The notes below the pieces were generated by a model. The model had not been told where the DNA came from, searched no databases, and saw nothing but the letters and a program-made list of their open reading frames with translations. From contig OZ024747.1 in NCBI GenBank assembly GCA_964016885.1, positions 7,130,001 to 7,194,000 of the forward strand: DNA of 64,000 bases, given 5' to 3'. The DNA comes from Eledone cirrhosa. Lineage: Eukaryota. The position numbers and the translations under genes are program-made. This document shows positions 1 through 64,000 of this stretch, piece by piece. How positions within the stretch are numbered: position 1 is the first letter of the stretch; each line of letters opens with the position of its first letter.

Positions 1-501
1 CTCTACCACCACCATCACCTCCACCACCTCCACCACCACCACCACCACCTCCACCTCCACCTCCACCTCCACCACCACCAGCACCTCCACCACCACCACC
101 ACCACCACCACCACCACCACCTCAACCTCCACCTCCACCTCCACCACCACCACCACCTCCACCACCACCACCACCACCACCTCCACCACCACCACCACAA
201 CCACCATCGCCACCACCACCTCCACCACCACCAGCACCTCCACCGCCACCACCACCTCCACCACCACCACCACCACCTCCACCACCATCCCCACCTCCAC
301 CTCCACCACCAGCTCCTCCACCGCCGCCACCACTATCACCATCACCACCACCACCTCCACCACCACCACCTCCACCTCCACCACCACCACCACCAGCACC
401 TCCACCGCCACCTCCACCACCACCAGCTCCTCCACCGCCGCCACCACCACCACCACCACCACCACCACCACCACCACCACCACCACCACCACCACCACCA
501 T

Positions 502-576
<75 letters not shown>
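1..576. repeat. (CAC/CTC)n trinucleotide array followed by (TAC)n
   Basis: Directly visible degenerate CAC repeats to about 503, then pure TAC repeats to about 576. Confidence 0.97.
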
Positions 577-764
577 ATCCCAGGTCTTAGTACACTACAT
601 GACTCCTGACCCTTCTACACTCCTTTCCTCACCCCCACCCACACCACAATCTCCCCCACCACCACAAACGTATACATTTCATCGGTGCACCATGGCAGAG
701 GGAGTGTGGCGAAAGATCGTAATTGAGAGTGGGGGAAGGTGTGGAGATGGCTGTGGTGGTCTAG

Positions 765-1480
765 TGATGGTGGTGGTGGTGGTGGTGGTGGTGGTGATGG
801 TGGTGGTGGTGGTGGTGGTGGTGGTGGTGGTGGTGGTGGTGGAGGTGATGGTGGTAGTGGTGGTGGTGATGGTGGTGGTGGTGGTGATGGTGGTAGTGGT
901 GGTGGTGGTGGTGGTGATGGTGGTGGTGGTGGTGGTGGTGGTGGTGGTGGTGGTGGTGGTGGTGATGATGGTGGTAGTGGTGGTGGTGATGGTGGTGGTA
1001 TGTGGTGGTAGTGGTGGTGGTGATGGTGGTGGTGGTGGTGATGTGTGTGGTGGTGGTGGTGGTGCTGATGGTGGTGGTGGTGATGGTGGTGGTGATGGTG
1101 GTGATGGTGGTAGCGGTGGTGGTGGTGGTGGTGGTGGTAGTAGTGGTATGTGGTGGTGGTGATTGTGGTGATAGTGGTGGTGATGCTGGTGATGGTGATA
1201 GTGGTGGTGGTGGTGGTGGTGGTAGTGGTATGTGGTGGTGGTGGTGGTGGTGGTCTGGTGGTGGTTATGGTTGTGGTGGTGCAGTGGTGGCGCTGGTATG
1301 GGTGGTGTATGTGTAGGTGGTGGTGGAATGTGGTGGTGATGGTGATGGTTGTGGTGGTGATGGTTGTGGTGGTGGTGGTGGTGGAATGTGGTGGTAATGG
1401 TTGTGTATGGTGGCGGTGATGGTGATGGTAGGTGGTGGTGATGGTGGTGATGGTGGTAGTGGCGGTGGTGGTGGTGTAGG
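765..1480. repeat. Degenerate (GGT)n array
   Basis: Directly visible. It is the reverse-complement motif of the 1-503 array. Confidence 0.97.
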
Positions 1481-1571
1481 AGATGTGTTAATGAGAAGGA
1501 ATTGAGACGGCGATGGTTACTTAGTACCAATTAATTAAATCACTGCAGACAGAAGGAAGACAGACACCACC

Positions 1572-1605
<34 letters not shown>

Positions 1606-1849
1606 GCAACAGCAGCAGTAACAATTATGACAATAATAGTAATGATAACAACAACAGCAACAACAACAAGAAAAAGACCGTGGAACGCAACAATTAATAC
1701 CGAAATCTTTGAAACTATGAGTAAAACCTCCAATTAAAACACTCGATCTTACCATGACACCTAAATATGTTAGACTGTTAGGAAGTCTAGTAGCATGGCG
1801 ACCTGTAGCACGTGTTGTTGATCCCATGTTTGTTGTGGGGGACTTACAA

Positions 1850-2080
1850 TTAATAATATTTATCCTATTTTTACGTTCAACAAACGTCGCTTGTTGGCGT
1901 AATTGTTTCGCTGTGAAATAATTTAGCTCTGGGTGTATTTCGTCCCAGTGTAGCTTCATTCTGTTCATATAGCCAATGGAGGGATTGTTTTTTGCCATTT
2001 TATAACAATTAAACAAATCATTTTTAAGTTCGCAACCCCAAGAGAAATGCGATTTATAATTTCGGTTTCTTCTGTAGGTA
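1850..2080 (-). mobile_element. N-terminal ORF fragment of an R4/Dong-type (RLE) non-LTR retrotransposon
   Basis: Translation ..SWVANLKNDLFNCYKMAKNNPSIGYMNRMKLHWDEIHPELNYFTAKQLRQQA resembles the R4/Dong N-terminal W..CY..GY..RM..W...P....Q.L..Q pattern (recalled). Other fragments of this clade occur in the window. Confidence 0.6.
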
Positions 2081-2434
2081 CAACTGAATAAAGTTTGATT
2101 ACCTTTCTTGTTGTTTGTCTTCAGTACTTCCTTAATTTTGTTGTTGATTTGTGATCAGTCATGCTGTTTGTAGCAAATCCTTGTAAAATGAATTATGTAT
2201 TTAGTCGGATATCTCTACGAATCCGAATAAAAGGTGTCTTCAGAAGATATAGTTAGAAGAATAACCAGTTATTCAACATGACTGTAGTTGTGACATTACT
2301 GTCGGAGATAGTATTCATCTTAAATTTAATAAATAGTCTCCCACGCCAAAATATGCGACTGATCGCGTTGACTGTATATGTATGTAGTGAATAAAGACTG
2401 TTTGAGTATCTAAACGTTCTTTGGTTTCTTTTGC

Positions 2435-2465
<31 letters not shown>

Positions 2466-2610
2466 TGTATGTATGTATGTATGTATGTATGTATGTATGT
2501 ATGTATGTATGTATGTATGTATGAGTGTATGTATGTATACATATATGAATGTTAGTGTATATATATATATATATACATATATACATATATATACCTGTAC
2601 ATATATATGT

Positions 2611-2668
<58 letters not shown>

Positions 2669-3339
2669 AAAGTTATATTTAAATTGTTGGGTTAACAACG
2701 AGTAAATATTTATAACTGATATAAAACTCTATATATATGTGTATATATACACACATATATGTATACTTGAATTTTTATAGCACAATGAGAATGTTTTCGT
2801 GTGAATTGGGAGTTTGTTTATAATTATGATATAAACATATGAATTTTTAAAAACTAGACATAAGATCATTACTTTTCACACATTATAGATACATGTCTCA
2901 TTCATGAATACTGGTACTTACATTATAATGCCTGTTTTATACGAACTAATATTTTCTACAGGATGAAACATAGCGTTTTTAAATTCTGCCTCGTTTATGT
3001 CTGGTTATTTTTCATTTTCTCTTTTTCATTTTCTCTTTTTTCTCTCTATATAACGGCTATTTTCTCTCTTAACTACATACATCTCTCTTTACATTAATAC
3101 TAGAGCTAAATAAATAAATAAATAAATAAATAAATGTATCAATTGATACTCAACTACCTAGTTTCTCTATCTATCTCTATCTATCTCTTTTTTCCTCTCT
3201 CTATATATCTCTCTCTGTTCCTTTACATGAAGTTCTTCTCTTTATCTATCTTTCTATATCTCTCTATTTAGTCACATGCATTTCTTCTTTTTCTTCGTTT
3301 TTCTTTCTTTCTTTCTTTCTCTCTTTCTTTTTACAACTG

Positions 3340-3704
<365 letters not shown>

Positions 3705-3719
3705 ATGTATGTATGTATG

Positions 3720-3794
<75 letters not shown>

Positions 3795-4467
3795 TTCGTT
3801 TCTGAATTTGTTTAGCAAGATTCTTTATCTGAAAACGTGTGTTGAAACCAATATTGTTATACTTTGGGAGGATCATTTTGCCAATAAGAAACACACGCAC
3901 CAGTTGCTTTCACTTCAATTTATTATAATAAATTTATAAATTTAGGAATTTATAAATTTCTGGTTGGTTGGTTGGTTCCACAACCAGATGATTGTTTATA
4001 TATTGTCAAAGTTCTTTCGTCACACATTCTGTGACCTCTTCAGTGACTGGGATTCTTTTCTTTGTTTTTGTGCCTCTCCTTTGTTCTGTCCTACGCCATC
4101 TTGTTTTTGTGTGTGTTGTGTGCTTAGTTTGCGCATGTGTTACATCCGGGTGTCTGTGTGTGTTTATATTCGTTTATTTATTTGTTTATTTACATGTTAC
4201 TGGTTGGTTTTTTGTTCTATGTGCGTGTGTGTTTTCTTTTTGTCCTTAATTGTAAGTTGTGATGTTACTGTTCCATTCATGTTTTCTATTTAATTTTGGT
4301 TGGAGTTCATTTATGTTTATTCCCTCTGTGATTTGTCTAAACATTGCGTCTTTTCTGTGTGTAGATTCTATTTTTATTTCTATGTTCTCTAATTTACCCT
4401 TATGTTCTATTTTAGCATGTTGCTAGAGTACAGATGATTCTTTACTATCTTGAAGGTCTCGCCAGTG

Positions 4468-4549
<82 letters not shown>

Positions 4550-6544
4550 TAAATACATATACATGCATATATATATATATATGTGTTTATGTATAAGTTT
4601 ATATATATGTGTGTATTTATGTATAAGTATATATATATATATACATATACATAAACACACACACATATATTTATAATAAAAAAGATAAGTAGTTGCGTTT
4701 TCTTCATAATTGAAGGCGGAGTTGAATGTTTGGGGCTGAGGTTAAATTGGATTAGTTTGAGCTTGATGTTTTCTAGCAGGTAAAACAGATACTCAAAATT
4801 CTTTATTACAGACTGAATGAGATCAACTCAAGTCTTAAACATGTGGTGCCAACTGATAAATATTGTTCAATCAGTGATCCCTAAATTTTAGTGCTAACAG
4901 TATCTTAGCTCCAGAACGGCCCTCCCTGAGGCATGCCATTCAGAAAGCCAAACAGGCTGCAGTCGGCTAGTAGGCCGCATTCGGCTCGTAGGCTGCATTT
5001 TGCCCATGACTAATATAAGATGTACTACATAATACATATACAGCGGCCTCCCACTTAGTTTCGGTCAAATAAATTTCTTTTGAAGCTATTTTACTATAAG
5101 CATAAAAGAAATAAAACCGCAATGATTGTTTTTAGGTTATGATTTAGTATAAAACAGAAGGAGTTTAAGATTGAGAAATAAAATATTTATTGCTACATTC
5201 GACTAAAAGAAATATTACTGGCTTTTATGTATATACAGCGAACTTGCAGCTCGCGCGGTTTTAACTGGTGCGCTTTCTAATATACTATGTCGAAAAATGT
5301 TTCTAAGACACACAAAAAAAAAAGTGTAAAACTCTTAAATCCTTTTTGGCCGTCCAAAATTGCATTACCTAACGTAAAATATAAAACTTTAACTATTATC
5401 ACTATCATTTATTTCCTGTAGTTCCCAAACTCAAGAGGATCTGACGTTATGCCTCCACCAAAACATCAACGTACATACACACTTTTATATAAGAGTCTTG
5501 AACGCAAGCATGGCATTTGGCATCTAGGTATGTATTTTCCATTATCAGAAGTTGTATGTACGGTCTGTCATAACAAATCATATATACTTTGATAACGGAG
5601 AATATGTATCTTTTTCAACGAATACTATGAAACCACCAGCTCCTTAAAAAATAGTACCAGACTTGCAGCTAGGTCTCATCATTCTACAGTTGAACATCAG
5701 ATAAAATGCCATTGCTGTATTTGTTCTGGCTCTTTACATTTTGAGATCAAATCCCACAGAAGTCACCGTTGTATTTCATCCTTCCGGAATAGACACTATA
5801 TAGTACCCGTTAAGTACTGGTGTGGATTTAATCACCCCCCCCCCCCTCCTCACAAATCCCGACGTTGTGCCTAAATTAGAAACCAATACATAGCCTGAGA
5901 AAACGAAACTTCAGCCAAGGTGTATGTTAAGACAATTTAGGATCCGATTTCCGCATGAAACCGGCAGGCAACCTCAACATATGTGTAATATAGTTATAAA
6001 GTAACGGTAATAGTTCTTCAACGGTTATAGAACTATCATACCACTTGTTGAATATTACGTCACGCAAACACACACAGACACAGACACACGCAGCCATACA
6101 CACAAACACACAAACACACACAGATACAGCCACACACACATACAAATAAATTCTGGTATTTTATCACTTCTAATAAAAGTTATCGGAAGTTCATTATGAA
6201 AGGAACGAAATAACATTGGATGACGTTATTTTAGATACTAAATCATTAACAATAAATGTCTGGGAAATATAAAACAGGAAACACTGTTAATGTATTTTTC
6301 TGGTGTACATTTTTTTGTGTTGAATGAATTCATATTTAACATTGTTTTCTCTAACTCCTACTCAACAATTGTCCGCTCTAGAGATCTCATAAAAATTATA
6401 TCTAATACTTATCGTATTTAATTAACATTCTACTTATAAAAGGGCAGCGGCCGTATATTTAAGTAATAAACACGTTTGTTTCATTATTTTTACTCTGTTT
6501 CAACATTTGAAATGACTGCAGTAGGATTTTAAAATCGTGATTTT

Positions 6545-6714
6545 AGAGCGTTGGACACCATGCTTTGTAGCATAGAGTTACGGCCCTTTACGGCTTGTGT
6601 TCAAATCCCGCCGAGGTTAACTTTGCTTTTCATCCTTACGGGGTCGATAGAATAAAGTACGAGTAATGCACTGGGATAATTGCTGGCCTTGTGTCAAAAG
6701 TAGAAACAATTATT
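6545..6714 (+). mobile_element. tRNA-derived SINE, family A (5' clipped)
   Basis: B-box GTTCAAATCC, central TTTCATCCTTACGGGGTCGATA, 3' TGTGTCAAAAGTAGAAACAATTATT. Matches about 20 other copies in the window. Confidence 0.9.
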
Positions 6715-7958
6715 TTCGTTTTGAGTAAGCAAGGGAGACGATTCTGAATGTTTACGCTTTATTAGACTTCGTCAGTGGTAGTAAAGCCTTCGCTATTACT
6801 TACTGGTTTTGTACTAACATTAGTGGAGCTGTTCATTTGCATTTCACTGCCTTACTCTATTCTGTTGTGGGACAATACCAAAATATATAATGATGGTACA
6901 GAAAAACAAAACGTATTGCTAGTTAGATCTCTATTTTTTTTTTTACCGAATCTAAATAAAATATTATTTAATATATACTTCCAAACGATTACAAAATATG
7001 TTGACGCTGTTGTTGGTGGTTATTGTTTGTGTCAATGCCTCAGGTAAGCAAATATATCAAACGCCTTACATACACAATCAGACCACCCTGTCTTTATTTT
7101 TCCTTCTATATTTCCCAATGTATCGCATTTTAAAGGTAGTGGGCGGGGCTTTGGCTGCAATGTTTAGCAGATCGAGGAACCACGTAGAGACATCCTTGAA
7201 GTTGCATTAGTTTGTAATTGCAGTGTTTTATCACTTAGATTAGATTCTTTATATCTAATAATGGTTTCTTATATGTTATTGCTTATAATAAAAGCTGTCG
7301 GAAGTTTCATAGAAATGAAAGAAATATCGCAGAATTATGTTGTTCTATACACTTAATTATTAGTAATATATGTTTGGTAAATATAATGACAGGAAATACT
7401 GCTAATGCCTTGTTGTAGCATGCGTTATTATGTATCGACAAAAGAATTCAAAGGTTACATTGCTTTCTGCTCATAAAAAATAGGTTTATCAGACTACTTA
7501 TTGTATTGGTATGGCTGTTAATTTACATTTTATGGAGTTATTCTCTTCTGCATTTTTCCAGTCCTGTCTTCTGTTGAAGTATTATATTAAAAAGTGTATT
7601 GATGGTATAGAAATATAGATTGTCACTTCTCAAGTTTTTGACACCAAAGCTAAGTAAATGTTTGACTTGATAAAAATATCTGCCAAATATTGTCCGAAAT
7701 CAGAACACATTGCTTAAGGTAATCCTACGGACCACTAAAACAGGACAGGCCCATAGGTAGATTGTATTTTGACCATGGATGTATGTGATCACCTTCGACC
7801 TGGAGTTAAACATCAGCAACAACAATAACAATAGCAATTTTGTTGTTTTTCTTCTCGTTTATAGTGCTGAGGGTGTTACAGAGGAAAACCAGATTTCTAT
7901 AAGGATTCTGACGATTTTCAGCATTTCTTAGGAAAGTTGGTAAGGGGAGTAGGAAGTC

Positions 7959-8724
7959 GTCCGATTTAACAGTGGTACATGACCTGTAGGTACCTCTAGT
8001 AGAGTCCTATTTAACAGTGGTACATGGCCTGTAGCTCCCTTTAGTAGAGTCCTATTTAAGAGTGGTACATGGCCTGTAGGTACCTTTAGTAGAGTCCTAT
8101 TTAACAGTGGTACATGGCGTGTAGGCACCTCTAGTAGAGTTCTATTTAACAGTAGTTCATGGCCTGTAGGTACCTCTAGTAGAGTCCGATATAACAGTGG
8201 TACATGGCCAGTAGGTACCTCTAGTAGAGTCCGATATAACAGTGGTACATGGCCTGTAGGTACCTCTAGTAGAGTCCGATATAACAGTAGTACATGGCCA
8301 GTAGGTACCTTTAGTAGAGTCCGATTTAACAGTAGTACATGGCCAGTAGGTACCTTTAGTAGAGTCAGATTTAACAGTAGTACATGGCCTGTAGGTACCT
8401 CTAGTAGAGTCAGATTTAACAGTAGTACATGGCCAGTAGGTACCTCTAGTAGAGTCCGATTAAACAGTGGTACATGGCCAGTAGGTACCTTTAGTAGAGT
8501 CAGATTTAACAGTAGTACATGGCCTGTAGGTACCTCTAGTAGAGTCAGATTTAACAGTGGCACATGGCCAGTAGGTACCTTTAGTAGAGTCCGATTTAAC
8601 AGTGATACATGACCTGTAGGTACCTTTAGTAGAGTCAGATTTAACAGTGGTACATGGCCTGTAGGTACCTCTAGTAGAGTCCTATTTAACAGTGGTACAT
8701 GGCCAGTAGGTACCTTTAGTAGAG
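7959..8724. repeat. 45-bp minisatellite, about 17 units
   Basis: Unit TTTAACAGTGGTACATGGCCTGTAGGTACCTCTAGTAGAGTCCGA repeated head-to-tail with point variants and no spacers. Confidence 0.97.
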
Positions 8725-9001
8725 CCACCTTTGTTGCAAACAAATTCGGGTCAGGTCTCTTATCTGAGGATAACTTCCTCATTACCGTCCATCAGTTTTG
8801 GTGTTCCTGAAAAAGGTCATGGGCGCTGACCCCTCTCCTCTGACTGATCATTTAAAAAATAATACACTTTAATGGTTTGCATACTCCGGATGTGCTAAGG
8901 GGACGCTGCCCACTAACCAAAGATCGTAAATTCATAATAAGTAATAAGCTTAATAATATAATTATCGATCATTATAGGAAATATTTCTGTATCCCGTTAT
9001 A

Positions 9002-9188
9002 TAATTGTTTCTACCTTTGGCACAAGGCCAGCAATTAACCCAGTGCATTACTGATACTTTATTTTATCGACTCCGTAAGGATGAAACGCAAAGTTAACCT
9101 CGGCGGGATTTGAACTCAGATCATAAAGGGACGTAACTCTTTGCTGCAAAGCATGGTGTCAAACCCTCTACCGATACTGCCAATCCAG
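9002..9188 (-). mobile_element. SINE family A
   Basis: Reverse complement of the family A consensus, including A/B boxes. Confidence 0.9.
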
Positions 9189-10380
9189 TACACATAACAT
9201 GTATAAACTAGAATTTGAATACAATTAGAGACAGGAAAAACGACAGCGAAAGCAGAGTCGCCTGTTTACCAAATTATGTAAGTCAAGTAGTTCAGAGCTG
9301 TATTAGGAAAATAGAGATGCATGTTGGATGTTGGATGCAAATTAAAGCCATTTTTTTCCTTCTCTTTTTGAAACGTCTATCACATATATGACCACCGATA
9401 CATCACACGTCAGCAGGATCGTATTTTACCTCAATTAAAAAGAGAATTATGTCAAGTGTTAGAGTTATATATATCGTCTTACTATATGTTTCTCTGCGAC
9501 ACAGCCGCCACGCTGCAAAAGTATATTGCATAATTTGTCTTTGAAGTAGTCTCTACGTCAGGTGTGGACAATTTTTTTAGTATCAGGGTCGAATTACAGG
9601 TGCATAAAAGTCTGTCAGTAGCGTAGCCATTGGGTGATGGTGTCCGTCTCGGGCGACAGTTTTATGGGGCGGAACTTTAAGAGGGCGTCACTGTGCAATA
9701 TGTTTTATCTTTTGTGAGGAGCCGTAGAAAAGGCAGACGTTGTGTATGTACGACTGAGGCGGCAAGAGTCGTTAGAGCGCCGGATAGAATGTTCTGCGGT
9801 GCTCGTCTCGACTCTACTCTCTGAGTTAAAATCACGTCAAGGCCAACTTAACTTTGCCTTTCACCCATACGAGATCGATAAAAATAGTAGCAGTCAAGTA
9901 CTGGAGTCGATTCTTCCTCGATATCTCTTTCTCACTTCCTCTCTCTCGTTCTTTATCTTTCTCTGGAAGAAATCTGCTTTATTCAGACCTGGAGAGGGTT
10001 GGGTTGTGTCAGGTATAAAAATGCCCTAGAAACGCCGTATGTCAATATGGCGCCTCTACGATTTCCGTATTAGTTACGGGTCTATGCCGGCATATATCTA
10101 CGACTACATTATCTACTGTGTCTATCTTTTGTCAAGATGTGATTTCAGGAAGACATAGCAGTTGCTTCTAGCCGGTAAATCGACCACTTAGATGCCCATT
10201 CATTGTCTCTAAAGTACGCTTGTTTGCTGATAAATAAAATGAATCCTGAATATACCCATATATAGAAAATATGCGTATATTAATCTTGTAGGTTTTCTAT
10301 GTATGTATGTATGTATGTATGTATGTATGTATGTATGTATGTATGTATGTATGTATGTATGTATGTATGTATGTATGTAT

Positions 10381-10775
10381 GATGGTATCCAATGATGTTG
10401 ACTTGTTCTTCTTTTTGGTAAATATCATCTTGGTTAAGAGAGTGGGACTGGCTTTGTGCAGTGCCTTTGCTCACTATAAAAGCTTCACGGCACAGGCATT
10501 GCTTTATATCTGGAGATCTCTCTGCACTTGTCGTCACATGGTACCATGGGCCCAGCACTATGTGTCAATAATTGTCACAGTTGTAGTGTTTGTACCAGAG
10601 TTTTCAAGTTGCTGGCTGGACTAAAAAGTCACACTCGTTCAGCGCATCGGTAGGGGTTCTCCTACATGTATATAAAGTAGTGGCCGTACTCGAAAACGAG
10701 TTAGCAGCCACCATGTATGTATGTATGTATGTATGTATGTATGTATGTATGTATGTATGTATGTATGTATGTATG
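10381..10775 (+). mobile_element. Non-autonomous RTE-LINE derivative with (ATGT)n tail
   Basis: Near-identical to 31294-31630. Encodes a remnant C-terminal zinc finger (..GLKSHTRSAHR*), then a CTCG-AAAA-CGAG hairpin, GCAGCCACC and (ATGT)n. Confidence 0.75.
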
Positions 10776-10779
10776 TTAT

Positions 10780-11014
10780 AGCGACTGTCGCTCAGAGAGT
10801 GGAATTGGCTCAGTGCACAGTCTTTCCTCACTTTAAAAAATAACTTCACGCACAGGCATTGCACGATAGAATTAATTAATAATTATTAATGACGGTATAT
10901 CGTGCAATGGCCATACTCGATAACGAGGGGGCAGCCATCATGTATGTATGTATGTATGTATGTATGTATGTATGTATGTATGTATGTATGTATGTATGTA
11001 TGTATGTATGTATG
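10780..11014 (+). mobile_element. Short RTE-derived element with (ATGT)n tail
   Basis: AGAGAGTGGAATTGG..CTTCACGCACAGGCATTGC is shared with the 10381 copy. The 3' end TCGTGCAATGGCCATACTCGATAACGAG.GGCAGCCATC is shared with 63590-63630. Confidence 0.7.
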
Positions 11015-11559
11015 TGTGTGTGTGTGTGTGTACGTACCTAAGCAGTGTCAGTGTGTTTGATTACATACACAGATGGTGAATCTATTAACCTATATAATGT
11101 TCACTTGATAGTATTATATATATACACATATATACAGGAGCGTCCGTTTAACATGAAGAAGTGCTGTATCAGTTTTCATATGCTTAAGGGAACTGGAAGG
11201 TGTTAACGAAGTAAAGTAGTGTTGACTTCTACTTAGAGTACTAGATAAAGGTAAAATAATATGATAAGGAGTGAAAACCTATTAATGATAGTGTTATAAG
11301 GTGTTGACATGTTGTAAGATCTTTGTAGAGAGTGAGGGGAATTGAGAAATGGAGAAGACTATAGAGAGGTTCTCGTTAATTTGAAATATCTTTTACCTGT
11401 GATTTACCTTTACATTGGTTATTATAGTGCGGTGTGTGGCTATTAGTAGGAGAGAATGTGAATCTAAATACGTGTTCATTAAGTGTACATGTGTGGGCGG
11501 TGGAGGAAATTACACGTACATACAGATACACACACACACGCACGCACACACGCACACAC

Positions 11560-11715
<156 letters not shown>

Positions 11716-11728
11716 TGTATATATTCAG

Positions 11729-11771
11729 ACTGAGCTGATGATGCGCATAAGGTGAAACATTTGTTCTCGGT
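11729..11771 (+). ncRNA. Minimal type-I hammerhead ribozyme motif (PLE pLTR)
   Basis: ACTGAG-CTGATGA-TGCGCATAAGGT-GAAA-CATTTG-TT-CTCGGT. Stem I ACTGAG/CTCGGT pairs, stem II is weak. Confidence 0.65.
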
Positions 11772-11909
11772 GTGGTGAACTAACTGTTGTGGAACTACAT
11801 CTACCAAGCTCTACTACTACGGATATAACCCTCCAGTGTTGTACTATTATATATATATATTATAAAAAATAAACCAAAGAAGCCTTCAATACATCAAAAG
11901 TCTTTATTA

Positions 11910-11947
11910 GCCAACAATGTTTCGTCCTATTAAGGACTCATCAGGGC
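11910..11947 (-). ncRNA. Minimal type-I hammerhead ribozyme motif, canonical core
   Basis: Minus strand GCC-CTGATGA-GTCCT-TAAT-AGGAC-GAAA-CATTG-TT-GGC. Full core, 5-bp stem II, 3-bp stem I, GUU triplet. Confidence 0.85.
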
Positions 11948-12291
11948 AAGTAAAGCTATAAGAAGCACTATCGGCTAAAACAAGCCAAAAACTCAGAAGA
12001 ATATGGAGTATACATCTATTAAAGCCTAGGAAGGATATCAAGGAAAAGTAGGCTAAGATTAAGAGTGAGCAGTTACAAACATAGATATGGACCAAATAGC
12101 AAGGAAGTGATTAACATGTTGAACCCACATTGTAAATATTATATAATGCAAAAACTTGAAGCACAAATGGCAATATAATGCGAGAATTACAGTATATATA
12201 TATATATACTGCTACTACAGGAATTGATGATTCTCTCAGTTGCTTCACGCCATGAAATCCAGGATAAGCACCGTTTTGTTTATCACACACA

Positions 12292-12322
<31 letters not shown>

Positions 12323-12389
12323 GCACACACACATATTCTCTCTCTCCCATCTCTCTTCCCCCTCTCTCCCTCTCTCTTTCTCTCTCCTT

Positions 12390-12500
12390 CTCTGGAAGAA
12401 ATCGGTTGTATTCAGACGTGGAGAGGGATTGGCTTTGCCAGGTTTAAAATGCCCCAAGAAACGCCCGCCGTATGTCACCACGGCACTTCTACGACTCCAC
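12390..12500 (+). repeat. Unclassified interspersed repeat (other copies at 9962-10068 + and 17720-17800 -)
   Basis: Shared CTGGAAGAAATC..TTCAGAC.TGGAGAGGG..AAAATGCCC.AGAAACGCCGTATGTC..CTACGA motif. Confidence 0.7.
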
Positions 12501-12974
12501 TAAGTGTAACAAGTTGATACATTCATTGATAGAATTAAAATGGGATATTTGTAGCACTGCAGAAAAGTTCTTTCCTTCTTTCTTTTTTCATGAAGATAAA
12601 TAATTCTGCCGCCTATCATACGATACGGTGTTTAAACTGTATATTACTAGTATTTATTGTTTGTATTTATGTAACGTAGTTATGTAGTTATGTATTCAAT
12701 GATTACGATAATATGCGACATAAATATACAATTCCGTTCTACGTGTACATTCACAATACCTTTTGATAGTGTCTATAATTTATATGACTGATGGATGTTC
12801 ATTAAGATTTCTGTACAAGCAGTTAAAAGAATTATCTATCGAGAGGAGAATAAACTTGTCAAATGTAACAGGGGCGGGGATATTGTTGGGGGTGCTGGAA
12901 AAAGATATTAGACATGATTATTAGACATGATAATTCTTTTAACTGCTTCTACAGAAATCTTAATGAACATGCAT

Positions 12975-13398
12975 GTCTTCATGAGGTGCCCTACGAAAGT
13001 CGGCTGCAGAAGCTGAACCTCTTCTCCTTGGAGCGTCGACGGCTAAAAGGTGATCTCATTTTCGCTTACAATCTCTTCAATGGCCATTACGATCTCCCTC
13101 AAGATCTTCTATTCACTCCGGCACTTGAAAGGGGTCTACGTGGACATGACAAAAAGCTATTTCACCGCCGCTTTCGCCTAAATAGACGGAAAGCTGCTTT
13201 CTCGATCCGCATCTCTGGACCCTGGAATCGGCTTCCAGAAGAAGTAGTCAACGCGTCAACCACGCAACAATTCAAGGTGACATTGGACCGGTGTTGGACC
13301 ACTGTGTTTCGGACTGTGTAAATGTTGCCCCCCTCCCATCCTTATATGGCATCTGAAGCATCTATGTTTTAATTTCTGCCAAATATATTGAATTGAAA
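12975..13398 (+). mobile_element. 5'-truncated CR1-clade LINE, ORF2 C-terminus plus 3' UTR
   Basis: YESRLQKLNLFSLERRRLKGDLI..RGH..KL..F..R...WN.LP.EVV.A.....FK..LD is the typical CR1 ORF2 tail. Ends in an ATTGA-type repeat. Confidence 0.9.
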
Positions 13399-14058
13399 AA
13401 TGTATTAACTTTGACAGAAATAAACTAAAATGAATACTCTTTTACTCTTTTACCTGTTCCAGCAACCCGGCTGAGGCCATGCTGGGACACTAGCATAAAT
13501 AACTATACTCGCGTAGCATTGATTTATTTATATAAGAATTACCGGTGGAAATTAATCAGGGCCGCCTCGGCATGAAAAACAAATAGTTAAGTAGATGCTA
13601 ATATACATAATGTAGTAAACCAAATATGTTGATTAATTAAAATTACTAGCAGAAAAACCATAATATCAATATGCATACTACACATGCTAGCATGTGTAGT
13701 GTGTATATTAATATTATACACAAGTATATATGCATGTAGATATGATACATCAAATAAAATCGTAAATGACAATATACACAGAAATTGAACGAAGACTGTG
13801 TTACACTGTCTTATGTAATCAGTAACGTAATCCAGGATACATTAAAAAAAAGACGATATTATATATAAACTGCATTAGGAGAAAATTAGTGACGGAAATA
13901 TATGAATGTTTATTTAAGCGATCGCTAACCGGAAGTGTTGACATTTGAACATTTTAAAGAAGTGAATCTTAAAATAAGGCACAAAACTATTTATATTTAA
14001 TCAAGAATAACGAAATTTAGTAGATAAATTATGTAATATTCATTCATTATTTATTCAA

Positions 14059-14250
14059 GGGCGGTGGATTGACAGTATCGGTTGAGAGTCGGACACCATG
14101 CTTTGAAGCATAGAGTTACGTCCCTTTATGATCTGAGTTCAACTCCCGCCATGGTTAACTTTGCCTTTCATCCTTACGGGGTCGATAAAATAAAGTACCA
14201 GTAATGTACTGGGTACTTGCTGGCCTTGTGCCAAAAATAGAAACAATTAT
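14059..14250 (+). mobile_element. Full-length SINE family A with 13-bp TSD
   Basis: A and B boxes present. ATTATTTATTCAA at 14046-14058 and 14246-14258. Confidence 0.95.
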
Positions 14251-14447
14251 TTATTCAAAGTAATCCAACTTATTTTACAAACGGGATATAAAAAAATATA
14301 TTCTGGACGCAGTCCGGCACTCCTTACTTTATTATAGTTTACATACACATAAAACAGTATGATTGTTTTTTTTTATAGCTAATATATTTACTAAATTACT
14401 ACGTTTCTCTAATTTTGTAATTTCGTAAATATATACGAAATGACTGT

Positions 14448-14822
14448 TTCTCAGCTCCGATACTATGGAGGACATGTGGTTAAAATGTCTCAGGAAAGAA
14501 TCGCTCGACAGATTTTACGGGTAAAACCAACCGGCAGAAGACCCAGGGGTAGCCCTCGAGTAAGATGGTTGGATAACATCCATGTGCTTGGCTGGTCACA
14601 ATTGGGGATCCAACCAGATCAGTTGGAGACGGTTGCTTCTGACAGGACCCGCTGGAGGGAGTTTTTGAGGACTCTGTCCCCATGACTCTCTCGGGATTAA
14701 GTGAGCGAAGAAGAAGAAGAAGAAGAAGAAGAAGAAGAAGAAGAAGAAGAAGAAGAAGAAGAAGAAGAAGAAGAAGAAGAAGAAGAAGAAGAAGAAGAAG
14801 AAGAAGAAGAAGAAGAAGAAGA
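14448..14822 (+). mobile_element. 5'-truncated RTE-clade LINE 3' end with (GAA)n tail
   Basis: QLRYYGGHVVKM...GRRPRGSPRVRWLD...DRTRWR is a typical RTE C-terminus. Stop codon, short UTR, then (GAA)n at about 14707-14821. Confidence 0.9.
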
Positions 14823-15141
14823 CTATGTAATTAAACATTTTACTCGATGATCTAACCATTCTCCCAATTCCTCTCCCTTAAAATAATGTTTTCTGATTTA
14901 GGCATAAGACCAACAATTTTAGGGGAGGGGAAAGTCGATTTAATCGTCTCCATTATTTTATCTTGTACTTTATTCTATCGACTACATTTTATTTTAAACA
15001 CCATAAAAAATTTTTCTAAAAAATCTAACAATTCTCCAAATTTATCGCCCTTAAAATAATATAATTAAAAACAGAATTTGAAGTTTGCCATGGGGCAAAC
15101 GGGATGAAAAAGGTTGTGAGCCCCTGTTTTATGGCTTAAAC

Positions 15142-15434
15142 TAGTCATGAGCAACCTGCGACCCGCGAAGCTTTCGGAATGGCTCGCCTAAGTGAAATCT
15201 TTCTGATTTTTTAAACCCAACTTTTCAGTCGTAATTTATCTTTCTACCATTTTTACGATCGAGGAAAACAACATGTACGAATTCTGAAGAAACAAATTAA
15301 AACAACCTGAGTTACTGCTCTTTTTTAAAAATAATTTTTAATGTGAACACGAATGTAAATTAGCGCTTGCGGCCCGCCTGATGATGAGTCGTATCTCATG
15401 CAGCCCGCTCCTCGAAAAAGATTGTTCATGCCTG
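15142..15434. mobile_element. hAT (Charlie-like) MITE
   Basis: Imperfect TIRs TAGTCATGAGCAACCT / AGATTGTTCATGCCTG and a perfect 8-bp TSD GCTTAAAC (15134-15141, 15435-15442). Confidence 0.85.
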
Positions 15435-16244
15435 GCTTAAACTCTTTCTGCATTTTCCCTTTTCATGCGTTATTTTAGAGATTTCATTAATAGGCGGATA
15501 TATATTTGAATATAGAATAAGGGTCCTCTATATATGACACACAGACTCCGTCACTGGTCAGTTAGCTGCGATATTTTAAAGGAGTTAACAATGCGGAATC
15601 TACATTTGATTAGAAATTAAATGCTGGTCGTCTTACTACACATTCCAGAGGATATACGTAGGAGTAAGAGAAGAGAGTGGAAGAGTAACCGAAGAAGTGA
15701 GTAGAACAACGACAGGGGGTTATTTATAGGAATTACAAATATAACTTGCATGCCAATGTGTCTTTGTCTATAAGAATCTTCTTCGAAACTTCCTCATTGC
15801 TTAATAACCAAGGAGACTGAAACAAAATACAGCAGAAGAAGTTTATCAATTCCCTCACCCAACACCTAACTATGTAAAACGTGTATGTGTGTATGTGTGT
15901 ATGTGTGTATGTGTGTATGTGTGTATGTGTGTGTGTGCGCGCACATACACATACATACAATCATACATTCCCGCACATACACACATATACATATACACAT
16001 ATACAGAGACATGCTCACACACATATCTAAAAATGTTTACAATCATCTCCATGACTATTACTATCACCGCCACAAATATAACCAACGGTATGACCCTGAC
16101 CTGCTAGACATAGCAGCCAAATTCTTCGAATCACATATTTTAAAAGGACTGATATACTGGATAATGTAGATCTAAATACACGATGCCTAAAAAAGACAGG
16201 ATGGTCATGGTTGGAATGAGTTTCGGTCAAGGTTGACCCAGGGT

Positions 16245-16670
16245 TAAACAATAACAACAACAACAGCAATAACTGTAGTATCGCTAAGAGCAACATACCT
16301 AACAACACCGTCAACACCACCACCACTACCACCACCACCAACACCAACACCACCGCCACCACTACCACAACCACTACCACCACCGCCACCACCACCACCG
16401 CCACCACTACCACCACCAACACAAACACCTACACCACTACCATCACTACCACCACTGCTACCACCATGACCACCACCATCACAAATACCACCACCACCAA
16501 CATAACCACCAACACCACACCACCACCATCACCATCATCAACACGATCAACACTATCACCAACATCACCAACACCAACACCACCACTACCACCACCGCTA
16601 CAAACACCACCGCCACCACCACCACCACCACCACCACCACCACCACCACCACCACCACCACCACCACCAA
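16245..16670. repeat. (AAC)/(CAC)n low-complexity array
   Basis: Directly visible. Confidence 0.95.
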
Positions 16671-16759
16671 TGTCGTTATCGTCGTAATACGTGTATATGT
16701 GTATGAATATATACACATATATACAAGACTTTTTGCGTTAATCTACAAAACTTCTAATC

Positions 16760-18990
16760 TATAAAACTGGGTTTTGTCAGAAGTGCAACGGTAAAGGAGG
16801 AATTTCGTGGCAGTCTGGCTGGATTACAAGAAAACATTTGATTCTGTTGCCAGCTCATGGATGCTTGAGCTTGTTACATTTGCTAAGTTCAAAAGACCAT
16901 AATCAGAACTACAGACAACCTGGTTTAGTCATGAGCCACCTCCAGAAGTTAATTACAGGAATATTATTGTCGCATAGGAGTAAGTCCTACTGCTACGGAC
17001 ACAGCCTAGACTTTATCCAAGAGGATAAAGTATCGAAGGGGTATATTTCAAGGAGACAGTCCCTCTACGAAGCTGTTTATACTTGCAATGTATCCCCGTC
17101 TTTTTTAAAGGGAACTTGAAGGATATATAAGTGATTGATTCACAAGAAGCCAATAACACTAGTCTAATATATATAATCTTTGTGGTAACTCTCATTAGAG
17201 CTGGACAGCAGAAGGTCTTCAGAGAAGAAACCTCCCTCAAGCGAGTGATTAATGATACGAATATCTGCCTTGATCTGATTACGACATTCTTAAAGGATTT
17301 CGGGATGAAGTCTATGCTAAAATAAATGTTCCCACCTGATTATAAAACTACAATTTGTGGAAAAATTGCAAATCAGAATATTTACACCAATGGTCTGATT
17401 ATTTCTCTGATAACTGACGAGGTACTCTACTACACCTAGTGATGGGCGTAAATATATCTTATGATGCTACATAGAACAAAGAACTCGTAACTTGGGAAAC
17501 TTATAGCCAGATAAAGGGATATATTGTAGTCGGAGTTCTCTGCATACAATAAATCAACTCAATGTACGTTTGTTGTACAAATATTTATATTTCGAGTGGA
17601 TACAAGATGAGTTTCGGTTATTCATATAAAGGTCTGAAAAATACTAACCAATATTAGTATATGTTCATATCAACAGTGGTGGGGGTGGGGGGTATGATGG
17701 TGGTGGTCCTGTAACTCTTGATGGAATCGTAGGAGCGCCGTGTCGATATACGGCGTCTCTTGGACATTGTAAGCCTGGTGGAGCCTATCCCTTTCCAGTA
17801 GTTTATCTAACATAAAAACAAAGATGCATTGTTTTAATATCGATTCAAACAGACTTTCTACTTTCTATATTGTATCCCTTCAACAGCATTGAAGTGTATA
17901 TATGAATCACATCTGAATACACGAGACAAATAACATTATGAGTTGGAAATGAGTTCATCAGGAACTAATCCATGACCGATGGTCAGGGATATATAATGAG
18001 AGTAACAGCGCAGCTCTACCGCAACAGAAAATCAGACGAAAGGTTTTCTGCCTATCTGCTGAAAGGCACGCATAGCTATGTCGCCAGAAAACCTCAGAAT
18101 ATCAGTAACATAGATAAGGATAGTGGTTTATCTTGGAAAAACAACATTTATATCAATTCTCTTGCTCTCTTTTTGATGCGTATGTGTGTTCACTCCAGGG
18201 ACAGAAAATATCAAAATAAACAACAATGTAAGAACACAGAAAATGTTCTGTATCGTTGGAAATTTTAATACCAACAAGAATGTAAATAGTTTATATTTCC
18301 CATGCTAGGGGGGAGGTCGTACTCTTAGATATGTTTTGACATCATACGAGATCCGGATTATAACACTGAAGCAACATCTCAAGCAGAGAAAAAAGCTCAG
18401 CAATTCTATCACTAGGATAGCTGATGAAATTGGGGAAAGTTATGAAATAAAATCTGTCAGATCTCCCTCTAAGGAACATTGGAAAATTCTACTTAACGCT
18501 GAGATGGTTGTACAGGAATGATGGAATCAAAAGCACGTAAACCATAGTCTGGCATGCAGTACTGAAAGTTTATATCTCACTTTGAAAGTTACAATTCAGA
18601 AGCAAGGAATATCCACCAAATAACAGCTTCTATACAACAGATAAAAGGCATTAGCTGATAATAAATATAAGCTATGCTAAACAAAAACCGAAACTATCAG
18701 CCACATTGTTGCCAACTGCAAGAGAATATTGTTTTTAGATACTGCCTTCCCATAAGTCATAATGATGAGGTAGTCAGAGTAATCTGAAATAGAGTGAGAA
18801 AATATCAAATAAATCTGAACATATTGAAACCGATAGATTTAAAGAATATTCGTGAAATAAAAGAATAAAGACAGCAAATACAACCGACCTGACATTGTTA
18901 TTAGAGATGACAAAATAAAGGAAATATCTTAGTTATGGAAGATGTTCAATATACCTAGGGCAGTGAAAATCTGCAAGACCTCTTGAAATG
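16760..18990 (+). mobile_element. Heavily decayed R4/Dong-type LINE (RT to RLE)
   Basis: In order: VWLDYKKTFDSV (16812), GVYFKE/FQGDSP..LF (17040), a CCHC-like region at about 18660-18770, KYNRPDIVI (18877) and GAVKICKT (18958). Many stops and frameshifts. Confidence 0.8.
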
Positions 18991-19193
18991 TAAAGAATAA
19001 ATTTAAAGAAGGGCAAAAAAATCTCCAATGAAAACATTTTCTTTATAATCGAATGGAAATGCTTATTTAACTGACTGGCTTACGTCCAGTTATTGTCATC
19101 ACAAATGTAGTGGTCCTAGACTTGTAGTGACACATGATCTCTCCTTAAAGAGGAGGTTAGACATGCTTGACCATTGCTAGGAACACGTTGACG

Positions 19194-19239
<46 letters not shown>

Positions 19240-19278
19240 CGTCAACGTGTTCCTAGCATATACATTCTGTCATTACTT

Positions 19279-19425
19279 CTGAAGAGATCCTATTAAGGGT
19301 GAAAGCAGCGATTCTTTGCTTAAACTTTAATCTGTTATTTTAATAGATATTTGCTCTAGGGTTCCTATATATTTGATATATATTTATCCTTATCGAGCCC
19401 TCTTTGGATTTTAGTCTTCACGTTT
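19279..19425 (+). mobile_element. PLE pLTR fragment starting at a hammerhead core
   Basis: CTGAAGA-GATCC-TATTAA-GGGT-GAAA. Homologous to 38470-38683. Confidence 0.65.
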
Positions 19426-19433
19426 ATTTTCAT

Positions 19434-19500
<67 letters not shown>

Positions 19501-20262
19501 CGTGTGTGTGTGTGTGTGTGAGAGAGAAAGGGAGAGAGAGAAATCCCCCGCCGAGTACCTATTACAGAAAAGAGAGAAATCATCAGCTAACAAGAAATGT
19601 AGACTATAGAAGCCAAAGCTAAAGAAGTTGGCTACATTATTGCCAATGGTGAAATAATATTTTCTCGTAACTTCTTATGTCTTGGCGATATCTCCCGCTA
19701 ACTTGTAAATTGAGAAATATAGAGATAACGGGGTGAAGGGCAAACGCCTAGATGGGGTAACCCAGATCCTGATAGAGGTGGGTAAATCTCTAATCTACGA
19801 TACCGTGTACTGCAACACCTTCTCCGCCTCCATCCCTGTCGCTTCTGTCACAAACCCGTAACACGGAGGAGAGGAAGATGGTCAAATAACGGGATTTGAC
19901 CGACCACTTCCTTTTTATGCCAGTTGTGGTCAAGTCATTCAGTGTCTTTAGTCCCTGAATTGTCATTTTCCTCTCCCAAAGTACATCTCACCTGGGGAAG
20001 GATCACCAAGAGATGGAGTGGCTGATGCAGCGGGTGTCGCTGATTGTTTTCTTCGGCAATGATATCGCTGTTTTGTCTACGATGCATAATTGAGATATAT
20101 CGCCTAGCCTGAGGTAGAGAGTCTGCTATCCCTCACCCCCACCACAATCGCTTACTTTCACTAATCAACTTATTTCCTCATTCTTTTTCTTTTTTGATTG
20201 TAAACATTATATAATTCAATTGAATTTTGTTGAATAAAATATTTACACAAAGAAATAAATAC

Positions 20263-20586
20263 AAACACCGGATCAAACACCGGATCAAACAGTGGATCAA
20301 ATACCGGATCAAACACTGGATCAAACAGTGGATCAAACACCAGATCAAACAGTGGATCAAACACCGGATCAAACAATGGATCAAACACCGGATCAAACAC
20401 CAGATCAAACAGTGGATCAAACATTGGATCAAACAGTGGATCAAACAGTAGATCAAACAGTGGATCAAACACCGGAACAAGCACCAGATCAAACAGTGGA
20501 TCAAACAGTCGATCAAACAGTGGATCAAATAGTGGATCAAATAGTAGATCAAACAGTAGATCAAACAGTGGATCAAACACTGGTGG
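20263..20586. repeat. 12-bp minisatellite (GATCAAACAGTG)n, about 27 units
   Basis: Directly visible, variable in the last 3 nt of the unit. Confidence 0.97.
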
Positions 20587-21001
20587 ATAAATAAAATTTT
20601 GGTGAAAACTGAAAACTCAAATGAATAACAACCAAATTTAGACACAAAAACGACCTTTTAGAAATAGAAGCAAAAACTTCACGGAACCAAGGAAAAGATG
20701 CATGTGTACAAATCACAATAGAAATATTATACTTTAAACAATAACAGAATAATCACGGTTAAAACATTGCTCATACATTACAGAGGAATATCATATTCAG
20801 GACAATATATATCTGAAAGACTTTGATAGATCAAAAGACAAAGCCGTTATGAAAAGGATGGCAAAAGGTAACTATTTTTATTTATTTTCTTTGTAATTTC
20901 GCAACCGAGCAAACAAATATTCAAAACAAACGCCAAAAATTCAAACAGGAAGGAAATAAACATAGATACATACACATACACACACTCACACACATACACA
21001 A

Positions 21002-21040
<39 letters not shown>

Positions 21041-21204
21041 CATACATATACACACACATACGCACATACATATATAAACGTACATACCAGACAAAGATTC
21101 GTCTCTACTTAACAAACCATCAAGAAATAGAAGTAGGTAAGCATGTTTTTTTACACATGCACTGTTTCTGTCTGTGTGTCTTTTCTCTCTCTGTATAAAT
21201 AACT

Positions 21205-21282
<78 letters not shown>

Positions 21283-21286
21283 TATC

Positions 21287-21317
<31 letters not shown>

Positions 21318-21564
21318 GTATATATATGTTTAGCAGTGTGTATTCACGTGCACTTGTGTATATGTAAGAGTGATGTTTGTGAAAGTAGTCAAGCTCAAAT
21401 AGGGTAGATTAAATATCAAAATGGTTGCCAAGTTGTTTAACTGAAGCATTTGCTGTCGTCGTGAATGTATTGTTGGTGGGTCTTTCTCGCCAAATAAGGA
21501 AAGTCACGTGGGCGGGTAGGAATGCAGGAAGAACAGCGTGCTGTGTGAGATGAGCTGTCGCTAC

Positions 21565-22066
21565 TTCCAATCTTTTACTCTTAATTTCTTTCTTTACCTC
21601 TCTTTCGTTGTTTCTTTCTTTCTTTCTTTCTTTCTTTCTTTTTTATTTCTCTTTTTTTCTCGCTTTCTTTCTTTGTTCCTTCATTTCTTTCTTTTTTTTC
21701 TTTCTTTCTCTTTTTCTTTCTTTGTTCCTTCTTTTCTTTCTTTTTTCTTTCTCTCTTTCTTTCTTTGTTCCTTCATTTCTTTCTTTTTTCTTTCTTTCTC
21801 TCTTGCTTTCTTTGTTCCTTCATTTCTTTTTTTCTTGTTTTCTTTCTCTCTTTCTTTCTTTGTTCTATCATTTCTTTCTTTCCTTTTTTCTTTCTCTATT
21901 TCTCTCTCTGTTCCTTCATTTCTTTCTTTCATACTCTCCTCTCCATCTTTTATTCTTTCTTTTACTATCTTTCTCTCCTTTACTTTTTATTTCCTTCTCT
22001 CTTTCACTATGTCGCTATTTACTTCTTTTTCTTTTTTCTTTTCTTTCTTTCTCTCCTTTTCCCCGA

Positions 22067-22097
<31 letters not shown>

Positions 22098-22190
22098 TTT
22101 TTCTTTCTTTCTTTCTTTCAATTTTAAATTCTTCATTTCTTCATGTCTTTCTTTTTTCTTTCTCTTTTTCTTTCAATCTCTTATACTTCC
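21565..22190. repeat. Polypyrimidine (CTTT)-rich low-complexity tract
   Basis: About 600 bp that is almost purely C/T. Confidence 0.95.
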
Positions 22191-22219
22191 TCTCTGTGTA
22201 GACATGTAGAACATATAAG

Positions 22220-22700
22220 AAGGTTAGGGAGAAGAGTAAAATTTGGTTTAATCCGCCATTTTATCTAGATGACTTCACAAATATGGTTAGAATCATCCTG
22301 TCCCTAAATACGTGACACTTCTCAAAGAAACAGAAGTACCATAAACTCTTAAACCTCCATAATGAGTATCGTTTCCAATATTACACGTTACAGCAGCAGA
22401 AATCAGGCATCTACACAGAACCCCGCCCTCCCGTGCAACAGCTTGCAACTGCCGAACCTCTGCCAATTATTATCTGGGCGGTGAATCCTGCCTTTCAAAG
22501 GCTGTGGTCTCTAGAGCCACTCTCACACCACCAAATACTATACCGAGGAACTGTGTAGGTCTAACAGCCAATGAATTTTAAGATAGATTTTCCAAGCATA
22601 TATATATCTTTAGATTCCACTTTTCTGGCCAGTTTTATTTGGAAAGACGAAGACCAAGGAGATAATATCCCAATCATCATATAGAGCTTCCTTAATATGG
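22220..22700 (+). mobile_element. Decayed Penelope-like ORF C-terminus (linker plus GIY-YIG endonuclease)
   Basis: Frameshifted motifs in order: IWFNPPF, HF.K..KYHKL, CNCR, CLSKAVV.RA, VGLTANEF.DRFSKH, LASFIWK. Confidence 0.75.
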
Positions 22701-23152
22701 AACCCCTTCCTCACTCGATAGTTGCAGTTACCAACAATCCCATGGTTATTCGTGACAGAAGGGCGTCTTTCCCCTCACCCTTACATATGCATGTGTATCT
22801 GTAAATGTATGTATGTATGCATGTGTGCATGTGTGCATGTATGTATGTGTGTGTATGTATGTATGTATGTGTGTGTGTATGTGTGTGTGTGTGTGTATGT
22901 GTGTGTGTATGTATGTATGTATGTATGTATGTATGTATGTATGTATGTGTGTGTGTGTGTGAATGTATGTATGTATGTATGTTTGTATGTATATATGTAT
23001 GTATGTATGTATGTGTGTGTATGTATGTATGTATGAATGTATGTATGTATGTATGTATGTATGTATGTGTGTGTGTATGTATGTATGTATGTATGTATGT
23101 ATGTATGTATATGTGTGTGTGTGTGTATGTATGTGTGTGTGTATGTATGTAT

Positions 23153-23654
23153 GTTTTCTCTTTCTCTTAATTTCGAGTATATTTTTGACCGGCCACCTTC
23201 CTGGTGGCAAGGTTGTAAACGAAAAGAAATTGTCATCCCTTGAATCGCAAGAATGTTTTGCAAATTTTGAAGGTGCCAGCTATCGCAGCCATTTGTAGAC
23301 TATGAATTAGAGAGCTGCACTCTTTGACCGCAAATCCAAGTTCAGTCATACTTTGGTCCAAGCGGGTTGGTATATAACCTGTAGCTCCAATAATGATGGG
23401 TATGAAGCTAAAGGTGTATCTTGGATACTGGATTTGTAAACTCCTCATCAATGGTCCGTAGATGTCCTCCTTCTGTATTTTTCTGACAACGTTTACATCA
23501 AGTGGGCAGCTGATCTCCACAACAGAACACGCTTTCAATGTTTGGTCCCAAACAACAATATCAGGCCGGTTGTGCTTTAATTTGGTGGCAGTTTTTATTT
23601 TCAGGTTCCACCAGTATTCCTTAGTGCCATCTGTCTCAATATATTCTTCCTCGT
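23153..23654 (-). mobile_element. 5'-truncated R4/Dong-type LINE, open RLE domain plus 3' UTR, embedded in (TACA)n
   Basis: Open frame EYWWNLKIKTATKLKHNRPDIVVWDQ..VVEISCPLD..KEDIY..IPIIIGATG..GTFKICKTF (PD-(D/E)xK-type RLE). (TATG)n on both sides. Confidence 0.92.
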
Positions 23655-23802
23655 TTGTATGTATGTATGTATGTATGTATGTATGTATGTATGTATGTAT
23701 GTATGTATGTATGTATGTATGTATGTATGTATGTATGTATGTATGTATGTATGTATATGTATATGTGTGTGTGTGTGACAGCTCACACCTATGCAGTTAG
23801 TA

Positions 23803-23997
23803 ATAATTGTTTCTATTTTTGGCACAAGGCCAGCAATTATCCAGTGTATTACTGGTACTTTACTTTATTTTATCGACCCCGTAAGGATGAAAGGCAAAGT
23901 TAACCTCGGTGGGATTTGAACTCAGAATGGAAAGGGCCGTAACTCTATGCTGCAAAGCCTGGCGTCCGACCCTCTACCGATACTGCCAATCCACCGT
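23803..23997 (-). mobile_element. SINE family A with TSD GTTAGTAATA
   Basis: Consensus match. TSD at 23796-23805 and 23996-24005. Confidence 0.93.
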
Positions 23998-24073
23998 TAG
24001 TAATATGATTAGATCCAGTCACAGGAAAATATAAAAAAGACAAGATCAACCTTAAGAGTCAATGTGTTTTTAT

Positions 24074-24279
24074 ATCGGTAGAGCGTCGGACAATATGTTT
24101 TGCGGCTTTATGAGTTATGCCCCTTTATGTTCTGATTTCAAATTCCACCGAGGTTAACTTTGCCTTTCACCCTTACGGGGTCGATAAAATAAAGTACCAG
24201 TAATGCACTGGGGTAAATTCAATCGATTCAAACCCTACTTCAAATTGCTGGACTTGTGCCAAAAGTAGAACCAATTATT
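24074..24279 (+). mobile_element. SINE family A (long-tail subfamily)
   Basis: Consensus match with an extra segment before TTGCTGG. Confidence 0.9.
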
Positions 24280-24621
24280 TAAAAACAATAAAATATCTTT
24301 TTTTTTTTAAACTGCAAAAATCAGTGGCATTGATTGTTTACTAGCGATGACCTTCCCAATAACCAATAAAATAATAAATATAATCTACTACATGTGGTAA
24401 ATATTTCCTGCATTTGTTTCCACCCACCCCTCTTTTTTATTTGACCTCTCCATGTCTCACCTTTTGTTTACTAAACCTACTTACTATCTCTTACCTAAAC
24501 ATACTTCTATATATAGCCTAAGGTTCATCTAACTTAGAACTGTTTTGAAAAGCCAGTGACCTCACGATTTATAAAAAAAAAACAACTTACATACATACAT
24601 ACGTACATACATATATATATG

Positions 24622-24667
<46 letters not shown>

Positions 24668-25379
24668 ATATATATATGATATATATATATATATATATTA
24701 TATGTGCATATATATACATATATATATATATATGTATGTATGTATGTATATATATATATATATATGCAAGTATGTATCTATCTATGTGTGGGAGGAGTAT
24801 TTTTAATTGTGTCTATGGAGTGTTACATCTCTCATTTCCTACACCGTATGTAAAATGTATGTAATGTCTGTCTGTCTGCCTGTCTGTCTCTCTGTCTGTC
24901 TCTATGTATGTATCTATGTATGTATGTATGTATGTATGTATGTATCTATGTATGTATGTATGTATGTATGTATGTATGTATGTATGTATGTATGTATGTA
25001 TGTATGTATGTATGTGTGTATGTATGTATGTATGTATGTCTCTATGTATGTATGTGTGTATGTATGTATGTCTCTATGTATGTATGTGTGTATGTATGTA
25101 TGTATGTATGTATGTGTGTATGTATGTATGTGTGTGTGTATGTGTGTATGTATGTATGTATGTACGTGTGTATGTATGTGTGTGTGTATGTGTGTATGTA
25201 TGTATGTATGTGTACGTGTGTATCTGTGTGTGCTGGGGTGTGAATTGTTTCATTATTCCTGCTGAGAATTGAAGAGTAATGGCATCTCCTTGTTATATAA
25301 GCAGCCACGTCTCCTCCTCAGTAAATCTATATTATTATACACACACGTACACACAGTCATGCGTATACATTGTCACATA

Positions 25380-25438
<59 letters not shown>

Positions 25439-25482
25439 GTATGTGTGTGTGGCGTATATATATATATATGTATGTGTGTGGC

Positions 25483-25522
<40 letters not shown>

Positions 25523-25597
25523 GTGTGAATGTGTATCTATCTATCTATCTCTCTATCTCTTTATATATATATAAATGCATATATATATATACACATC

Positions 25598-25786
<189 letters not shown>

Positions 25787-26085
25787 ATTTATATATATAT
25801 ATATATATATAAATATATACATAGATAGATACAGACCCTACATGCATGTATGTATATATGTATATGTAAATATATATATATATACATATACACATATACA
25901 CATATGTTTGTATACATACATATATATATACACGACATACCAGCACCAAACTGTAAAACTTAACAAGCGTGCCAAGTAGAAATTGAACTTACATCCTTCA
26001 AATTCCGGGCAAATGTTTTACGAATTACTGTAATGTCAGTTTCTTAATTGGTTTACATTTATAGAATACGTCTACATACATACAC

Positions 26086-26157
<72 letters not shown>

Positions 26158-26234
26158 ATGTATGTATGTGTGTATGTGTATATGCATGTGCATGTATGTA
26201 TGTGTGTGTATGTATGTATGTATGTATGTATGTA

Positions 26235-26265
<31 letters not shown>

Positions 26266-26358
26266 GTGTGTATGTATGTATGTATGTATGTATGTATGTG
26301 TGTGTGTATGTATGTATGTATGTATGTATGTATGCATGTATATATATATATATATATG

Positions 26359-26498
<140 letters not shown>

Positions 26499-26507
26499 CA
26501 TACATAT

Positions 26508-27464
26508 ACTAGACATGAAAAATGCGCAAGCTCAAAAGTGCCACAGAATGTTATAATAAACCTTCAAAAGTGTGGGACTAGAGTTGTTGCTAAAAAATAT
26601 TGTAATCATTATATATCGTACATTCTGTGGCATCCTTTATAAAAATAGCTTAAACCAACGAAGCCTTTATTTTTACGCTATTTCACTTAGTTAATTCTTA
26701 GAGTGTAACATATAAAAATATGATTTACAACTATAAAATAAATTAATTAATATAATAACAGAGCTGCGGAGCTGAAATTTAGGAAATAATGGAGTATCGG
26801 ATCCTGAGTTGGAGCCAGTCAATTTTTGGCCGACTCCGCAGCCCTGTATAATACATTTCATATTAAAGTTATTAATAAACCTATTTTACACTTCATGCAA
26901 ATTACCACGAGATATTGATATTAGATATAAGATACAGCGCAATATCTACAGCTGTAAAAGTACGAAAGCGAAGTAATAATAAGTGGCTTAAGGTAATTCC
27001 AATATGAAAGCTTGTAGTGATAAAAATTTGATAATGCAATACGATTGTTAATATTATAGTTCTATGAAAATGTAACAATAGATAACTAAATTATTTTACT
27101 ATTAGTATATTTAAGAAATTATCATTATAGATTTGATCGTTCATATAAGCATCATATTAAGTTTCAACACAATTATTTTGTTACTATGAGTATATGATAA
27201 TAATATTACGTAATTATTTATAGCTGTTATTACATTAAACATACATGTATTTATTTTTATATGTTACACTCTAAGAATTAACTAAGTGAAATAGCGTAAA
27301 AATAAAGGCTTCGTTGGTTTAAGCTATTTTTATAAAGGATGCCACAGAATGTACGATATATAATGATTACAATATTTTTTAGCAACAACTCTAGTCCCAC
27401 ACTTTTGAAGGTTTATTATAACATTCTGTGGCACTTTTGAGCTTGCGCATTTTTCATGTCTAGT
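26508..27464. repeat. 213-bp perfect inverted repeat pair (26508-26720 / 27252-27464) around a 531-bp spacer
   Basis: The arms read as exact reverse complements by eye. Termini ACTAG...CTAGT. Confidence 0.95.
26759..26846. mobile_element. 88-bp hAT-type MITE
   Basis: TIRs CAGAGCTGCGGAG / CTCCGCAGCCCTG. Flanks TATAATAA / TATAATAC match at 7 of 8 positions (TSD). Confidence 0.8.
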
Positions 27465-28019
27465 TTAATATTTTTTTAAGGCAACGCTTGTAATAACTCT
27501 AGTTAAACAGGATATATATTAATAATAAATTATCGTTGTAATGTAATTAGATTATGTAATTGTTATTATAAATTATCTTATAAATATTAGTGTAAGATGT
27601 ATAAAAATATTTTCAGACTTTTAATATAAACAACTACAAAAAACAATCAATATTAAATCAATATATTATACATAATAGAAAACATAAAATATACAATACA
27701 AAAACAAAATATTTACATACAATTGCAATTATCAGTGTATATACATTTTCTTTATATTCCCTGAGCAAATTAATAAGATTTGTTTTTATTGTACATAATT
27801 TGATGACTTGTTGGAGTGTATTAAAAGATAGCAACAATTTGTGATTAAATTGTTATCTTAAGCAACTCACTTTTTAATAGTTGTTGGCTGAGCGAAATTG
27901 TAAAAGCTTATGAGCAAATATAAAAAAAAATACACAAACAACATTTCCTTGTGTTATTACAACATTAGATAAAATAATTGAGCAATGTCGTTATATTTTG
28001 CTCTTATTGCACATTAATA

Positions 28020-28188
28020 GTGTTTCTATTTTTCGGCACAAATCCATTACGGCAGTCCATTACTGGTACTTTATTTTATCGAATTAGTAAGTATGAAAGT
28101 CGAAGTTAACCTCGGCAGGATTTGAACTTAGAATGCAAAGGACCATAACAATACTGCAAAGCATGGTGTCTGACGCTCTACCAATACT
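28020..28188 (-). mobile_element. SINE family A, diverged
   Basis: Consensus match. Confidence 0.85.
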
Positions 28189-28581
28189 TGTGTTGAGCTG
28201 GTCATTAATTTATGGTGGTCGTGCGTGGAGTAGAGCAATCGCTAGTTGAAATATTATGAACAAAACATTTTTATTTGCCGAAGAACATATTTTCAATACT
28301 GTTTGTGAATGTGACGAAGGAAATACATTCTGATATGGAACAGTGTACAAAGTGTGTCTGTGAATAGCATAATGTTACCTCATGTTGTTGTCAAGACATA
28401 ATGGATTTCGTATATCCAGTTAGAAGATGAAACTTAGCCATCTCGGATTAGTTATATTTCATGCCATGTGTAAACGTGTTTGAGGATAGCAAAATATGCG
28501 CGTTAATTATAATAATTAGTTAATAATATTACAAAATATACCTAATTAAACTCTTTGCTTGAAATTTTATCATTCTTCGTT

Positions 28582-28614
<33 letters not shown>

Positions 28615-29250
28615 GGAGAGAGAGAGAGAGAGAGATTTATCTAGTCCTTCGCTCAAGATTAATCTATAAGTTTAGATGTTTGGCTTCGTTTAAGTAAATA
28701 TTACAGTAAGATTTTTAATATAAACAACTACAAAAAACAATTAATATTAAAACGAAAAAATTATCAATGATAAAAGAAGCGGATGCAACTTTTTTTTTTA
28801 TAAAGTTATATTCCTGTTTCTTTAAAGAACATTTCATTTTTGTTCTATTATAGGCGAAATAATGCAATGGTTTAATAGGGAAGATATAACTTACGAATTA
28901 TGTCTCTAACCGTGTAACGCTTTTTAAGTAGATAACTACAATTGAAAATACTAAAGAAATGGAACCAACAATTCAATTTGAAAGTCGTCTAGTGACAGTG
29001 TATTACTGGTACTTTATTTTATCGACCCCGTAACGATGAAAGGCAAAAATGCAAATGCTTAAAATTTAAATTGCCTTAATTCTATCGTCTGCTGTTTCAT
29101 TAAAGGGAGATTATCGTCTGTATTTAATTCTATCGTCTACTGTTCCACTAAACAGATATACCTCCACTATCGTCTCTATTTATACATTTTAACTTATAAC
29201 TTATACACATTTGATTTGAAATATTTTATCTAGTCCCCCCTCTCAATATT

Positions 29251-29330
29251 ATGATGATTTCTTTCGAATGAAACAGTTCTAGTCCTGTAGAAGCCATTTA
29301 TATATATAATTGAACTGAGTTAAAAATTCA
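29251..29330 (+). mobile_element. PLE pLTR fragment with degenerate hammerhead
   Basis: ATGATGA-TTTCTTTCGAAT-GAAA-CAGTTCTAGTCCTGTAGAAGCC. Same family as 49726-49857. Confidence 0.6.
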
Positions 29331-30619
29331 CAATATTTATAATTAAATAAGCTCATATATATATGTGTGTATTTATCTGTTTATTGTATTATATATAATG
29401 TGTGTATATACAGGATGTCCCCCAAAAATATATACACACTTCAACAGCATTCTAACTATTGCCTGTACAGGTAATCAAAGTGTCAATCGAATGTTAGTTT
29501 CGTGTTTTAACAGTACAAATTTACAATACACACATAAAACCAGTGTATATACATACATGAGTGTGTATACACATACATGAATGTGTATATACAATATATA
29601 TGTATATATATATAGACACATATATTCACGGTGCAACGGTACATTAAAATATAGATGCGGGAGAGGGGGGGTGTATATATAGGGGCGCTGGGGATAAAGG
29701 AGTGTAAAGCGTGTGTAATTGATATATTGAAGGAGAGGAGCGTGCAGCGATAGAGTAACAAATATATAGAGAGGGGGAGAGATGGTATTGAAGGGGAGGA
29801 GTGCAAAGCGAAAGAGTAAGAGATATATATAGAGACGGAACAGATAGAGAGAAACAGGCGTAAGTAACAGTGGAAGAGATATAGAGAGAGGTACTCTGAT
29901 TGGTTGAAAATTAGCCAATGACATACGATCACCACCACCACGGCTATCCCCGAAAAATTTTTAAAGAAGCTAGGCATATATGTTAGAACACGAAAAGTGA
30001 ACATTCTGTTGTTTCACACTTTTCGTGTTCTAACAGATACATATATACATACATACATATATACATGCATACATATGGTTGTGCATCCATAAATACATAC
30101 ATCCATGCATACATACACACATACATACATACACATGCATATACACATACACACATACATACATACATACATACATACATACATACACACATACATACAT
30201 ACATACACACATACATACATACATACATACATACATACATACATACACACATACACACATACACACATACATACACACATACACACATACACACATACAT
30301 ACACACACACATACATACACATGCATATACACATACACACATACATACATACATACATACATACATACACACATACACACATACATACATACACACATAC
30401 ATACATACACACATACATACATACATACATACATACATACATACACACATACACACATACACACATACATACACACATACACACATACACACATACATAC
30501 ACACATACATACACACATACATACGTTTTCAGTTTTACTATAAACAGTAAGTAATGTATGTGGAGCAGTGTTTCCCAATATGGGGCGTGGCAATTGTGGT
30601 GATGGTGGGGAGGTGTAGG

Positions 30620-30774
30620 GTGGTGGATTGGCAGAATCGGTAGAGCGTCGGACATAGCGCTTTGTGGTATAGAGTTACGTCCCTTTACGTTCTGAGTTCA
30701 AATCCCTCCGGGGTTAGCTTTGCCTTTCATCCTTACGGAATCGATAAAATAAAGTACCAGTAATGTACTGGGGT
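30620..30774 (+). mobile_element. SINE family A, 3' clipped
   Basis: Consensus match. Confidence 0.9.
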
Positions 30775-31166
30775 ATGCATCTGTGTGTGAATGCATCTGT
30801 GTGTGTGAATGCATGTGTGTGCATCTATGTGTGTGAGTGCATGCGTGTGTATATGTGTGTGTATCTGTGTGTGTGAGTGCATGTGTGTGCATCTGTGTGT
30901 GAGTGCATGTGTGTGTGTGAGTGCATCTGTGTGTGAGTGCATGTGTGTGTGAACATGCATATATGTGTGTGTTTGTGTATCTGCTTGACCGTCTAACTAC
31001 CAATTTATATATGCATGTATGTATGTTTGTGTGTGTGCATGCATGTATGTATGTACGTATTTATGTATGTATGCATGTATGTATGTATGAATGTGTGTAT
31101 GTATGTGTGTGTATGTATGTATATATGTATGAATGTATGTATGTATGTATGTATGTATATATATAT

Positions 31167-31632
31167 GGGCAAAGGGCAAAGGACCTCTTAAGAGTCAATG
31201 GCCATCCAAAATCACCGGGAGAGATGACCCCTTAGCCTTTGTCAAGGCAGAATTCTAGGAGAAGGAAAACTCTGATATAACACCTGCAACCCTGATGGTA
31301 TCCAATGATGTTGACTTGTTCTTCTTTTTGGTAAATATCATCTTGATTAAGAGAGTGGGACTGGCTTTGTGCAGTGCCTTTGCTCACTATAAAAGCTTCA
31401 CGGCACAGGCATTGCTTTATATCTGGAGATCTCTCTGCTCTTGTCGTCACATGGTACCATGGGCCCAGCACTATGTGTCAATAATTGTCACAAGTGTAGT
31501 GTTTGTACCAGAGTTTCCAAGTCGCTGGTTGGACTAAAAAGTCACACTCGTTCAGCGCATCGGTAGGGGTTCTCCTACATGGATATAAGGTAGTGGCCGT
31601 ACTCGAAAACGAGTTGGCAGCCACCATGTACA
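31167..31632 (+). mobile_element. Bipartite non-autonomous RTE derivative
   Basis: 5' part is homologous to 56742-56780. 3' part encodes HKCSVCTRVSKSLVGLKSHTRSAHR* and the conserved tail hairpin. Confidence 0.75.
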
Positions 31633-31646
31633 TATATAAATATATT

Positions 31647-31720
<74 letters not shown>

Positions 31721-32040
31721 CGTGTGTGTGTGTAAAGCTATGGAACATGCATTACACTAACCTTCCCATGTAACAACAGGGAGTCGTGCCATACTGAGAT
31801 TCCCCAAATATTTGGGAGACCGTAATGTAGAAAGGAATTCACATTACAATTTCCACAGTCTTGTAAAACCATAAGGAAGTGAAACCCTCGCATACCACAC
31901 CACTTACATAATCCAGATTTATATTTCCGGCTCAACTGCATCAACATAAACAACAACATTATAAGTAGCAACAACGCCAGCAGTAGTAACAACAACAGTA
32001 GCAACGACAACAGCAGCAACGACAGCAGTACCAATAATGC

Positions 32041-32072
<32 letters not shown>

Positions 32073-32164
32073 ACAGCCATAACTACAACGGTAGCAGTAG
32101 CAACAACTTCAGCAACAACAACAACAACAACAACAACAACAAAATACAACAATAACAACGACAA

Positions 32165-33117
32165 TAATTGTTTCTGATTTTGGCAAAAGGCCAACAATTT
32201 TGGGGGAGGGGAAAGTCGATTAGATCGATCCCAGTGCGTGACTGGTACTTTATTTTATCGAATCGTTAAGGATGTAAGGAAAAGACCCTCCCTGAATAAA
32301 TACAGCGAAGCAAATAATACTTTCTGATCTAGACAAAAGGCCAGACATTTGGAGAGCGGCGTTAGTTAAATATACCGACCCAAATACTTGACTGCTACTT
32401 TTTTATCGACCCTGAGAGGATTAAAGGGAAAGCTGACGTCGTAAAGAACCGGAACTAATACTGCAAAGCATTTTGTCTGACGCTCTATCGCTTCTGCTAG
32501 AGGCTCAAAATCTTTGGGCTAAAAGCAGATAGAGCTTCCGTTTCTAATAAAAGGGAAAATGGCTAATCCGTACATTAAGACAATTGACCACACCATTTCT
32601 GACTACCCATTCCTTACTAAATCAGAGTATATCCATAAACTCGATTGAGTCACCTGCTTTATCTACTGGGCATTATGCCGACACTTTAAGAAAACATAGA
32701 AGTAGTATAAAGATATAGTAAAGGTGATAGTTGGCAACGATCTAACCATAATAATCTGAGACATGCTTGTCCAGACAAAATAGATTCAAATATATTTATC
32801 AAGAACAGGAACCATAGTAATATTAAAGCTACCGCCAAACTTAATAATTCCTTCTAACATTGGCTCAAGGCTAGACATTTCGGTGAAGGAGAAAATCGAT
32901 TATATTTGCTCCAGTATTTAACTGGTACTTTATTTTATCGACCATCCTTACCATTGGACTTAATAATTGTTTCTATTTTTGGCACACGGCCAACAATTAT
33001 CCCAGTACATTACTGGTATTTTATTTTATCGACCCCGTAAGGATGAAAGGCAAAGTTAACCTCGGCGGGATTTGAACTCAGAATGGCAAGGGCCGTAACT
33101 CTATGCGTCAAAGCATT
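32165..33117 (-). mobile_element. Cluster of four SINE family A copies or fragments; last copy (32963-33117) has a 16-bp TSD
   Basis: Consensus matches at 32165, 32320, 32850 and 32963. TSD CATTGGACTTAATAAT at 32952 and 33114. Confidence 0.85.
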
Positions 33118-34165
33118 GGACTTAATAATAATGTTAGCCAGTAGAAATATTACTAGTAGCGATGGTGACGAGACACTCCTGTGTCATATTTAAAGACTGG
33201 CAATAAATTCCACCTGTTTACCTACAACAATTCAGCGAGATTCTCTGGATTCTAAATACTAAGTTGCCAATATATATATCACACATCATCAATAACTTAC
33301 GAGCTTACAGAGAAGAGGATAACGTTAACTCCTACAAGTAACAGATAAAGAAAATGTTATTTTAACTACCACCTTATATTAAATGACACTATCAAAAATG
33401 TACAAATGAAAAGGAAAATTGTGACATTTCAATAACCAGTGGCATGGGCGACCGTTTGCAACATACTATTTCAAGCAATATAGAATATTTTAAGTAATAT
33501 AGAAGATGGTGTATGAGCCTTGTTCTCCGCCCTTCTTTGTAGTATACGAAGTTGACTTTTGTATCAGCCAACCTCTAAAGATGTCAGTCATAAGATGGAC
33601 ATTAGACCAAATGTACATCTTAGTATAGTCAAGCAATTTAACAAGAACATGGACACTTTTGGTAAACTATTGTAACTAAGGCTTTATTTAACGACATATG
33701 CGTCTCATTTATAGTATAATCAGAGTAGTTATAGAGCGTGGGCTTATGTATATAGAATCATATACTGTGTTTAATAAACATATTTAATCTTGCTGTGAAA
33801 TTAGGTCTCGTTGTTAAACTATTGGACTTTCGGCAGAAAAATAGAAAAAAAGAAAAATAGAAGAAAAGTTGAACGGACTATTTTTTGCCTTTCATTACAG
33901 ATTCATCAGGGATCGCTTATCTACGTCTTCTAAGCAGTAGAAAGTAATTAGCGTAGAGATAATTGTAAAAATGTATTAGCCAAGAGGTCTACTGTTTATT
34001 AAACATCTGGTTACGACTGTATTCTGGAGTAGTCTAGGTGTTCATGTCAACAATCAAAATACATTTTCTTCGTTGCCGAACTTCTATTTTAATGACTTCC
34101 GCTTGTCATTAATGCCACTTTAGATGTAAATCACACAAATTATCTTCTTCAGTCTTCTAGAGAAC

Positions 34166-34237
<72 letters not shown>

Positions 34238-34708
34238 CTATCTATATATATCACCCTCAACGCCACTCAGACATAAGTAAGTAGATTAACTCACGAATGC
34301 TAACATACATGCCTCTTGACGTCAACGAGCTAACGAGGGTGCTTCTATATTGTCGTTCGACCTGCTAGAAATATCACCCAAATCCCCCTCAAATCAAACC
34401 CAGCATTTAAAAAGAAGAATACAACGGATAATATAGTCCTAGGTATACTATGTCTGAAAAAAGGTAATATGGTTCGATCTGCTTGAAACAGCAGCCAAAT
34501 CTTTTAAAACTCACACTCTACCATTTTACGGGAGAGCGGGAAAAGCTTTGAGAGTAAGCCTGTTCGACCAAAGATCATCTGGAGCTAAATAAGAAAAACA
34601 TCTTTACTTCAACATTCATTTTATATATCTATACACACACTTACATGTATAAACAACTGATTTCTGAAGCATTAGGAAGTGACAGATATTACTTCCTCGT
34701 CTAAGTCT

Positions 34709-34834
34709 TCTGTATCTCTTCACCAGTAATAACCAGTCACTCAATCACCCAGCCAGAACATCTGAGATCAATCTGTATCTCTTCACCAGTAATAACCAGT
34801 CACTCAATCACCCAGCCAGAACATCTGAGATCAA
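34709..34834. repeat. Perfect 63-bp tandem duplication
   Basis: 34709-34771 is identical to 34772-34834. Confidence 0.95.
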
Positions 34835-35659
34835 TCACTATACTCTCGGATCTCGAATAATCGTTCCCCACTCCGCGCTTATTAATGTTTTAAATCCCCG
34901 CCCCCACTCTTATTCCACCCACCCCCTCCCGTTTATTAAATTTTGTTTTTGATATTTTATGCAATTGACGTTAAACTTACCGTTCGTTAGTTTAATGTAT
35001 TACCCTGGCCACCAGACCTCTCAAAAGTATTATATCAATTAGTAACCATTGTCGACGTTTCTCATCTATCAAAACTTTGTTATAGAATTAAAGAATGATA
35101 TCTTCGATGCTACAAAGGTTGGCAACCTCTAGTAGTACGCCATCAAGATCTGGTGAGTTTTCCTCCAATTACTTCTTGGTGGTCTGATATTAATTCATAC
35201 GAACAGTATTGCTGATTTCATTCCATCTGTTGTTAATAAAAGAGATGATAACATCCGGCATCATGTTGATTGTTCATAATATATGTGTGTGTCGACAGGT
35301 ATCGGAATATCAGCAACTAATATTATCTCTACTCCAATTATACAAACTCGGAGAGTGAGGGAGAATGTTCTCTGGCGTGCTGAACTTCTTGGTCCCAGCA
35401 GACTGGATGGAGGAATGGTTACCACGGAGGGTAGTGAGGGAGACGTGTTAAAATAGCGATTCCAACTCCACCCCGATAGCTGTGAATATGAGCTGGTTCA
35501 GGAACCAAGAACACCAGAAGTTTCTACTGCTATAGGTTCAACAACAAACCTATCTGAAAGAGGTCGTGTGAAAGGTACTAAGATTATTCCCAAATCTGGT
35601 AGAACAGAGAAAGCCACTTCTCTGCATGTGATGGTAGCTTCCTTTCTAAGCAGTTCTTT

Positions 35660-36050
35660 TCTTCTCTTCTTGTGACGCTAAACTCCGTTAGTTGCAGACT
35701 GCGTATCAACATGTGATATCTCTCTCCACAAAGTTCGATCAACCAACAGCAGAGTTTAAAGAGCAAAGATCAAGTCCAGTCCATAGGTTGACAATATCAA
35801 GCCATCATTTTGGCTGCCGGCCTCTGTTTCTCTTACCAGCCAACCTTCCTTCCAGGCAGAACCTACTCACACCACGAGTTGATCTTTTTATATGACCCTA
35901 TAGTTTGAGTACTCTTGACTTGACAATTGATGTAATTGGTTTAAGTTTGGTAATGTTGAGCAGCTCACTGATACAGATATGATCGTTGAGCCGATTGCCA
36001 ATCATAAGTCTCATGATGTGGTTCAGTTCGCTGAAATGTAAATGCACCAA
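35660..36050 (-). mobile_element. Decayed RTE-clade LINE 3' end
   Basis: ..RLNDHICISELL...VKSRVLKL*GHIKR..CLEGRLAGKRNRGRQPK*WLD. Confidence 0.8.
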
Positions 36051-36184
36051 CCACATTTTCATTCTATCTTCTTTACAGTTTCCTTTTAGGATGCCTTTCA
36101 TAGTTGTTTGTTTTCTTTGCATGTTAGATTCTGATAATTTCTAAATAAGAGTAAAACGAGTAATAAACCGTTAAGCTGTAAATC

Positions 36185-36257
<73 letters not shown>

Positions 36258-36376
36258 TCACCGTTTTACGTTCATTCTTCCTCGCTAGCATGGGGTAGAC
36301 GATATATATATATATATATATATATAGAGATTATATTTGGGAAAACCAAACAAGATAAAGAAGGTATATATATATA

Positions 36377-36445
36377 TACAGGGTGTCCCCTCAAAATGTA
36401 TACACACTTCAACATCATTCTAATACAAGAATGTATACATTTTTG

Positions 36446-36450
<5 letters not shown>
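36377..36450. mobile_element. Tc1/mariner-type MITE remnant (related end at 29409)
   Basis: TA-CAGGGTGTCCCC.AAAATGTATACA ... TGTATACATTTTTGGGGA inverted ends. Confidence 0.65.
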
Positions 36451-36533
<83 letters not shown>

Positions 36534-37876
36534 TGTGTGTGTCTGTTTGTATGTATGTGTGTCTGTGTGTTGCACATATATACATATACACACACAAGCT
36601 GCTGACAAAAAGAAAAAGACTGCAGTCTAACCCCGAGGCCTTATTTCATAACAAAATTAATTACACATGAATACATAACTCCGAATACATGTTTATTTGA
36701 GTCGTTTGACACCTCTCAGTCATAATGTATTTTTCTTATTGAAGGCGATACTCTAGTATGAGCTTATAATGGTTAAAACAAACCGAACTATTCTAGTAGA
36801 TAAAAAAGGGAGGAGCTCTGTTACCTTAGGCAGCTTAATTGTAGTTAAAGAAAAGCCTGGAAGGAATTAGCAGACGTTGTTGCCTGGAATGTGGCAGTGT
36901 GTGTGTGCGCATGTGTGTGTGCGTGTGCGTATACCTTTATAGAAGAGGGGTGGAGAAAGGGGAGATAAGTAGAAAAATGACAGCCATGCAAACAGATATG
37001 CTGATAGATAAATTGATAGATAAACAGATAGGTGTATAGATAGATAGATATTTGGAGTCAAATTGAGAGAGAAACACAGAACATTAAATAGCCAAAATCC
37101 TGCATACCTTTATGATTTTATATATTTGCATGCTTACTCTAACATACATATGTACTTCTGTGAGTTTTGTGTGTTCATATAAGTTTGTATATGTGTGTTT
37201 GAGTGAGCATATGTGTGTATTTCTTTGTGTTTGTGTGTACCGTACGTACATATAAATACAAATGATTATTTGTATGTGTAGACACATTTTGTTTATCTGC
37301 CACTCCCCTATTTACTCGAAAAGAAATAAAACCCCTACAAATATGGAGGAAAAATATATCAGATGATATATAAAGATAAGTGTCACTATCAAGCTGCCAT
37401 TACGACAATACATTTGGTGATAGTAAATTCCTCATTTAGCTAGCTCTCTTCCCCAAACCTGGCTTTCTACTTCTTGAAATATTTCAACCTTGAAGATCTG
37501 CCTCGACTATTCATCCGACATACAAGTTCAACTTACATTAAAGTACAGCACACACGTCTGAGATAAAATACCCCTAATCTACCCTCATTCAAACACAGAT
37601 ATTTGAGACTGCTTTGCAAACAGAAAATATGTCAGCCATACAATCGACCAGGCATATAAAAACAGATAGGATAAACAAAAAATACTCCAGTTTCTATAAT
37701 ACCATACTGTTCCCAATACGACGGGCCAGTACCTGTTGGAGTATTTTTCTATTATTATTATTGTTTTCTTGAGGGCGATGGATTGGCAGTATCGGTAGAA
37801 CGTCAGACGCCAGGCTTTCCAAGTACCAGTAATTCACTGAGGTAATTGCTGGCCTTGTGCCAAAAGTAGAAACAAT

Positions 37877-38057
37877 TATTTATTTGGTTCCTTTACCGGT
37901 TGGTTTCGCAGTTCTTCTGCTTTTCAAAAGTAGAGTTGAGATGGAGGGTCTGTGGTTTTTCTCACATCAGATGTGAGAAAAACCACAGACCCTCCATCTC
38001 AACTCTACTTTTGAAAAGCAGAAGAACTGCGAAACCGGTAAAGAAACCAAATAAATA
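37877..38057. repeat. Fold-back palindrome, about 90-bp arms and a 1-nt loop, with a hammerhead-like motif in each arm
   Basis: Centre CACATC-A-GATGTG at 37969. Arm contains TTGAAAA-GCAG-AAGAA-CTGC-GAAA-CCGGTA. Confidence 0.9.
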
Positions 38058-38163
38058 TATATATATATTTTTTTAAATAAGACTCAGTTGCATTTTCGAT
38101 TTCATCTTTTTTTCTTTATACTTTCACCTCGGTTATTTTTCATTTTGTAAAAAAAACCCTCAC

Positions 38164-38240
<77 letters not shown>

Positions 38241-38469
38241 TAAATTAGCGAGAATCGTATTTCAGCTCAGGAATTAACGAAAAACAACTTCCGAGATGTG
38301 TGGCAAGCGCTCGATGATTCATGTGAATCAGAGCTACAACATACGTTAAAGGCCAAACACACTGAGATGGTAGTTAAACTAATCATCCGCACGGTCAAAA
38401 AAACGACCAAGTAATTCGGGTCAAACAATAAAAGTATATGTGATTGATATATATATAGTAATAATAATA

Positions 38470-38676
38470 AATTTGAAGACTCAAATCCAAAGAGGATTAT
38501 CCAGATAAGGATAAATATATATCAAATATATAAGAACCGTAGAGCAAATATTTATTAAAATAACAGATTAAAGTTTAAGCAAAGAATCGCTGCTTTCACT
38601 CTTAACGGGATCTTCAGAAGATCCCGTTAAGGGTGAAAGCAACGATTCTTTGCTTAAACTTTAATCTGTTATTTTA

Positions 38677-38683
<7 letters not shown>
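38470..38683. mobile_element. PLE pLTR (minus strand) with fold-back palindrome 38549-38683 centred on the hammerhead core
   Basis: Centre CTTC-A-GAAG at 38616, 67-bp arms with 2 mismatches. Homologous to 19279-19425. Confidence 0.8.
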
Positions 38684-38729
<46 letters not shown>

Positions 38730-38754
38730 CATATATTCATACACATACACATAA

Positions 38755-38908
38755 GGAAGGCTTCCAGAATTTCCATCGACCAACTTTCACTCACAAGCCA
38801 TTTTTCAGCCTGATGTTAGGGTAGGAACGCCTTGTCTAAGATGATGTACAGTGGAATTGAACTCGTAAATATGTGGTTGTGAAAAGACCTTCTTAACCAC
38901 AGAGCCAA
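38755..38908 (-). mobile_element. Diverged tRNA-derived SINE, family C
   Basis: Minus strand TGGCTCTGTGGTTAAGAAG..GAGTTCAATTCCACTG. Related copies at about 41820-42240 and 59918-60020. Confidence 0.7.
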
Positions 38909-40028
38909 CCCAACGGAGAAAGTAAGTCAAAGTCGACTCTAGTGAGATTTGAAGCAAACTTACCCTTCCCCCTTTAAGGTATTTACTCCTGGAATTCACA
39001 GTTTTGTTTCTCTATACCCTCGTTAACGCCATCCAGTTGTATCTGTTTCCCGTCTTTATCCTCTGACACTCTTATTCAGGTTAATTAATATACACAAAAG
39101 AATAACCAGTGATATATTATTTTCTTTTCAAAACCTGTCCAATCAGAATTAATGTTTTTCATCGTAAAAACCTATCAGCTAAAAAAATCTACTCTCTTCT
39201 AATTAGCAGCTCATTATTTCTATTATTATTATTTATTCTGGAAAATATATTCCAGCTGCAGCTCGTAAAAGAGTGCGGTTCTAAGTGTTTATCTCTTCTG
39301 CTATCCTGTTAAAGGAGTTTTGTGAAAGACACATTCCTCAAATTAATGAGTTTCTAGTCAAATATAATGTCAGATTTAGTGAAGCCGTTGACCAACCAAT
39401 GGACAAAATAGATTGGCCAATGTTGAGTGCACATCTTTTACATTCTGGGTTAACCCTTGTGGGAACGACAAGGATGCTGAAGAAAAATAACTATGTAGTA
39501 TATAAAATTCTAATGTACCATTATAGTGATATCAAAGGACCTAATTTCCTATTTATGGCTCACGTTCATTTGGCAAAAGCGAAGCTAAAGAAAAAAAATA
39601 ACAGACATCACACATTTATAGAAAATAAATAGATAAATAAACAAAATAAAAATAATAAAAATAATAAAAATAATAGTATTTTTTATAATTTAGGCACGTG
39701 GCCAGAATAAATAATCAAGCTAGGAATGATTACTCTTGATTTAACACCAAAACAACTTTTGTATAATTAAATCTTTTGTCAATATATTATTAGTCCATAT
39801 TTCACGATCCTTATGAGTATGAAAGGCTAAGCCAACCCCAACGGAATTAGACTAAAAATGTAGATTTATGAAATATAGACAGACAGAACTAAAGGCTGCA
39901 AGGAGTTAGTTTTATCCAAACCATTCCATTTATTTTAAAAGATCACTCTCAGTAACTCGACTTAAGTACAAAGACATTTACTTGATTTAACATTTTAGTC
40001 AACCTTAGTATGTTGATATTTGTGTGTG

Positions 40029-40125
<97 letters not shown>

Positions 40126-40203
40126 AGCGCTTACCAGCATTTCTACGATTTTGCGTTTCGTTTCGCTTTTTCTACCAGCCGAAATACGATTCTCGCTGAA
40201 TTA

Positions 40204-40249
<46 letters not shown>

Positions 40250-40729
40250 CAATATCGGAGAAAGCTTTTTAGCGATACTCCGGCCAAATTCCAACTCACT
40301 CAACAAACATTAGGAAATAAGTGATTATATTCCCAATTCGGGGTGCTAACTAAAAGTATTGCGTGGAAAATTGGCTGTATTATTTCAAATGAGACATATC
40401 TAATATATCTCTTCCCAGACGGACGTCTCGTTTCATTATAGAACTCCTACAATTTGGGTGAAATTATATCAATTTATGCAGAAGCTTGTATACCATCAAT
40501 ATACACCCTAGAAGAAGAATTGGTAAAGTCGATTCCATCAGAATTTGAAATGAAAAACAAAGAAGATCTCCCCACGACCTAACAATGTTCTGTGCTCTAC
40601 CATTTATGTTAATTCAGTACTCTAAATACCTCCAACGATTTAAACAAACGGGTACAGGAATAGCTAACACTCGTTTGAAATAGCAGCGTTTTAAAGTCGA
40701 TTGTTGTTTTATTTTAGGTGAGGTTGTAG

Positions 40730-41040
40730 CTGTGTTTCTTTCTCTTTTGGGGATGAGTGTGGGGTGCGGTGTTGTGTTTCTGTTTTCTTTGGGGGGGGGG
40801 GGGGTATTTTTATTATTATTATTATTTTGGTGGGTAGGTGGGGAGTGTATTTCTATTGGGGTGGGGGTATTTTGGGGGGTGGTGTGGGGGTGGGGTATTG
40901 TTGTGTTTCTATTTTTGGGGGGAGGGGTGTTTTTTTTCCTATTTGGGGGTGGGGGAGGGTGTTATGTTTCTATTTTGGGGGGAGGGGTGTTGTTGTTTTT
41001 CTATTTGGGGAGGGGAGGGTGTTGTGTTTCTATGTTTTCT
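40730..41040. repeat. G-rich degenerate minisatellite (about 26-30 bp unit)
   Basis: Recurrent GTTGTGTTTCTATTT(T)GGGGGG(A)GGGT. Confidence 0.8.
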
Positions 41041-41894
41041 TTCTATCGACGCTGACTCAACAGCAACAACATGGCTATCAACATCACCAAAATTCTAGGA
41101 AGGTGCAACAATACTTAAAACAAGATTTGAACTATCAAAGACGATATTTTAGAGAGAAAAAAAATCTACAAATTATTTATACTTATTTCACTTAAGGATT
41201 TGACATCCGCAAAAAATTTGAAACGATCGTTTTGTTGTTATTGTTATTGTTGCTTTTGGTATTGTTTAGCCCTTGGTCAATCCTGGTCAAAACAGACGTA
41301 TAGCTTCTTTTTAGAGTTATCAAAAACTAAATTTTCTAATGTGTCCCCTCCACTTTTAAGACAGCTTAGTGCTTATTTGAGGGAGATTTGGTAGCAATTT
41401 CTGGCAGGTCAAACGACTACGTAGTGGCTCCATCGTCGGCTTATGTTGTCATTGTTGTCGTCAGAGGTAATATTGGTGGTCGTGAAGATAAAAACTTCTG
41501 GAGGTGAAACAAATATTTTTGTTAATATAAATTTTGATAGTTGTTAATATAAATGTTGATAGTTGGTGTTAGCAAGTGATGATGACAAGTGATTGTAATA
41601 CAGGTATTGTTGTTTAGTCAAAGGTTAGAGCTAAGATCAACTTGATTCCTTGACTGTGAACAGATGTAGTTGAGTTCGGCAGATTCGTCATTCCTCAGCT
41701 TGTCTCTTTGACGGAACTGCAGTCTAGGGTCCAGTGAAGAAAACTCCACAAAACTATTCGTTCTAAAAGCACTTTTTTCCTGGTTCAAGCCGATATTTAC
41801 ACTCTTTGTCAATATATGTAGTCTCCGTCTATTAAATTTCTCTCACGTGGTATTGGTCAACCCGAAGCTATAATAGAAGACGCTTGTACGAAGA

Positions 41895-42192
41895 GTCGTA
41901 CAGTTGGATCAAGTGTCGTACAGTTGGATCAAGTGTCGTACAGTTGGATAAAGTGTCGTACAGTGGGATCAAGTGTCGTACAGTGGGATCAAGTGTTGTA
42001 CAGTGGGATCAAGTGTCGTACAGTTGGATAAAGTGTTGTACAGTGGGATCAAGTGTCGTACAGTTGGATCAAGTGTCGTACAGTTGGATCAAGTGTCGTA
42101 CAGTTGGATAAAGTGTTGTACAGTGGGATCAAGTGTTGTACAGTTGGATCAAGTATTATACAGCTGGTTCAAATGTTGTACAGTTGGATCAA
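41895..42192. repeat. 20-bp minisatellite (GTCGTACAGTTGGATCAAGT)n, about 15 units, inside a family C SINE
   Basis: Directly visible. Flanks continue SINE sequence on both sides. Confidence 0.95.
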
Positions 42193-42589
42193 ACCCCCAA
42201 ACGGCGTTGTTATCAATGAATTTCTTAACCATATAGCCATGTCTGATATTTGAATCGCATGTAGGTCAATATAATTTTCTCGGGGATGTAAATCTAGGTA
42301 AAGTATCAGATAGATGTAATGAGTAATAGAGCGGAGATTACTTTTGTACCATGAGCTGGTGTAAGTATGACTAGATGTCAGTCGTAGCAGTAAGTAGTTT
42401 CATGGTATTGAGTTCTAAACCAGCAAGAGCGATCTCTAGGGAGCAATACCTTGATATATTTACACCCCACCCATGTATAAGTATATCACACAATTATTCC
42501 CATGAGATATGTTCTGTGTCAATAAGCTGGACTAAAATAATATATATAAACTTGTGTGAGTGTGTATGTTTGCGTGTGTGCATGTATGC

Positions 42590-42644
<55 letters not shown>

Positions 42645-43073
42645 CGTGTGTGCGTGCGTGCGTGCGCGCGCGTGTGTGTGTGTGTTTAAAATTGATTTAA
42701 AATGTTTAAAATGTTTTCAATTTACAAGGAAATTCGTATTTTCTGGCATGTTTACATACCTCCAAATTAGATATGTGTATATATTTATACACATGGTGCA
42801 GATTCAGTTACACACTCTGTATTTATACAAATATAACTTTATCATATATATCTATATATATAAATAGATATACATATAGATATATGTGTGTATATATATA
42901 TATGTATATATATGTATATATATATGAAAAAAAATATATATATAAATGGAATAGAATGAAACGAAATTTCATTTCTCACTCTTAGTACGGCAGTTACTTA
43001 AATGTAAGTATGTATGTATACGTACATACATATATGTATAGATATATGTATGTACGTATACATACATACTTAC

Positions 43074-43104
<31 letters not shown>

Positions 43105-43178
43105 TAGATATATACACACACACTCATATATATATACATACACATATATATATACATGTATATATATATATACACACA

Positions 43179-43230
<52 letters not shown>

Positions 43231-43379
43231 AGGCGTGGTATGTGCGTATACACTTCCTGTTTCATGTCATTCTTCTGAAGTAATTATTTTCACCTCAAAT
43301 TTCCTTCTTATTTTAGCCCCCCCCCCCCTCTTCATTCCGCCATTATCTTACGTTCCTTCCTCTTCTATGTGTCTGGGAG

Positions 43380-45008
43380 TATGTGAGTGTGAATTACTAT
43401 ATGTGAGTGTGAGTATATGTATGTGAGTATGTGTGAGTATGTGTGAGTATGTGTGAGTATATGTGAGTATGTGTGAGTATATGTGAGTGTGAGTATATGT
43501 GACTATGTGTGAGTATATGGGTGTATGTGTGAGTATGTGTGAGTATGAGTTACTATATGTGAGTATGTGTGAGTATATGTATATGTAAGTGTGTGTGAGT
43601 ATGTGTGAGTATGTGTATCTGTGAGTATATGTAAGTGTGAGTATATGTATATGTAAGTATGTGTGAGTATGTGTGAGTATGTGTGAGTATGTGTATGTGT
43701 GAGTATATGGGAGTAAGTGTGAGTATATGTGAGTATGTGTGAGTATATGTGTGTATGTGTGAGTATGTGTGAGTATGTGTGTGGTTATGTGAGTATTTGT
43801 ATGTGTATGGGTATATGTGAGTATGTGTGTGGGTATATGTGAGTATGTGTGTGTGTATATGTGAGTATGTGTGTGGGTATATGTGAGTATGTGTGTGTGG
43901 GTACATGTGAGTATATGTGCGTGCATGTGTGAGTATGTGTGTGTGTATATGTGAGTATGTGTGTGTGTATATGTGAGTATGTGTGTGGGTATGTGTGTGG
44001 GTATATGTGAGTATGTGTGTGTGTATATGTGAGTATGTGTGTGGGTATATGTGAGTATGTGTATGGGTATATGTGAGTATGTGTGTGTATATGTGAGTAT
44101 GTGTGTGGGTATGTGTGAGTATGTGTGTGGGTATATGTGAGTATGTGTGTGGGTATATGTGAGTATGTGTGTGTGTATATGTGAGTATGTGTATGGGTAT
44201 ATGTGAGTATGTGTGTGTATATGTGAGTATGTGTGTGGGTATGTGTGAGTATATGTGTGGGTATATGTGTGTATATGTGTGTATATATGTGAGTATGTGT
44301 GTGGGTATATGTGTGTATATGTGTGTATATATGTGAGTATGTGTGTGTGTATATGTGAGTATGTGTGTGTGTATATGTGAGTATGTGTGTATGTATATGT
44401 GAGTATGTGTGTGGGTATATGTGAGTATGTGTGTGGGTATATGTGAGTATGTGTGTGTGTGTATGTGAGTATGTGTGTGTGTGTGTATATGTATGTGTGT
44501 GTGTATATGTGAGTATGTGTGTCTGTATATGAGTGTCTCTCTGCGTGTGTTTGTATATGTAAGTCTATATTACTCTTTTTCAATGTTCCAGTGTGTGTGT
44601 TTATGTGTATGTGTCTGTGTGTGTGTGTGTGTTTATGTGTATGTGTGTGTGTGTTTATGTGTATGTGTGTGTGTGTTTATGTGTATGTGTGTGTGTTTAT
44701 GTGCATGTGTCTCTGTGTGTGTGTTTATGTGTATGAGTGTGTGTGTGTATGTGTGTGTGTGTTTATGTGTATGTGTCTCTGTGTCTGTGTTTATGTGTAT
44801 GTGTGTGTGTGTGTTTATGTGTATGTGTGTGTGTGTGTGTTTATGTGTATGTGTCTCTGTGTGTGTGTTTATGTGTATGTGTGTGTGTGTGTTTATGTGT
44901 ATGTGTGTGTGTGTGTGTGTGTTTATGTGTATGTGTCTCTGTGTGTGTGTTTATGTGTATGAGTGTGTGTATGTATGTATGTGTGTGTGTTTATGTGTGT
45001 CTGTGTGT
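43380..45008. repeat. Compound TG-derived satellite: (GAGTATGTGT)-type units, then (TTTATGTGTATGTGTG..) units
   Basis: Directly visible. Confidence 0.95.
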
Positions 45009-45079
45009 ATTGAAGAGCTTTTAATTTTTTTTTATTTTTTTCTTAAATTTCTAACATTTATCATATTTCTTGTTACTTC

Positions 45080-45400
<321 letters not shown>

Positions 45401-45685
45401 CGGGCTCCGACTCTTCTTCGACATCTCCTCGGATATGTGAGTTTATATACATGAGACAGATCTCATAAGAGCATTGAGTGCTTCGAACGGCACGCCGCCT
45501 GTAACTGTAATTACACATCTAACTAACACCCCCGCACCACACACACACACACCCACACCACCCCAAACACCCACCCACCCACCCATAGACCCACCCACAC
45601 ACATATATATATATATAATTGGTGTGAGATACTTTAAGCGTCCGTAAGCGGTATGACGTCGCACCCCTGATTCTCAGTTTCTTAT

Positions 45686-45750
<65 letters not shown>

Positions 45751-45787
45751 GCATATATATATACATATATATATATGTATATGTATA

Positions 45788-45832
<45 letters not shown>

Positions 45833-45894
45833 ATATATATATATGTATGTGTATATATATATATATATTTACACACATATATATATATATACAT

Positions 45895-46027
<133 letters not shown>

Positions 46028-46499
46028 TACATACATATGTGTGAGGGCGCGCACGTGCGCATATTATTATATTTTAAAAAGTTATCTTCAATTTTCTGAA
46101 AGCCCAGAATAACTGGGAGGAGGCAGTTTGCCAGCGAGTTTCAGTGATTGTGTTATGGATGCGAAAGTCTTGAAGATAGAGAAAAGTAATGAGAGAGAGG
46201 TGAAGGAAATGGAGGGTGGGTATCTCATTTCGTTCATGGTTTCATGGTTCCATGAAGATATCCACCCATGTGTGTGTGTGTATGTGTATGCATATGTGTG
46301 TGTGTGTGTATGCATATGTGTGTGTGTGTACGTATGTATATGGTCTGAATGTCGGCTCCACTTTCTCCCTCATCTCTCTCTCTATATATATATGTTCTTC
46401 TGGTTTTATAATTTCACAAAGTTTTACCAATAGAGAGAGAGTCGGTTTCTAACATAGACACAAGACTCTCTCATTGGAATTTACACAACACCAACTAGG

Positions 46500-46836
46500 T
46501 AGATATGTATGTATGTCTGTATGTGTAGATATGGATGTTATTGTATGTGTGGATGTGGATGTTTTGAGTTGTATGTGTGCATGTGTACATCTGTATATGT
46601 GTATATGCAGTTATTAGATGCAACATTTTTGGAATGTTTTACATATTTTTACTGTTCCATTAATGGATTGTACTTGTAATTTCCTAACTAGTTGTGTTCT
46701 TTCTGTTCCTGTGAAGCCAGCTTCTCAAGATTTGTATTGAGGCAGTTACTAACAAACCCCAGTGCCCCAATAATCAGCTAATTTCACTACTGTGCATGTT
46801 TTCTTCTCCCTGTCCCATATCATAATATCTGGTCTA
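46500..46836 (-). mobile_element. Internally deleted R4/Dong-type RLE 3' end
   Basis: RPDIMIWDREKKTCTVV / IIGALGFV / LVRKLQVQSINGTVKICKTF, then a TACA-rich tail. Confidence 0.8.
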
Positions 46837-46983
46837 CTACCCTAAGTATCGAGTACTCTGGTGCGTTCTGGTCCACCTGGTATCTTACCACACCTTCTTT
46901 GTTTCATATATATATAAATATATATATAAATCAGGAAAGAAGGTTTACATGGTTTGCTATACAAAAAAGTTTTTATTAACATA

Positions 46984-47089
46984 GCTTACATTTGTTTCAC
47001 TGAACTGGTATGTCTAGAAATCGCTATCCGCCTAATTTTGCGTCATTCGATCGCCAATACAGAATTATAACCAGTCAGATCTTCGGAGC
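46984..47089 (-). ncRNA. Hammerhead-like motif with long stem II (PLE pLTR)
   Basis: GCT-CCGAAGA-TCTGACTGGT...ACCAGTTCAGT-GAAA-CAAATG-TA-AGC. Core has a U4-to-C change. Confidence 0.6.
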
Positions 47090-47208
47090 ATGCGAGAATG
47101 AAGAAAATACACAGGCAAGAAAAGAAAAGAAAATATGGAGTAGTTATGGCATTCAATTAGAACAATAACAACAACATGGACTGCATTTAACTATTATTTG
47201 TTAATCCG

Positions 47209-47279
<71 letters not shown>

Positions 47280-48169
47280 ACATATATATTATGCCCGAAA
47301 CGTCCCCCCCCCCCCCACACTCTCAAGCGTGAACCTAATACTAACACTTTGTTCTTGTTTTCTGTTTTAACTATAATATATATATATTTCATTAAGACTA
47401 ACTAGTAAGTCTTGTTACTCTGGAGTTTCGCCTATTTATCACAGGAGACACGGAAACACATGTCTGAGGATCAAAAGAACAATGCCGTATTACCTTCACG
47501 TCATGATGCAGAAGTCTGCTGCTATTTCACAGCCTCAAATGCTGCCAAGTATCAACTGATCGCATGTTCAGATCGAGTTTATTCTCTAAACGAAAAGAAT
47601 TTCTATTAATTTCTTCAGTTTTAAAATCCAATTTATTAGGAAACCTTTTGACAATGGATTACCGATTTATTTTATCCAATTTTTATTTATATATTTTATG
47701 GCGGTTATGTTCAGCTCCCCTCCCCCACACTTTAAAGGTATATTATCAAACACATATCGAGACTAGTGTATATTTCTATGAGTCAACAAATAGGCATCTA
47801 CGTTGTAACGCAATATGTTAAAATTAACAGCCAAATTTATTTTTTTATCAAAGATTTTCTTGATCAGATCTGATTTGGAGTTAAACAACAAAAGCCACAA
47901 CAATGATACATATTTCATCAATGTGGTTAGGTGAATTCTTACACAAATAGTTATAACATTTGTTTAAGTTATCGTCAGCTACTACATCAACATTGTCTAC
48001 AAAGTATCGCTAACACAGAGATAATGTTTATCAAATGCTGATAATTTTATAAAATAGCCAAACAGTGTTTATATAAATAGATACCTTGAATCCAGAAATA
48101 TTTTCTTTGTAGGCGACCTGAAGTTCTATATAAAGTAATCAACATCAACAAGTAATTGGATCTCATTAT

Positions 48170-48636
48170 TTAACTTTGCCTTTCATCCTTACGGTGTCGA
48201 TAAAATAAAGTACCAGTAATGTACTGGGTAATTGCTGGCCTTGTGCCAAAAGTAGAAACAATTATTTAATATTGGCAGTATCGGTAGAGGGTCGGACGCC
48301 ATGCTTTGACGCATAGAGTTACGGCCCTTGCCATTCTGAGTTCAAATCCCGCCGAGGTTAACTTTGCCTTTCATCCTTACGGGGTCGATAAAATAAAGTA
48401 CCAGTAATGTACTGGAATAATTGCTGGCCTTGTGCCAAAAGTAGAAACAATTATTTAATATTTCAACGGCGGTGGATTGGCAATATAAGTAGAGCGTCAG
48501 ACGCTATGCTTTACAGCATAGAGTTGTGGCTCTTTACATTCTGAGTTCAACTTTGCCTTTCATCCTTACGGGGCCGAACAAATAAAGCACCAGTAATGCA
48601 CTGGGGGTAATTGTGCCAAAAGTAGAAACAATTATC
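48170..48636 (+). mobile_element. Three head-to-tail SINE family A copies
   Basis: Copies at about 48170-48265, 48271-48455 and 48468-48636. Confidence 0.92.
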
Positions 48637-48659
48637 TAATATTTCAAAGACATTGAAAC

Positions 48660-49705
48660 GAGGAAAACTTGTGCTGGCAACAAAGCTAAACATGAACAGC
48701 TTAACAGCCTAATATAGCCTGTATATTCGAATGAGAACTACAAATGTCTCGGACAAGATGAGACTGTGGATTAGTTTGACCCTCTTAATTAGGTGAGGAT
48801 AACATTTAAAATTTCCAGGGTTCAAAGAAAATATAACCAGCAGCACACTCAGCCTACAACAAGCATATTTATCACAACACGTTTGAAGTACTTATCCTGA
48901 CAACTGACTTTAACCTTCTGAATTAGGTACTACAAGGCGTTAACGAGATAGATGTAAGAACTCTGCAACTCTTTAGTGTTGAAGGATATTTCAACATCAA
49001 CGTGAATGTAAATAGATTATATTTCTTCACTGGCGGACAACGGCCATAGCCTTAAATCACAAGATACTCGGAGTGGAACACCAAAGCAACAACTCCAGTT
49101 GAACAAAAAAGAAGACATTCAGCAACTAACTCATTGAAATTTACGAGTATAGAAATAAAAACTAGCAGTGGCATAGCTGCTGATGGTGAGGAGGAACACA
49201 ATATAAAGATTGATATAGATATATTAAATATCCTACTTAACAAGAAAATCAGAAAATAGACCAATTCACTGAGAAGGTTTTACAGGAAAAACACATACTA
49301 TGGATAAAATAAAGTAAGCTAAACGTCGGGCAGGGAATACTGATATGTGAATAATATTTCACCTTGAAAGTTACTTCCATACAATCCAAGAGTAAGAAAT
49401 TTCCACTAAGTATCTTATACAGGAAAAACAAAGCACCAACTGATAACAGATGTTGGCTGTACAAAACCAAGATTCTAAATATTAGTTACAACATTGCCAA
49501 CTGTAAGAGATTATCGTTGAGGTACTTTGGAATAGAATAGGAAATAATTACAAATAAAGACCAATGGATCAAAACAAGAAGAGAAGAAGATATTTACGAA
49601 CTATTGATGTGAACTTTGCTTGTTATGAACGATACATCAAAAGTAGTACTTAAGAATAAACACAACCAAATTAAAATACAGCCGGCCTGATACAGTTGTT
49701 TGAGT
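48660..49705 (+). mobile_element. Decayed R4/Dong-type LINE, post-RT region
   Basis: FNINVNVNRLY (48989), HLESYFHTIQE*EISTKYL, TDNRCWLYKT..IANCKRL, KYSRPD (49675). Confidence 0.65.
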
Positions 49706-49725
49706 TCACAATATATATATTTTTT

Positions 49726-49857
49726 AATATAGAAAGGCTTCTACAGGTCTAGAACTGTTTCATTTGGTAGAAATCATCAGGTAGAAATAATTATTTGGCT
49801 TCCTGATGATTTCTACCAAATGTAACAGTTCTAGTCCTGTAGAAGCCTTTCTATATT
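49726..49857. mobile_element. Head-to-head inverted PLE pLTR pieces, each beginning at a hammerhead core
   Basis: 56-bp arms, 20-nt spacer. Minus arm reads CCTGATGA-TTT-CTACC-AAAT-GAAA-CAGTT; plus arm has GAAA changed to GTAA. Confidence 0.8.
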
Positions 49858-49869
49858 GAATATAAATTA

Positions 49870-50285
49870 AAAAACGGTTTAAATAATCACCTGTTCTATT
49901 GCTGTCACCTGTTCTGTTGCTGTTGCCGACGGTTTCACCAATCCAAAAATTGGAAATCCAGAGAATTTCCAATGACAAAACGTTGTATAGTGCTGCCAAT
50001 TTTAGTGGCAGTATCAGCAAGTTTATAATAAACAGCTCTTACTTGCGACCTGATTTTGCGTGTGTGTCATTTTAACGGCCTGACCGCATGCGTTAGGCAG
50101 GAAGCGAAATATTGACTTACTGTAAGACTAGCAACCTTATAGTATGGAAATAAGTTGTCTGAAGATCCAATTCTTTCCATTGGAAATTCTCTGGATTTCC
50201 AATTTTTGGATTGGTGAAACCGTCGGTAACAGCAATAGAACAGGTGACAGCAATAGAACAGGTGATTATTTAAATCGTTTTTTTT
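49870..50285. mobile_element. PLE pLTR with hammerhead (50154-50230 +) and an upstream inverted partial copy (49870-49974)
   Basis: GTTGT-CTGAAGA-T-CCAAT...ATTGG-T-GAAA-CC-GTC-GGTAAC. About 105-bp inverted arms. Confidence 0.75.
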
Positions 50286-50434
50286 TAAATTTATTTAGAG
50301 AATTGTTTGATAATTGCTTGCTCCGCTCTTTTTATATTGTTCTGGTATCTCAAATTGGTACCATCGAACCACAACTATTATAAACACCTTGCATATTTCT
50401 ATAGGTACCTAGTGCCTGTTCAAGTATCCATCCC

Positions 50435-50499
<65 letters not shown>

Positions 50500-50518
50500 T
50501 TATATATATATATATATA

Positions 50519-51059
<541 letters not shown>

Positions 51060-51074
51060 ATATATATATATATG

Positions 51075-51164
<90 letters not shown>

Positions 51165-51167
<3 letters not shown>

Positions 51168-51765
51168 ACAACAGATTAAAAATATGCTCTATTGTAAGAG
51201 TCAGCTGCCCACTAGAAGTCAATGTTCAGAGAGATGGGGAGGGCGGGAGAGATGGAGGCGATGACAGTGGCAGTGGGAGTTTGGCTCTTCCGTATTCGGA
51301 CAATGTTCCAAAAGACTGCCAGAAGACACAAGAGAATGAGTCTTTCTACAGTCTTTCTACAGTCTTTCTACAGTATTTCTACAGACCATTGATGAGGAGT
51401 TTGTAGATACAGTACACAAAACACACGTTCGATATCGTACATATTGTTATTGGAACTATAGGATATATACCAAACTTCCTGGCCCAAAGTGGGGCTGAAC
51501 TTGGGATCTTGGAGAAAGTATGCAGCTCCTTAATTCATAAACTATAAATGGCGAAGATATCTGGAGCCTTTAAAAATCTGTAAAACTTTCTTATGATTGA
51601 AAGGATGAACATTTCTTCTTCTTTACAACCTTGCCGTCGGGAAGGTAACCGGTTAAAAATAAACTCAAAATGAAGGGAGACAACATACATACATACATAC
51701 ACACATACATACATACATACATACATACATACATACATACATACATACATACATACATACATACA
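51165..51765 (+). mobile_element. R4/Dong-type RLE 3' end with (TACA)n tail
   Basis: [32 protein letters not shown]. 3' UTR is homologous to 23153-23232. Confidence 0.85.
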
Positions 51766-51816
51766 CACGTGTTGAATGTGTTTGTATGTATGTATATAAA
51801 TGAATCTATATATATA

Positions 51817-51889
<73 letters not shown>

Positions 51890-52004
51890 ATATATATATA
51901 TATATATACACAGGCACACATACACACACACACATATACACACACTCACATACACACACATATATATATATGTATATATATGTGTATATATATGTATATA
52001 TATG

Positions 52005-52036
<32 letters not shown>

Positions 52037-52054
52037 TATGTGTATATATATATA

Positions 52055-52157
<103 letters not shown>

Positions 52158-52324
52158 AATGACGAGGGAGACGTTAACAAGAATCGGACAAGCAGAAAGT
52201 ATTTATCGTGTTAGGCAGCTAACCGGTTTGAAATTGAATACAACATAAAATACGAAGTGGAAATTGGTTTGTCATATCTCCGGGCTAGGAAGATAGGTAC
52301 TGAGGGGATATTGCATTCCATATA

Positions 52325-52368
<44 letters not shown>

Positions 52369-52526
52369 CCCAGGTTCAATCGGGGGTAGCCACAGTAAGG
52401 TACTCAATACAAAGCAGAGTATATAAATATTTAATATATTAAATATATACATATATATACATATATATGTATACATATATGTATACATATATGTATACAT
52501 ATATATATATACATATATATATATAC

Positions 52527-52606
<80 letters not shown>

Positions 52607-52655
52607 CTGTATATATATATATATCATCATCATTGTTAAACGTCCATTTTCGCTA

Positions 52656-52727
<72 letters not shown>

Positions 52728-52891
52728 ATGTGTGTGTATGTGTGTATGTATGCGTATCCATAGAGTAAACAATAGAAAGTCGTGTTCACTAAACGAATAC
52801 GATTCGCCTAAAATATAACAGCGTGTTAATAACCGAATGGCGTGGTTAAACACACTTTCCTAGAACAGATGATAGATATCAGCTAAATAAA

Positions 52892-52951
<60 letters not shown>

Positions 52952-53025
52952 CGGGTAGTCAAGTATGAAATTTGTAGAAATTTGTAAAACAAAAACAAAT
53001 TTCTACAAATATTATACTTGACGAC

Positions 53026-53069
<44 letters not shown>

Positions 53070-53246
53070 CACACACATATATATATATCTGCCCCTCCCC
53101 CCAGTTCCACCGCCCCTGCACATATATTTATGTATATATAATTTTTTTAAAATTATGCTCTGTATCTTTTCCTAAGGGGTTAATATATCTCGTGCTTCTT
53201 CGCATTTGGTAAGAAACTGGTATTATACCCAACTTATTCATCTCCT

Positions 53247-53322
<76 letters not shown>

Positions 53323-53323
53323 A

Positions 53324-53361
<38 letters not shown>

Positions 53362-53362
<1 letters not shown>

Positions 53363-53515
53363 ATTGTTTCTACTTTAGGCACAAGGCCAGCAATTACCCA
53401 GTGCATTACTGGTACTTTATTTTATCGACCCCTTTTATCGGCAAAGTCAACCTCGGCGGGATTTGAACTCAGATCGTAAAGGGACGTAACTATGCTGGAA
53501 AGCATGACGTCTGAC
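53362..53515 (-). mobile_element. SINE family A
   Basis: Consensus match. Confidence 0.88.
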
Positions 53516-53827
53516 TGGGGAGCTTTGTTTCACCTGTGCACTCAGAGGATCACCAGTCTGGTAGTCGTGTGAATATGCAGGTGAAACTCCACTCTACACC
53601 ACCACCCTACACGGAATTCTCTTCCGATACCCCTCTTTATATCAATTAACACCATACTCTCCCCCTCTCTATATTTACCACACAACAACCCTCTCTTCCA
53701 ATCCCCCTCTCTAAATCAATCACCAGTAAACTCTTCCCCTCTGTCTATTACATAAAACACTCTCTCAATACTCCCCTCCATATATCTACCATACAACACT
53801 CTCTATGAATAATCTCTCTACAAGACA

Positions 53828-54400
53828 CAAGAGAACGAAAATATCTACAGACATTTGATGAGGAGTTTCTAGATCCAATTCCCAAAACACCATCATTTTC
53901 ATACTTGTTTTATTGCGCATTCACAAGTGAAGGCGCATGGCTTAGTGGTTAGAGCATTGGACTTGCAGTCGAAGGGTTGTGAGTTCAATTCTCGGACCGG
54001 GTGATGTGTTGTTTCCTTGAGCAAGACACTTTATTTCACGTTGTTTCAGTTTACTCAGCTGTAGAAGGCCAGCTAAACCTGCATAGGTGCGAGCTGTCTC
54101 ACACACACACACACACACACTGTTGGGGCTACAGGTTATATACTAACCTACCTGGACCAAAGTATTGGTGAACTTGGATTCTTGGAAAAAGAATGCTGCC
54201 CCATAAGGTACAAAAGACACCAATATCTATAATCTTTAAAGTCTGCAAATATTGTTTGCAATTCAAAGATGGCGATTGCACAAGAGACGACAAAAATTCC
54301 TTTTTCTTTACAACTTTGCCGTTGGGAAGGTGACTGGTCAGAGGTAAACTTTAGAAGAAAGAAAACACATAAATACAAACACTAACATACAGACACAGAC
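53828..54400 (+). mobile_element. R4/Dong-type 3' end interrupted by a family B SINE (about 53929-54066)
   Basis: NIYRHLMRSF..; resumes at VGATGYI..LDQS..ELGF. 3' UTR TTTACAAC.TTGCC.T.GGAAGGT as in the 23153 and 51165 copies. Confidence 0.8.
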
Positions 54401-54886
54401 ACACGCACACACATATATTTGTATATATATATATACAAATATATGTGTGTCCCTGAAATCGATGAACATAAGTTCTGTGAAATCTCGTTCACGATTTCAC
54501 AGAACTTATGTTCATCGATTTTGGGGGACTTGACTCCTTCTTCCTCCCGTTTGTCCTGTGCGAAATTCTTTCCTTGCTCACATTTCGAGCAGGTTTGATG
54601 GTCTTTATTCTCTCTCGTCCACGATTTCACAGAACTTTTGTTCATCGATTTCAGGGACTTAACTCCTTCTTCCTCACTTTTCGTTGCATTACCATCTTTG
54701 ATTGTTTACTGTCTCGCTCGTTCCCCTTATTTACGTGTCCCAACGACTTTCTTTATCCGTTGCTCACACCAACCGGAGGTATATGGTCTTTAAAGCGATG
54801 AAATACCAATGAAGGTTGGAAGATCACTGATGAAGGACTAAATTTATTCATATGTAACCCATTTGCAACCACGCAGCACGCCATTT

Positions 54887-54928
<42 letters not shown>

Positions 54929-54952
54929 ATATAATATAATATAATATAATAT

Positions 54953-55001
<49 letters not shown>

Positions 55002-55089
55002 TATATTGTATTATATTATATTATACATACATATATATATATATAATATATTATATTGTATTATATATATATATATATATATATAATAT

Positions 55090-55124
<35 letters not shown>

Positions 55125-55126
<2 letters not shown>

Positions 55127-55389
55127 GGAGGCACGTGGCCTAGTGGTAAGGGTATTGGACTTACGAACATAAAGTCGTGGGCTCGATTCCTGGGTTGTCT
55201 GTTGTGTCCTTGAGTAAAACACTTCATTTCACGTTGCTCCAGTATACTCACCTGAAAATGAGTACCAGTAATAGCTGGAGGTTTAACCCTGCGATGGACT
55301 GGCATCCTGTCCAGGGGGGAGTTTTGTACTCTTAGCCGCTTGAAACCGGGATAAGCACCGGCTAAATGAGCCTTCTGGCTTAAGACAGT

Positions 55390-55393
<4 letters not shown>
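55125..55393 (+). mobile_element. tRNA-derived SINE family B (composite central domains)
   Basis: A box TGGCCTAGTGG, B-box-like GGCTCGATTCC, TTGTGTCCTTGAGTAAAACACTT block, and V-domain-like CCCTGCGATGGACTGGCATCCTGTCCAGGG. Flanked by (TA)n. Confidence 0.85.
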
Positions 55394-55441
<48 letters not shown>

Positions 55442-55789
55442 AGAAGGAGAAAGATAAGCAAAGACAATACTCTTACAAATATACACTTAACTATATCACG
55501 ATAAGCATCTAAGTACACAACTATTCAAATCTCTATGTAAATATGTATTTATATATTTAGGAGTGTGCGTGTGTGTGTGTGCGAGTTTGTCTATGTGTGA
55601 CTATGTGTGTATGATAAGTATGGCAAAGCTCTAAATACTCTCACAAGTATATCTGTAACTATACGCAATATAAGTGTATATAAGCATAGATTATATCTAA
55701 GTGTGTGTGTATATATCTATCTATCTATCTATATATATATATATATATATAAATTAATATGTATGTGATGAAACACAGATACCAACACA

Positions 55790-55858
<69 letters not shown>

Positions 55859-55886
55859 ATATATATACATATATATATATATATAT

Positions 55887-56020
55887 AACGGAGGAAATAT
55901 GGTAAGGAACCAGGTGGACCATAACGCACCAAAGTACTCAATACTTAGGGTAGTAGAGTGGGTAATAGGAACGAGTAGGACCCCGACGGAATTAGCCGTC
56001 GGGGTCCTACTCGTTCCTAT
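55887..56020 (+). repeat. Short interspersed element ending in a perfect 25-bp hairpin (paralogs at 57931-58093 and 46832-46897)
   Basis: Shared ACCATAACGCAC.A.AGTACTCAATACTTAGGGTAGTAG. Hairpin arms 55965-55989 / 55996-56020. Confidence 0.8.
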
Positions 56021-56023
56021 ATA

Positions 56024-56057
<34 letters not shown>

Positions 56058-56069
56058 CATATATATATC

Positions 56070-56115
<46 letters not shown>

Positions 56116-56152
56116 TTGGGAAAAAAACAAGATAAAGAAGGTATATAAGGTG

Positions 56153-56214
<62 letters not shown>

Positions 56215-56512
56215 GCATGATTACATCTTTATGTTAAACCGTCGATTTTTGTTGAAGATTTGGTGTATGTATTTTTACTTGTTTTATTTTTAGTCAAAGA
56301 GATAAATAGTATTTGTGAAGGTGTCTGCTGCCTGTAAGATATGTGAAGTATATCGACTATAAATTGTAGGAATATCCATACGAAAAGTTGGTGTGAGATA
56401 TCCAGGACAAAATATATGATATCCCCAATATCTGCCACTGAAATAATACTGATGATACTTCTTTAATCTATACTCAACGAAACGGTTTTGTGCGTGCATG
56501 TGTATGTATATA

Positions 56513-56585
<73 letters not shown>

Positions 56586-56588
<3 letters not shown>

Positions 56589-57109
56589 AGGTCGCTCTCG
56601 AGTGCTACTGGTAACATGTAACCCAGTACAACCTGTCTCATGGTCGGATCGTCGGCGACTAAACCGGGGCAACCCCACCAATCCAGCTTGGTGAGGAGGG
56701 TGATATTTGGACACCCTGCGGGATGAAATACAAGACCCGGAAAAGGGCGGAGGAACTCAACAGAGTCAACGGCCATCGAAATAGTATTTTTTTTTTTTTA
56801 CCTGGGAATGAAAGGCCCCCAGTTGTTGTCACAACACCTTTCTAAGAGAAGAAGACTCTGTAAAAAAAAATCTGCGGCTTCGTAAGCATCCGATGATGTG
56901 GACCAGTTCTACTTTTTGGGTAGTGTTTCCGATGCTCAGAGAGTGGGATTCGTCGAGTGCAAGGCCTTTTTCCATTTAAAAAACCCCTAAAAAGTTCAGG
57001 CATTGCTTGTTCAGGATCTGTTACAGGTTTGTGTGGCTGGCCATAGCCTAAAAGTGCACCAAACTCTATAATCTGAGAAGCGATTGCAATACTCTTAGCA
57101 GAGTTTGCA

Positions 57110-57120
<11 letters not shown>
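56586..57120 (+). mobile_element. RTE 5'-UTR-like segment joined to an RTE-type 3' end
   Basis: GCTTGGTGAGGAGGGTG..GGACACCCTG..CAAGACC..AAAGGGCGGAGGAAC is recalled from RTE 5' UTRs. Ends GCAGCCATC then (AT)n like the other RTE tails here. Confidence 0.6.
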
Positions 57121-57192
<72 letters not shown>

Positions 57193-57227
57193 TGTTACAA
57201 CCTAATATATATATATATATATATATA

Positions 57228-57300
57228 TTAGGTTGTAACATAATTTCCCGCCGTTTTTGAAAACAAACAAATTATAACAACGGCGTGAATTTATGTTACA

Positions 57301-57306
<6 letters not shown>
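57228..57306. mobile_element. About 80-bp mariner-type MITE (MADE-like), with an extra TIR at 57188-57206
   Basis: TA-TTAGGTTGTAACATAATTTC.CGCCGTT ... AACGGCGTGAATTTATGTTACAACCCTA-TA. Confidence 0.75.
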
Positions 57307-57371
<65 letters not shown>

Positions 57372-57647
57372 GTGAAAAACCGGGAGGCCATATCAAAAGT
57401 TGGTAGAGCATTCAGTGCAAAGCACGAGTTCCATATAGAGTTCCATAACAGATTAACAAACCATACTTGAGAACACACTTTTCACTCAAAAGATTCTTCT
57501 GGTTTATTGTTAGAGTGAGACCGGAAGTATTTATGACTCATAAATACTTCCCTTCTCACTCTAACTATATAACTATACACAACTTGAGGAATTGTTCGGC
57601 TGAAACACGTGTTCTCAAGCATCGTTGTTAATCTGTTATGGAACTAA

Positions 57648-57706
<59 letters not shown>

Positions 57707-57733
57707 TCTCTTTTTCTCTCTCCCCCCCTCTCT

Positions 57734-57806
<73 letters not shown>

Positions 57807-57893
57807 TCTCTCTCTCTACTCTCAAGCGTGGACCTAATACTAACACTTTGTACTGCACTCTTCGCTTTGTTTTTGTTTTTTTGTTTTCTGTTT

Positions 57894-57932
<39 letters not shown>

Positions 57933-58109
57933 CAAGGAAGGTGTGGCAAGATACCATAACGCACTAGAGTACTCAATACTTAGGGTAGTAGAGTGGGTAA
58001 TAGGAAAAGAGCCAGGACCCCGCCGGCTGAGCTCCGGATCTAGCTGTCGAAATGGCCGGACCTCTGCCGTCGGTGTCCTAACTCTTTTCCTATATATATA
58101 TATATATAA

Positions 58110-58181
<72 letters not shown>

Positions 58182-58671
58182 TCGCAAGAGAAAAACATCT
58201 AGAAGGAAATTTATTCTCCCTCATCTCGGTACATTAATTACAAATACCATTCTTTTCTTTACATATAATTTACTTTCAGCTCCGACATTTTGTCTTTTAA
58301 TATCTGTAGACAGAAATGTTGCGACGGTTCTTGTATTATCAGTTTAAAATGAGAAGTTCTCTTAATTATATTATATTTGGCAAGAATTAAGAAAGAAAAA
58401 TTAAAAGAAATTGGCAAAGATAGAAATAGGAGTGTGGCTGAGTGGGGGTCGCCTGTGTACATCAAAGATTGAAATATAAAGTTATCAAAACATCAGCAAA
58501 TAAAGAAGATGGTCTTTATGTCCTTATCAGATTCGATGAACAACCATAAGCAAACAAACATATATATATATATATATATATATACGGGGGAGGAGGTATA
58601 GTGGTTGACTTAAGAAGTATTGGGGAAATTTGAAATGTGTGCATCCCAACGCGAATGGCCATAAAAATGCT

Positions 58672-58885
58672 GTCTTATATAGGCACAAGGTCAGCAATTT
58701 TAGGGGAGGGGAAAGTCGATTAAATCGACCCCAGTGCGTGACTGGTACTTTATTTTATCGGCCCCGTAAGGATGAAAGGCAAAGTTAACCCCGGCGGGAT
58801 TTGAACTCAGATCATAAACGGCCGTAACTCTATGCTGCAAAGCATGGCGCCCGACCCTCTACCGATACTGCCAATCCCCCGCCCT
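58672..58885 (-). mobile_element. SINE family A, full length
   Basis: Consensus match. Confidence 0.92.
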
Positions 58886-60371
58886 AGCACAAGACCATAA
58901 TAATAATATTCTATTCCTGTTAATAATAGTTGAGAAAATCGAGTAAAATTCTACTGGAGAGGGGAAAAATTGGACAGAGTCCTTTTCATGAAATCGAAAC
59001 TCGCATCCCCTGGTTACTGCGCGAGTACGTTAACCAGTACGCTAAAAGGCCTTTGACTGCCTATCCTGTCTATTTAGATAATTCTAAGCTTGTGTCTAGA
59101 AGTGTAACAACGCTTGATTTCTGAGGCATTGGAAAAATTTGAAAATTGAAATGTTTTGAGCGATGCGATGTCATCAGTTGAAACAAGATAGATTGTTTTG
59201 TATGTTTTAATAGTTTGCTTTGGGTATAAGATTCAATGTGTTGCCTTGTTTTGTAATAATCATTTAGAAACATGATTTATCTTGGCCAGTTTCCATTCTG
59301 TAAAGAATATCCTATATAAAAATTAGTAATTAGATCGTGAGGTCTTTTTTTTTTTCATGCCGCGAAGTGTTTCTAACAAATAATTTGAAGACACTAAGTT
59401 TCTTTAGGTAAAGTTACAGTTTCTTTTTATATCAGATCCAATCGTATTGCTTTAGTGTTCATCAACATAATTGTCAGTATAATTGATTATGCAGAAATGC
59501 TATCTCCTGCAAATATAAGTATTTAAAATGTATATTTATCTCAACAATGACAGTTCATTTTACCGTTGGTATTTAGTTTCAAAATGGCAGGCTGATACTT
59601 CAGCCGACTTCGCACTGGCTTTGACAACCTGGTCTTTACTAGCATTTGCCAAACCCCACGTAACAATGCTTTTTAGCACGTTTGTAAGACATTCTATCTC
59701 TATCATCTCATGACTAAGAAGCAAATACCAGCTGGCCGTTTTAACACTCAAGCCAGATTATTTGCATATTTTTCAAGATTTGTCTCATTCCCAGTAACAG
59801 ATGTGCTGTTCTACACGTGTCTACAAGTTTCTCCATTTTTGACTTCTCAGTGGGTTTGAGCAATTACATACGAATTACATGGATACAATATATGCACAAA
59901 GTTCTAACATAAAATCTCATGGTTAAGTTGTAGCCATGAAAAAAGACTTTACTTCAACTCTTGGTCCCACTGTGTCATACTTTGATAAAGTGTCTTCTAC
60001 AATAAAACTTGGGTCGACCAATATGAGTGAGATTGAGTAGGGGCAAATTCTGCAGAAGTCCATCGGTCAGACTGTACTTGTTGCTCGATGGTAGACTTAG
60101 CTTCGTTTAACACCACTACTTGACCATAAACGGAGTCCACTCTGTTGCAAGTATTCAGACTAAGACCCTGCCCTGATTTGGCTGTTAATTATAACAGGTC
60201 AAGCGACCGCATAGCAAATTTTTCATTGGTTTTTCCTTCATCTATAGAGTGGATGGAAAGAAACTTCCTATTTAAAATTGTTAAAATTGTTAATAACTTT
60301 AATTATTGGCTGGTTTTCATAAAACATGTATTATTTTGAATAGTATAATGGTAGAAATACATTACAGTGTT

Positions 60372-60702
60372 AAAATTCTACATAGACACTAGTGTTGTCC
60401 ACCAGTGCTTGTAATAATATGGGTATGTCCTCGATTGTCTTCATCAGGAACTCTGGAGATATGTTGGTCAGTACATGACGAATGCATTCCTCCAATTTAT
60501 TGAGAGGTTTTGAGCTATAGACTTCTTCTTTCACCCACCCCCACAATAAAAAATCGCATGGCGATAAGTAAGGGCTTCTTTATGGTCATTAATGTAGGCT
60601 TCATTGACCCAGACAACGTCCTGGAAATCGGAGATCAAGCTACTCACAGACAGTGTGTGCAAAATGAGGAGGGGCTCCATCTTGCATGAATATGAGGATA
60701 TT
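60372..60702 (-). pseudogene. Tc1/mariner (maT/rosa-like) transposase C-terminal relic
   Basis: IFMQDGAPPHFAHTV..LDLRFPGR.LG....P.RSP.LSPCDFLLWGWVKEEVY, with stops. Confidence 0.88.
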
Positions 60703-62202
60703 GGCCTAAATGGTCACAGCAGGCCAAAAAATCTAAATTTTCAAGAGTTTCTTTCCATCTGCCTTGTAGACCCTCGTCGTCGTCATCGTCATTGTAGTTG
60801 TTGTTGTTGTTGCTGTTGCTGTTGTTGTTGTTGTTGTTGTTTTTGTATAGCTCTCACTCGATGTTAAAGTTTCTCATTTTGTTTCCAACTCTTATCTGAG
60901 CGTTACATAAAAAGATTTCCTCTCTTTTAATCTTTGTGGAAAAAACAAACTTCATTATTCTAAATGTCAATCTTAATTGGTGAAGAGTGGGGTGACCTTT
61001 GTATTTGATAAGACCTTACACACAATGAAAGATTTTTCAAAATATAGATGTTCTCGTTATCCGACTGGGTATTAACTGGGGGGGGGGGGGGGGGTAATAT
61101 TTGCAACAGCTTATCTCTTTAATATCCTCCCATATTACTGTCTGCTGTGAGTAACCCCAGAAGAATGTAAATAATTCCACTTTCCAAAATATTGACTTAC
61201 GATATTATTTCGCTATATCATCAATCATTGTCAAACTATCCTTCTAAGTCTCTAACCAGGTTTACTTAGTAGTTGGTAGTTAAGTTTTAATATATTTAAT
61301 GCAGGAAACATCAACACGCTAACTAGAAATACTAGACGTCTTCGAGAATGTGACTTTAAGTGGATTTGGCTGGTATTTCTAGCAAGAAGAGTGACTACGT
61401 AGAGGCTCCGTCGTTAGTTCAAATAATACGTACATTGACGTATTTGAAGCTGTTATTGTTTAAAACAATAAAAAGAAAACTTCTCTTGATTGTGATATTT
61501 TCTATCTGCTCTTTAGTCTACCATTACTTAATTCCTACTGATCCAATGTCGTATAAATATCATTGGTTGGTATCAGATCTAATTTCCCTTCATGTTGGAA
61601 ATTACTAAAGAATTTTGAGGTCAACGAAGAAACCATATGTTAGCAATAATTAGATTTTAGTTGTTTAGAATTCCTTAATGGCGATGTCTAGAAATTTCAT
61701 ACGAGTGCGAATTTAATATAGAGAAGCTATTCCATCGGAAAATTAATCAAGAGAGCTTTATAAGTGGTAGGTTGGCAGTTAGAATATCAGACAAAATGCC
61801 TTGTTTAGTCACAGACGTATTTCTTCTGAGTTAATAACCTGCTGAGGTAAACTTTGTCTTTCATCCTTCATGTACTGGGGGTTGGTTTAATATTCCTACA
61901 AAGCATCTTAGTTGTAAATAGAATTATAGAGTTACAATAGAAGACTAAGAAGACAATAGAGATTAAATTGATTTTATTGATCTGTGTTCAATAACACCAA
62001 GGTTGATTTCGTCAGTTTTTCAAGAGTAATTCTGGTACACATACAACACATTACAAATCTGGTTCGAAACTCTTAGTTTTAGTCAAAAGGTTTCCTTTTT
62101 TTGTCTCTATATTCCAGTGTTATTGTTGTGGCGTCATCTTATAATAGGGGGGGGGGGGGGTTATTCCTATGCATAGAGATTGGATTGATAATATGTAATA
62201 AT

Positions 62203-62418
62203 GATTTCTACTGTAGGCACAAAGCCAGCAATTTGAAGGGGAGAGGAAGTCGATTAAATTGACCCCAGTGCATTACTAGTACTTTATTTATCGACCCCGT
62301 AAGGATGAAAGTCAAAGCTAACCTCGGCGGGATTTGAACTCAGAACGTAAAGGGTCATAACTCTATGCTGCAAAGCATAGTGTCTAACGCTCTACCGATA
62401 CTGTCAATCCACCGCCCT
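62203..62418 (-). mobile_element. SINE family A, full length
   Basis: Consensus match. Confidence 0.92.
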
Positions 62419-62934
62419 AATAACAACAATAATAATAATGAAAAAAAAAACACTTCCTTTACCAATATTTGTTAAACCCGGACTTGCAAAATCGGCCGAT
62501 TATTGAAGCGTCCTTTAAAAGGCCCAAGAGCGAGAGCTGAAACAAATGATGGACAAATATTTCGGCAGAGGTTCAACGTGTTTCTGATAACATGTTTCTG
62601 ATGTATTAAGACATCTCTCTAGGAGAAGGTCACTCTGATATAAAACCTGTGACTTCGTTTGCATCCAATGATGTAGACCAGTTCTTCTTTTGGGGAAAAT
62701 ACTTTCGATGTTATATTGAGATGTAAGTAAATGTAAAATGTAAAATATAAATAAGGATTGCTCTGGTAAAATATACGAAAATATTTGTGTAACTTCCACA
62801 AACTTCTGTCGTGACATTCCCGAGTCCAGTGACCCAAACATTGTTGTATTTTGATGTTTCAGAACACAAAAATTAATTAAAAACTTACCCCCACGAAAAG
62901 ACAGCGTGTGTTGTCCTATCTATAAGCTCCCTTC

Positions 62935-63428
62935 AAAAGTTGCCTTTGAGGCATCTCGAATCGCATACGAGAAAGTAAAGCGGGATGTGAGGAAGGGCAT
63001 TGCTGTTGCACTTCCAGACGGCGAGGGTCCTCCTATGGTGCTGACATGCAGCGTCTGTGCGAGACTCTGCCTAAGCAAAGCTGGACTCGAAAGTCATCTT
63101 CGCAGTCATAAAGTAAGACCAGTAGTTGACTACCAGGCTGCTGTTGGAGATGCTACTCATCATGCTTGTCAAACATGTGGTAGAGAATGTAAATCAACAG
63201 GAGGGCTCAAGTGACATGCAAAAGTACATGAACTCCAACCACAGCCGACTATTCCCAGTGAATGTTTTGGTTGCCGACTCTGTGCAAGACATTTTAGATC
63301 ATTGGCTGGGCTAAAAAGCGCACATTCGATCGCAGCGCTGTTAGTTGCAATCGTGTGTGTGTGTGTATAGATATGTTTATGTGTGTGCGTGTGTGTGTAT
63401 ATATATATGTATATGTATATTATGATTG

Positions 63429-63460
<32 letters not shown>

Positions 63461-63557
63461 GTTATTAATGTATATGTGTGTGTATATATATATATATATA
63501 TGTGTATATATATGTATGTGTGTATATATATATTTCTTTTTTTTAATTTAATTTTAT

Positions 63558-63588
<31 letters not shown>

Positions 63589-63640
63589 TTCGTGCAATGG
63601 CCATACTCGATAACGAGGTGGCAGCCATCATGTATGTATG
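62935..63640 (+). mobile_element. RTE-type LINE C-terminus with three C2H2-like fingers; its 3' end lies at 63590-63640 after a microsatellite interruption
   Basis: CSVCARLCLSKAGLESHLRSH, CQTCGRECKSTGGLK*HAKVH, CRLCARHFRSLAGLKS.H. Tail identical in type to 10900-10945. Confidence 0.75.
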
Positions 63641-63898
63641 CATGCATGAATACATTATATATGTTTATGTGTGTGCATATGTATGTCTGTGTGCATCAGA
63701 CATAACAACGAAAAAGCCATAAAAATGAGAATCATACCCAAATTGTTAATGGCTTTTTCTCTGTCTGTACTTATCTCCCTTTCTCTCACTCTTTCGTTCC
63801 ATATATTTATTCAGTCCTTATCATGTTTTCTCTCACCGCCATAATCTTATCATTTTCTCCACTACAGTACTATCATCTCCCCTCCAATTGTTAGGAGG

Positions 63899-63977
<79 letters not shown>

Positions 63978-64000
63978 CATGTATATATATGTATATATAT

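Follow-up and report, generated by a model that had tools for sequence, protein, structure and literature searches.

Two near-perfect hairpins from the genome of Eledone cirrhosa, referred to as A and B, belong to two protein-coding, (TA)n-targeting Penelope-like elements (PLEs), of which they constitute the shortest class of insertions. We consider it probable, at roughly three chances in four, that such a hairpin represents the shortest PLE insertion made from two separately primed run-off cDNAs that were joined head to head. The fold points are sharply clustered and likely lie at the start of the element RNA and not at the ribozyme. The window is the whole stretch of 64,000 nucleotides that was analyzed (NCBI GenBank assembly GCA_964016885.1, contig OZ024747.1, positions 7,130,001 to 7,194,000 of the forward strand), and positions are counted from its first letter. 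The original prediction, made from the letters of this stretch, had read the two palindromes as non-autonomous Penelope-derived mini-elements that snap back at a hammerhead ribozyme.

Palindromes A and B are real and far beyond chance. Palindrome A spans 37877-38057, its inner 67 bp being free of mismatches with one 4-nt insertion farther out, whereas palindrome B spans 38548-38684 and has 68 bp arms with 2 mismatches. As a measure of chance, the window was resampled five times with an order-1 Markov model, which gave at most one 18-bp arm. The single-nucleotide loops (A37969 and A38616) had been predicted correctly, as had the TC-A-GA reading of both centres in the window. In long A copies the loop centre reads CC-A-GA, the TC in the window being contributed by the mirror arm. 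The borders had been drawn too narrowly, as A extends to the right up to 38170 and B to the left up to approximately 38456. Both right arms had been said to run into ATATAT, which is true for B, where the (TA)n tract follows directly, but the A tract at approximately 38057 is internal and not the end of A. The expected (TA)n targeting was supported. Both ends are located inside (TA)n, where a target-site duplication is indiscernible. The three further sites of the same layout also exist, namely the family C pair, 49869-50283, and 57439-57645. The inverted arm of A adjoins the 3' end of a common repeat at 37765-37876, a very common SINE-like piece with 158 matches, and the spacer between A and B (38240-38445) is another repeat with 20 matches. 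All features are listed in Table 1.

Table 1. Positions of hairpins A and B, their predicted ribozyme motifs and further inverted pairs in the window.
Feature	Position	Strand	Remarks
Element A inverted tail-less arm	37877..37968	-	outer ~60 nt absent in this copy
Element A loop base, putative transcription start (+1) of Neptune-like parent	37969	+	from DNA signatures
Element A sense arm (pLTR, +2 to tail-less end)	37970..38120	+	
Predicted minimal type I hammerhead of A, U3-A8 core variant	38008..38043	+	read from sequence
Element A tail	38121..38170	+	13 nt deleted in this copy; ~60 nt elsewhere
(TA)n target at A tail end	38171..38236	.	
Element B tail, ~87 nt	38456..38547	-	short (TA)n before tail at 38448-38457
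Element B tail-bearing arm	38548..38615	-	
Element B loop base	38616	.	putative RNA start 6 nt upstream; centre of interrupted palindrome TTC-A-GAA of the parent
Hammerhead-shaped motif of B	38615..38660	+	U4 -> A, T.T closing pair in stem II, U at cut position
Element B tail-less arm	38617..38684	+	
(TA)n target at B tail-less end	38685..38725	.	
Single tail-bearing B arm	19285..19458	+	start near B hot spot
Family C inverted pair	49726..49857	.	56 bp arms, 20-nt spacer; tail/no-tail layout; predicted canonical-core hammerhead
Family D	49869..50439	+	inverted arm 49869-49974 (106 bp arms, pairs to 50283) and sense copy with tail to 50439
Older inverted pair E	57369..57645	.	tail-like left end

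A fold-back artefact of the assembly or the library is an extremely improbable source of these structures. The arms diverge independently (142 one-arm variants in 79 B pairs) and the ends are biologically precise, being tail or tail-less and lying in (TA)n. Furthermore, contigs of the public run X1 show inverted joints converging on the same hot spot, whereby X1 may be the source sample and thus non-independent. It would fit an artefact that, among the contigs listed, none bridges a centre with 31 letters on each side.

In agreement with the predicted PLE origin, the arms of both families are the 3' pLTR ends of elements with RT and GIY-YIG, and longer copies run upstream into ORFs. The A parent ORF (L248) matches the Pfam family GIY-YIG with an E value of 4.7e-07, above the cut-off, and RVT_1 with an E value of 1.4e-06, 1 bit under the cut-off. 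It contains a GLKFTP-type N-terminal motif, a CxxxxCxxC linker, and a GIY-YIG part with CCHH-type residues; assigned by its motifs, A appears to be Neptune-like, with Nematis being possible as well. The B parent ORFs (L092, L103) carry RT and GIY-YIG-type features. No Pfam match was obtained for the B parent ORF, whose Atlas matches at 0.95-0.98 include RVT_1 and GIY-YIG clusters. Its RT core aligns to the RT core of A with an E value of 1e-04, and 143 homologues were found at E <= 1e-10. The B protein has the motifs RLRWRAF (RMRWKAF in homologues), SDKT, CNCRNRVDC (a CxCX5C linker), CDLC, and CKH, but no CCHH. Judged by its motifs B appears to be Hydra-like, as the RW-type motif, DKT, CxCX5C, CxxC/CxH, the missing CCHH, and the (TA)n target are all found. 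The B unit has a size of ~3.2 kb, and its pLTRs are arranged as a partial tandem in L103 and inverted in L101 and L092, the tail being optional. A MITE/TIR transposon or a parvovirus-like flip-flop terminus was also considered as origin of the hairpins and rejected, since parent ORFs were found and the two ends are always unlike (tail versus tail-less). A decayed RT fragment at 22241-22617 resembles the B protein with 38% identity.

Copies were counted and collected by exact sequence patterns. Exact 31-32-mers of the arms near the tail-less end occur 12,331 times for A and 33,585 times for B in the 3.0 Gb genome, and hairpins with a short spacer (<=18 nt) amount to 1,247 for A and 1,342 for B, the exact B one-base-loop 29-mer alone occurring 492 times. 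The junction sample consisted of the first 100 exact matches per family on contig C1 (99 distinct ones for B), anchored near the tail-less end. At one locus (L002, G000:C27:4048349-4049305) the A hairpin core has been amplified as a 130-bp tandem array.

As anticipated, the fold points are non-random and cluster in both families. Of the 79 A arms that reach +15, 50 start at -4 to +15 of the loop base, which corresponds to 50 arm starts within 20 nt compared to 8 in the flanking 108 nt (binomial p 2e-32); 26 of 85 B arms start at -13 to +2, and the adjoining 30 nt on the upstream side contain no arm start (26 arm starts within 16 nt compared to 14 in 60 nt, binomial p 2e-9), whereby both hot-spot windows were picked post hoc, after the data had been seen, and 8 of the 59 B read-through arms lie inside another mobile element and thus are non-independent insertions. 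The latter element is a Helitron-like repeat carrying a B pLTR fragment (L068, L153, L154, L157, L205, and others), the ends of which (5' TC, 3' hairpin and CTAG) we take to be Helitron-like. One A row (L133) was excluded, as its reference contained its own partner arm. Deep apparent breakpoints (-53, -93, and -213 for B; -229/-239 and -446 for A) turned out to be reference mismatches or captured copies.

The position of the hot spots points to the start of the RNA. A TATAWA sequence is located exactly 30 nt upstream of the A loop base in 34 of 39 long A copies, and family C shows it at the same -30 spacing in 6 of 8 copies, several C folds starting at that point. A TATA box is absent in 84 of 86 long B copies. 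The main stops of the B arms are -6 and -3, and among the first 50 B hairpins with a short spacer, 17 have a non-parental G or C just outside position -6, the remaining ones being 18 one-base loops and 15 other joints, 2 of which clearly go past -6. The first 100 non-T bases at the extra-base position of B comprised 56 G, 23 A, and 21 C. Among 30 B loci that were examined, 2 were read-through and 19 of the 28 junctions had a G, and at 12 distinct B loci the extra G is templated by neither the partner nor the flank. For L1, a 5' untemplated G has been taken as a sign of cap copying in the available text of PMC9341517, and by this precedent the extra G at the B start is likely a cap signature. 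The extra base is weaker in A, where the first 100 non-C bases were 46 G, 33 T, and 21 A and the extra G is cleanly untemplated in ~4-5 of the 26 junction copies examined; the two commonest A joints can equally be read as cDNAs reaching position -1. From these DNA signatures, the putative transcription start sites would be the loop base (+1) in A and position -6 in B. Penelope transcription is described as starting within its own pLTR (PMC2377424, as far as the accessible part goes). An ~8-fold depth step at the putative B start in run X7 (2-fold in X1) was left unused, as contigs show neither starts nor levels.

It is highly improbable that the hot spot reflects an RT stop at a structure or a splice acceptor and not an RNA start. 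Such a reading would draw on the CAG contained in both centres, on the B pyrimidine tract, which ends in CAG, and on the introns that PLE pLTRs can contain according to the consulted parts of PMC2377424 and PMC4209133. However, the preferred B stops are upstream of the AG and come with the extra G, no common upstream exon is found after the break, and the TATA spacing in A and C matches a start.

With regard to the ribozymes, hammerhead-type motifs are indeed present, but canonical cores were not found in A or B. The motif predicted for A has the core TTGAAAA (38011-38017), a 4-bp stem II, GAAA, and a predicted cut after 38040 (after A), with a stem I of 3 bp here and 4 bp in the other subfamily. 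With its 3-8 pair, the closing pair G10.1-C11.1, and the palindromic stem III ACCGGT, the putative fold shows the features of minimal type I hammerheads, which are described, like the U3-A8 core variant, in the available text of PMC4209133. This core is kept in 179 of 188 arms. The CAGAAGA of A was rejected as ribozyme core, since it represents stem II of the U3-A8 fold. A scan with the canonical CTGANGA motif gave no hammerhead in palindromes A or B, a scan that misses the U3-A8 motif of A. In B, the fold had been placed inside a CTGA core, which did not hold: the + strand centre reads CAGA, CTGA occurs solely on the mirror strand, and the core of 90 of 93 long B copies is CAGAAGA instead of CTGA, so that it does not count as a canonical hammerhead. 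Three stems can be drawn for B, but the predicted minimum-energy fold is not a hammerhead, and the B hairpin is devoid of the 5' strand of stem I. A B-like hammerhead layout with an intact core is seen in family C and in Hydra-1_Obim. CAGAAGA...GAAA, at the place where CUGA is expected, occurs in B (38615-38660) and, by eye, in E (~57490-57520, minus strand), which could be either decayed ribozymes or a U4A variant. The type-I hammerheads that were to be expected were not detected by Rfam in long copies of A or B nor in family C, and there was none among the 150 of 426 Rfam matches listed for the window. Single-strand folding gave no significant z-scores. Further hammerhead-like cores are located at 11735 (+), 11944 (-), and 6775 (-), the first two being close to each other on opposite strands.

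The idea that the palindromes turn at the ribozyme is not supported. In A, the predicted core is located 42 nt downstream of the fold and the predicted cut 71 nt away from it; in B, the fold is 39 nt from the predicted cut. The B fold overlaps the core because the ribozyme-like fold of B (stem I) begins at the putative RNA start. In family C, the hammerhead's stem I starts 30 nt downstream of the TATA box.

The junctions bear on how the mirror arm arises. Partnered arms consist of one tail-bearing and one tail-less arm in 45 of 45 A and 38 of 38 B classifiable cases and never of like with like, whereby 9 A and 2 B partnered arms were unclassifiable and a pair can be counted twice. The two arms of a pair are related to each other: A arm pairs agree at sites 37/38 in 34 of 36 cases and at site 115 in 49 of 50 cases, placing them in the same subfamily, and the shared variant fraction of paired arms is 0.45 compared to 0.13 for random pairs. 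Common subfamily alleles would also result from snap-back or self-priming, as suggested in the original prediction, where a single cDNA (or antisense RNA) would fold back close to the ribozyme and thereby serve as template for the mirror arm. The B and C folds at or beside the core speak for it too, and antisense RNA self-priming is the one published model that we found for PLE inverted repeats, proposed by Arkhipova et al. 2013 as their reading of head-to-head palindromic junctions (PMC3846280, in its available part). However, if the first cDNA served as template, the mirror arm could neither exceed it nor fail to overlap with it. Counted by distinct junction types, the tail-less arm reaches deeper (farther upstream) in 20 of 28 for B and 10 of 29 for A, and the arms are without any shared sequence in 10 of the B and 1 of the A types, the tail arm ending before the tail-less arm begins. 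Moreover, snap-back predicts solely a T loop when read from the tail, barring later recombination, but both bases were seen (20 T and 11 A in B; 14 T and 10 A in A). Once inserted, the two arms could recombine with each other, which could flip the loop base and shift spacer sequence from one arm to the other. The extra G on the sense strand at the putative start and the distance of the A fold from the core also disagree with snap-back, which we consider unlikely. Deeper tail-less arms together with both loop-base orientations fit two cDNAs joined head to head and not a snap-back.

For the two-cDNA origin we propose the following course. Both cut strands of the (TA)n target would prime separate cDNAs on the element RNA, one starting at the tail end and the other one at the tail-less site 60-90 nt farther upstream. 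These priming sites would be located within the pLTR at a distance of just 70-215 nt downstream from the transcription start, so that each cDNA would run off the capped 5' end of the RNA, and the cDNA 3' ends would then be joined via microhomology or near-blunt end joining. In the commonest B joint, the ends might anneal at TTC-T-GAA and the T.T mismatch might be repaired either way, giving an A or a T loop. The 9-nt joint class of B (10 of 50 hairpins) would fit a TC microhomology that requires the extra base. The first 50 A hairpins include 19 one-base loops, 12 four-base joints, and 6 perfect AT joints. The parts of this account that we infer are the transcription start, the cap copying, the two primings, and the joining chemistry.

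The original prediction had further suggested that the hairpins propagate as a class of their own. If so, they or a subset of them would be non-autonomous mini-elements that undergo transcription and self-cleavage and are copied as a whole, which in our view is quite unlikely. Each family does have ~1,250-1,340 short-spacer hairpins, identical junctions recur, and family D resembles an ORF-less tandem unit. However, recurrent junctions are expected from microhomology at one hot spot, and the hairpin junctions are heterogeneous. The hairpins are without the TATA box of A and without the initiator-like first six bases and stem I of B, and their duplex of 68-150 bp would be expected to out-compete the ribozyme fold. 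In a comparison of 93 short with 40 long A arms and 135 short with 85 long B arms, alleles were common to short and long copies, with all common A alleles being present in both (sites 37/38: 44/93 versus 17/40). For two tail alleles of B, short copies deviate in frequency from long ones (15/59 versus 1/30, p 0.009, and 4/59 versus 10/30, p 0.004, with ~37 sites tested), which would favour separate propagation, but no clear hairpin-only subfamily, i.e., a lineage of its own with diagnostic alleles, was found among the short and long A and B copies. Thus, the A and B hairpins are probably dead ends that do not spread on their own.

Family D is a better candidate than A and B for a non-autonomous retrozyme-like unit. 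It forms ~390-bp direct tandems with the tail before the body, a CTGAAGA core, and tail/tail-less ends (L345-L368), and a first look gave 1,629 candidates. No adjacent PLE ORF was found in 25 loci with 1.5 kb flanks, which were searched with the A and B proteins only. Family C has 51 motif matches in 1.1 Mb of overlapping loci and also occurs at 29252-29305 of the window and at L138, L155, and L321; no parent ORF was found for C, nor for pair E, which has 74% arms at 57439-57645 and an inner 1-nt-loop palindrome at 57505-57569. The short hairpins at 55965-56020 and 58000-58093, which have the same motif before and (TA)n after them (43 and 31 matches in the loci examined), are possibly a further family of the same layout. 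A perfect 213-bp inverted repeat with a 531-nt spacer is located at 26508-27464.

Taken more broadly, it seems somewhat more plausible than its opposite that PLE integration in general is an obligate twin priming from two fixed sites on capped sense RNA, in which starts in the 5' pLTR would yield strong-stop-like run-off cDNAs and hence hairpins; the junctions would then map the transcription start of each family to the base, and the antisense self-priming model would be replaced. The formation of PLE inverted repeats and one-sided tails is stated to be open in the accessible part of PMC8557442, and the junction statistics favour the twin-priming run-off model for this open step of PLE transposition. 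Among titles and abstract beginnings, with subscription journals outside the coverage, no publication was found that links the inverted junctions of PLEs with a run-off at the capped start. At least two PLE clades have left young junctions in this genome, numbering tens of thousands. In element A, the fold point is apart from the ribozyme and linked to the TATA box, and B has a likely cap signature, which together make the two-cDNA model directly testable. Apart from that, hairpins of this kind can be confused with MITEs or with microRNA precursors; the match of A to mir-548 in Rfam amounts to 70.5 bits, under the family cut-off.

In comparison to known systems, A and B are new families of the known PLE insertion architecture at its shortest. 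An EN+ PLE insertion is described as a pLTR with an adjacent inverted, 5'-truncated copy and an optional tail at one end (PMC8557442; PMC3846280, available parts). Such units share with A and B the head-to-head inverted pLTR, the junction palindrome, the one-end tail, the microsatellite target, and the pLTR hammerhead, but their tails are given as 30-40 nt compared to 60-90 nt in A and B. Furthermore, many A and B arms stop at one point, resulting in stand-alone hairpins, whereas neither a start-site hot spot nor a cap G is part of the published description in its available portion. The A parent resembles the Neptune clade in the GLKFTP-type motif, the CxxxxCxxC linker, the GIY-YIG with CCHH-type residues, and the microsatellite target. 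The B parent has in common with the Hydra clade (Hydra-1_Obim; PMC8557442, available text) the RW-type motif, DKT, CxCX5C, CxxC, CxH, the missing CCHH, and the (TA)n target, and with Hydra-1_Obim, as far as it is described there, the long-stem-III hammerhead layout with U at the cut site; it differs from that family in the N-terminus, in the pLTR words, and in the U4 -> A exchange of the core. Non-LTR retrozymes are likewise short, PLE-related, and hammerhead-bearing, but in the accessible descriptions (bioRxiv 10.64898/2026.07.22.740005; PMC7229834) they are tandem direct repeats, to which family D is closer, whereas the A and B hairpins derive from coding elements, of which they are inverted stubs. 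The in vitro work on Poseidon PAc agrees with our proposal in that both strands are nicked and extended, synthesis has two internal start sites, one at each boundary of the tail, and ribozyme cleavage is not needed; it differs in that, within the available text, inverted junctions are not addressed and the start site is the same for both strands, which leaves the strict rule of one tail-bearing and one tail-less arm unexplained (PMC11167929). The proposal also shares two-strand priming and inversion with L1. A further feature in common with L1 is an extra G marking the copied cap, as described in the consulted part of PMC9341517. A and B differ from L1 in that the second priming site is fixed and the cDNAs usually overlap, giving rise to a palindrome. 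In the twin priming known from L1, the two target strands prime on the RNA and thereby produce an inversion.
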